Part shown: piece after piece, positions 1 to 64,000 of the stretch
Position numbering within the stretch: position 1 is the stretch's first letter
Layout of the letters: every line of letters starts with the position of its first letter
Assembly: GCA_965637545.1 (NCBI GenBank)
Contig: OZ281496.1
Location: 22,940,001-23,004,000, forward strand
Direction: 5' to 3'
DNA length: 64,000 nucleotides
From: Phallusia mammillata
Taxonomy: Eukaryota
The notes under the pieces: generated by a model
Told to the model about the DNA's origin: nothing
Database searches by the model: none
Seen by the model: the letters and a program-made list of their open reading frames with translations, nothing else
Made by a program: the position numbers and the translations under genes

Positions 1-247
1 GACTCGCATAACGCAATAATATGTTTTATGACCTTTTTAACAAACTAAAACTGACAAAACGAAGTTGCTTGCTTGTATTTGCATTTGCAACAAACATACA
101 TTTTGTTTTTCTCGTGTTTTTTCACTTTGATTTGTAGTGTTAAATCCGGACCATGTCGGTTCGGATATTTTGATTTTTGTGTTTTCATCTTTATGCTCAT
201 AAATAAAGCTTATAAATTTTACTCCATTATTATTTTTTTAATAACAG

Positions 248-3200
248 GACAGAAAGGTTTATTGTTACAAGTACTGGTAGAAAACTGTCGGATTGGCTCT
301 CATCGAAAAGTACCGGTCCATATCACTTCACAGTAAACGGAAAATTGTGGCCTACCTATGATATGACTACAGGCCAACAAAAACGATTCAGGTAACCTAT
401 GTTAAACAGAAGCAAGTGTTTTTTTTACAAATAATAAAGCACACTAAGTCGAGATTTCCAATTATTTCGTAAGGATGAAACATCAATTTCATAAACCTAT
501 TAGGTCTGCCGAGCCCAACCAAATTTTCAAATCCTAGAATTTTGAGAAAAATAAATGTACACTTTGCAGTTTTTAAAACTTTTTAACTGTTATCTGCATT
601 CTCAGACCGCGTGACCATTAGGTACCTAGGTGGTAAACGATCTCCAGTTTGGAAGCCACTTGTATAAAGCAGCCTATAGGCTCTAAATACTTTACAAAGG
701 CTAAATTTATTTCCAATTTTTTTTCGTAGAATGGTTAACGCTGGTGCAAACGCTGTTCTAGAAATGACCATTACAGGACCAAATGCCGCACCTTTGAATG
801 GTGGCTGTCAGTTTCTTGAAATTGCTGTAGACGGTGTTTATTTGGATATGGCTGTTTCACCGAAAAACAAAAAATCCTACATGGTCCCGGCAACGAGAAT
901 AGACTGGTTGGTGGTTTGTGACAAGGCTGGAATATACGAGGTGGGTTTTTTGAAAAAAAAACTCTATTAACAACCATACTTCAACCGGCAAAGGCTGTTT
1001 AAGAAAATAAATGTTGGCTTTAATAATAGGCTTTAGAGAAGTAGTTCTGTACGGTAAACGCTTGAGTAAGTTCTTAAGTGAGCAAGCCTAGAAGTGAACT
1101 TAAAAAAACGTATTATGGTATGTTTAAACATGTGTCCGTTTATTTCCCAATGAAAAGATGCCATCTAAAGCTTCAATCTGTTATATCCGTTTCAGTAACT
1201 CCCCCGTGAAACCTTATTTCTTATGTTAAAAGAAAATCGTGTCTTTTAGGTGCGATCCTTGAACGATCCTCTAGCGTCGGTGGACTCCTTAGGAAACGCC
1301 GAACGCTTCAACGATACATTATTTCTTTTAAATGTTACTGGTCTTGCGACAAGCACCACCTTAATGACAAACCTTCCAAAACGACCTTCATTCGTCGGTG
1401 ATTTCAGAAGTTTGACTCAAGACCAAGTTCATGGCAGACATGTGATTGAAGTGGACCCGAAAAGCACGTTAAACCGACAGAAATTCCTGGGTCAAGGTCA
1501 TCCCAGGTGAGTAAAAGGGTCATTGCGATGTAAAAAAATGCGGTGATAAACATAATTTATTCCTATATTCACCTTGTGTGCGAAGACTATACCTACACAA
1601 CTCAAGTGAATTTGGCTCGCTTTACACAAAAGTCTCTTTTTCTATGCAGGTTTACGTGCGAAGTTAACACAGTCCAAGAATGGTATATCACCAATACAAA
1701 CGATGAATCGTACCATCCCATTCACATCCACATTAATCATTTCCAGGTAAAAAGATCAACGATAGCTGTACAAATTGCATATTTTTTACCACTCCCGAAG
1801 AGGGCATTGGACTTGAACTTGCTGTTTTTCCAGGACAAGTACAAGTCCAATTTCGTTAAGTTTAGTTTTTCGTTAGATCTGATCTGTTGCAAATGTTTTA
1901 GTTCAGTAAAAGATAACAAAGTCTCAGAACTAATTTGTAAATTTGGTCCAAAGTTTGTCGGACTTTAGCTTGTGCAATGAAAAAACGTTGGAAAGCACAC
2001 TGCCCTACTCCAAACCCAACACTTAATTTTTGAAATACCAATCGACGTGAACAAATAACAACGCGTATTTGATGCTATATTTCTCAACATCAAGGTCATA
2101 TCCTATAACAAATACACTGGACCATTTGCGAAGCATAGAAACAATAAACTGACTCTCTACGCTCAAGACGGATCCCGTTGTCACTACCAACCACCAGGAT
2201 ATCTATGTAAGCACTGAAATGTTTAACAAATTTACTTTAACCAAATAAATCTCCTATTGCCACAGCGAGTGATAACGTTGCGTCCGTACCCAACCCGCCT
2301 CTAAGCATGCTCGGCCATGAAAATCGATGGCTCAATGAAACTCTTCCGGGGACAACGGCTTATTCACGACCTGGGGTGTTTCGTGATACAATCCACGTTC
2401 CACCAATGTCCAACATAACCGTAAATATATATTTCTCTTCTTTATTGTAAAAAAACAAAACAAAGTAACATATGTTTAGAAATACAACAGATAAATTTAC
2501 TGTTAACCATATTAAAGGGTGACAAAATATGAATATGACAATAAGACAAAGCTAAGTAAGAATCAGGCTATATACTCCTAAAGGCGACAAATAGTTTAAT
2601 TTTTAGAGATGCGTGTATTGTCGCCATAAAACCCAATAACGTTTTATAATCTAACATATTTGTTTGTACAATTTTATAATTTTTAAAACATTCAATTCCA
2701 AAACGCGAATGCACGGTTTGCAACATAAACGTCATTTTGTTCATTTTCATTGGTTTGCAGATTCGTTTTATGGCACATAAGTACACAGGAAAGGGAGTTG
2801 TTCACTGTCATATTCTTAAGCACGAAGATAAAGGCATGATGTACACGTTCGACATCGTCGATAAACGTACGTTTAGAAAATCCAAATGCTTTTCACTTTG
2901 TTAATTTTATCAATTGAGTTTGTGTCGCGCAGTAAATATTAAAGATATTGTATTTTTTTAATAATATATTTTTATGGGTCAATAACATTTTAATAATTGG
3001 CATATTGGGTCCAAAGAACTTTGTATATGTGCTCTGTTAAATGAACAGCAAGATAAACAATAGTTTTTTGTTTGCAGTAAGCAGCACTGCCATGACTCAC
3101 GTCAAATCAGGAAACGGCTACCCTTCGCAATGCAAACTATGTGACCCTTACCCGTTTAACCAAGTGGTGACCAATTGTCCTCCTGGACAAACTAGCCCAC

Positions 3201-3912
3201 CTCCAGTCGGTGGACAGACTAACCCACCTCCAGTTGGTGCTGGTGGTAGTGGTCCTATTGCGCCGAGTCAACCTGCTTCAAACCCCACAAGCACAACTCA
3301 TAGTCCCGGCAATCAAAATACAGTTGGAAGCAAAGGCGGTTCAGGGTCTCAAGCTACAAATGTTGGCGCTACCGCAGGCCCAAACCAAGGAGGCCAAACT
3401 ACCACAACTGGTGGGGTCGAAAAGGCTTCAGCGAACAAGTAAGTGAACAAACAACGGAAAGCAAATCCTAAGCACGTTGTAAGGAGTTTATGGTAATGGA
3501 AGCATAGTAACAGCAGACTATTGTTATAGCTAACAGAAAATATAATATCGACATCAGGTAAGCTAGGTCATTCACAATACCGTATAACCTTCTGTGAAAC
3601 ATCAGATATTGACTGAATTTAGTCACTAAAATGCAAGAAATTAAATTTAGTCAATACGGCAGTGCAACCAATTTAACGCTGTTTCCAACCGTTTGAAACT
3701 GTATAAACCATTCTGACATTGTGTTATGGCAGTCGTTTTAAATTTATAATAATAATGTAGCCAAAGTCCTGTGTAGCTTATAGCAATTGCAAAAAAACGA
3801 TTCACGTATATTGTTGTTCTTTTTCCTGACAAGTCATGTGTTGTTATTACGTTTCAGATGGAGTTTCATGGTTGCCATAGTAACAGCCTTTATTGCACGT
3901 ATATTCGCCTGA
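248..3912 (+). CDS. Multicopper oxidase (three-domain laccase/CueO-like), paralogue A; 5' part lies upstream of the window; C-terminal Ser/Thr/Pro/Gly stalk and hydrophobic GPI-signal-like tail
   Basis: Exons with GT-AG ends and consistent phase: 248-391, 730-940, 1250-1506, 1650-1746 (HPIHIHINHFQ), 2095-2206, 2266-2420 (FRDTIHVPP), 2761-2866 (HCHILKHEDKGMM, T1/T3 copper site with axial Met), 3078-3438 (Cys motif + stalk), 3858-3912 (K-WSFMVAIVTAFIARIFA*). Five exon lengths (211, 257, 97, 112, 106 nt) are identical to paralogue B. The last exon is less certain than the catalytic exons. Confidence 0.92.
3185..3238 (+). repeat. 27-bp coding tandem repeat (GQT[S/N]PPPVG x2) in the MCO-A stalk
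   Basis: GGACAAACTAGCCCACCTCCAGTCGGT followed directly by GGACAGACTAACCCACCTCCAGTTGGT. Confidence 0.9.
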
Positions 3913-4253
3913 AGGTTGATTTCCTATCAAGGACAGAACAAACACCAAGATCGACGTTCTATTTCGCCACAGTTCAACATTTTTAAAGCACTGTTTAAAT
4001 TTAAAGTTCTCGCTTAAATTTTTGTAGACACGTTCGTTCAAGAAATTATAGCACCAATATTGTCGTACTACATATGTACCTTATCATTTAGCTTCACTGT
4101 ATAGATTTTCCATTATTTAACTGATGATTCTGTATATATTACATTAAAACACCTAAAAACGCCATCTCGTGGGCATGGGTATCACATTGCGCTGTTACAC
4201 AACACTTTTTTCTTCTTTGCGGTGGGTATCGGTTATTTTAGGACAAGGTGATT

Positions 4254-4310
4254 GTAACAACAGTGACTCAGCACAGCAACAGTGACTCAGTATAGCAACG
4301 GTGATTTAGC
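4254..4310. repeat. Short degenerate tandem repeat, ~21-bp unit, about 2.7 copies
   Basis: AACAACAGTGACTCAG / AGCAACAGTGACTCAG / AGCAACGGTGATTTAG in succession, between the two MCO genes. Confidence 0.75.
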
Positions 4311-5508
4311 GTTTGGGTTATTAGGTTACAAAAAATGTCTCATGATCTACAACTGTTTATGACTGTTGCTAAAGCTGTTTATAAAACACAATAATATATT
4401 GCTCAGTACGTCTCAATATTATCGTATAGTTCGTGGCACTAACGTGCTGGTTACAATAAAAGTAGGCAAAATTGAAATCAAATTTCCATGACAAGTTTTC
4501 GACAAAATCGTTAGTCGTTTGCATCTGCACTAAATGTTTAATGATGTTAAGTGAGAAACATAGCTTCCCCAAGAAGCAACATGCTTTATTGTTCAACCTT
4601 TCGGAAAATGCTAATTCCATCATCAATCTAATGCTGTATACATTAAATTTTTAGCAACAAAAGTCAAAAATTACATGTAAAAGGCAACTGTGCAATGGTT
4701 TGGTTAGTTAACCATTGTAAAGAATACTAACGAAGAGATTGAATACGGAATGCATCTGCTTATCTGTGCACTTCATCAACTCACTTTTGTTGCATTTTTA
4801 TGTGCATGATATTTTGTGTTAACTCCACCGTACGGGAAGGTTTTTAGTGTTTTTTTTTTAGTTTCATGTTGTTCAGTTGAGCGCATCAGGCGTTTTTTGA
4901 TGCAAAGGCGCCTTCAGCTTTTTTAGCCGACATTGTAACAAATTGCGATCGGTTGGTCGTCACTCGTTGAGGCAGAGAGGGGCCTATACATACTAAAAAA
5001 AACGTTGGCAAGGCGTGCCGACGTTATTGATATGGTTGACAGAGTGGACTATTCATGCCCGGCGAAAAGCTGAGAAATGAAAGGACTGATTATGCTCGCT
5101 TGGTATCGCATGGTTAATGCTACTTCGTCACTGTCTCCACGAAGCTCGAACAAAAGACTTCAGCAACCTGCTGTAGCAACGCTACATCTGTTTGCATACT
5201 TAAGTTACAGGGAAGACGCTGGTGTCACTGTGCTAAAGGTGAGGCTGCGCATAGCACACTGAGTCATCCATAGTGCTAGTGTTGCTACTAGACCGGTTTC
5301 ATTTTTAAAGGCATTTGCAAAGTGTGTTGGTCTTTATTAGTTAAAGATGTGACTGTTGTACTTCAGGTTATTAAATTTTAAGCTGGGGCATTTTGCATTT
5401 TTGTTATGATATGAAAAGCGGCAATGAATTTTTTGTACAGTTATCGGAACAAACTAGTCCATATATACTAAGCATCTGTAAGAACGGGATCAAGTGTAAC
5501 CTTAAAAT

Positions 5509-8500
5509 ATGATGTTGGTTGTGTTTGTGGTTGCTGTGTTGGTCACTGAAGGAATGAGTCAATCATGTTCCCATACCAGTCCCTGTGCATTCACTGGTAA
5601 GTGATAAAAACGTATTCTACGAAATAAACATTTCCAAGTGTAAACTAACTAACTAACTAACATTAGCAACAGACATCTAGAATTTAGATTAAATGTTTGA
5701 AATATCACTTGCGGTCTACTTGCAGGTGGGGATCCGTTCGTTGCTCCGCCAGAACAAGTGTCGGTGAGCGGAGTACTAAATTACGAATTGACGGTTGATA
5801 TTGCTGACATTACCATTGAGTGGTTGACAACTAAACGACGAGCATGGAATGGTCAACTTGGAGGACCAGTGTTGAGAATGAGAAAAGGAGATCAAGTGAA
5901 CATAAATCTGGTACGACTTGCACGAATAATAATTGCAAGGTTATTTTTTAGCCGAGACATGGCTCGAAATTGACTAAGTCGGTGTAGCTGCAGCGCGTTT
6001 TGGTATCATTCACCAATTGTGCCCTTTACTTTTTTGCGCTCAATAACGTTGTAACGTTGCGCAGCTATTGTTTTTAGTGCTATTGTGTCGCTATGTTTTC
6101 TTTCACCAAGCGAAATAAATCCACTTAACTCAACTCAAGTCACCCAAACCTAGTAAATCTTGAGAGTAAAAATAGCCTATATGAAAGCATTATTTCGATT
6201 AACACGTTTTCCCAGATTTTAACCTTCAACAGCAGGCTATACAAAAACCTTGATATTTTTCTGCGACAAAGGTAAACAATGTGCTGTAACATGACTACAA
6301 TCATTGTTGTACATGCAAACTCTTTAATTGAAAAGGAGCCAACTCTAAAGCGACGGTCTGTTTAACTGTACTGACACACGACAAGTAACAAAATCTTAAA
6401 ACATTTTATCGCAGGTAAACAATCTTATGTTGCCACACAAATTACTTGATGTCAACGACCAACGCCTTCCCAATAGCACCAACCTTCACACCCATGGCCT
6501 TCACATTTCCAGTCAAGTAAGTTTTGATAACTCTATGTAAAGTATTTAGAACTGTACAAAAAAGCAAAAAAACTGTACCGTTAAGACATGTAACTGTCTT
6601 TGCAGTAGGTACTTTTAGAAACTAACATTACCACTATAACACAATCAATTTCGATACACATATTTCCATTAAGTTCAATAACTTAGAAAATGATAATTTA
6701 ATCCCTTGGTTTTTTAATAAATAAAAGCAATAAAAGCTTATTACAACATGTGCCTTCCACTAAGACAAAATTGGAGGTCAAATGGAACAGTCACCTCAAA
6801 CGCCACAGTGTTATTCGTTACATAAACGCTATAGGACAAAGTACATTCATACAAGTAATACAATACGATGCACCCCCAACAAGATTGGTGCAAATCGCAA
6901 CAGTTTTTAAAACCAGACTCGATGCCCCTGTAATTACTTTCATGCTATTTATAAAGCTTATGTCGGAAATGGTGCAATTATTTAACCTTAATTAGTTTTT
7001 TGGACACAACGCGTTTTGGTTTCGATTACTTATGCATCGCAAAAACTAATTAGCCCCCCAGAAAAGTGTGCAATTACTGCCCGAAGAAATGCAAACCCAG
7101 TACAGCGGTATTTTCATATAGATTCATGTTAATTCATTGTTTACTTGATGCATTTAAAGGAAAAACAGTTATTACGGAGTGCTTACTTTATTTTCTTTAT
7201 CTTTTTGTGTTCACATTCTAAACAAAATTTCACAAAACAAAACAAATAGATAGGGTCAGCTCTTTAAAACAGCCAATTGTGGTTCCAGCTGAACCCTTTT
7301 TGTTTCAAGCTTATTTACCCGTATGTTACCTGTCTTATTATTATACTTGGGCGCTGAAACAAATAAAATTTATAGATCGATTGATTGCGTAAAAAGAAAT
7401 ATTTTACATGTAAAATTCAACCAAAAAAAGTATTTATACTTCTGTATAGTCAAAACATTTTACAAATGATTCTACCAGAAACAACTTTCTCGATTGACAC
7501 GTTTGTATTGCAGGAGCCACAGGACAACGTATTTGTGCATTTAGAGCCAGGAGAAACATACATGTATCGGTACCAAATCGATGCTGAAAATGAACCGGGA
7601 ACTTTATGGTACCATCCCCATTTGCACGGCTCCACCCTCTTCCAGGTTAGCCCTAGTATTCTGACTTAATGCCGTTGCAATAAATTTTTAAGTCAAACAC
7701 CGATGTGCCGAGACATAATGTAAAATACTGTTCTTCGGTAGTGTGTTTCTGCTTTTTCAGGCGACGTTATTTAGTTGTAGTGTAAAATCAAGGCGGCATG
7801 TGTTACCACTGTTTTTGGTTCTGTTGCAATAACGGACTGCCAGTACCCAAATTAAACTTGTATTTATAAAGATATAAAAAAACGATAAAAGCAGCGCAGA
7901 TATATACAAGCAGTCGCGACAGACCCACCGCTGAACACCAACTCCAACTGCGAACTTCTCAACCGCGTGGGGCCACGTCTCCTCGGCAATTCGTTACAGC
8001 GAAACGACATAGAAATATATTATGACGTCATATGATGATGACAAAATAAAAACATGCATAAATGATTATATTGGATACAGCTGTGAATACACTTGTTAAC
8101 CGCGTGTTACTTGTTTGACTTTGACAATTTCAAAAAAATAGTCATGAGAAATTTTGCAAAGATTTCACTATTTTCCAATCAACATTTGTCAAAACTGACT
8201 GATGTATTCTGACAAAGGTGCATGGTGGAATGGCGGGAATGATTGTGGTTGAAGACCCAGCAGACTCAACAACTCCAGCTCACATACAAGCTGTGTCGTG
8301 TCCGAACAACTGCGATAAGGAAGTTCGACTTCTTTTCCAGCCGGTTCTCCAATACAGTCAGCGGGGACCCAGAGCGTTTGCCACAATCCAAGATGATATT
8401 CAAGACAATGCCCTATTTCGGTAAGTGCCTGAAATACTTGCTAAACCTAGCATATCGGGTTCGTACATAATGCGTAATATTATTGACATATGCTGTATGT

Positions 8501-11500
8501 TTGTATACATAGCTACCTAGCGAGACCTGGGAGGTTGTAAAGTATATGTATTACAACAATGATTTCTGTATTTAACACTAATCAAATTTTAAAATTAGCC
8601 ATAAAAGTTCGGTAGCTATGGTGGGTTTGCATGAAATAGGTCGTTTACGTATATTTTTAAACTTATTAACCCTCAAAAAGTTAAATGGTTCCAAAAGTCT
8701 GAAACCAAACAACATAATTCAAACAACTTGCATCACTTGCAGGCACAACAGTGAAATTCTTGACGCCGGAGGAAACTTGGAAGATTGGCTTACAGCTAAT
8801 GTCAATCATTTCACAACGAACGGTCAATTGTGGCCAGTACTTACCATACCCGCTGGGGAAGTCAGGAGATTTCGGTATTTGTTTGCTTATATTCACGTAT
8901 TTTTTTAATGCTTTAAAGTTTAAGCACACAAACAAGACTAACATAAACACCATCCTAAAATTAATCCGCACTGCAAGGACCGAAAACAGCTTCCACGGAA
9001 AAATCCTTTCATTTTTCTCTATGATGCCTAGGCTATTTTTCTGCTTGTTACAATGTTTTGGTTGTTGCTGCTGTTTTAAGCTGTTTTTTTATTCATGTCC
9101 TGAAATTTTCATGTTCCTTTATTTTTTTATTAACATGTCCCTTTATCCTGCTATCTAATAGTTTAAACTTTAAAGCTCACCATGGCTCTGAACTTTTTGG
9201 GTTAAACGCAAAATATGAGAAGTAAAAATGCATTTTAGTATGGTGAACGCCGGCGGTGGTGCCTTTCTCGAGTTGCACATAGCAGATAACAGCGACCAAC
9301 CAACAACTGGTTGTACTGTGAAGCAAATCTCTTTGGATGGTGTTTATTTTGATTCGGCAGTGGAACTTGGTGCCGGCGGGAGAACTTTCCTTGTGCCGTC
9401 TGGTAAAGCTGACTGGCTAGTGGTGTGCAACACTCCAGGGACATATCACGTAAGTTTGAATGTTTAAATACTTATATGAGAACTCATATTAAACGAAGTC
9501 TTCTCAGTACTGATAGGTGGCACAAAGAGCACAAAAATTCTGCAAAAATGCTTGTTAGGGCAATATAGGTAGGGGTGAGGTTGCACAATAAAATTCTTAC
9601 TAATGTTCTTAACCCTATCCCTGTCCAAATGCTAATTTAAATTACTGCGATGTTTTACATCAACTATCGGTATTTAGCAATATTGAAAATTTCCACTTAT
9701 TCGGTGAAAAGAAAGTAAACTTACATAGAGAAAAAAAGTTTAATTTAGGAAAATACACAAACACACGAAAAATAATTTAAAATGCCCCATGTCAATTCAA
9801 CGTCCTTCAAAAATGAAGACAAGAAATGAGAAATTTTGCCGAAAGGAACCCTGGCGGCCTATAATGCGACCTTCTATAGGTTTCAAGATTTTGTAACATT
9901 GTTGAAGCAACCATGAAACATTTTTTTCAGCTGAGGTCAACCCCAGACAATGCTGACGAAATGTCGACTGGAAACATCGAGCACTATAACGCTCGTCTTC
10001 TAACACTTACAGTAACAGGTTCAACCACCACGACAACAACTATTGCGGATAATCTGCCAGCGAAAGCCACATTCAACAGAGATTTCTCGACTCTGTCCGA
10101 TGATGAGGTGTTTGGACGTTTTGTGATAGAAGCCAGCCCTGGAACGCGCCTGAACAGGGAAAGATTTTCTTCCAACACCGACTACAGGTAAATGCTTTGT
10201 CGACAAACATATATATTATTTTGTTTTTGTTTGGTAACTACAGTAAATAACCTAATCAAAATATATTCTGTTTGATAAATCTTTCTGTGAAGAACTCAAG
10301 TCACAATCTTGTATTTTAGGGACCATTAGTTTCCGTAAAAAGCAAAAATTTCAATGCTTGATTAGAAAAGTGTTTAAAATACAATAAAATTGATCTGTTT
10401 CTGATCTTTAAATCAACCATCTGGTAACTGTTCAGCCCCAACACAGACATTGACGCCGCCTCCTGTCGCCTCCGGCATTACAAACAAAACTCGTTGTCGG
10501 GTGCTTTGCAGTTAAAAAAAATAAATTGTAAATAACTTTTAAAGATTTAAAATGGAGGCAGAAACGGTCCAGGAACTTTACTTTGTCAACAGCGACTCCC
10601 AAGACGGCCATCCAATACATATACACATCAACCATTTTCAGGTACATCGCAGTTAACCGAAACAACTGTTAGCTGCGTTTAAGGCTACCGTTATTGTGGT
10701 TAAATAACTACTTTATCCTAAGTGATATAAATTTAGCCCTTTAAAGAGTTAATATTTAGAAATGCTAAATAGAAAATAGTTGAATGAACAATCATTAACG
10801 ATAATCTCAAACATTTTAAAACTTGATTTTCTACAGATTATTAGCTACAACCCTTACACTGGACCAATCGCTGTGAATAATCGCCAAAGCTATGTGTTCT
10901 TTAATCAAGCAGGAGACCGCTGTTTTCGACAACATTCGACGTATGATGGTAGGTCTTTTATTTTTACCTTCAGTTTTACCATGCCTACAAATTATGTTAT
11001 TTTTAAATTACAGCCTACCACCATTCAAATAATTACATTAAAAAAACATTATGTTTGTAAATGTTAGATTTTTTAGACATATACATTTTGCTTAAAAACA
11101 GTAGGCCTATTAGCATATAAATCAACCTGATCTGCTTAATTCAAATTTGTTGCTACATGGTTCTTTAGGTCCTTATCTTCCAAACATGGTTAAACTTTAA
11201 ATAGAATCTACTCGTAAATCATTTTGTTAATTAAATACATAAGTTTAGGTAGCAATACTCGCAATTAAAACAAAAAGCGGGAATCACCCAGTCCGTTGCT
11301 GGGTGGATGAAGACTAATGAGCCTTATTGCAATGGATGAAAGTTCAGAAAAAAACAACACTTAGTCGTTCATCCTAATTACATATGTGCATAAGTTTGGG
11401 TAGCTTACAATTACATATGTGCTACTTCAGCCGTAAAAATATGCTAAGCTGTTATATCTAATTTCAGGTTAAATGTTTGGAAAATAAAATGTGTTTGAAA

Positions 11501-13245
11501 ATATATGTAAAAGAGTCTAACATTGCAATTGTTTCAAAAAGAAAATTTCACGGGTAATCTGCCAAACAACGCTCTGCAGTTCTTGGGACACGACACACGT
11601 TGGGCGGCAGGTGGAACTGGGACCAGAGGATATGCAACAGCAAAACAGTTTCACGATGTCTTGCTTGTGCCACCACTAGCTAATATAACTGTGAGTTGTT
11701 TCGTTTGGTTGTTAATTCAACATCTTGTAAAACAGTAATTTTTTGTCGAATCTAGAATTCCTAGTCAAAATGACAAACGCAACAACGTAAAACTTGTAGT
11801 ACGCGGCTGCTGTAGTAAAAAAAATAACTTAGTCGAACAAACGTATTATTTTAATCGAAAAACAACGAATTTAAGAGACATATTTTGATGACGTATATAA
11901 AGCCTGTAATCCTCCCAAAAACACTCTTAAATTGTCCCCAAATAGTATAAAATGCTCACATTTTAAGCAAAACAAGTATAAATATATTTGGGCTTGTGGG
12001 TTTGCGCGCAGACCAGTTGACTACAGCAACAAAGTTAAACGGCAAGAGTAAAATTGATTAGATACCAAACTTCCACACCAGTTTGAAAGAGCCCTGTAGC
12101 ACCATTTACCATTTACATTATTTGCTTGTATTAACAGGCCAGGTTCCTAACACACACATACACTGGAGAGGTGGTTGTTCACTGTCACTTGCTTAACCAT
12201 GAAGATTCTGGTATGATGATGACCCTAGAGATAGTGGCTCAAGGTATGATTAGCGAAAGTGAATTCAACCATTATGAAGTTTCTGATTAAAAATAGACAC
12301 CTGGGCAAGTTTCAGCAAAAACTGGGTTCATAATATGACATTGGAGACACTATGCAGTGATTTCAGTCATGAAAAATACCAACTGTAAGTTATAAGTTTT
12401 CCACAGTTATGTCGTCAAGCATTTAAGACCAGTAAGAACAATTTACTTGTGGCAACGTAAACGTGTTAATACACAACACCACAAAGATTGCAGACCAATT
12501 TCTATACTTAAAACTCAGTAAGTACTATGCCTACACCTAACCAGGTGGTCATTTTTACAGGGGCCGATCTGACAGCTAACACCACGTCTGGCAACGCTTA
12601 CCCCGGACAGTGCGCGGAGTGCGACCCATTCCCGTTTAATACTGCCGTTTGCGATGCCGACGGTTCTACCCTGACAACCACGACCACAGTTGCGGGAACA
12701 TCTACAACAGCAACAACAACAGGCGGATCGGATACCATCAAAACAACAGGTACGACTAATATTGGAAAATAATCTGGTGGTTTATATTCCACCAGAGTGT
12801 GTCAGAGAGCTAGATTTGGAAATTAGGCAGACCTGATATAGTCGTGACCCAGAAGTAAAGTATAACATCGGATGTTTTAACAAAGGCTCATAAAATTTCT
12901 AATAAAGATTGCCCAAACAATGAGTGAAATATGCGTGTAAAAGGTGCAATCTAAACGAAAGTAAAATCATAAATCAAAATATTTCCATGTAACAGAGAAA
13001 TGGAGTTTATGAACGCCTAAAGTTACCAATATAGCGTTTTTCCATCACTGCTTACTGCGTGTTTTTTACCAGGCATTTTTGCATGCAATCTTAAAAAGGC
13101 GACTTAACTAAACAATGTACTACGTTATTTCTGGAATCAATACCGTTTAAAGTAAAAAAAGTTTACATAATATATTCCATTTTTAGGTGCACTGATGTTT
13201 TTTGCCGTTCTGTTGTCGTGGTTTTCGCATAGTCACGTGTGCTAA
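5509..13245 (+). CDS. Multicopper oxidase (three-domain laccase/CueO-like), paralogue B, complete, 673 aa; signal peptide plus predicted GPI-anchor tail
   Basis: 14 exons: 5509-5596 (signal peptide MMLVVFVVAVLVTEG), 5726-5910, 6415-6516 (TNLHTHGLH), 7514-7645 (WYHPHLHG), 8218-8420, 8743-8874, 9239-9449, 9931-10187, 10545-10641 (HPIHIHINHFQ), 10837-10948, 11542-11690, 12138-12243 (HCHLLNHEDSGMM), 12561-12749 (Cys motif + Thr-rich stalk), 13187-13245 (GALMFFAVLLSWFSHSHVC*). The exons sum to 2022 nt in one open frame, and all four copper-binding motifs are intact. Confidence 0.94.
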
Positions 13246-13995
13246 GTGAAAGAAACAAAGATGACCTGCAGCACTGTGATCTTTTATTGTGTACAGTTTG
13301 CTTCAAATAGTTTTTTTTTTTGACATAGTTGTTTTGTTTTGGTTTTGAAAGCGTTGTTTCAGCTTGTTGGTATATATAATACCTGTTCTTGACGCATTTT
13401 TCAACGCCGAATACAGGTTTAAGTATTGCAAAGGATTACTCTTAGTACAAATACAGTTGAAGGGTTTTCAAAATCGTAAAAAGTTTTGTGTAAAATGTTT
13501 TTAAAAACGGATTAAAAAGCTTTTATCACACATTTTTGTTCAGAAGTAAGAATTTCGAAAATAGGAAAAAAAAGTCAATTTAAGGAGTGTACACATAAAG
13601 TAACAAATCAAACAAAAATGGCAAATCGAAAATGATTACGAAATTAACACTGGTTCTGTAAAGTAATGAAGTAGAACAGGCTTACATCTTTTCAACACTT
13701 TCTGAATGTAGTCATTAAATAACATTACACCAGTACATTTCTTAAATAAGCCGCACATCAAAGTGATGGTGAATTTGTCGCCAGCAAAGGCAAAGACGCC
13801 TGTTTGCATTTTATGGTGCTATAAAAGCGTTGCTTTTGTTTTTGCTCAAAGCATTAAAACTCACATTTAATGTAAATGTGATGCGTTAGAACAGTAAAAA
13901 CGGCCCTTTGATACAAAGGAGTTTCTCTTTTGACACCCCACAAACAACCCCTAGCGGCCATTCTTGGGCCGCCCTTGGTGGCAAATCCGAAGTTA

Positions 13996-16763
13996 CTAAT
14001 CCAGCCAATGCGGACGTTCGTAACCGAAACGGTCAAAGTCAGTTTCATATTTGTAATAAAGTTGTAATGCAAGATTTTTTGGTACAGACTTAAACATCTT
14101 TTCCACCACGTCCAACTGCGTTCGGCTGTTTCTGTTTGGAAAGAACACTTTTCGATCTTTCACAGTTATGTTCAGTTTCTCTTCCAAGTAGCTGATATCG
14201 GACACCAACGATTCAAACTTGACCACGACGTCGTACTGAAATGTGCAAGGATGACAGCTCAATTCAAAGTCTATCCAATGCGAATCGGTCGGGTAGGGAC
14301 TTTTAACTAGAAAATTGACAAAGTCCTCAAAGGTAGCTGCACCTCCGTTTTCATGGTTTCGTTCAGCTGGGTTATGTCGCATTTCTCTGTATTTCTTACT
14401 GATTCGATGCGACATTGGCTTATAGAAGTTTGGAGTAGAACCTGGACCGTTCAGAGCCATTTTGTCGTTGTATGCCGAAACAATTCGTGCGAACGGATGC
14501 CGGACTGTGATAATCTATTTAGACAAAACAGCATAGCGGTAAAACAAAGTGTTCTGGATTCTTGTGACACATATACCGATGTTTAAAGCTATCTACTACA
14601 TATTAAACACAAATGCTTTTGCCACCATCAGTAATACGATACGGCTTTATCAGTGGTTATCAAAAGATACGCGTTTTCAAAGGTACTGATTGTTTTTTAG
14701 AACTAGCCTATGTGCCTTAAATTAAACTAGCAACAATTTAAAATCTTTTGTAGTCGAAAGTTTAAAGGCGATTCTTTGGTCATTCATCCTTAGAGGGTCA
14801 ATATGTTAACGAATGGCGAAACTAGAATCCTTTTAAAACACTGAACACGGACCTATTCTTGAGTATAATGAGGAATACAACCCCAATAGACGTAAAAATC
14901 AAATTGTTTTATTGTTCAGAATTTTGTGCAAATGCCAACCTGATGATCTACCGATACGTTACTTTATACCTCGCATAAACGATTAGAAAAGACATGCCTT
15001 TTGTTGCGTCTGTTTGGGCCGTTATATTCCTCATTGAGTGTTTGTTTGTGGTACAATGTTCCCAGCTATGCCTCCACTGAATATTTTTTCCAATAGTTTG
15101 GTTGTTACACACATCGTCGTTATTCAATGTGTAAGAACCATGGACAAAGTTGACTCAAACACAATAATAATATGTTACTATACAATAATGGTGGTATTGT
15201 AGCGACCTTCATTGCTTTTTGCCAGTTGTTAAACGATGAGCTGGTAAAAGAAGAAATTCTAAGATTCTGGTTGCCAAGGTTCATAACTTCCTGCCCCACT
15301 ATCCTGTTTGCAAAGTAATCCTCGGGTTTAAAGTATTTCTCCATCACCATGAGAGCTTGCAGCCAACTGGAGCTTCCGCATTTTTGAATGTCGCAAACAG
15401 CAAACTTTGAAAAGACGAAAAATGTGCTTTAAAGTCATGTAAACCAATACAAAAAGGTAGGTATGGCAATAATTGCTGAGCAATTGCAATAGTAAAAGCC
15501 TATGCTTCGTTGCGTCAACTTTTGAAAATTAGCAGGCCTGTCTGGGAGTTCCTGTGTTAGTAGATTTTCCATACAAACACTAACTTTTGCAAAATAACAT
15601 ACAAAATAATCCAGAAGAGCGGAAGAAATCAGCATCATTAAAATCTTTCATTTTCGAAAGAGAAAAAATATAATTTCGCCTATGTGGATGGCATCGTCAG
15701 TTTCCGTCTTGTTAACTTGTACAAAGTAAGTGATGTTTTAAAACTAAGGTTTGAACAAACAACGCATTGTGCTTTTGCGATACATCGTCGTTGCGGAAAA
15801 GCAAGATTACAACTCTACAGTCGTTTATGTTTTTGTGCAAACGTTTTTGGATACCAAACAAACCTTATGCTCAGTATAACACGAGTAGTTTGACACATTG
15901 AAACAGACCTTTACTCCTACCTTATATGTTTTCGAGTACAGTGCATTGCTGTTCACTGCCATTTTATTGAGTCGAGTTTTGCTTCGTAGACAAGATCTTC
16001 TTAATGCAGCAATCCGTTCTTTATGGAGAATATCCATGACATAAATAAACTTGGTTCTCTCTCTACGCCTACGTTGCATGTTTGTGGGTGTCGTTTCCGT
16101 AACAGCGTTGGTACTAACTTTCGTGAATGTGACAACTCGAGGCTTTGGTATCAGCGTCAAACAACAAATATAAAACAGGTTATTAATAAAGGACGTAAAA
16201 CTGTGTTTCACTAAACTTCGTAAACTGTTATGTCTAATTGTGGTCAGAAACATATTTGGTGAAGCATGGCTTTTCAGTATACTTTCAACAAACTGGAGTG
16301 TTGTAAAGGTCTACAAAACGACGTTGACAAAGATATTTTGAGCGGTTAAAGGACTTTTGTATCGGCTCCAATTTAGGATACGTGTACTGTCATACAGCAA
16401 GGTTACTTGTGTGAGCAAACGCCCCAACACAGCAACAAAACGTTCGAAAGTTGTCAACACAAGCTCAAAGTAGACACAGGATGATTTAAACCAAAATTGA
16501 CAATCATGAAGGCCTTACAAATTCAAACCAGTTTCTAAACTGTGCCGAAGGCAATTTACCATCCGTGTATGGTTACGTGGTTATGATTAATGCACAACCA
16601 GTTTTTCTTAAGTCCATCAAACTATATTTTGCGGTTTACGCAATTTTGGTCTCACCTGTATATTTGTTTTGCGTTCCAAACACACGTTGTACACAAAGAA
16701 GCACAACATAACACCTATAGCAATTCCGAGACACATTTGTCGGGATTTATTCAAAGCAGACAT
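13996..16763 (-). CDS. Carbohydrate sulfotransferase, Sulfotransfer_2 family (CHST8-14 / HNK-1ST / chondroitin-dermatan 4-O-sulfotransferase-like), type II membrane protein, 348 aa
   Basis: Four exons, all phase 0: 16763-16656 (MSALNKSRQMCLGIAIGVMLCFFVYNVCLERKTNIQ, TM anchor), 16142-15921 (stem), 15404-15207 (FAVCDIQKCGSSSW, 5'-PSB-like), 14514-13996 (VRHPFARIVSAYNDK 3'-PB motif; DSHW..SCHPC...YDVVVKFE; LYYKYETDFDRFGY). The donor after exon 3 (AAG|GTCGCT) is weak but restores the motif. The exact CHST orthologue cannot be assigned by eye. Confidence 0.9.
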
Positions 16764-19700
16764 GACATTGCCGTCTAATTACCTCCTAATTGTATAAATG
16801 CACTTCAAATAATCAAAACCAAGGTAAATTGGGAAATTGTTTGTCCACTTAAAGGTTGTGACAATTCAATATTTCAAACGTTCAAGCCTCTAGCATATTT
16901 TGTTACTTTGTTAATGCAATGCTTAAAATAAACGACTTAAAAAACCTCAACTATATTACAAGCTTGAAAAAAAAACTGTCCAAAACTAAACTTGAATGTA
17001 ATCGCCCAAACCTATACTCCATACTTTTGATGTTACGAATACCTCCCATTTTTCTACGAACATCGGTACAATCTTTCGCTTACATACCCTTTTCAAGCGA
17101 ACTGCCTTGTTTACACAAATAAACAACAAAAACATCCAAAGTGGCAAAAAAATAGGGTAAATACTCAACCGTTAACCTTGCAAGCTTCGGTTTTACTACA
17201 GCTTGTATTCAAATGCAACTATTTTCAAGCAATACGAGAGAACAAGTCGCCCCGGGACAAATTACATCCGACCACGTAGTAAGGTCATCTAATTATGTTG
17301 TGAAAAGGAGGCAATAACTGGCTCCCGTACAACAACGCCCATCAAAGATTGTGAAACATTCAACCTTTGTTCCAAGATAGTACCACTTCTTTATGCTTCG
17401 GTAGATTACTTGTCCTATTGCTTCAAAGGTTATCCCAGCTTCAGTGTTCTTAGAAACACAAACACTTTAAAAGCTCAAACTATTAGTGCTGTTATACAGG
17501 TGCTGTAAAACATCTAATGATTTGTGAGTCAGAATAAAACTAACCGCGCTTGATTTGCCTCACGATTGGTTATGAATGCAATCTACCTCCCACCGCTTTA
17601 TATGTAAACCGTAAAACATTATTCAATAAATTCCAGAAAATTTGAACTTGGTATTTAGCCTACTTTTTGCTTGGAGTTCAGATCAATTCCAATATTAATA
17701 TCGCAGACGTTGGCAGGAAATTGTGAAAGGTTGAATTTGTTATAATGCCAACAACAAAGCGAGTATTTGTAGGACGTATGTTTCTCAACCATTTCTTATC
17801 CACGATAAAGTCATGCGTTTTTTAAAGCAAGCATCTAATTCAGAAACACTAGCAAAACCCATTATAAACGAGAAATAATAATGAACACAGACACTATTTT
17901 ATTAAATTGTACAATCCGACTTTATTTGAAGTTTTTAATTTGTAAACAATATGGATATGAATATGCTGTGAGGTTACATTGCAAAAATACTAAACTTAAA
18001 CACCGTAGGGAAAGCAAAACTAGGAAATTTTCAAAGCGTTTAGCGGTTTGGAAGTTCGCTGTAGTGCATAGAAATCAGACATATTGCGTATTGTTGCGAA
18101 ACAAAGACGATTTGTTGGTTGAAGATCCATGACAAAGAATGGGTGAAAACAGTCAATTTCTAAACGCTTTGTGTTCCTCTTTGTGGGACCTCCTAAACGA
18201 CAAAGGCCCTTGTGCATTGTGAACAACATATTGTTCGAATTTACAGTGCCTTCAAATGAGCTGCTCAAACACAACTCCGAGCAGAAAATGGTCTTAAAGG
18301 GCAGCTGTAGCCTACAGTTGGCAGTTACTTGAATTACGAGCGCCGAATGCTTTTTCAGATCAGGAGTTACAATGGCAGGTAGGCTCTAGCAACCATTAAA
18401 CTGGTACCTTAGGCTTTTTTGTACAAGGCCATAAACCATAGCTGAATAAGGGATACTACAAAAGACGACCGACGCGGAGAATTCAACATAAAACACGACG
18501 GCTGTAAAGCAAGCCTTTCACCAATCCGGCATAGACATATTCGTTCCTTTCAGCCCGGGTGGACAAGTGCTTCTATGGCTCTTTGTGAACAATTCAGTGA
18601 ATAGCTATAAAAAGCGCCCTGTATAAGACAAAACGCTATTATATGGCCATTTCATTCCAGTCGCGCAGTTGTTCAGCCAAACTGCTCACTCCACAGTTCT
18701 GACAACGCAGGATTTAAAAACGGGGAACATCTAGTCTACACAATGTGTGGATTTACCTGCAAAAGCGGACTTATTCAACTGGTAGAGGCAAAATTAAGGT
18801 AAGAAAACGTGTATGCAATTATGCTTAACTACGACGCGTAGTGACAGTTGTTTGTTGCTTGTTTATTATATGGGTTACAAACTTACGAGTTGTGATAGTG
18901 TAAAAGTGTGACAGAAAGAACGAAAGCGGGTCAACATTCTATTTCAAAAGTTAGAAGTTTCCACTGTAGCAAGTGCGTGTTATCCGCAAACACTAGACAG
19001 TAACCATTGGAAAGGTTTTTTTGTGAGTGTGACCCAGCGTTGACATTGGTTTAATGTACACTATACATTAACATTGCTTCAAAGATTTTGAAGCATGTAC
19101 CTTTATGTTTGATCAGCAATCAGCGTGTGCATTTATAATATCAAAAACTGTGACATTTTTCGTCAAAAAGCCATTACATTTTAATGCCGAAAATAGCAAT
19201 AGGGCCTGGATAATATCGCAAGAGTAAACGATAAAAGCTTTCTTATAACTTTACGACGTCTTAAACGTGTTTCTGTCGGGTAAACAGACTTCGAGCGACG
19301 AACAGTATCAAACCAGACTCTCTATCGCACACTTGTGAAAACAATATCAAAAAATAAACTGTCGCTTGGTGTCGCTAACGATTTACACGAAGTTTAATTG
19401 GTCGTGGGAATTGTCACGTAACATGGTGTGAAGGTACAATTCTTGCGGTCAACTTGAGACAACTGGATTCCTAGTACTCATAAACTAAATTGCAACCTAT
19501 AACACGTTGCAAAGCCAAATAAAGACTTCACAGCTCTGTTTTATTTCCTATAATGTTGCTGAAACAACAAGGCATTATAGTAAGATACAGTACGCTTGGT
19601 ATATGCTTAACGGGAATTTAAATGATGCTTGCTTGTAACTAAATCACAATGAAAAGGCTTCTAACTGCCTTATTGTACCTTCGTCACATTGTAATATTTA

Positions 19701-22700
19701 GTAATTTTGACAAACAGTGATTTTTTGTAACCTGTAACCAACAATAAAATTGCTCTTGGAATGGCATAAAATCTTGTTAAAGCCTTGGTGACGTTTTATT
19801 TAAGTGGTTTGTACAATGTCGTTAAGGTTGCTCATGTAGAATGAAACATGAGGCCAAGATGGGACAAACCTGCGATCATTAGGCGCCAATACCATTTGAC
19901 TAACATTGCACTGGGCCGCCACAAATATTTTTAAAACATGGTTAACAACGTGGCATAAATCCTCGACCAATACAGGAGCTGATGTTGTGTTGCCAATTAC
20001 ATAAGGTGCAACTACAACTAACAAGCTAGCGAATTTTACGCTTGGCTTACAGACAACAGAGCCAAACAAAAGACAAGTATTGGCCGGGGCGTTCGGGGAG
20101 ACCAGCGCATAACGACGATTCTATTTTGCTTCCAATTAATATCCATGTTCGATAGGGTCCCGCAGGTGCGGTGTCCCAATTAGTTGCCTTTGATGTCAGG
20201 TGAAACAACTTTCTCGTAGCATCGGGATTCGAGAAGCACATTTTTGTAACTCTTTGGGTGATGGGTAGTCTTATATCATGTACTTACAAATTCGGATGTT
20301 AAGGAAATACACACAGGGTGAATCATTTTGGCTTTAAACATCAAAATTTTAAACCGTCGACATACTATATGTATAGATTTCGTTACACTTGGTCTCTACA
20401 GAAGAAAAGTATTTTCGTGTAATCAAGCTTATTAATTGCATTAGCTTTGCCTTGAATTGATAAATACTCAGCAGTTTTAAACATATTCAAAAATACATTT
20501 CTGTTTTGGAACGTTTTAATTTTAGGACTTGGTGTTGCAATGTTCTAATAAAAAAATCAGCAGCACCGTAAACCCTTACCAAATAAATAAATAAATGACA
20601 ACACTTATGATCGCAAAAAAAATGTAGAAACCATTAGAACGTGTTCTACGCCTTATAGTCGTATAAGCAACTCAAAAACGCTGTCCAAAATCACACGTCC
20701 AAGGCGCTTTATATAAAAGTTTGCTATGATTTTAACCACGAAAGAAAACAACGAAGGCGATGGGTCTTGACAGGCAAGCCACGAAGCGGGACCTTTGCGG
20801 TCAGGGAGGCGGGGGGGTCCGGTGCCATAAGATAGGCGGCGCCAGGCTTATTGGAACCGTGCTGGTTTGTCCGTGCGAAAGCGTCCTTAAATCGAATGCT
20901 CGGAAACTTTTTTCATCCGATTTTACCCCCATGAAGTTGGGATTTACTCTGTTAGGATTTTGCTGATGAATATGTTTTGAACGTGTTCGCATAAGAGCAC
21001 TTTTGACGGAATGGTTTTTGCTGGAAACAAGTGGCAAAAAAACTTTTTAATTTGTTTTAATTGTCATTAAAATAGACAATCTACCACAAAGTAAACAACG
21101 TTGTTAAACAGTTTGAACAATGGCCTTGCCTTTGTGATGTATGGCATTTACAACCTTTTCAGTACTTTTGGAAATCGATTTGGTTGAAAATTATACACAA
21201 ACGCGCGCGCTACATATTACAGCCATCGCATTCCGCACAGATTTGGGCTAAGGCAACATTGGAATAATCGGAGCATCCCTGTACCGCGCCGGGAAAAAAT
21301 TAAGCTATCTACGATGACAGGTTTAAAATAACTGCGCGTCAAAGTTTCAACAGTCGCTGCCGGCCGTCGTTTGTCTCCAGCTCGGGGTTCGGAAAATCCA
21401 AAATCCCTTGCGCCGTCCCATCCAATCCAAACACCTTCGACTCTGTTTGTGCTGCGGGCTCTTTTATCGCCAACCGGATAAATATTATCATTACTCGCGG
21501 CAGTTATTAGCCCCCGCGCCCGCGGCCAGCCCACGCTAAGTGTTGCCATAGCGACGGCAGGTACAGGCTACTGTTCGTACGCCACCTTGTGGTAAGCAGC
21601 CAACGTGACGGTTGATTCCCCTGCTAAGGTGAAAGGCAACAACAAGGTTTTGAAATTTTTAAATGTACCGGCTTATGAACAAATTTTGATGATTTTTCAT
21701 TATTTTTGTCCATACAATAAATCGGAGTGTTTGTGTTACAAAAAACGTGTATAAATGGGTCTTGAGGCTGTGCTAGTCAAAAAATGTGGTCCAACAAATG
21801 ATTTGATATAATAGAAAATGCACAAAAAATCGTAAACTTAAAGCAAATGCTCAAAAATCTTTGAAGTATTTGCATTCTTTGCTTGTCGTTGGCAAACAGG
21901 CCAAGCATGTGATCAAAATAGAATTCAAAGAAAACAGGGGAATGTAAGGCCCCAGGCCGACACACACACCTGTTCTTACACACCCAACAAAATGTCAGAC
22001 AAGACAGATCCCTGCAAATCAGCTTCATCGTGCACACTTTCCTTGCGTCGTCACGATTCCGGTGACGTCATATGAGCTAACTTTGTTACGACACGGCCGG
22101 TTGCGCCCGAGTGGGGCCCGGGCCCTAGAACGGAAATGGGGTCAACGGGCCGCAACGCGTCCCATCGAGATTGACAAGTGGCGACGCGCCCAACTGACAT
22201 GGGGAAGTTGCTTTATGGGCAATGGATATTAAGAACTGGCCAACATAGGTTGCTTCAAGTGCGCCAACGCCGTTAACCAGTCACCTTATAAGAAATTCAT
22301 TTGTCTCCTCGACTCTCAATACCTTAGCGTAACAAGGGTGCAGAACATAATAAAAGGAAATTTCGCACATGTTGAGTTCTTTCCGTTTCCGTATAAAATT
22401 GTCGGCTTAGATCCACGACGTCGCAATTAGGTATTTATAAAGGATTTCCTTCCCGTTGCGCGAGCCACGCGAACAATTAATCTCTTTGTGGCAGCGCATC
22501 GCTTTTGCTCCACTTCCATACGAAACCATGAATGATTTATTTGTCACCGCCAACTATAGACAAGGTCTTACAACATGACTGGAAACAATGTGGCCAAGTA
22601 ACAAAGTAAAATCGCTTTTCAGGGACTCCGGGCCGCTCATTGATATTATGAATACGAAGAGAATCCATTATGGCCCGACTGCCCTGCCCTTTATGCACTG

Positions 22701-25700
22701 TGTTATAGACACGCACTCCTCCTTGTACTGGTCCTTTATCAACGATAAACAAAAAATGACAATAATACGTAATTGTCCGCAATTGAACAAATGTGAGTTT
22801 TTGTCACTGCGCCCTTACAACTACTCACACTGGCAGTTGTGTTTTGCCAGTTCTATCCTCCATGAGCCACTAGAAAGGTCGAAAGCAGAAATGAACAGAA
22901 GTTTGGCAGAAATGTTTTTAAGAAATGATAAAAAAGCAAATTGTTGCAAAAGTAAATAGGTTAACTTCGGAGATAGCTGTTATATTTCACTTTAAAAATC
23001 ATTGAAAAGGCAATTTGTTTGGGCAAAAAACAATTTTAATATGTACGTTTTATTAGGGTTGAGTTTTAGTGTTGCCGTGTGGTTAGTAGAGCTGTAAAAA
23101 ATTGCAGTTGTAATCGATTTTGCCGACATAAAACTTCAGGTCACGATTTCTTATGTTGTGTTATATTTTCGCGGTTTTAAGCCAATTTAGGTTTCGGCAG
23201 GTTTCCATACCGCTGCATATTGCCAATCGCGCTGTGTGTTTATGTACCTAATGCGTTTGTACAGTAGCGCGTCGGCCAGGTGCTGGTGCAGACTTGCCCG
23301 GTCATGTTGCGTGGCAACGGCTGAACTTCAGACCGTTTAAAGGTTAAAGCAACTGCGAGCCTACAAGCGGAAATTGAAAGGGGCCTTGTGCTTCCTATAA
23401 CCTATTCTAAGGAAACTAAAGCAAAATATACATAAGGGAACCGTACCCCGCCCTGGCGAGAGTAACCGCTGCTGGACGGGCATGTGCGTTTCTCGCCATT
23501 CGGGGGTGTTTGTTTTCGTAAGGGGCATGCGCTGGCAGTATACTCGGACGCTGGTTGGTCGAGGAGCGCGTGGGGTCGTAGCGCGGTTGTCAGGCTTCAC
23601 TTAAAACGTAAACATGCGAAAGGGACAAACAAAATCTTGGCCCGAAGCGCAGAGCCGCAATATTGTTTTTGCGTCCGGTGGTTGAGCAAACAGAGCTCAG
23701 CATGATATTGATATAATGCCAGGGTGAATCTAATATATGGCGCACTGCACGGCTGATTGTTTATTGGCGGCGGCAAAAATCCATTTCACAAAACAGACCA
23801 TATTTTATAAAGTATCTTTAGTAACATAGACAGATTTTGTACAACACGATTTTAGATAACAGAAAAGGCTATGGAAATGCGCAAAACCCTTGGGCAATTA
23901 TTCTCCTTGCAAGAACACTCTTGTGCATTGTGTTTTACATTTACAGTTCAGTTATAGTTACGGTGATTTGTTTCACTAAATTTCACTACACTCGGTCCAC
24001 TACTGGTGATGTCACCAATCCAGTGATTTGGGCAACGCGTTTAAACGCAACGGAATCGTAATTCAAGCCAACAAGTTGGGTAACGGTCTTTAATCAGCAA
24101 CATGCTAATGGATCGAAGAGACACTTTCCCACACGGTAGGGAAGAGTCCAACACGACAGAAACCACAAAAAACCTAGGGAAAGCAACAGAACTAAAGGCC
24201 CCGGCGTCGCCCTTTCTATTACAAGCGGTGTCAGTTTTCTGGCAAACATGAAAAGGGATCGCCTTGTTCCTGCGCCTCTGCTACACATCTGCCAGAGCCA
24301 AAAAGGTGAGGTAGACGCATAGGCTCGTTGGAATCCGACACAATTAACCACGACACCGACAAAGCGACATAATAGGGGTGCCAGCACCTCGGTCTAGTCA
24401 TACGCACCAGTCACATAATGAAGGATCACAAAACAAGCGAAAGCCAATCCTGAAGCTTGAATACATTCGAGAAACCGGATGCGTTTGGGTTGCCTTGCGC
24501 TCTCATTTGTGGAACATCGTGATTTGGAAACGCGCGTAACGAAAAATTTTCACTTTATTTTGTTTGCGCAACCGGACACCGGCGTGTGATTGATATTGCA
24601 TGAAAACAAAGCGACACAACATTCGCGTTTGTTGCAACTAAACACGCCTGTGTCGCGAAATCAGATATGTTCGCTTGCCGGGAACGGAGTTTGCCAACAA
24701 AAAAGTTCGGACGTCCTCCGGGGCTGCTGTTGGCAATTTCCCGCCCGGAATCTGGAATGTTTTTGGATGCGACAAGAATGGTTTAAGGGTCGCTCTTTGG
24801 TTTACCCTTAAAGTCATCTCCTTTGGCTCATTGTTTTTTGTGTCGGTTGGAGTGTTGGCAAAAAATTTCCGACAAAGGTGTTTGCGTTTCACAAGTAACT
24901 TCTGCATTTACCCTACCGAGTCTTACAAATCGTCTATGAAACGGTAATGGACTTTCTGAGATCGTAAATTAAACCTCAAAAAATGCAAAACAATTTCAGG
25001 ACCGCATATCCAACCGATTTCTTACAAATATCACGTCTTGCGTTGCCAACATGCCGATCTGATCCGTTCTTAACATACAGCACACCTTGAATGAATTCGC
25101 TTCGAAAAACCACGCGGGGGCTTTATTTGCGACAAACCAGTGCAGAATAATGTGATTGCTCACGTGGCTTGATACCTTCGTAGGACGTGCGAGCTAGCTC
25201 TGTCCACCAGCCGTAATCCTTATCCTTGTACCAAACACCTGGTCACGTATGTGAATGTAGGTAAACCTGCGATCGCTATACCGTAGTGAGGATTGGCATT
25301 AAACAGTCGAAAGTAGAGTGGGAACGGTGACGGGCTCCCAAATGCGTTCAGGTAGCGGTTAAAGGCACCATGACTCCATTCAGTGCGCTCGAAATCGCGT
25401 GAGAACAATTAAAACATAACATCACGTCGTGGCTCTGTGTGAGGAAAAGTGTTCGGAGCGCGGTAATCACGTTGTCCCGGGTTTGGTCACGGTGTTTGAC
25501 TCGCCTGCGAAATAGGACCAAAAACCTGGCGAGTTGTCACCAAGCGACAAAACATTAGCAATAATCGATAAAAATTGATCAATATATTTACGGGGTCCCT
25601 CTTTAACTTGGTAACACAGGATGTAAACTAATTTGGAATTTAACATAACGTTTGAGACCACCCCTTTAGCGTCCGTGTTTTGCAAGAATAGAAAACAGCA

Positions 25701-28700
25701 ACAAATACTTTTTTCTAAAACGTCGTCATTTGGAATTTGTTTCATTGCTTTTACATTGACGATGTTGCATATTGAGACATGTTTTGTGTTTGGCAAAATG
25801 CGAAAATACAAACAACTGGCGCAAATAGCTGATAGTAATTAATTAAAGCGATAATAGCTGACCCAATATTTTTTGCATCCAAATCAAAACTGGCGTAATT
25901 TAAAAAAACAAAACAAACTTTCCATGTCAATGTTTCGATAAAATGTTGCTTCCGCATTGTCAAAATTTTTACCAACACAAGTTTCGAATTCAAAGACGTT
26001 CACCAATCACTTCTTGTGTTTCACAGACTTGACAATCGACAGCTTAGTGGACTATATTGCGACCCAAGCTGATTTTAATTGTCGACCGGCAATTGTCCAA
26101 CTTTGATTTTTGCTCATGCGCACCTGATTCTGGGCAAGTTATCATGAAATTCGAGATGCGGCGAAATCGGAGAATTTCCTCAATCGAACCTAACTACAAG
26201 GGGATAATCGCTGGAAAGCGGTAAGTCGGTTAAATGCTTGGATGTGGTTTAAAGTTAAAGTTTCTTTTATTGATAAGTTCATTTCCCGTCGACTAACTGG
26301 ACAACAAACTGGCAAGGTGATTAGGAATGCACTTTTTGATTAGAATTTAAATTTAAGCCACAATCGACTGAGAACAGATATGACTGTTCAGGTTTAAACA
26401 ATTGTTACGTTTATTGGTTTGATTAAGGGTAGTTGTAAAGTTTCGAACAAAGCCTTTAAAAGGCGTGTAGTAATTTGCTGCAACAAATGTTTGGAAAAAT
26501 TGTCCTCTTCCTAATGCACTCAACTTGATATTGCGATATCTTGTGCGAAATGTAAGCAAAAAAAATCTTCATTTAAACAACCAATTTGTATTACTTTACA
26601 CCCTGCACTACATATTGAGACACTTCTGTTCTAAAATAAATAATTGTAAATCAAATACCAACACGGAAAGGGCTTTCCAAAAGTGATATCATATCATGGG
26701 TTTTTTTGCTAAGACATGTCTGAATGCAAAAAGGGCAGATACAAATGCGGTTTCCTCAAACAAAGTGTGCCACAATCGTTGGTCATTCACTTGTTAGGCA
26801 GCGCGCAAAACTACAAAGTGATGAGTCGTATGTTGCTTATTCAACTGCACGCAAGCAAGATGTTAATCCCCAATGAAAGGCGTCCATTGCTTTTGTTGAT
26901 GCCGCGATGCTAACTAAGCACCCACTACAACGTCTTAGTTAATCCAAAACTACATAAACTTCCGCCAATGGGTGGTCTGTTTCACACAATCAGTTGAATT
27001 AAAATCTTATTCGAGGTACGGAGATAGTTAAAGTAAAATGATTCTGTTGGGTTTCTAAAATTAGGGTGTTGTATTGAGATTGTAAATTGGTGAGATATTT
27101 TAATGTTTGTTTTGATAAACAGCATTGAATTGGGAATTAATATGATCAAACTGAACTTTCAATGCCCCGCGTGGAGATTTACTTGCAATGTTGCAATTCC
27201 ATTAATGGACGTGGTTGTATTTAGTGTCGTGGAGGCTGGGTACTGCATAATTCACGCCTTGAGGTTAAACTCAATGTGGGGTGGGTTTTCATATGTTTAA
27301 TAACATATTGTAACAAATTCGTTGGTTTATAGTGCGCGAGCCAGCAACACTTTTAGTTGCTTGGAAAGCGCGTTCGAATAAGCAATTGTAAAAAAGTCAC
27401 TTTAGATTGATATGACGCGCGGTGGCTGTACGTCACATTTGTCGGGCAAAGGCAAGTTTCCCACGATTCCCAAAGATTCTAACTGAAGACAATGGACGTC
27501 AATAAGTCCCGGCGCGTCGCGGCGTGATTTGTCGAGCACGGGGAGATGCGTTGGCCGACGTTTGCCGGTGGCGGAAAAGTCAAGAAGCAAAACTAGGCCC
27601 TGCTTTGACCCTAATTTCGCTGGAAGCGCTCTCTGGAAAGCAACGGTTGTAAAAACGTCGAGCGAACAGCGGGATGCCGAGCGATCGTCCTGCGAAACTC
27701 TATCGAAGTTTTTAACTTTCAGACAAACGGTACCGAAAAACCAACACATTGTTTTAATGTGCCATGAAAGGAGTAACTTCCAAATGCTACCTTTCTATAA
27801 CATTATATTTATGTTTAGCTAAATTTATTTTGAAGAAAGAGCATTATGTTTTCCATCAATTGCGCTTTTTTAAAAAAAACTTTGAAGTTTGCGCGTTTTG
27901 GCCAGCAGGTTTTAATGTCTTTTTAAGCTTTGAAACAGAATTGCTTAGAAGTTCACACACAAAAATCCCCTTTGCAACAATTGCAATAATGACAACAACA
28001 GCAATTGGAAAACAGTCTCCAATCAAATGTATTGGTTATGTACAAGACAGTTTGGTTTTTAACCGAGCTACTTTTTAGGTCCGTGTTGATTTAAGTTAGT
28101 GTTCCTAGTTGTTATAAGCATTCACTGCAGGAAAACTACTGCGTCACAAACATGCGCTGCCTAAATGGCGTTTTTGGTACTCCTCTCCACCCATCCCAAA
28201 ATAAATTAAAAAATTCGAAGAGTGTTAGAAACTGTAGCGTAAAAGTAGCATAGAGTGTATTTAATAAAGTCCAGATCTAAAGTAAGCCCGAAAAGGTATC
28301 CGAAACCACTTGACGCACTTTCAAAACAGTTTCCAAATCATAAGATTATCCAAACAAAGCGTTTATTACAATTCACTATCCCCCTTCTGTTGAAGCGATC
28401 CAGTCAATGGACTTATAAGTCGGTGAATACACACTCGGCCACAATGCAAGAGGAACTTTTACGAATCAACTCGAGCGCCGGTCAAAATATGAACACAATG
28501 ACAGCATAGTCGTAGTATTGGGTGCGAACACAAGGCTGATGGTGCTTCGCTTTTACCAATTTCAATGCACGAGTGGGTTGGGTAAGCGTGGCGTTTATGT
28601 CGACGGCACAAGTACTACAATAGGCATTAAGTCGTTGTTATTGTGATTGTGCCACCCGTCGTATAGCACAATGGAGGCGGCGAAGTGTGCGCGGCGTTTT

Positions 28701-31700
28701 TATTGAGACATCCATGTTTCCAAAGAGGATATTCGTTTTGGTTTGCCGGCCATTTATCGCACATTTAAACAAACACTTAAGCGAGTGTGAACAAGTGATT
28801 GGCCCCGGGGACGAAGCGACTAATTGTAGCCGATTGCTGCCGTGCAAACAAACAGATTTGAGTTGAATGGATCATTGTGGTTTGAAAGAAAGTGAAAGTT
28901 TCTAAATATACAGACGACTGTAATTTATAAAATCGTGCATGAAATACTCAACTGTATTTGCAGTTAAATGGTTAACATCTTATGCCACTGTCCACAAATG
29001 GGAAAAGCAAAAACAAACAAATTCAGACAAAAACCTTTGCATTGATAATAAAAATATTTAAACACTTTGTTGTAAAAACACCTTCGGCAACAAGTTTCCG
29101 CCATTTTGAAATTTTACAACGTTTGATGTTTTTTATTTTCATGTATGTTAAGGTTTTCAAGTTTTGAGTTTGAATTTTTGCCATATAGTTTGGAGAGTTT
29201 TTCCGAAACGCTGCTGTAGCAACGAAAATCAAGCCACGTTGACTGGTTTTCTAATTAGTGTGTGACAGGTACGGGCTAAACTTATCTCCTCAAGACCAAG
29301 CCTTTTGTTTTGTCGCTTTGCCATATTTCAATAAATTTTGTGAAAGCCACGAGGTGCAATAAGCGTACCCGAGGCACCAACGTAAATCTCGGCGGCTTGG
29401 AGTTTGTTATTCTTGCGCGGAGGCGGTAGCAGAAATAGCTGGATCCATCCAAACATCGCGTGCGGCTCAGTTCTTTCGAGGCGGTCTTGCCCAGGGACTG
29501 GATTGGACTTGCCTGCCGGCGCCGTGGTATTGCTGGTTTCATTCGTTTTTATTGTCTGACAGCCAACCGTTCGTAGCCTCAGCCAGCGTGCTTAATAATT
29601 TTTCCACATAGGCTACGCTGTTCACAATAAAATATATACGGATTCCCTGCGTTTGGCACGTTGTTTCATGTTTCCCCACACCTTTAATTCCATGAACGCC
29701 AGGAGGTTTAAGGGCTGGGTCGATACAGTGGTCGTAATCCATGTTTTTCTTGATTCTGTCCGTCGAAAACTTTTTCTATTGTCCTTTGTATTATGCAAAG
29801 ATCGTTTGGAGCTTTACACATTAAGTTTCAAAATTATTGTTGTGGAGTAATACTGAAAACTGTAACATACAGTCATCCGTTTTCATTTATGCATGTCCAA
29901 ATTTAAACAAGAAAATAAATAACTGTGCACCAGTGATTCGAAAAATTTATCGTAACTTTGGATTTGCCTTTGCCGTTGTCTTGATCTCCAATCACAGAAA
30001 AACAATTCGTCAACAACGTTAAATAAACTCGCGCTAGTTCAGAGACAGCTTACCACCACTTATCCCTACAAATTAGTGTCACGGTTTGGACAATGGAGTG
30101 TTGCGATCCCGCATGGTTTGTATGCTTTTTGGCTTTTAACCCATCACTGGACAAAACCTGCTCAGAGGCGGGGCGGGGGACAGGGAAGAGCAAATTTGAC
30201 GAGGTACCTGTCGCAATCAGAAGCGCTCCAACTTCTGATAGCACGATGCACGTGCTGATAGAGAAGACAATAGACTGTCTGGTGCATCTGCGTTCTAAAC
30301 AGGCCAAAGTCTATCGCGTGTCGCTCGATCTCGCGCCGATGCTCACGCCGGGGAGAAAGTTCAAGTTTAATCAAATTGCAACAACAACAATGCTTGATAG
30401 GTGTTTGACAATAGCACTGTTTGCGATAACTTAACAGGCTATGTCAACTCATGCACAATCCCACAGAGTTGCCATTAAGATCCCTCAATTCTACAAACTG
30501 TCTATCCCCAATAGAAACTCATGCCATTTCAAGAAGTCAATTTACGTTAACGGTCGCGTGTGGCGGCAAAGAGTCGCCATTTCAAGTTGTCATTCCACTA
30601 TGTCTTAACGAAACAAAGCCGACCGAGAAGGAACAACAATCCCAGCAATGTTGGGAGAAAAGCATGGCAAGGAGGCGCCAACTTCATATCTTAATCATGG
30701 GAAATGTAAATCACTAAGCCAACCACACTTCTTGCGTTGCCATTAGGGTGATGTTTCGTTGGTAGCAACCATAAACTACCAAACATACCTAAACTACCTT
30801 GTAAAGTGCCTAAAAGCCCAACAACAATGCCCAACAACATATTTCAATGTTTCTGAACGAAGCTAGAATCAAAACAGCCGTAATTTTTCTATTGCAAGTA
30901 TCAAACGGAGTTGCGCTCTTTCAGGTGTAAATTTAAGTATGTTTGGTGTATTGTATACAGTATGCTAAAACCTACGAAAATCGGTAAAAGAAAATTTGCC
31001 CAAAATCGTTTTTCTTGCCTGAAACAATCTGACTTGAAGTTGAAAAAAACTTGAGATCTAGTGGAACTCTTGCATGGCAAGGAAATCACCTCGTGGCGAA
31101 GGCCCGAATTTTCGTCACGGTTTGGCCGCGCGTTGCGACTCCTTTGACGCGTTGTTGTACATTTGCGTTGGTGGGTGGCGTTTCCTTTACCCCGTGGGGC
31201 TGATGGAAATGAATCATGCCCCTTGGGGTACCTGCACGCAACACCCACGAAACATAGTGGGGTCGGTAATTACAGCACGTCTTGGGTGACACGCCGCCAC
31301 AGATGTCATAACATTGAAGTGTGCCGGTGGTGACAGGAGAATGTTAGAGTTGCAATTCAATGCCTTAAACGTCACATTTTGAGGGTGACTCATCCCATTT
31401 GGACGTCTAGTGAGTACCCACTGTGGGAAAGTGTAAACTTACCCATCCATGAATGCAGGTAGCCTGCCGGCGTTATGTATTCTTACCGTATATGAAACAC
31501 AAATGACACGCGTTTTGTGTTAAAATGTCCCAAAGGCAAAAAATGCCCCCGTAAACATAAACATACAATCATTGACTGCAAAAAGTCGTAGTGAAAATGC
31601 ATTCACATCGTCGCCTTGAATTTTACCTGATGGTAATTTGTTACACTGTTGGCTAGGCAAACATTAGGACTTTTTTGTAAGCTTTAGCAAAAAATACTAA

Positions 31701-32829
31701 CGTCAGTGACACGTCGTAACCGTTTTGACCCGTGATAAAAACAAAAACAAATCGAGCGAGACTTGACCTTAAAAATCAGTTGTGACTGACAAGAAGAGGA
31801 AAACTACCTTAAGCAAGGTATTTCTCACAAGCTAATGCAGTAAAACGATTTTAAGAGCCTGGGTATTTCTCTTCTGCCCTTGGGAGGGTTGGGACTGGCC
31901 AATATTCCAATTTGTGCGTAATTCAATGTATTGAGTAGCCATGAATAGAGCGGTGTCCTTTGTTTGTTGCCATCCCTCGAAACATCACAAAAGGCGCGAA
32001 TCGTTCTTGGCCTGTCTTCTATAAATGAACGTTCGTGACAACTAAATTAGATCCCTGAACATATAAAAATACTCCTTGTGGAATTTTTATAGGACACTTT
32101 TGGATATTACGGCTATATTGGGACTTCGAAGATGGGTTAGGAGCGGACTTTTTGTTTAGGATTCAAACGTGATAAAATTGCATGTGAATTTAGGTTATAA
32201 AGAAAGAAACTAATGCATTAACAGAAATAAATGCAAAGTAAAGGACACTTGTATAGTTTTCGGTGACGACATGCGCCTCACCGCTTTATCGGAAGGTTAA
32301 CTTGCTATCAAAATTTTGCTATCACATTGATATAAGTTTGGAATGTCACGGCCGAATATACCGGTTTTAGAGTGTCGCCCATCGCTGCGGCGGAATCGTG
32401 GGCCGGCACGGGCGCTCGAGGGAAAGGAAAAAAGGGGCGGGGGATTGAGCTCCGTAAGAGAAAGGCGCCCAGGCCGACTGTACTAAAGGTAGTACTTCGA
32501 CCAAGCCAGTCATTCAGTATCTATTGTTGAATGGCAGCCATTGAGTGTTGTGTAGAGATCAACCTGGGACTGGCATTGTGTCGCCGCTTTGTTAGGCCCA
32601 ATGAAAAGTTATGGTCGTTCACGAGCCTTAGCACACTATACAGCTTCGGAGGCGAACAATTAGTCGTCAGCCGCAAAAGAGATACTCGAGTGTCAACTAG
32701 TCAAACAATTGCGCTTAGTGCTTAGAGAATAAATTTTTCGCATCAACGAAAGGATGATATTAAAATAAATTTTAACGTAGTTAGATTGTGAGAATTACAA
32801 AATAGTTATTGAACTGAATACTAAACCAG

Positions 32830-32846
32830 TTTTATTTTGATTTTAG
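32830..32846 (+). promoter_or_regulatory. Strong splice acceptor 140 nt upstream of the SoxB1 ATG (5'-UTR intron or spliced-leader trans-splice acceptor)
   Basis: TTTTATTTTGATTTTAG|ATC with AG at 32845-32846. No upstream coding exon is required for the protein. Confidence 0.4.
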
Positions 32847-32985
32847 ATCTTGGAAATCCTGCAGAAATTACCAGATTTTTAAGATCGTAATTCCTGTTTT
32901 ACAATCGTCAAATCACTCAGTAAAATACCATCGCTTATCGTTTCTCGACTTTTGGTCAAGTAATCATCGATAGCAAAGCAACAAA

Positions 32986-35392
<2,407 letters not shown>

Positions 35393-36935
35393 GTAGGCGA
35401 AGGAAGTGCTAAGAACTGTATATGCATAGCACCAAGGTGAACAGCAAAGGGGCAAGTACAGCTGTAGTAGACTTGGGCCAGGGCTGGCGGGTTTTCGGTT
35501 CTCAGCCCTGGGCAAAACGCCAACCTATTGACCACGCAGCAAAAACGCAAAACCTAGCAAAAAATCCTATCCCTGGTACCAACAACTGTGAGTTAAATCG
35601 AATGTAAATACACGAGATAATATTAAACTTTATTGCTCCCAGGCTCAGCAGTGCTGGCCTAGCGCGCTCTACATAAATGATATGTCAACTTGTACATAGC
35701 ATGCTGTTTAAATGATTAATTAAAGCATGATTTGCAACATCAGTCTTTAATGTTGGACTGATTGCGACCCCTTTGTGCCTTTTTGAGTAGCTGTAGTGTA
35801 TTGATTTACTAAAATGCGGCAGAAATTAAGACTCATTGCAAACGTGATATGATGTTTTTTTACACAAACGCTTGTTTCACTCGACGATTTCGTATTTATT
35901 GCTTTTTACCATTTACGTTTTGTCATGTTGCATTAAACGGAAAGCGATTTTTTCCACATAAGCTGTCTGCCACTGTCCAAGGCACCACTATATTGCAAAA
36001 GAGCAGATTAAAGATGATTTCTGCAGGATTTTGTCTTGTAAACACATACACATATTGTTCTCGAAGTTAAATGTATGATGTTACCAACTCAATTTTCGTT
36101 TCTGTTGGTTTCGAATAGTATCACGGCTATTATAATTTTTGTCGCTTTTTTACTTTACATCAACAGCACAAGTCTTCACTATTAATATTGCATTTGTCGA
36201 ACGCCCATTCAATCTTAACACACACGCCAAATCTTCAATTACCAAATCAGGCAAAATTGTTGTAACTGCAATGATGCAATTGCAAACGCGTACCTTCACA
36301 ACACACACTGGCTTCAACTAATCGTTTATTTATTCAAAACTCACTGTACCGCAACAAGCGAGACGTTTTGCGTCCCCTTTTGATTAAAACGTACTCATAT
36401 GTATTTGCATTGCTTTCGCCTATCACCATTTTGTTCAAGCAAAAACAATTTTGGAGCACATTTTTAAAGCAACCATCCTTCACACATTTGCAAGCAGAAA
36501 AAATGCATTTTATTCGGGCCTAACTAATTTCACATGACCACAAATTGTTTTTTAGCACTGTTTAATATGACTTGTTTTTTTTGCTGCGTTTTGTTTCTCG
36601 TAATCTAATCCGCTGGTTTTTTGTTGAGCTACGAAGCATGTTCTAATAGTTTTGGATATTGCATCGGATTGTTTTTTGCTCCCCTGATGTCGTTCTTTAC
36701 TTGTTGTGTCGCTGTTGAACAGCTTAGTGACTCTTGTAGTGATGGAATAAACAAACCAGAAAACAAACACAACACTTCTGATTTGATATAATTTTTAACA
36801 AAACAGTGAAAGAAGGAAAAAAGAAAGAAGGAAAAGCATTTTGTAAGACTCATGAACGGTCAGATTAAAATGATACAAGAGGAAAAACTAGCCTGCACCA
36901 AGCAAAACGTTTTCAGAATTTCAAAAACTCCTAAA

Positions 36936-37130
36936 TTAAGCGAAGAGCATATACTACCTAGCCAACGGAAAAAATACCCTTAAATTATACACTCAATTTA
37001 AAAATAATCCCCTCCCAAAAACGTACTTATCGTTAAGCGAAGAGCAAGTATTATTAGCCAACGGAAAAACTACCCTAAAAATTATACACTAAATTTAAAA
37101 ATATTTCCCTCCCCAAAACGCTCTTATTGT
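36936..37130. repeat. Two-copy tandem duplication, 97-bp unit
   Basis: Units start TTAAGCGAAGAGCA at 36936 and 37033. Both continue with TAGCCAACGGAAAAA..TACCCT.AA.TTATACACT.AATTTAAAAATA. Confidence 0.9.
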
Positions 37131-40100
37131 AAATCCTGAAGCAGTATTCGCGAGGAGCAATGTTTTATGCAAAGGCTTGCTGGCATCGAGGCAAACAACC
37201 ACTTTTTGCGTTGCCTTGGAACCCGACAGCGCACAGTCGGCGCTTGGCAAACATTGAACTGACGTAGACGCTTTGGGTGCCGAGTTTGTTTAGCTAGTAA
37301 GGGCGTAACCTACAGCAATCCAACTTAACCATGACGGCTATAAATGGGAATGAAGCCCAATCCACAATATATGGTACATTCGAGTTGGGTTGGAAACATT
37401 AACTTGCAATTTTTGGTAGAACAGTGGGGCGCCCTATTTGGGTATTGAGTGACAATTTTTCAATGTTCGGCAGACGTTGCAAAAATTGATTTATCTACCA
37501 AAGAAAAGGTCCCTAACGGAATGAATAGAAAGTGCCTTGTTAGCAAAAAGCATGCAAGTCATGTAATCTTAGTGTAATCCGCATCTAACAAAAGGGGCAG
37601 CCAGAGTGGGCCAAGGTATGGAGGCAATTTTATCCAGTCAATCGATTTTCTTGACAAAGACTGTCGCTGCGATCCCTTTTGTTTGAGTTTTTCTCCCGTG
37701 CTGGATCACAATGGCTTGCCGCAGGTTCAATTTATTTTGTGAAACAAAAACCTAATCCCGGATCCCGCGGGCTTGAGCAGAAATTTGCACTAAGATATGG
37801 ACAGAAAAAATGCATACATGGACACCCATGCGCCTTTGGAGGGCTGTAATTACTCCACAGGCTTTAGGCAATAAACAGCGATTTTCCTAAACATCATACA
37901 GGTCTAGGAGCCCGGGGTTTCGATAAGTGGCCTTCATTTCGCGAGTACACGAGGACTGGAACGCTTAACGCCTCCACTTAACATGCGTTCTGAAGGGCTG
38001 TTGAGCACTGGGCCTAGCGGGCGTTCGGGGCATTTTTCGGCATAGGGACATGCGCCCAAGAGTTGTCGCTAACGCTATAAATGGAGGACATCTGACGAAG
38101 GCCGTCGGTCGCTCCAGCGTTGGGGCTGGCTATTACCTCTCAAGCACCGTGTCTCACTGCTCCTTCTGCTGTCGGAAGGAGGGGCTGCTTCAGTGGACAA
38201 GTTCGCCTCTTCGCTTAAGTGCCCACTAAACGAATTAATACGCGGTAAATGCACGCACACACACAATCACCCACACGTTTGCTTATTTACAAAAGACTGA
38301 ATCTCCAAATCACCGTTAATTCCGTGATACTCAACACAACTTCCAGCAATAAAAAGTTGGAGATAGACATCTCTGTCGCCAAAACTGTTTACGAAGACCA
38401 GTAACTAAATAAAAAAACAAAACTAATTATGACTATATTTAAAATTAGTTTTGCACGTTTGCCTGCTCGTATCGCTAAAAAAACGAATTTTAGAAGTGCC
38501 TCGTGATAGATAATATGCCCCATTCGGTAAAAAAAATATAAACAAAACATTGAAAAAGTGAGATTTGGATACTTTGACAACAGTAGCATTCGGCATAAGG
38601 AATGGCACATATTTAGGTCCTGCAAAAGTCTGTTCTCCGTTATTTTATTTGTAAAGAAGAAGATGTATTGGTTTAGAACAATATTTAGAATTTGTTATGC
38701 CACATTTTCTACATCTTCTTTCCTCAGGTGTTATACTTTAATTGCCTGAATTAATTTCGCCCTTTTTAGCATCACGTACCAATAAATTAATGTCAAAACG
38801 TTTTATAATAGTATTTAAACCCGTTTGGAATGATAAACAAACTATCGAAGGGATTCCAATTTCCTTGGCAAAGCATTCGCTCTCGTAATCAACTCCCTAA
38901 AGGGTGATCAACTGGTGCTTTTGTTTCTCTCCCATGGTCGTTCGAACTTTCCGCTCATTGAATTTCCGGGACGTGAGAGCGGCAGAAGCTTGTGTGCCGA
39001 GGCATGACCGTCGCGACTGCCTTAATCAAGGATGGATGACTCCAATACGATGCCGATACCCTCCCTTAAGCCCATTCACACGGTGGCTCAAACCCAAAAT
39101 ACAGGTATCAATGCGTCATAGGTAATGTTTGCCCATCTAGAGGGGGTGATACCACGATGGCTATGCCTTGAAGTGCTACTTGCGTTCTCTCATGGAGTAG
39201 GAGTTTAAGCTGGGGTCCGAAGCGAAGCTAAGGGTTGGAAGCAGCGTTCGCGGTGTAAATTTTCCGTGAGTCAAGCAATAGGGCGCGGACAAGCCGGTGG
39301 GAACTAGGCTCTGGTTACGCAGAATAATCTCTGTCGAAGAAGCTAGCAGATCGCACCTGTTATCAGACGCACTAAAGATATATGTCGCCGGTCAGGAGAT
39401 TTCCTGTGGCAAAATAAGGGATAAATGCCAGCTATTGGTTTCAGTACAGTTTCTTTCGATTTTGTGTTTCGTTTAAGTAGATTCGTGGGTGGGAACGATT
39501 AGAAAACAACACAGCCTTTTTAGAACTGAAAAGAGAAAACCAACAAGTCGTATTTATCGATTTGAGACTGAAATAGAAAGTTCAATCTGTGTGGGCTTGA
39601 TCAAGGAATCCAAAACATAGCGGCAAGTTGAAACAAAACTGACCTGAACAAACTCAAAAGTCTCGATGTGCTTTAAGAGCAAACCCACTTTGAACAAAAC
39701 CCAAATAACTAACTCAACCGCAATCTACGCCCGATCGCGATAATGGACACGCAACCTAACCGGTTATTCGGCCACACAAGGCAGCACTTTCATTGGGAGA
39801 GGGAAAAGAGGAAACAGGCTTGCATTTGGGTGTGACACTACGAGTGTCGCTTGAACACGGAAGTCGCCATGTTGTGTTTCACCCCCTCTTAACTCTGGGC
39901 GTTAATGCAGTGCCAGACCTCGCAACCCCTCCGTCCGACGATATTGCGACCAGAGACCTCTTCTGCGCGCAACCGGCATGAAACCGCATAAAACCGATGA
40001 AGAGTGTGTGGGAAATGGGAAAAAGTTTCCAAACGCTAAACGCAAACCTTTAAAGTGGAAATTCAGTCACTGAGAAACACATTCATTCACCAAGAATTCT

Positions 40101-42533
40101 GTCATGAATATTGTAATGAATTAATGTTGTGAAGTGTTTGATCTTGTTTCAAAATATATTTGGAAATGATGCATACAGCGTGCTTTCATTATAAATTACG
40201 CAACAGTTTCGGACGTTTTATTTGAAAGTCTAAATCTTTGGTATACGCAGGTTAAAGGCATTTTGTGGTTTTAGTCACTAGTTCAAGAAGTTCGCTGATT
40301 TGGAAATATTGTTCTCGGTCGAGTCAACTAAGCTGCCAAAACGTTTCAAAGAATAAAAACAAACGTTACAACAACAAAAGCGTTTTACTATAAGAAAGAA
40401 TTTCGTCCATATAGTCGTGTAGGACACCGGGAGCCTGGGGTAATACTTAAAGCGACACGCGTGGCCTTGTAACACAATCGCACCCCAAAAGCGCAGTCGA
40501 AACTCGATACTACAGACTTGCGTCGAACCATAAACGGCAAATCATTATGCGGCAAACGCAAGGTCATGAGTTGAAAGCGGTTAGGCGGTGTAACGTACGC
40601 CCGACTTGAGTTTTTTGACGTCAGCGTTTTGCATTTCTATGTCGCTTTTATGCTTTGACCCTGGGATTAAAGCATTAAGGCACTTTACAAGCCCCCTTCT
40701 CTTTGTTGTGAGATTTAGCGTGCAAAAGTCGCAATTTTTGCTAGGGATGGTATTCTGGCATGTGTACAATTTTAATGGCAACGGCCTGTAAAGAGAGGCA
40801 GATACATAATATTTAGCTTGCCTGCCATTTAATGGCCAATCCAATAAAACGCCTAGTAAAAATAAAACCTACAAAAAGTAAAATAAATATACTGTTTTAA
40901 TAAAGTGAAAATTAGCATGTTTAAGTTCAAATCCAATGCCCCAAATCAAACTGGGCAAAACGCCTTCTCACATGGACTTTCACATACAACAGAAACATGC
41001 GGATCAATTTAGCCTGTGTACGATTATAGTGTTGTGTTTACAGGTTCGCCCACATAAACACCCTAAAACACAAGACAACATGCCCAACAGGGTGATGACA
41101 AAGCAAGATATCAGGGATCTATAAATAGTCCTTTGCTAGATCTATAAAATGTACATACCTAGGCGCACTTATCACAGATAGGCGTGTTTGGGCGAGTTTT
41201 GGGGTCCAAGAGGCAACGCATAAGCCAAATATTGGGCCCTTGTCGCTCTAGCGTGTCGAGTGCGAGCTACAAGGAAACGGCACAAGTCTTGCGTGTAAAA
41301 CCACCAAGAGATGGATCAGCATCGGACGATGGACAGAACGCAAACTCTATACTTCATGTTGTCTGAAAGTTTAATCGTAAATGCCGTACGTCCGTGGAAA
41401 AGGGCTTGAATTCCATGTTATAACGTACAGTGAATAATAAGGCGATCTCCGTAAACGTGTCTTCTATCAACAACAATAAGCACAATTTCAAAATGTCAAA
41501 TAGTTTTGATGCCCTTTGGAAAAAAGCCTATTAAATGTGCAGTGAGAGAAAAATCCTGGTATATTCTGAAAAAACATCAAAGCAAGGTAGGAAAAACCAA
41601 CGTTTCTTGCAAGCTGCGGCCTTGTGCAACGGTAAAATGCTGGAACGTTAGAAGAAAAACAACAATCTAAACTCAGTATAAATCCAAATCCATGGTGTTT
41701 GTGCACAAACTGTAAACTAATGAGATCAAGAACATTGCTTGCAGTGGTTTTCATGGAGCTTGTTTCAATGCCTAACATATTAAAAATTAGAGAACCCGTT
41801 GGCTCCAACATTAATGTGAACGTGCAAGGCAATCCAACTGGCATTTAAGCCTTATGACATACGTGTAAAGGAACACGGTACCACAAGGAGGAACAACGAT
41901 AACAGACGGGTGTGTCTTCGTTGGGGTTGAACGCTTTGCTGCCGATGGCAAACTAGTCGTAGCGCAACCCAAATGACAAATTTTGTCAACAACTGTGAAC
42001 AACGAGTTTTTGTACACATTTTGTACACAAGTATTGTAGAAGATTATAAATAAGAAGTGTGAAAATGCCCAAGTAACGTTTGAGTCCCAAACAGCTGTGT
42101 GTAACGGCACCATATACTACTTTTTGTAAGTAAGCCAGGAAAACTTTTTTTAAAGTACAACACCATCCTCATGATTTGATGGCTAAATACGTATATACAT
42201 GACAGCGCTAAAACCCCATTTTTGTGATATTGTTGCCAAAAGCAGTCTTACAGTCCGAAGTCAATTGATGTTTCGACAATTTTGTGGGGTTTAGCGTGCA
42301 AATTGTAATCAATTAGTTTCTTAGGTTGCAGAAAAAGTTAGAGAATCACAGATTTGTATGTTAGTGGCAACACCACAAGAAATAAACTCAGACATGTAAC
42401 ATGAAAACGAAACTTTTGCTTGAGTTTTATTACTCCTTGTAAAAGACAGCAAATGTGTTCTCTATCATAAAACAACATAAATAGTACCAACATGTTCTAT
42501 TATTTTCCAAAAATTAACCAACGTGGCCTATAC

Positions 42534-43129
42534 CAGGGGTGTCAAACTCGCGGCCCGCGGGCCGCATGCGGCCCACGAACACTCAACAACAATTGTCGTA
42601 TTTTGTCAGATCTTTATTTAATTATAATATTGTTTTCTTACGTTTCTAAGTGAGAGCTTTTTGTTTAAACAGACATTTACAGAAATTTAATTTATAAATA
42701 AAATCCATATGTTATGAAATAATAGTAATGAAAGCGTTAATTTAGCAGCCATATGCGTCAAACTTTTTGTAAATATTGTGTGCGAACAATGCGAAAAACA
42801 GGTACCAAAAGCGTCATAATACAAATTATAACGTAATAAACAATTAAAACTGAGCTTCACAATGTGCAGCTCTATCTGTGCATCAGGTTGGAAATTTATC
42901 TTGACTTTTAGGACGTTAAGTATGATATAAACCTATTTATTTACATCTGTAATTTTATAACAAAAACCAGCAGGTAATTGGCGACTGTTCTTGAAATAAG
43001 ATCTGCAATGCGGCCGTCGTAGCGAAAAGGTTGTTTAGAGTACAAAACTAGATTAAAACTACATGCGGCCCTCGGCTTAATTTCCAAACTGTTATGTGGC
43101 CCTCGAATCCAACGAGTTTGACACCCCTG
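42534..43129. mobile_element. Non-autonomous hAT-superfamily DNA transposon (MITE), 596 bp
   Basis: Perfect 17-bp terminal inverted repeats CAGGGGTGTCAAACTCG / CGAGTTTGACACCCCTG. Perfect 8-bp target-site duplication GCCTATAC (42526-42533 and 43130-43137). Subterminal GCGGCCC motifs at both ends, an AT-rich interior and no ORF. Confidence 0.95.
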
Positions 43130-46100
43130 GCCTATACAACGATGTCGGAAATTTCACCCATAAGCAATTTGGCAGCCTTGTGAGATGCAGTTACCCCAGT
43201 TCAAATTGGCCGTGTCAAAAGTAAAAGCCTTTCCCCGACAGAAATACAGCACTACCAGAAAGTGGTCAGGTGGCGTAAGTGCCGAAGCCGAGTGACGTAA
43301 AAATTACAATTTATGACGCACAGGTGATGAGAAGGGCAACTATTTTTAGAACGTTTTATTTCAAAGAATCAATGCATTTACGTAAAACATTAAAAACGAA
43401 ATCCTAAAATAATACAAAAGGTATTTCTGTTAAAAAAAACACTCCTTGTAAAATTAATAGGGAAATGGGGTGAAACCGACCTTGTTACTTGCGATGATTT
43501 TATTTCAAAGCGTCTATATTATTTAAAAAAGCGTTTTCAAGTTAGAAATAAAGACATCTACAAGCACTTGACGACAGCATTTCGTATTGATATTTTTTGA
43601 GGATATGGTAGATTTGAAGGCACATAAGCAAAGCTTGTTGAAGAAGAAAAAAAATGCACCTCGGGGACTTCACGATTTCACGATTTTTAGGTCGACAGCA
43701 ACGTTGTCATGGTGAAAGATTTGCCTTTGCTATGTTCATTGACAAACTCAAGGAAATTGAGTACCGCATCTGGCATTATCCATATCACTAATAAGCAATA
43801 ACATCCTGAGTGTCATAGTCCAAAACACAACAACCAACAGCTGTATATAGACAGCATGTAAAATCGCTTGGACGGCCCCCGACACCCCTCCGCAACGGTA
43901 GTTGAAAATCTTTTGACCCGTATAGCTCCCACGCGTTAACGTACGTTTCTCCCATAGACAAGCGGTGGTCTGCCCCACTGTCAGTTATACTTCCGAACGC
44001 CGAGCGCCCACGAAGGACCCAGGCTTACCCATCAACACACCAAAGTATACAGTCGAAGGGCTGAAAAATACGGTGGGAATTTTTAAGGCCGCGCGTTCGC
44101 ACACGCTGTTCGGGGTAGAATGAAGCGAGGGTGATTTTGGCGCGTGCACAAGGAGACATATTGATACCCACACTCAAGAGCTTGCCCCCGTATGTGGTAT
44201 GCTGGTTTTTCTCATCGCGGTTTGGACACACTTTGAAAAACGTGTGAATGCATTGGTATGTCCATGTTTGGTATTCGTCGTTACTCCGAAGGTGGTTGAT
44301 TGACTAAACTATGTGGTAAGGTTTCGTACGTGGGTGACATGATAACAATGCATGTCGAATACCATTTCGATGTTATATCAATGATGTCTCGTTTTGGTTT
44401 GAGTCTAGACAATTGTTTTTTATTCATTGGCTTCAATAATTTGACTTTCAATGTTCAAAAAATGTTTAAATAGCGGATGCGTTTGAATTTTTGTTGCATC
44501 TGTGGCACTACGCACCAAAACTAAAACATGAACTCCACTGATTCATAGTAGAGCCAAGCCTGTTGAAGGCTTAATGCCGAATCCAACTGGTTTACCAAAG
44601 TGAGTATGCCGCAATCGTTGGTCTGCATGGACGCTTCAGAGCTAAATCTAGTAAGAAAAAAAATCCAGTTTTGTATTTTTATTCTGGACAAACTTTGCTG
44701 AGGAATCGTTTTACACTCATTGCAGTAGATGGTATATTTGTAACAATACCACGATGTAGTTTTATTTGCATTAAAGCATTTTAATTTGTCACATTAGGCG
44801 CGTGTGAAAAAAAAAACAGTTTGCTACATCAATTAAGTATGAGTAGCCTATCACCTGGCTTAACAACAAGTGCTGTAAAACTGTATTTGTCAAGTGGCGT
44901 GGTTTACATTCCCGATTTTACTGCTTTGCTCAGCTGACGAGTTGTAAATGCAAAATCACCACGAGATTAAGCGAGACAAACAAATGTTTCAGTCCCAGGC
45001 CGTAAACCAACTCGGACTGTCAAACTGCGTTTGAAGTCTGATTTCCGCCTGTCGTTAAGTTTACGAGCGAGTATATTACCCGCACTAATAAGCCGATTTA
45101 CTGGAACTAAAAAGGACTTAATTTTGTAGAAGCGAAAGTGATAGTGTGTTGGTGAAAAAAATTCCTCTATTTTAAAGACTTGGTTTGACTTCTTATAATC
45201 ACTTACTATATAGACTCTTAGTCATTATTTGTGTGCTATATATGAAGTGCACAAAAATGATAACGACATCTTAGTTTGAAACGCTTTGTGTCGAAAAAAA
45301 AATAAACAAACTTCATTTCATACCTTTTGCCTTAATACAAACGATTTTATGAAACTAAAAGGCATCGAAGGCGTGCAGAGAATTACATTAAGTTGAGCAA
45401 CCATTAAAAAGGGATTTCGCGATGGGGTTCGACCTCAAGACCCTTCGTCAAAATCGGGTGTTACATTCATTTTAACGCTGCTACCAGCTTCACATTTTGT
45501 TATATGTCTGCAATTGCAAGTTGTTTAAATGTAATTTTGCCGGTAATTCTTATCCTGTGCCATTTAATATTAAACGACCAGACTGGATCGCGTGATCCTC
45601 TTGTAGTCACGGAGCTAATCGTTAAATAAGTTAAAAACAGGAATTAGTGATAAATGCCGGTGAGTGAGCCACGTGTCGACAATTGTTCCTACGCGGTCTT
45701 TGGATCGCGCAGCGGATTCCTAATGAATATTTAATGACTGTGATAACTTAAAATTAATCTTTCATGAAGATACAAATCTACTGAACAGTTAATAAACTTA
45801 TCACCCAAGTTCGTTGCTAGTAGCGAAGCCAGGCAAAAAATTTGGAAGAGGCTAAAAATGCTCTGACTATGTACAAGTGGGTATACTATAGAACACCGAG
45901 ATATATGACCAAAAGTGTGACCCTTTTTATGGGTGGGGCATGACCTCTTGGCTCCCTGACTGTGCTAATGGTCGTCATAGATATCTGGCTAAGTCCAAAC
46001 AAGTCCAAAATTCGGAATGTTTGTTGATACATTTTTATATTTCAGTAGAGCTTCATAACGTTGTCTTTACACAAACCGTTTTGCAAGAACAGAAACCCAA

Positions 46101-49100
46101 AGCACTTGCAATACTTTGCTTTTGTAAACGTTTGGATAACAAACTATTTTTCCGGGGCAACGCTATACGTAAGAAGCCTGCACTCTTAATTCAGGGCATC
46201 AAGGGTCCTATTAATTTTATCAATATTAATAAGTTCTTTTATCAAAAGACTCGATGACTTGTGCCGGCGATTTAGGGACTATGTGCATCATTACACACAA
46301 TTCTCTCAATCATAAGATTATTGGGATTGGGAAATGACCGCGGTCCACTCATTACGTATTTATCAGCAGTGGCCAATGGTCACTAAACGGAATAGTAAAA
46401 TTGCTCAGCTTGTTCCTATAAGAATCGCTAAAACATAGGGGAATTGGAGAGAAAAGGCGGTGAATAAAAAACTCGTTTTAATGTTTGTTTATTTGACACA
46501 TCAAAGCTGCACCACTAAGAATATTTAAAATACACAAGGAAATGCTGCAGTGTCATCTGCATTTTATGTGATTTTTGTTGGAGAGAATTGGCAAAATTTT
46601 GGTTTGTAAGGAATTGTTGATTTCTTGGTTTTGGTTGTTTAAAAAAAATACAGGCATGTCCAAACATTATGAAACATTTTATGGCGAGCAAACGCAAAAT
46701 TTACGTTTTTTATTTTTAAAAGGAGCTGGTCGTAGTTTTATGGTTTGAATGTAAAATAATTCAAGGAACTGGCCATTACAAAATTTCCAGAAAAAATGAC
46801 GAAATATCTACAGCTGTAAAAAAATTCCGCATTTAAAAAATTCCAAATTCTGTAAACTGCCCTAATTTCAAAGCCCGGGGATTGTCCTGAGCAATTACGA
46901 AAATCGCCACCAAAAGCACACCTTGATCAAATCAATTTTGCGCAAGAGAAAAATCAAAGCAACCCCTTAAAGAACAAATGTTTGCACGAGAAAATGCGTG
47001 TACGTATACCGCGAGGCCATGACGAGTGCGTAAGCGGCGCGTCAAGTCAAATCAATATTGATTCGGAATTAATAGATGTGACAGATCGAGAATATATCGA
47101 CAGGGACGCGATTTATCAAACGTAGGGGGCGGAGGTAGGCAAATACCCTCGCCCACAGTTTGTTTGATTGAAGTTTAGGCCGCGAAGAAAAGTTCTTGTC
47201 GACCAGTGAACAGTTGCAGTTGCTAACCGATGTGGAATTTTAAGGCAAACGCAGCTTTTGTTTTGGGGCCTTTTGTTAAAACTTCCAATGTAAACCCTAG
47301 TATAAGTTTTATTGCCGCACCTCGGCTTAACAACGGGCAACGCGCGGTTTCTGTTTACTGCATTGGACACCGCGATAAAGCAGTTTGACATGATTGATTG
47401 AACTACCCGCTTGCTTGTGTGTTAAAATTTAGGATCCTACTTTTTTGAAAGCAGAAAAGGAGAAACTGCCACTTTTTTCGGAATACCGGCAACTGCAATT
47501 AAGTATGAGCAAAACCATTTAAAAAAATTTATACAATGCTTCAATAATGAAAAACAACACAAACCTCATATGAACTCAATTTTCCCGTTGGTATACAAAA
47601 CACAGCATTAACAAACATCACGTAATAGCATTTACTCAAATTCGGCAATGGCAAAGTGCTTTCCAAATACTAGTAACTAAAACACAACTATTTCAATGTC
47701 ACAAAACACCTTAACTGGCCGATCAGACCAAAGACAATTATAGTGCATGTAAATTTGGAAGAACGTTAAGTATAAAACGGTTTAGGTGACAAAGCTCAAA
47801 TTGTCTGCAGTTCATTCCAACAATCATAGTAATTTAATGACGTAGTATAGAGGCACGGCGTTTCCGGGTCGGGCGAGCTCAACCCTCAAAGACGCCTCAC
47901 GACGGATTACAAGACAAACAGGCAGGACTTCAAAAGAAACGAAACCAGATTGCCGAAGCGTAGAAAGGCGACGATAAACTGCTTACGAACATGTGTGAGT
48001 TTGTCTTATGGCCGGTTCGAACCAGGGCTGGGCCGGGTCAATAATTAACCCTAGTCCGCGTTCGCGCTCGTGTACATAAAAATTTTCTCGCGATATTAGA
48101 TGAATTGATTCGGCAGTCGACTGTCGGTCGATCAAAAACGCCACAGACTCATTAAATTCCCGCGCCTTGGTTTGCCTTGCCCGAAATGCGTAGTCTGAGC
48201 ACACAGAGCTTTATTAGCAGAAGGTGGTCGCGCCTGCGAGAGTCAGTGAGCGACATTACCAGCCTGCCTGGCGTTTATTTGTCAAAGCCAAATGCCGGAG
48301 TTTATTGTGGTGTCCCGGTTTGTTTGCCTTACAATTGCATTGGCCTGTAATGTGCGCGTAAAACAAAGCGCGTCCTTGAGCAGTGTGGACGATTTCAAGG
48401 TTGAATTTATTTGAAATTTACGGCCTTTTCGTACTCCTTGCGAGTGTGCACAAAGTAAATGAAGAACTGAGTCAAGCTCCTGTGTGTTTGTTTTCAACCC
48501 TGCTGTGACAATAAATTCGTTTGGTGTTATTTTTGTCGTACCTCACTTTACGCTCGGTCTCGGGTACATAGAATCAAACTAGAGTTCTATAAGTTTTTTT
48601 TACAAACTCCCAAGCCACTTACTTTTGTGCGTTAAACGTGCAGATCATAGCATCTCAACAAAAATTTTATACCCTTACTTGGTAAAAATTAACACCTGTT
48701 TCGCATAGGCTGCCTAACAAAGTTTTGTTTACAATTTACCATTTCCCCCAATCATGTCAAGTTAAACCTCAGGGGTAAAATTAACCCCTGGTGAACAATT
48801 TTTGGTGGATAATAAATAGGCGAGAACAACCCCGCGAGCAAATCAACAATTAAAAAAATTTAGAAAAACAAAATTTTTCCCCAGCCCAAAGACAATAAAA
48901 CTTGAACTGGTAAATTCCAGAGTAGTAAAACAAGACGTGGACTTGATCTGGCGCAAAGACAGGTTTACAGTTACACATTAGCATTCGTGGACTTGATCGG
49001 GTCGGAACGTGACAAATGTGAGAAAACGCAATCTCTCGCCAGCTGTTTTACGACTGTGTGAAACAACATGGGGAAAAATTTTTAAAAAAAAACATGTTTA

Positions 49101-51059
49101 CGATTTTTTTATTTTAGCACATGGCGAAAAAATATTGATTCCAATATCGATGTTGGGTTGGGAAAAAACAACTTAACCACGGAGGAGGAAAACGTGATAA
49201 GTAAACAAGAGATGGATAATTGATTGTGTTTGCACCACTCAGTGCACGACCCCAACCGTCTATAAAATGGATTTATCACTCACACGCCAAAGGCTCAATT
49301 GCGCACCTGAAATAAGGCAAACATCGCCATTCGATCGAAAGACATTTTTTAACGGAGGTATAAAATGAACTGGTTTACGACGGGTTTTGGTGGCACCGCT
49401 ATCAGAAAATCTGCAATAGTTAAGGGAAGTTAATTTTAACTGTTTAAATGGTGGTGGTGCAACTACCCAACGTACTGCTTTACAGTCACACAATCACAAC
49501 ACAAAAATGAAAGAATAACTTGTATACTATCACGGCACGCAAAGGGCAAAATGAATTTTTTTATTGCTTTTCTACTGTACTTTCAACAACAGTTTTGAGT
49601 GAGTGTTACAAACCGTGGCAAATAAACAAATGTGTGAATAGCATTTGATTTTAAAACCATATTGTAAAACTGCCAACTGGTTTAAAAACACCTGGCACAG
49701 CCGGAAGTAAATTCAACTGCACAAATTATCAATTTAACCGCACCGGAATTTTGGTAGTCAAGACCAAAAACTGAACACCCCAATCACGTGACGTGGGTCA
49801 TCCTTCTCACGCGACGAAACTAATCAAATTCAACAGGAACCTGTCAAGGTCAAAGCTGCGGAACAGAGGACAATGGAATGCGGCCAGCACCCTACCAAGC
49901 GCTATTTCTGTGAGGATGTAAGCACTAGAAGAACGAGTGTGTGTTGTGATCGAAGGCTATGTTTACTGGGTAGAGTTTTTTTCAGTAAACTCAAACGTTT
50001 CTTTTATAATAAAATGAATTTTAAAAACGATATGTAATAATAAAACCTTGTCGGTTAACAACTTTCGCATTCCATGTCAGTTTAACAATCATAAAGACAT
50101 CTTTAAATTCACAACGCGTGCGTTTAAATCAACATAACATCCTCAAGTCGGTGGCTCTTTAGCTAACAGGAAATTTTGCTTTGGGATTGAAAATTGTGGC
50201 GCCACAGGAGTCGAAGAACCTGCGACGGCCGTAATGAAGCGTAAGTCGGGGCGACATGGTAGGACCTCCCGCGGTCTCCTGCCATATTTATTGAAGCTCT
50301 CCGCTCTGCGCAATGCTTACGGCGCATCCAACTTAGGATAGACAAAGGTATCCCGCTGTGACTGGGCCGACCGCGCAATCCAACGTTATTTGCCGGCGCT
50401 GTTCGTGCGAGACAGGGTAGCTTGGTGGCATCAATCAAATGCAAAAAATCTAAACAGTTGGTTTTCCACTAAATGTCAGGTTCACAAATAAACGGATCAT
50501 ATTTATCACAAACACCTTTGTGAAGTGAAAACGATCAGTTCAGCAAAAAAATAATAATTAACATGTAAATTTTAAAATACAAAATTTTGCATCCCTGAAA
50601 AGCATTTTAAATGCCTATTTCAAATGACGGGTCTCAAGAAAAACTTTAATGAGAAAACCTTGAAAAGTACAGCGTTGCGTATATACAAACTCCAGTCCAG
50701 TAAGCCACCATTTTACCAAAGCTTTGGTAGGATTTAAGCGCGAAAGATTCGGAACTGTAATTTTAAGGCCGATTATTTCGATTCGGATAAGTAATATTTA
50801 GACAACTCCTCATAAAGTATGTCAAAAAGATTTCTGCCATGTTCGTGTATGATTCAGTAGCTTCCGTGTTAAAAACAAGGCGCTAAAACGGTTAGAAATA
50901 ACCTAAAGAGCCAAGTGTAAAACAAACTATTGTTCTCTAGCCATCAAGCCTTCACTGACAGCCTGGGAGAATTCCTTTGCAGAACATTCATTGGGAAAGT
51001 CAAAACAGGGGAACCTCTTCAACGCCTTTTATTCAATAGATCCGGCGCAGTTAAATCTC

Positions 51060-51340
51060 GCTGGCATTGTTAACGCGCTCCACACGCCTCGGCTGTGAAG
51101 CCTGATCGTGCATTGAGATCTCGCAGCGTATACGAAAGCCTTTGTGGCGCGGTTCGGTCTCCCATTGATGGTGGTGCATCACAAAACCTCTCGCCACGTG
51201 GAATAATGGAATACAGAGCAGGGGAGACAATAGATGAGTGCCTGCTCACAGTGTTCATCCTACCCGTTGGACAATGCACTGAGCAACCCGGGCCGAGGCG
51301 CGTGCCGTGGCCTATTCACAGATTTTTTGTGAATGGACCC
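51060..51340. promoter_or_regulatory. Sox-site-dense candidate enhancer between SoxB1 and MPDU1
   Basis: CATTGTT 51065, CTTTGT 51140, CATTGAT 51163, ACAATAG 51227, ACAATG 51271, and an inverted pair ATTCACA-N7-TGTGAAT 51314-51334, all in a GC-richer block. Confidence 0.35.
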
Positions 51341-52243
51341 CTGAAAACCGAGTGAAGGTGAAATCATAGCCACTGGGACCTACTTGTGCTTTCGGTTTTG
51401 CAACAATGAGAGATCGGATATTGCAACGCTTTTGTGACCGACCACGCACTTCTTCACAACGAAGTGGGCTGTGAATGGGACTTCGCCAAGGTAGAATACA
51501 ACGGCTGTGTACAGTCGCGAAGAAAGGTAGACAAAAAGAAATCAGATTTAGCTGAGTAGCCCAGTAGGTTTCGGTGACTTTACACAGGGAAAAAGCCAGC
51601 GGTAATGAAATATTATATTCAATTAAGTGTATTATTTCGTCAAAAAGGAAAGTTTAAGCCAAAAACAATTAAAAGGGTCCTAAGAATGATAAAAACAAAG
51701 CTTTGTCTGCAGTTACATGGCTCCAGGGCGCCAATTTGTTGTACTGGAACGCCAAAAAGACAAAATGCAAATCTTAATTTGCTGAAAGACTTAAAACAGC
51801 AGTTTAAAACATTTTCAAAAAAAGACCGCAGCAATTTAAACTCAAAAAATTGAAAACAGCAATTTGAACGACGCCTTCATGTCACGTTATACCAAGGATT
51901 AAAATACTCCAACAAACATTTCTTCTGAATCATAGGAAGTAAATCAAAGTGTGCTTTATTTTTGCCATGTCGATGTTTTTGTTTCGCTACCGAGAATCGA
52001 ACCTCTTCTTGGTTTCCCGTCCCTTTCAAACGGAAGCCAAGACCCACACGCCCTTCCTTGACTTCCAATGCCAAAATTGGAAACCTAAGACCTTTAAACC
52101 AGTCATATACCTTACAGGCAACAAAGGCCAAGGTACGTAGCGAAGCACCGATCGCGTACGGGTGCGTACATACGAAAGCGCCGCCATTTTTGTCAGTTGT
52201 AAGTCATATCGTTTCGCACGCCACGTTGCAACAAAAGCGATGT

Positions 52244-52249
52244 TTATTC
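52244..52249 (-). promoter_or_regulatory. Candidate polyadenylation signal of MPDU1
   Basis: TTTATT on + (AATAAA on -) about 290 nt downstream of the MPDU1 stop codon. Confidence 0.4.
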
Positions 52250-52536
52250 TGGAATATGGCTGCTCTTAAATATAATAAAACGCCATAAAAATATTGCATA
52301 AACTCAACTTGCTTCATCAGTCTGCGTTGAAGCATTCTGCATCGGTAACAAAATCTTGATTACAACATTTTTCTTCGTCCAAAACATTATTATGTAAACC
52401 TTTCCTGGTGTAAAATAGTGATTTCAAATCAAGAGAAAGGTAAACTTTCACCGAATCAGTGGAATTGAATCAACACAAGAAATAATCAACATAACAAGTG
52501 CTTAGCAGGTAGCAGAACAAGCAAAGAATTGTGCAA

Positions 52537-55500
52537 TTATTCAGCCTTGGCTTTAGGCTTGACGTTCCAGTAGCGGACCATCTGCAAAAGAAAAATTTTA
52601 AAGGTCATAATTTGAAAAGTTTGTTTTACCAATCAACATATGGGATGCAAAACCTGCAAGATCTTTCCTGAAATAAAACTGAGTCAAAAATGTTAGCCTT
52701 TGTGCAATTTTCATAAAAATTGGAAATAAATGAAAATATTAGAAAATATTAATAGACATGCTTTGGTAAGTTACCAACAAAACCTAAGCGACAAATAAAT
52801 CTATTTACCTGGGCTGCGATTATACCATTGCATATAGTGGATACAACATAGTTCATGATCACCAATTGATCGCCTGTTTCCTGAATAGAAGTGAAAATAC
52901 GCGCAATTGATCCACCGAATATCAAAAATACAGTAATAGCTGACAGCTGGCCAGTGGTTCCATTTCTGTAATTGTCAAGCGCCTGAATCATCTGGAATAA
53001 AAGTAGAACATTTTCGTACAGTCAGCGTGTAATGTTACATCCATACTACTGTAGTCTTCTAAATGTATTTTTTGACAGTGTAAAGTTGTGACAAACATTT
53101 AGTGTCCGGTAGTGTCGACAAGAAGTATGTTATAGAAAATAGTGAATAAGCGTTTCGTCCATCAGGTTGCATATTTAACAAAATTGTCCTTCTATTGGTG
53201 TGATGCTAAACAAAATACTAGGTTTCAAGAAACGTCAGCAGAAATACAGGTTCTTGAAAAACAATTTTGTTTAGCATTACACCAGTTGAATGACAATTTT
53301 CTTCAATAAGTATGTTACTGTCTTAAAGGTTAGGTGAGAAGGGATAGGATTTGTTAAGTAGGAACATGTTCTTAAAAGCGTTTCTGCAAATACTAAAATA
53401 ATAACAAAACTATACCAACGACATTGCTAGAAATTTCAGAGTTGGAAAAACATAACCCCAGCAGCGCATAAATGCTATATTTACATTAAATGCAGCGCGT
53501 TCAAGATTTCAACACACCATGAATTCCATTAGCACACACGCCCCACCAACATTGCCCGATATGAGTTCAATCCAAGCGTTACGCGGCGCCATATTAAGTA
53601 CACCACGGCTTCTTGGTCGTATAAATATTTCGACTTGATCAGCGCTGGGCTCTGCACCCGGTCGCGCCCAAATAATATTTATTAATATTCATAAGCCGGA
53701 TACCATGTCACGTGACCTTATCAAGTGCACTCGGGCGTGACGAGGACCACCAAATTTTGCGACTTGACAAACCGCAGTCTTTTTGTGTTGTAATGCGGCT
53801 AGTGTTTTAACAATGTGATTTTGAATATCAAACAAGATTTGAATAGAAATCGTGCGGCCAAAAAAATGAAGGACACAATAGACTACCACACATCCCATTG
53901 GGCAACCCTAAGATCTCGAGAAGAATGCGCAACATTTTCTAAAACCTATTAGTTTGAAACATTGCCCATCAGCATGCACCAAAAAGTATTATGGAATATA
54001 TCAATTGCTATCAGGCTGGTAACTTGAAGAAACAAATTAAATCATAAAACACACCATCTTTGACAGAATCAGTAAACACTGTTGTGCGGGTAAACCAGCG
54101 TAAATGGATAACATGAAAGCTACTTTCGGATTCTGCAAGCGTATGAGTGACATCCACCATTTTGTGAAAAGTAGCATTTACGCACGTTCGCATCTGGAGC
54201 GAATGCATTAGCGGGTGCCGATGATTAGGAACTGCGCAACACGAGCTGGGAAACGTAATATTTTTGCTCACGTCACTCACCACGTGTTTCGTCTCAAATT
54301 ACGTCACGGCGCGGTGAGCACTGCCACTGAACCTCGAAGGGGTGGGGAAGACGGGCCTCGAGAGCACCCATTTCGAACGCAAACGCGATTCGGCCTTTTG
54401 ACGAAATTGCGCGAAAATTGCCTCCCAAAATAGACCCTGTTGTGAAGAACCTCAACAGTATGTGTAGTATGAATCGTGTGGGGTAGGCAAAACGCACTGA
54501 TGGCTTCCAATATGCCTGTGTTATGATTTCGGCATATCGGTAAAGGAAATTGGCTTCCGGTTCAAAAACAATAAATAAAACAAAAAAATATTGTCGGTTA
54601 ATGAGCGTGTATTTATTCTATGGCAAGTCATTAGGGTGATTATTTATCATTCCTGTCCGTTTCGTATTTGTACAAGTCAAAAAGTCACACAGTCGCGGGC
54701 AGTTGACTATCTATAACAAAGTTTATGTTAAGGCCACAGCTTTTTCGCTGTGATCGTAGCCCGCGTGAAAACATTCAACGATGGATGGCGGGGTCGCGAA
54801 AAATTTGACACGAAACCGCGCGTGTGTATCGGCCACTCAAGACAGGCGTAGCACAATAAGGCGCGGTGACAAATATCGCGATAAAAACACGGAGTCGCGA
54901 CTAGAACAACACGCACTCGGTATATGACGCCGTCTTCTAAGGGTACCATTGCGTTTTCCTGATATAAGTCGCGCCCGCGATTCGATCCATTAAAAACGAG
55001 CCCAGGAAAGCGCGATTTAGCGTTAACGCACCTGAGCAAAGAGCCCACTGGCGCCAGGGACTCGTATGTGCCCCTTCTAATCGCCTTATGTCATCGACGC
55101 CACACAAGACGTGGCCCGGAAGGGAACAGGGAGCAGGAGCGAAGTTGTGTAGAAATCGTTAGCAGAGATAAGCCTCCACGCGTGTTGTAGTTCGCCGGAT
55201 GGAGATATGAGGAGCGGATAAAACAACATAGGATAAGTATGAAGCAAAGGGTGGGAATTCGTACTGACTGTCGAGTACAACAGGATGCTAAAAGTCGTTG
55301 CCGAGATTAAAAAAGTGTGAAGAGTGTGTCTGCAATTAGTACGGCCAAACCACGTACAAGCCCAAAAACATTTGTACGCCGAAATATAGGACATAAGATG
55401 TACCAAAAAAACGAAGTAACCAATGTTGTTGACCAAGTGAATTGAAATAAACCTATATAGTATCGGCCGCGCAATATCTAAAACTTCATCTCAGAAGTGA

Positions 55501-58500
55501 TTTAATTTTCGCGATTACAATCTCACTGTAGCACATTTTTTCATCACAAATATTCTCTGTGACGTAACCGTTTTCTTTCCCGGTGCAGTGGTCGTTACAA
55601 ACAAGTCCCAAGCGTATACTCAAAACAAAACGATTCCACGCGATAAACCGGGCAAAGGCATCATGAACGATGACATCAAATAGCTGGAGCGAAACAGTTT
55701 ACACGGACGATACGTCGCCGAAAGTTTATGCAAATAACAGACAGAGGTTGGGAGAGTGTGATCCTTGTAGTGACGCGAGTTTTCGCAGTCCATTAAAAGC
55801 AGGGTAAACAGCAGAGAAAAGGGGGGCAAACCTTTCATCATAGCGCTTCTATAGCGTGTCGGGGTACTCTGTTGTTTCAGGCCAGCAGACTTAAATGACT
55901 CAAAGGCGGAAAGGAGGACTTGATTAAACGCTTCCAAGATGGCGGTGCGGCGCCAGGTAAGTTTTAATTCCACCAGATCATCGTCTAACGCGAAAGTTAG
56001 CGATGACGCGAGACTTCTGCCCTATAGCTCCCTGAGCAACGGGAAGCGGTCGTCATGGCAACGGGATATAAGTGGCGCCGGATTAAATTCGTTATTAAGG
56101 TCCATGCTTCGTCAGTGCGTATATAAGTATGGGGCTAATAAAAAAGGAACGGGAAAACGTAGGTCTACTGTTGTTACCTTTTAAGTAATATTACCTTTGG
56201 GCTGTTACATAACCTACATTTTTTTACATAAAACTTTACATTAATTTCAGAAAAATACTAAACATTATGATTATACGCAATATAAAATCACCTTTTTCGA
56301 CACACAAAAGGTGATATTAACATGATTTGGCTACGTTGGGTAACAAGCACTTTGCAGTAGTTGATTGTACACTTTTTTAATACCAAAACACGCACATGGT
56401 CACCAAAATATCTGTAAATAACGTCGTAACGAGCGGTTCAAGGCGTCTGTTTCAAACTGCCCATAGCATTTCAACAGTCGTTATAGCTTTGCGTGGGAAC
56501 CCAGAGATGTTACGTCATTAGCGGGGTAAATGCTGTGCAACGAACGATCATGCTCACAACGGCCAAGCCCCCTGAAGATTATAGTCGGGCAACGGGGTGA
56601 GATGATACGTTCCCCTCCTAGGGGCAATTGATTTCGCACGAAATCAAATCTTGCAAAAGCAGAGACTTTTGCGAAAACTATAACACTTTAACATACACGT
56701 GCTCACGTTCGGTTGCTATTTTTAAACATAACTTTTTGTTAATGACACATATAACGGCCGAAATAGACGGAGGAAACGACATGCTTTCTTATTTAAACGT
56801 TTCGGAAAGTGCTTACGCTATTATCAGTGGGGCTACACCAGTTACACCCATTTACAAACACTTGAGTCAGGTAAAGAGATTTGATAAAAAGTTGCGAAAC
56901 AAACAAACTTTTGTTGTAATTTTGAGTCAAGACGACATCCTATTTTTTTAATCATGTTTTACAGCTTTGAACGTCTCGATTTTTTACTTTTTTATCGTCA
57001 ACCTGCCGTGCGAACTATAACGGGCATAAAGCCTTCCAAAGTCAAAAATAGAGTGCGGTTTAGTGGGCGAGTCAAAAACAAAGCTTGGCCAAAGTCATTA
57101 CGCGTTCGACACAAGGTCTTGTAAAGACGTTTGAAAGTGATGTGAAGGAAGGTAGGCACTTGACTTGACGACATAAGCGTGTCCGTCATTCAGTTCCTGT
57201 GGCGATGAAGCGTTGCACACACCCACCTACAAACAGGCCGCGGCATGAACCTTTGCACATACCGTTAAGAGCGCTCCCCTATGACTAACGATAGATAGTA
57301 TAGAAGGAGAATTGACCCAACGTTTCGCGGCTAAGAAAGGACTGGCTGCCTGTCACGACACATGGCACAAACCTGGCCATTTAGGGCAAGTGGGAAACTG
57401 TTATTACCCTCATGGCAAATGACATGCTCGTCTTCGTAACAGCAATGGATCCCTGGGCTTAAATTAAGGGGGGTGTAATAAGGCCGTGAGAGCAGCGAAA
57501 CGCCGATACAGTGTAAGTGTTGTATGGTGGTGGAAAGTTTTACCACCTAAAGTTCAATTGGACAATTTCGGATTTTTAAAATTTGTCAAAATTGTAAGTT
57601 TTTGGCCCGGGGAAGTTCAGCCTTTTGTACAGGTCACTTATAGCGTGTTAACTTGACTTGATAATTTCCAATTCTGTAAAAGATAAAACAACAGAAAAGA
57701 CGGGCACAGAGAAAGATATTCGTAAATACTACAGGCATGTAAAAATTTATAATTTGTCGCATTGTCATATAGCAGCTGTTTGGGGGAAAAACGCCAGGCA
57801 GTCAGTGACCAATTAGCTCTCGTCAACGGCAAGAAACGGCGCGTGCGAGAAGAGCCTGCGCATTGACAGGCAATTGGCCACAACAGATAATGTTTCAGGG
57901 GTTGCCTGCCGCGAACAAAAGACGCAGCGAGGGCGGGGGGTGAAGGGGACGCGGCTGCAGGGCGACGGAACTTGGAAACGGGTCCCAGGGAAAAAACACC
58001 GCGGCGGGCGCTTAGAACAATAGAAGCACGGGATCTACGCCTAGGCGCGTTTGAATGGGGCGCCACAAGTACCGGTGTGCAGTGGGGGCGGAAGGGTGGG
58101 GAACGGGGGCCAGGGCGCGCAAACAAACAGATGGATCGATGCGGTGTCACGCACGGGGGCATCGCTATGGCGCGCGCGACATAACACAAAGATCTATGTT
58201 GCGACCCAAGTAATGAAGTCGGGCTCGCGACTGGAGCCAACAGCAGTGGCCGTGTCAGTCAGCATGGTACATTAGAGCTGTCAAATCGCACGAGCTAAAA
58301 ATGAAGGTCGCGAAATGCTAGCGACCGCAACGACCCACCAGTGTGCGCAGACTAAGTGCCCCTGACTTTGGGCAGATCCACGCAGAAACCATCAAAATAT
58401 CAACACTTGGGGTGTGTGATAACACCCCGTCCAAAGTACACATCTTAAAACGCTCTGGAACCAGTAAATCAATCTGCAGGCGCGAAATCGTGAGAGTCAG

Positions 58501-61500
58501 GGAAGAGGGGTTTATATTTACACATGGACTAGTTCGGGGGAGATTGCAGGGGTCGAAGTGGCGATGACAGGTCGCGAACCTTCGGCGACGATCCGCGGGA
58601 CACGCAAGACCACACACGTTATGCACATTAGGCAATGTGTAATGTGAGGAACGGGACGGATCTGGAATGGGTGCTTCTACTGGTATATTCATGGGTTGCC
58701 AAAGTTACTGAGAATTCTACCGCCCCAATAAAGATCAGTACAAGAATTTTTCAATGTTGTAAATACGTTTTTGACCAGATTAGCTATGAAGAGTTTTTTA
58801 TTTACAAAAAACAAAAATGAAGATTAAATGTTGCTAGCACCGTGCTACCAAAATATATGTGACACAGCGAAGCTAGGCATAACGTTCCCACAGCGAAAAA
58901 ATGATAATTTGGTATAGGATAAAAGAATCGTGCGAATACAAGTTTACTCGATTTGTCGTTATTGTCAACACTAGAGCAAATCCATGACCAAACTATTTCA
59001 ACCGGTATGCCAAAACAAATCAAACCGATTCGGAACAACACTATAGGTTTAGGTGCATAAAATACGAATAAAGTTTTATGATAGCTTTATGCCGAAAATA
59101 CAGGTTCCAAACGTAGCGTTTATTACTCGGCATATGGCCACCAACGGTATGCGATCGAAGTCGAGTATTACTTAGTGGTTTTGCTTGTGAAAAATCAGAA
59201 CCACGTGGCTAATCATGAATAGCAACATTTGAGATGCAGTCTAGACAAAAATGCAATCACAAGCGGCTAAACAACATAAAGTTAAATGGAATTCCAACCA
59301 CCACTCAATACATTGGCAAACCCGCTCAGGGAGCAAGTGCACAAGACACAAACCTCAGTGCAATTTGGGACAAGCACGTGCTCAAGAGGCCCCACAATGA
59401 CGGAGACTCCACTCCGAATGGCTACTTCACGAGCGAAAGCCTGTTTCCTACTTATAATGCTGAAGACTTGGGCAAGGTCTTTAACCAAAATGCCTTAGCC
59501 AGGTTCAACTTAGAGTTTTGATAGCCATCTGATGATTTAATTATCCAGCTGTTTCGTAATAACCATTTAACACAACACTCCATACGATTACGGCCTTAAT
59601 AAAAAAATAGAAACAATCTAATACTTTTTTCGAGTAAACGATTCCAACAACACTGTTAACAATTTTTTTACAGTTTTTTGTTTGTAAAAACATAGTTTGT
59701 AGGATTACACATGTCTGAATGCTATAGTTTCTAAATTCAGAAGGGAAGGGAAAAGAAATCGTCATGAGAAATTCGTTTCAAGCTTGAGTTGAATGCAGCT
59801 TTAGGAATTGCATACAATGCAACCAAAGGACACGGAAAGTCCTGTGGCAAACAATTTAATCTTCGTGCCTCAGGTATCACATGTCGTCTCGCTGCCATCG
59901 TTGCTATACACTTCGGGAACACTAAACCACGAACAATGCCCCACACTGACGCAACAAAGAGCGTGATCATGCGTGACCTATCAACCCCGGCAAGTGAGTG
60001 ATGTTGTGCGAGATGCTAAAGTATTCGCGTGCCGAACAAGCATAAAAACACGCAGGTACCGGTCCCTGGGAAGAACTTTAGGGCAAACGGACGTGAATGA
60101 ATACCCGGGGCGATCCCTAAGGCGCCTGGGAAAATTTGGACCCGCTACATTCGCATGCGATTGAAACTGTGTGGGTAACAAATACCCGCCTTTGTGGCAT
60201 CGTTTGGACTATAAATGGCCATTACAATGCAACTAGCGTTGGTTTTCAACTCGGGGACTTGTGTTTGATTGGCCAGCAATGATCGTCCATTGAATTTGCA
60301 GTGAAATCCCGGCCGAAATTGCCACCGATTACTAGCGTTAGGAAATTTGCCACACAAATGTGAAGACAAAGCGAAGGACAGGCTATTTATAAAAGAACGC
60401 TGAGTTTGAGACTACACCTAGCAATTCCCCAATTGCCTTTGTATCACCACGTGCACAGTGATTTGTTTGTTGATCATAATTACAACTTGTAAGTTGCGTT
60501 TTGGAACAAAAACCTATTTATTTCCACTCCGAACATTTTTTTCCAATGTGTTGTCACCGACAAACAGTGATTTTTAAATTTGGACGAAAAACAGTTGTTA
60601 ATGTAAGCCCTTATTCGGTTTACGATGATACGAAAAATATTTTTACGAGAGGTATACGAATTTTTACGACGGGTATATTCAGATGTAAAGACGGGTCCAA
60701 AAAGTACAAGCCCGAAACCTTGGCGACACAAATATGGACAAAAGTAAAGTCAGGTACCAATCAAACATGTTGAATTCGAATTAAACTAAAAACTAAACCC
60801 GACCCGACTTACAACTATGAGATAACAACGTAGTGCTTTGTTATTCACTGGCGCCACCAGCTGGCCATCGCTTTTCCTACGCATAGACAAGGTCAAAAAT
60901 AACGTGGCTCTCTAGTGTCATCACACGGAAATATTTCTGCCCATACTTCAGGACAGAAAGTGAATTTTTATTCATTGAAAATAGAAAAACAGGTAACAGT
61001 CGAGAGCTATTGGAGTTGGGATCGGGGTTCCCAATTCACACAGCATTTTAGAACTCCTTATTAATGACTATAAACCCTTCAATAAAAAATATATAACTAT
61101 AAACATAAAATGTCAAATCCAAAAATGTAGCTGCAAGTCATTGGGAGAGTTCGAGCCACAAACAAAAATAGACAACACCACAACACAAAATTGGAACTTC
61201 CTTGACACACTCATACTTTGTCAAAATTCATTAAATGTCAGTGACAATTTACATTTACAGTCTAGGGAACTGTCAATCCAAAACCATTATATTAAATTAT
61301 AAGCTCTAAAGCTGATAAAATACGTCAATGAAACTGTTCTCACCTTACTGATGACAACCGCTGGCATATTGCTTGCTTGAAGTGCAGCCAAAACAGAAAC
61401 CGGTGTTATGCCTGACATCAAAACACCCAAAATGCCAAGAAAAATAACAACAAATCCAATTGCTCCACTTGTACTGCCTTTATAATGCTGCAAAGCAATA

Positions 61501-63228
61501 TTATTTGAAGTTACAGTGGTTGCAATTGTATGTAGTGTTTTTAAACATTTTTTATTTGTACTTTTATTAATAAGTGTTCTTCAATGGGCTGAAATGTGAT
61601 CTTCAATGCTTGATTTTGTCTTTCCCAAAAAATCACACTTCTCACTTTAAGCTGATTACCTCCATTATTCATTTCTCTGGTTTCAGGATAAAAAGTCTTT
61701 TCCATATATGACTGTGGTTTTCCAATTTTTTTCTTTAATTTTTGCTTACCTGAACTTCTTGCATTACTAATCTGGGAAATTGATTCAGAGGCTCAATGCA
61801 TTGCAACAAATTTCAAAATTTTTACACAAACTTTTACTCTTTCATGAACTGCATCTTTCAAGCAATCTTGAAACTTACCTTCATTATACCAGCTATGTTC
61901 CTACTTCACAATTTGGCAACTAATTTTACTCTTAACACTATTTTATGACTACTAGGAATCTGCCTAAAAATACAGAAAAACTTTTTCTATCAGTCACCAG
62001 CACCCACTTTAGTTTATTATGTAGCAAACTTTACCGTGTATTTCAGCACAAAAAAGTTTTCGTTTACGACCTACAAGTAGAACTCAACTAAACAACAAAA
62101 TCAGTCCTTTAACACAGTAATCAACTCTAAAGAACTGATTTTGTAACTGAACATAGCTTTATCTCACACCATATTTTGCTAAATGATGCTGTAAAATTCT
62201 GGCAATTTTAGTTTCTTGCACAAACTAGTACAAAATTAGCGAAAAGTGGTGCAGTCCAAATATCTGAAACAATATTACGTACCTGAATTAAAGCACCAAT
62301 CATAATATTCTGAAGCATAAGAAAAAATGAGTCACCCCATGTGCTGCAAAACAGAATTAGATAATATTAAACCATTTATCTAGGCTTTGTAGCTAGAAGA
62401 AAATGTTCTGTTGTGTTAAGTAAGTACCTGAATGGAAAACCTTTAGCAATACTGTATGAAAACATTGAAGTAACAGCGTATAGTTCCAAAAGAAGTGAAG
62501 TAAAGCTAAGACCTTTCGCACTTCCAGCAGATAAAATTTTTTGAATTTGTGGAACCTTGACTAAAAACATCCCAAAATTGACAGTTTACACACTAAAATA
62601 CAAACAAAAAAGCAATAAAATCCTCTTGTATTTCAATTTAAAAATTATGCCTCTGACAAATGTATTTAGGGTTAAATATAAAATCAACAAAGTGCATAAG
62701 CTTTTTTTTACTGCTACTTAATTTCTGTGCAACCAAGATATCATCTTGAGAATAGAAAGTTACTCTTAAACAGTGCCCTCTCTTCGCAATGGGATATATC
62801 AATAACACTTACCCAAAACTGCTCCGGCCACAATCGAATAACCAAGGACTTTGCTAATAAGTGCTGAAAGGCAATCCCCTGAAAAACACAACCATGTTAA
62901 GATGATATGTTAGTTGCTGTATGGTATACGATACTATACGTGCATTTGAGCTGCAACAGATAAAATAAGTCTAAAAACAATCACTTAAATGTTCAGAAAA
63001 AGTTCAGAAAATTTCTATATTGCAGCTACTCAATGCAACACTCACACAATGCAGTAAAGATTGCTCACCTACACAGTAACAAAAACATACAAAGCTCATG
63101 GGCAAACATTTTGGAAACCCACTAAGGAACTTATAATCTCATACCATGGAAGAAATTCAGCTTGTAAAAGAATTCCTCGTAGCATTCTTCTGACATAAGT
63201 GCATTCATGTTTTTCTTTTGCAATTTTC
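52537..63228 (-). CDS. MPDU1: Mannose-P-dolichol utilization defect 1 protein (PQ-loop ER membrane protein)
   Basis: Exons: 63228-63145 ([21 protein letters not shown]; first in-frame ATG at 63208), 62878-62813 ([21 protein letters not shown]), 62560-62428 ([21 protein letters not shown] loop), 62343-62283 ([13 protein letters not shown]), 61487-61344 ([13 protein letters not shown]), 52991-52809 ([35 protein letters not shown]), 52581-52537 ([14 protein letters not shown], KxKxx ER-retrieval end). ATG to stop is 696 nt (231 aa). The true N-terminus is uncertain. Confidence 0.95.
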
Positions 63229-64000
63229 CTGTGGTTGCAAATTGGGTTGTTAATTTCGTAAAATGTTGGTATTTTGCGGCTAACAACAAATCACTACGTG
63301 GACAAAAACCACAGCTTGAACAGGTAAATCCAAAACTATTATAAAAACAAGCATAAAACATAAGTGAATTAAGTGATGCTGCTCACTCTCTGGTTGAGGT
63401 TGACCGGTCCGGTATGTGCTGGAGCAATCAAGCGAAAAAATCTGAACCTATATTTAACCATTAGGTACAATAACCCCATAATAAGTATCTTTAGATAAAA
63501 TTATTCAGTAATTCCTATTTTGAGAACTAAAATCGTCAATAGAACTAATATATACAAATTAATACATTAAATCTTACTTGCAAAAAAGTTTTAATATTAC
63601 TTTGCAAGCGTGTTTTTAAATTTTATGATTACATAGCTTAAAAGTTGTGTAACGTACCTTAAAAATTTTTGCGGTGTTCACAAAACTTTCACATTTTACG
63701 TGGAATTTATCTGTTGGCTGGATGCGCCATTCATCCATGCAATATTATGTTTGTTAAATATTTGCAATTCATCAAGGTTTTCCCACTGTTTTCCATAAAA
63801 AGGAACAGGATTATAGTATAGAAAAAGTGATTGCATCTGGCCGTGTTCTACAACCATCCCATATTTCGTGGTTATTGACCCAGAATGCATCACAATTTGG
63901 TAAGTGATAAACGGTTTCAGTTTTTGAAGTGCACACCATGCAGCGCTGATTAACCTTCACTTATTCCCAAAGTATTAATTTTATGCAGACTTTGGTTATT

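What the first reader, a model, noticed from the sequence alone, without database searches (positions are those of the whole stretch)
248..13245. Tandem pair of bacterial-type multicopper oxidases domesticated as intron-rich, secreted/cell-surface animal enzymes
Seen: two paralogous three-domain MCO genes with conserved exon sizes. B reads TNLHTHGLHISSQEPQDNVFVHLEPGETYMYRYQIDAENEPGTLWYHPHLHGSTLFQVHGGMAGMIVVED in domain 1, then HPIHIHINHFQ and HCHLLNHEDSGMM, so T1, T2 and T3 ligands are complete with an axial Met. Known: the WYHPHxHG, HPxHxH..xFQ and HCH..xHEDxGMM style matches the bacterial Thermus laccase/McoC/CueO class. It differs from six-domain ceruloplasmin/hephaestin and from insect-type laccases (HWHG, WYHSH). 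Inference: an old horizontal acquisition or a patchily retained lineage, intronised, duplicated and re-targeted to the extracellular surface. Candidate roles are tunic/cuticle phenolic cross-linking (DOPA/tunichrome tanning) or metal oxidation.
Basis: partly seen in the sequence, partly recalled or inferred. Interest (0 to 1): 0.75.

Follow-up and report, generated by a model that had tools for sequence, protein, structure and literature searches.

The report
Tandem chordate-type multicopper oxidase genes
Two neighbouring, intron-rich, transcribed genes encode secreted, probably membrane-anchored copper oxidases of an unstudied family that among named animals occurs only in sea squirts and lancelets. 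The family looks bacterial in style, but its nearest relatives on the tree are enzymes of single-celled eukaryotes, and its substrate is unknown.

Summary
Gene B (5509-13245, + strand) has 14 GT..AG exons and encodes 673 aa. It carries all four copper-ligand motifs, an axial Met, a signal peptide, a Thr-rich stalk and a hydrophobic C-terminal tail. Gene A (248-3912) is a 42%-identical paralogue cut off by the window start; five of its exon sizes equal B's. Contigs from four runs lack all ten introns laid (exons 4-14), so B is transcribed and spliced.

By sequence and predicted fold the nearest solved structures are Thermus laccase, McoC and CueO. No curated bacterial family threshold is reached.

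The family is not tunicate-specific. Branchiostoma has orthologues that share 5 of 13 intron positions with B. Chordates form one clade (100/100), split amphioxus | tunicates. A 100/100 branch separates all 24 named bacterial sequences from chordates plus chytrid, stramenopile and other protist sequences. No other named animal appeared in three profile searches.

So the gene was already present in the chordate stem. Whether it came by transfer or by descent with many losses is unresolved, and direct bacterial transfer into tunicates is excluded. All chordate members share a ~55-residue insertion in domain 3.

The substrate is unknown. The scan noted the same family before, on another piece of this genome (s1-392396).

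The parts
248..3912 (+). Gene A, 3' part only (498 aa; the 5' exons lie upstream of the window). Exons: 248-391, 730-940, 1250-1506, 1650-1746, 2095-2206, 2266-2420, 2761-2866, 3078-3438, 3858-3912 (stop TGA 3910-3912).
   Evidence: all exons have AG..GT borders, the frame is continuous, and A is 42% identical to B. Sizes 211/257/97/112/106 equal B's. Not checked with reads.
1650..1746 (+). Gene A exon carrying HPIHIH (domain-3 T1/T2/T3 His motif).
2761..2866 (+). Gene A exon carrying HCHILKHEDKGMM (T3-His, T1-Cys, T3-His, T1-His, axial Met).
3078..3438 (+). Gene A exon: conserved Cys pair (QCKLCDPYPFN), then a Pro/Gly/Ser/Thr-rich stalk.
3858..3912 (+). Gene A last exon: 17-residue hydrophobic C-terminal tail (WSFMVAIVTAFIARIFA) running to the stop. 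Looks like a GPI-attachment signal.
   Evidence: best 15-aa Kyte-Doolittle window 2.3, ending at the C-terminus.
5509..5596 (+). Gene B exon 1: start codon and signal peptide (MMLVVFVVAVLV...), then the conserved Cys pair C..SPC.
   Evidence: N-terminal 10-aa hydropathy 3.7. Intron position and phase shared with Ciona and amphioxus.
5726..5910 (+). Gene B exon 2 (185 nt): start of cupredoxin domain 1.
   Evidence: The same 185-nt exon occurs in Ciona P0077 and amphioxus P0089. Weak Cu-oxidase_3 hit.
6415..6516 (+). Gene B exon 3, with HTHG (6487-6498; T2 and T3 His ligands).
7514..7645 (+). Gene B exon 4, with WYHPHLHG (7607-7630; two T3 His ligands).
   Evidence: Cu-oxidase_3, E 1.7e-6. Junction to exon 5 seen in a spliced contig.
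8218..8420 (+). Gene B exon 5: end of domain 1 and the linker with the conserved SCPNNC.
   Evidence: S, C, P, C invariant in the tunicate alignment.
8743..8874 (+). Gene B exon 6 (domain 2 start).
9239..9449 (+). Gene B exon 7 (domain 2 core, 211 nt).
   Evidence: Used as the query; many exon-sized database fragments start at its first residue.
9931..10187 (+). Gene B exon 8 (domain 2/3 linker, 257 nt).
10545..10641 (+). Gene B exon 9, with HPIHIH (10609-10626; T1, T2 and T3 His ligands).
   Evidence: (Cu-oxidase_2).
10837..10948 (+). Gene B exon 10: first half of the chordate-specific ~55-residue insertion in domain 3 (ISYNPYTGP...GDRC...).
11542..11690 (+). Gene B exon 11: second half of the insertion (...LGHDTRW...) and return to the cupredoxin core (VPPLANIT).
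   Evidence: The 10948->11542 junction is seen in three runs.
12138..12243 (+). Gene B exon 12, with HCHLLNHEDSGMM (12180-12218; T3-His, T1-Cys, T3-His, T1-His, axial Met).
   Evidence: (Cu-oxidase_2, E 3.7e-6).
12561..12749 (+). Gene B exon 13: conserved Cys pair (QCAECDPFPFN), then a Thr-rich stalk. A 6-nt length allele sits at 12711.
   Evidence: table 4.
13187..13245 (+). Gene B exon 14: hydrophobic C-terminal tail (ALMFFAVLLSWF SHSHVC) and stop codon (13243-13245).

Best explanation
**What they are.** A and B are two tandem paralogues of a chordate family of extracellular three-domain multicopper oxidases. Among named animals the family is found only in tunicates and amphioxus. It was already an intron-bearing nuclear gene before those two lineages split.

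**How they most likely work.**
- Inferred from sequence features: a signal peptide takes the protein into the secretory pathway, and conserved Cys pairs form disulfides.
- Inferred: a Thr/Pro/Gly-rich stalk and a short hydrophobic C-terminal tail (most likely a GPI-attachment signal) hold the enzyme on the outer face of the cell.
- Shown only as intact ligand motifs: the T1 copper (His, Cys, His, axial Met) takes single electrons from a substrate. It passes them through the Cys-His path of the HCH motif to the T2/T3 trinuclear cluster between domains 1 and 3, where O2 is reduced to water.
- A ~55-residue insertion between the HxxHxH and HCH motifs of domain 3, shared by all chordate members, is a family-specific addition of unknown role.

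**Substrate.** Not known. I lean to a metal ion at the cell surface, Fe(II) or Cu(I), at about 45%. A catechol or phenol (laccase-like) substrate is at about 35%, and anything else about 20%.

**Origin.** By sequence and fold the family belongs to the CotA/CueO/Thermus-laccase class. Its nearest relatives on the tree are MCOs of microbial eukaryotes, not bacteria. How the chordate stem came to have it (transfer, or descent with many losses) is unresolved.
For: **Gene structure and expression**
- The gene models are complete and in frame, with all four ligand motifs and an axial Met in B.
- Contigs of four runs from one study lack all ten introns laid, at GT..AG borders.

**Fold and class**
- Pfam Cu-oxidase_3 and Cu-oxidase_2 hit single exons of B and the closest Ciona orthologue P0075.
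- The AlphaFold model of P0075 has pLDDT 88 and pTM 0.86, with residues 621-674 disordered and a terminal helix.
- Foldseek best matches are Thermus laccase (TM 0.82-0.85 by target), Sulfurimonas MCO, McoC, CotA, CueO and bilirubin oxidase.
- The profile search of PDB sequences gives the same order: Thermus 141 bits, McoC 125, CueO ~87, Fet3 66, fungal laccase ~62.

**Distribution**
- Named animal hits are only Ciona, Clavelina, Styela and four Branchiostoma taxa.
- Scores then drop sharply, from 563 to 318 bits and from 427 to 291 bits.
- The reverse search with a protist/chytrid profile recovers only Branchiostoma among animals.

**Tree** (69 rows, LG+C20+F+G4 PMSF)
- Chordates 100/100; tunicates 98/94.
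- 24 named bacteria plus 5 metagenome rows are separated from the eukaryote side by a 100/100 branch.
- Two metagenome rows on the eukaryote side lie on contigs with eukaryotic neighbour genes.

**Age and family features**
- 5 of B's 13 intron positions and phases are shared with amphioxus, and 9 with Ciona in the wider alignment.
- The HxxHxH-to-HCH distance is 105-137 residues in all 18 chordate rows. It is 48-66 in named bacteria and named protists.
- A signal peptide is present in nearly all family members. Most have a hydrophobic stretch ending 0-14 residues from the C-terminus, two have a TM helix plus tail, and some have none.
Against: - No enzyme activity, copper content, localisation or tissue of expression was tested.
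- The runs are labelled RNA only as a guess. Splicing is inferred from intron-less contigs.
- No GPI or signal-peptide predictor was available. Both calls rest on hydropathy and inspection, and B's hydrophobic tail is short (about 12 residues).
- There is no Met-rich segment like that of CueO or the Thermus hairpin. Ferroxidase acidic residues were not evaluated, so the lean to a metal substrate rests on analogy.
- The homologue searches score only the 8000 candidates that share most 5-residue words and list 120 rows.
- The tree is unrooted and includes no insect-type, fungal or plant MCOs.
Confidence: 0.8

Rival explanations
1. Origin rival 1: one horizontal transfer into the stem chordate, from a microbial eukaryote or an unsampled lineage. 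This was followed by intron gain, the domain-3 insertion, membrane anchoring, expansion in tunicates and loss in vertebrates.
For: - It needs only one gain and one loss.
- No named animal outside tunicates and Branchiostoma appeared in three profile searches.
- None of the 12 chytrid or 38 Chrysoparadoxa intron positions coincides exactly with a chordate intron.
- The chordate stem branch is long, about 0.5 changes per column.
Against: - Chordates are sister to the sampled microbial eukaryotes as a whole (94/87). They are not nested inside any donor group.
- Absence from other animals is not proven by word-limited searches.
- Intron turnover could erase shared positions.
Confidence: 0.4
2. Origin rival 2: an old eukaryotic (possibly opisthokont) MCO inherited vertically. 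It was kept in chytrids and in invertebrate chordates and lost many times elsewhere in animals and fungi.
For: - All named eukaryotic sequences lie on one side of a 100/100 branch.
- Chytrids, which are opisthokonts, are among the best non-chordate hits.
- The AU test does not reject chordates plus the chytrid clade (p = 0.0745).
Against: - It requires independent losses in vertebrates, ambulacrarians, protostomes, cnidarians, sponges, unicellular holozoans and most fungi.
- No intron position is shared with the chytrid gene.
- The free tree does not join chordates to chytrids.
Confidence: 0.4
3. One reading: a bacterial MCO gene transferred into tunicates, or directly from bacteria into chordates, and then domesticated.
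For: - Nearest solved structures are bacterial.
- NCBIfam's best model is CueO.
- RefSeq names such as 'CueO-like' and 'mco-like'.
Against: - Amphioxus orthologues with shared introns exclude a tunicate-specific event.
- A 100/100 branch separates all named bacteria from chordates plus microbial eukaryotes.
- The best bacterial loci are 25-34% identical and come from many phyla.
- The CueO model scores 112 bits against a cut-off of 525.
- PDB holds few protist MCOs, so 'nearest structure is bacterial' reflects what has been solved.
Confidence: 0.1
4. Function rival: a laccase-like phenol/catechol oxidase used for cross-linking extracellular matrix (tunic, cuticle or mucus) or oxidising tunichrome-type DOPA/TOPA peptides.
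For: - The protein is extracellular, sits on a stalk, and has an intact T1 site with axial Met.
- The family is expanded in tunicates, with at least nine Ciona clusters.
- Phenol oxidase activity of unknown molecular basis is reported in ascidian tunic and morula cells (PMC9395347, introduction, read).
Against: - Amphioxus, which has no tunic, has the family too.
- The closest solved relatives are mainly metallo-oxidases (the title of 3zx1).
- Nothing was tested.
Confidence: 0.35
5. The genes are decaying pseudogenes, or come from a contaminant.
For: Gene A is incomplete in the window.
Against: - Both reading frames are open across every exon, with all ligands intact.
- Transcripts are spliced.
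- GT..AG introns are shared with Ciona and amphioxus.
- The genes are flanked by animal genes in the same window: a Sulfotransfer_2 ORF and SoxB1.
- A's truncation is only the window edge.
Confidence: 0.03

Closest known systems
Thermus thermophilus HB27 laccase / Tth-MCO (PDB 2XU9, 6W2K)
   Same: Best match of the family profile among solved structures (141 bits). Also the best fold match of the Ciona orthologue model (TM 0.82-0.85 by target). Same three-cupredoxin architecture and the same WYHPH.HG, HP.H.H and HCH...HED.GMM motif style.
   Different: - About 23% identical.
- About 440 aa against 673 aa.
- No signal-peptide/stalk/anchor architecture.
- No ~55-residue domain-3 insertion.
- The Thermus enzyme has a Met-rich hairpin over T1, which the chordate proteins lack.
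- It lies across a 100/100 branch on the bacterial side if it groups with the sampled bacteria. It was not itself in the tree.
Campylobacter jejuni McoC (3ZX1) and E. coli CueO (1KV7)
   Same: Next-best sequence and fold matches. CueO is the best NCBIfam model. The HCH...HED.GMM motif is nearly identical.
   Different: - The CueO equivalog scores 102-112 bits against a curated cut-off of 525.
- No Met-rich helix.
- Periplasmic bacterial copper-resistance enzymes, against eukaryotic secretory-pathway proteins.
RefSeq models in Ciona intestinalis, Clavelina lepadiformis, Styela clava and Branchiostoma spp. ('multicopper oxidase mco-like', 'laccase-like', 'bilirubin oxidase-like', 'CueO-like')
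   Same: True family members. B is 47% identical to Ciona XP_018668543 over the full length and 52% to a Clavelina isoform. It is 60% identical to Ciona F6YQV7 over the trimmed tree columns. Exon structure is shared. All carry the domain-3 insertion.
   Different: These names are automatic. No functional or evolutionary study of them was found in the paper library. The window's species is none of these.
MCOs of chytrids (Synchytrium, Chytriomyces, Blyttiomyces), stramenopiles (Ectocarpus, Chrysoparadoxa, Paraphysomonas) and other protists
   Same: Nearest non-chordate relatives on the tree. They lie on the same side of the 100/100 bacteria/eukaryote branch and are intron-bearing eukaryotic genes.
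   Different: - 25-32% identical.
- They lack the domain-3 insertion.
- No shared intron positions.
- Several are fused to other domains: GSDH, peroxiredoxin, Hint.
Membrane-anchored eukaryotic ferroxidases: yeast Fet3p, hephaestin, GPI-anchored ceruloplasmin. Also GPI-anchored plant SKU5.
   Same: Working analogy only (established knowledge): an MCO ectodomain held on the outer membrane face by a C-terminal TM helix or a GPI anchor.
   Different: Different MCO lineages. Fet3 scores 66 bits against 141 for Thermus. Hephaestin and ceruloplasmin have six domains. SKU5 lacks most copper ligands.

Membership tests
Three-domain multicopper oxidase (Pfam Cu-oxidase_3 / Cu-oxidase / Cu-oxidase_2) | Three cupredoxin domains in one chain | tested here: met
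   Exons of B hit Cu-oxidase_3 and Cu-oxidase_2. Orthologues carry PF07732, PF07731 and, in some, PF00394. The AF2 model of the Ciona orthologue superposes on three-domain MCOs over 570-620 columns. B itself was not folded, because a spliced protein cannot be given by reference.
Three-domain multicopper oxidase | Ten His and one Cys in the motifs HxHG, HxH, HxxHxH and HCHxxxH | tested here: met
   B has HTHG, HPH (in WYHPHLHG), HPIHIH and HCHLLNH. For A only the two domain-3 motifs lie in the window.
Three-domain multicopper oxidase | Oxidase activity with four-electron reduction of O2 | not testable with these tools
   Needs recombinant protein.
CueO (NCBIfam NF008205 equivalog) | Score at or above the curated cut-off (525 bits) | tested here: not met
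   102-112 bits for Ciona and amphioxus orthologues, matching domain 1 only.
CueO / Thermus-type cuprous oxidase | Met-rich segment covering the T1 site | tested here: not met
   The domain-3 insertion of B contains no Met, and no Met-rich stretch occurs in the 673 aa (by inspection).
Insect-type laccase / MCO | HWHG and WYHSH motif style and grouping with arthropod MCOs | tested here: not met
   B has HTHG and WYHPH. No arthropod-named protein appears among the 120 best hits of either chordate profile. No insect sequence was placed in the tree.
Six-domain ceruloplasmin / hephaestin | Six cupredoxin domains, about 1000-1150 aa | tested here: not met
   673 aa and three domains.
GPI-anchored protein | N-terminal signal peptide plus a C-terminal hydrophobic tail preceded by small residues, with no cytoplasmic domain | tested here: inconclusive
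   Hydropathy only. A has a 17-residue tail running to the C-terminus. B has about 12 hydrophobic residues followed by six more. No dedicated predictor was available. Some paralogues instead have a TM helix plus a 43-51 residue tail.
Horizontally acquired gene (standard criteria) | Recipient sequences nested inside a donor clade with support | tested here: not met
   Chordates are sister to, not inside, the sampled microbial eukaryotes. They are separated from bacteria by a 100/100 branch.
Horizontally acquired gene (standard criteria) | Absence from the recipient's other relatives | tested here: inconclusive
   Only tunicate and Branchiostoma names appear in three profile searches. The searches are word-limited, and most proteins in the collection are unnamed.
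Horizontally acquired gene (standard criteria) | Not a contaminant: introns, host flanks, expression | tested here: met
   13 GT..AG introns, spliced contigs, and animal neighbour genes.

The most novel reading that the evidence does not exclude
The family is a chordate innovation founded by one ancient transfer of a CotA/CueO-class oxidase gene from a microbial eukaryote into the stem chordate. It was then remodelled (introns, a 55-residue domain-3 insertion, a membrane anchor), expanded in tunicates and lost in vertebrates. It would supply an as yet unassigned extracellular metal- or catechol-oxidising activity of invertebrate chordates. That activity may be linked to ascidian iron/vanadium handling or to tunichrome chemistry.
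Probability: 0.3. Interest if true: 0.6.

Novelty: new member of a known kind. Interest (0 to 1): 0.4.

Why it matters
Invertebrate chordates carry a multi-gene family of extracellular copper oxidases that vertebrates lack. No study of it was found in the library searched.

The family is a clean test case for telling ancient gene transfer from differential loss near the base of the chordates. A recent Ciona HGT screen dropped any protein with a deuterostome among its top five BLAST hits, and Branchiostoma floridae was in its database (PMC13390645, section 6). It would therefore have missed this family by design.

Functionally, the family is a concrete candidate for unexplained oxidase chemistry at ascidian cell surfaces. 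The enzymology itself is ordinary MCO chemistry, and the orthologues are already auto-annotated. The finding is therefore of moderate interest, not high.

Tried and rejected
1. **Exon 7 against 1.84 billion representatives.** Only 48 hits came back. The full-length ones were all ascidian, and amphioxus was not reached. This gave entry points but is not a test of distribution.
2. **Organisms behind the unnamed Logan transcripts.** The look-ups return only run accessions, so the organisms stay unknown. On the tree, all unnamed rows inside the chordate clade fall within the tunicate clade.
3. **P0095 as a possible non-chordate animal intermediate.** It scored 470 bits to the tunicate profile. It is a 1149-aa tandem double MCO without the chordate insertion, and its best BLAST hit is a EukProt protist sequence. 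It sits outside the chordate clade.
4. **ESM Atlas look-alikes of the amphioxus protein.** These gave only generic MCO clusters (SKU5, arthropod, bacterial) at scores of 0.9 or below, which is uninformative.
5. **Intron positions as evidence of shared eukaryotic ancestry.** Zero exact matches with the chytrid or ochrophyte genes. This is neutral to mildly against vertical descent.
6. **First AU test (chordates plus three named chytrids, p = 0.007).** I discarded it as unfair, because it forced a metagenome sister (P0111) out of the chytrid clade. The fair version gives p = 0.0745.
7. **Literature searches.** I searched for tunicate or amphioxus MCOs, Ciona laccase, Ciona ferroxidase and algal-to-animal transfer. 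No description of this family was found. Tuphoxin (PMC9395347) was discussed there among phenol oxidases and haemocyanins, not MCOs, so I set it aside.
8. **B as a whole protein.** A spliced protein has no reference, so B could not be given to the database, fold or family tools. Its exons and its closest Ciona orthologue were used instead.

Full report
**1. What is in the sequence**

Translating the + strand of 1-13,600 in three frames shows two series of open segments with multicopper oxidase (MCO) motifs. I joined them at canonical splice sites.

Gene B has 14 exons: 5509-5596, 5726-5910, 6415-6516, 7514-7645, 8218-8420, 8743-8874, 9239-9449, 9931-10187, 10545-10641, 10837-10948, 11542-11690, 12138-12243, 12561-12749 and 13187-13245. 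Every intron is GT..AG.

The protein has these parts, in order:
- a hydrophobic signal peptide;
- the ligand motifs HTHG, WYHPHLHG, HPIHIH and HCHLLNHEDSGMM, that is ten His, one Cys and an axial Met;
- a Cys pair followed by a Thr-rich stretch;
- a short hydrophobic tail at the very C-terminus.

Gene A occupies 248-3912 with nine exons and 498 aa. It is cut off by the window start, so only domains 2-3, the stalk and the tail are present. Its domain-3 motifs are intact.

A and B are 42% identical. Exon sizes 211, 257, 97, 112 and 106 nt are the same in both. There is no third copy in the window.

**2. Expression**

One study has four runs whose contigs hold 10-18% of the sampled words of the locus, roughly the exon share. 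Laid on 7450-13300, these contigs skip exactly the ten introns between exons 4 and 14. This includes the one junction I could not settle from sequence alone (10948->11542). Two runs carry a 6-nt length allele in the Thr-rich part.

The runs are labelled RNA only as a guess. Contigs that lack ten GT..AG introns are nonetheless best read as mRNA.

**3. Relatives**

Exon 7 searched against 1.84 billion cluster representatives found only 48 clusters. The full-length ones are RefSeq or UniProt models of Clavelina lepadiformis, Ciona intestinalis and Styela clava. Many others are exon-sized fragments that begin at the first residue of the exon.

Identity of B to named orthologues:
- 47% to Ciona XP_018668543 over the full length;
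- 52% to a Clavelina isoform;
- 60% to Ciona F6YQV7 over the trimmed tree columns.

A profile of seven tunicate proteins and a profile of amphioxus plus unnamed transcripts gave the same picture. The only named animals were tunicates and Branchiostoma: lanceolatum, floridae, belcheri and hybrids with japonicum, with at least three paralogues. Scores then fall from 563 to 318 bits. Below the drop come:
- chytrid fungi (Synchytrium, Chytriomyces, Siphonaria);
- stramenopiles (Ectocarpus, Chrysoparadoxa, Paraphysomonas);
- Perkinsus and MMETSP/EukProt protists;
- bacteria, labelled FtsP/CotA-like (Nitrospira, Oscillatoria, Streptomyces).

A reverse search with a chytrid/protist profile again named only Branchiostoma among animals. 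In one genome per bacterial and archaeal species, the best loci are 25-34% identical and come from many phyla.

**4. Tree**

A quick tree of 103 rows and a careful tree of 69 rows agree. The careful tree used 524 columns, LG+C20+F+G4 by PMSF and 1000 ultrafast bootstraps, and included 20 extra named bacterial sequences. Its results are:
- chordates are one clade (100/100);
- within them, tunicates are one clade (98/94), with the amphioxus rows beside them (the three amphioxus rows scored 94 SH-aLRT in the interim quick tree of this set; seven rows scored 96);
- all unnamed transcripts of the chordate clade fall inside the tunicates;
- a 100/100 branch separates 24 named bacterial rows plus 5 metagenome rows from 19 chordate rows, 11 named microbial-eukaryote rows and 10 metagenome rows.

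I checked two of those ten metagenome rows. Both lie on contigs with eukaryotic neighbour genes: GYF, PP2C, TIR and MAPEG for one; ARC6, p25-alpha, PAC4, Sec1 and TCP1 for the other.

The microbial eukaryotes form the sister group of chordates (94/87). The root was not inferred. An AU test does not reject chordates plus the chytrid clade (p = 0.0745).

A and B sit in a well-supported clade of seven rows (100/98) with Ciona F6YQV7, 'mco-like' and LOC100183735 and two Clavelina proteins. Inside that clade the order is unresolved. I therefore cannot say whether the A/B duplication predates the split from Ciona.

**5. Age of the gene in chordates**

I mapped exons of a Ciona paralogue and an amphioxus orthologue on their genomic loci and compared intron positions on protein alignments.
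- Ciona shares nine of B's thirteen intron positions and phases in both alignments. Two more lie two columns away in the same phase.
- Amphioxus shares five: after residues 29 (phase 1), 91 (phase 0), 169 (phase 0), 236 (phase 2) and 351 (phase 0) of B.

The gene was therefore already an intron-bearing nuclear gene before cephalochordates and tunicates diverged. The chytrid gene (12 introns) and the Chrysoparadoxa gene (38 introns) share no exact position with chordates.

**6. Family-specific features**

- The distance from HxxHxH to HCH is 105-137 residues in all 18 chordate rows. It is 48-66 in named bacteria and named protists. This is a ~55-residue insertion with a conserved Cys, encoded in B by exon 10 and most of exon 11.
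- Chordate members share an N-terminal C..SPC pair, an SCPxxC pair in the domain 1-2 linker and a C-terminal Cys pair.
- Nearly all have a signal peptide. Most have a hydrophobic stretch ending 0-14 residues from the C-terminus. Two have a TM helix with a 43-51 residue tail, and some have none.

**7. Class and fold**

- The tunicate profile matches solved structures in this order: Thermus laccase (141 bits), McoC (125), bilirubin oxidase and CueO (~87-96), CotA (68), Fet3 (66), fungal laccases (~62).
- The AlphaFold model of the closest Ciona orthologue is confident (pLDDT 88, pTM 0.86). Its tail from residue 621 is disordered and ends in a terminal helix.
- Foldseek gives the same neighbours as the sequence search.
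- No curated NCBIfam equivalog is reached; CueO scores 112 bits against a cut-off of 525.

It is not orthology.

**8. Mechanism and function**

What is shown is an intact ligand set and a secretory/anchor architecture. The rest follows from established MCO chemistry. The substrate is oxidised at T1, electrons pass through the Cys-His path of the HCH motif to the trinuclear cluster, and O2 is reduced to water.

The substrate is unknown.
- For a metal ion: the nearest solved enzymes are metallo-oxidases, and other membrane-held eukaryotic MCOs (Fet3p, hephaestin, GPI-ceruloplasmin) are ferroxidases. That is an analogy, not a test.
- Against a CueO-like cuprous oxidase: there is no Met-rich segment.
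- For a catechol/phenol role: it fits ascidian tunic and blood-cell phenol oxidase activity (PMC9395347).
- Against a tunic role as ancestral: amphioxus has the family and has no tunic.

**9. Origin**

A tunicate-specific bacterial transfer is excluded. Two options remain and the data do not decide between them.
- A single gain in the stem chordate, followed by loss in vertebrates. This is parsimonious, but no donor clade is identified.
- Vertical descent from an early eukaryote or opisthokont, with many losses. All eukaryotes lie on one side of the tree and the chytrid grouping is not rejected, but many losses are needed and no introns are shared.

**10. Literature and earlier notes**

Six full-text searches found no description of this family. 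Two HGT papers on Ciona and Styela do not mention it. The 2026 Ciona HGT screen excluded proteins with a deuterostome hit, including Branchiostoma, among the top five, so it would not have listed it.

The scan's own notes record a four-gene cluster of the same family on another piece of this genome. Its follow-up reading agrees with mine (s1-392396). That is not independent evidence. It does show that the genome holds at least six genes of the family.

**Verdict**

These are new members of a known enzyme kind, belonging to an unstudied chordate-restricted family. Interest is moderate.

Noticed in passing
window 12711 (gene B exon 13): A 6-nt length difference in the Thr-rich stalk is present in the spliced contigs of two of four runs and absent in the other two. 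It is probably an allele of a low-complexity coding repeat.
   Followed up: no
Relatives P0020, P0074, P0076 (Ciona), P0078 (Clavelina), P0082, P0084, P0086 (unnamed): One tunicate paralogue clade has HCHLQGDAD... in place of HCHxxxHED. The second T1 histidine ligand is replaced by Asp while the Cys, the T3 histidines and the Met are kept. This is a possibly altered or lost type-1 copper site. It is not the case in A or B.
   Followed up: partly
window 13996-14460, - strand: A 154-aa ORF matches the C-terminal half of Pfam Sulfotransfer_2 (E 4e-17). It is probably the last exon of a carbohydrate sulfotransferase gene, tail to tail with gene B.
   Followed up: partly
window 34481-35392, + strand: A 303-aa ORF with an HMG box and a SOXp domain: a SoxB-type gene. 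The ORF as listed starts inside the HMG box, so the true start lies upstream.
   Followed up: partly
P0095 (Logan transcript, 1149 aa): An unidentified eukaryote encodes two MCO units in tandem, followed by a TM helix and a short tail. The first unit has all ligands, and the second has lost most of them. An EGF-like Cys-rich linker lies between the units.
   Followed up: partly
Relatives; locus L003 9481-9843: Many microbial relatives are fusions: MCO plus peroxiredoxin/AhpC-TSA (PF08534, PF00578), MCO plus GSDH (Ectocarpus; also a GSDH ORF just upstream in L003), and MCO plus Hint (PF01079).
   Followed up: no
L004 23614-23621 (Branchiostoma lanceolatum gene): My exact-match exon map needs an 8-nt micro-exon to reproduce the RefSeq protein. 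This may be an artefact of the annotation or of my mapping.
   Followed up: no
L005 21155-27134 (Ciona locus of P0077): The Ciona paralogue closest to B is followed by two cytochrome P450 genes. No such genes follow B in the window, so local synteny is not obviously kept.
   Followed up: no
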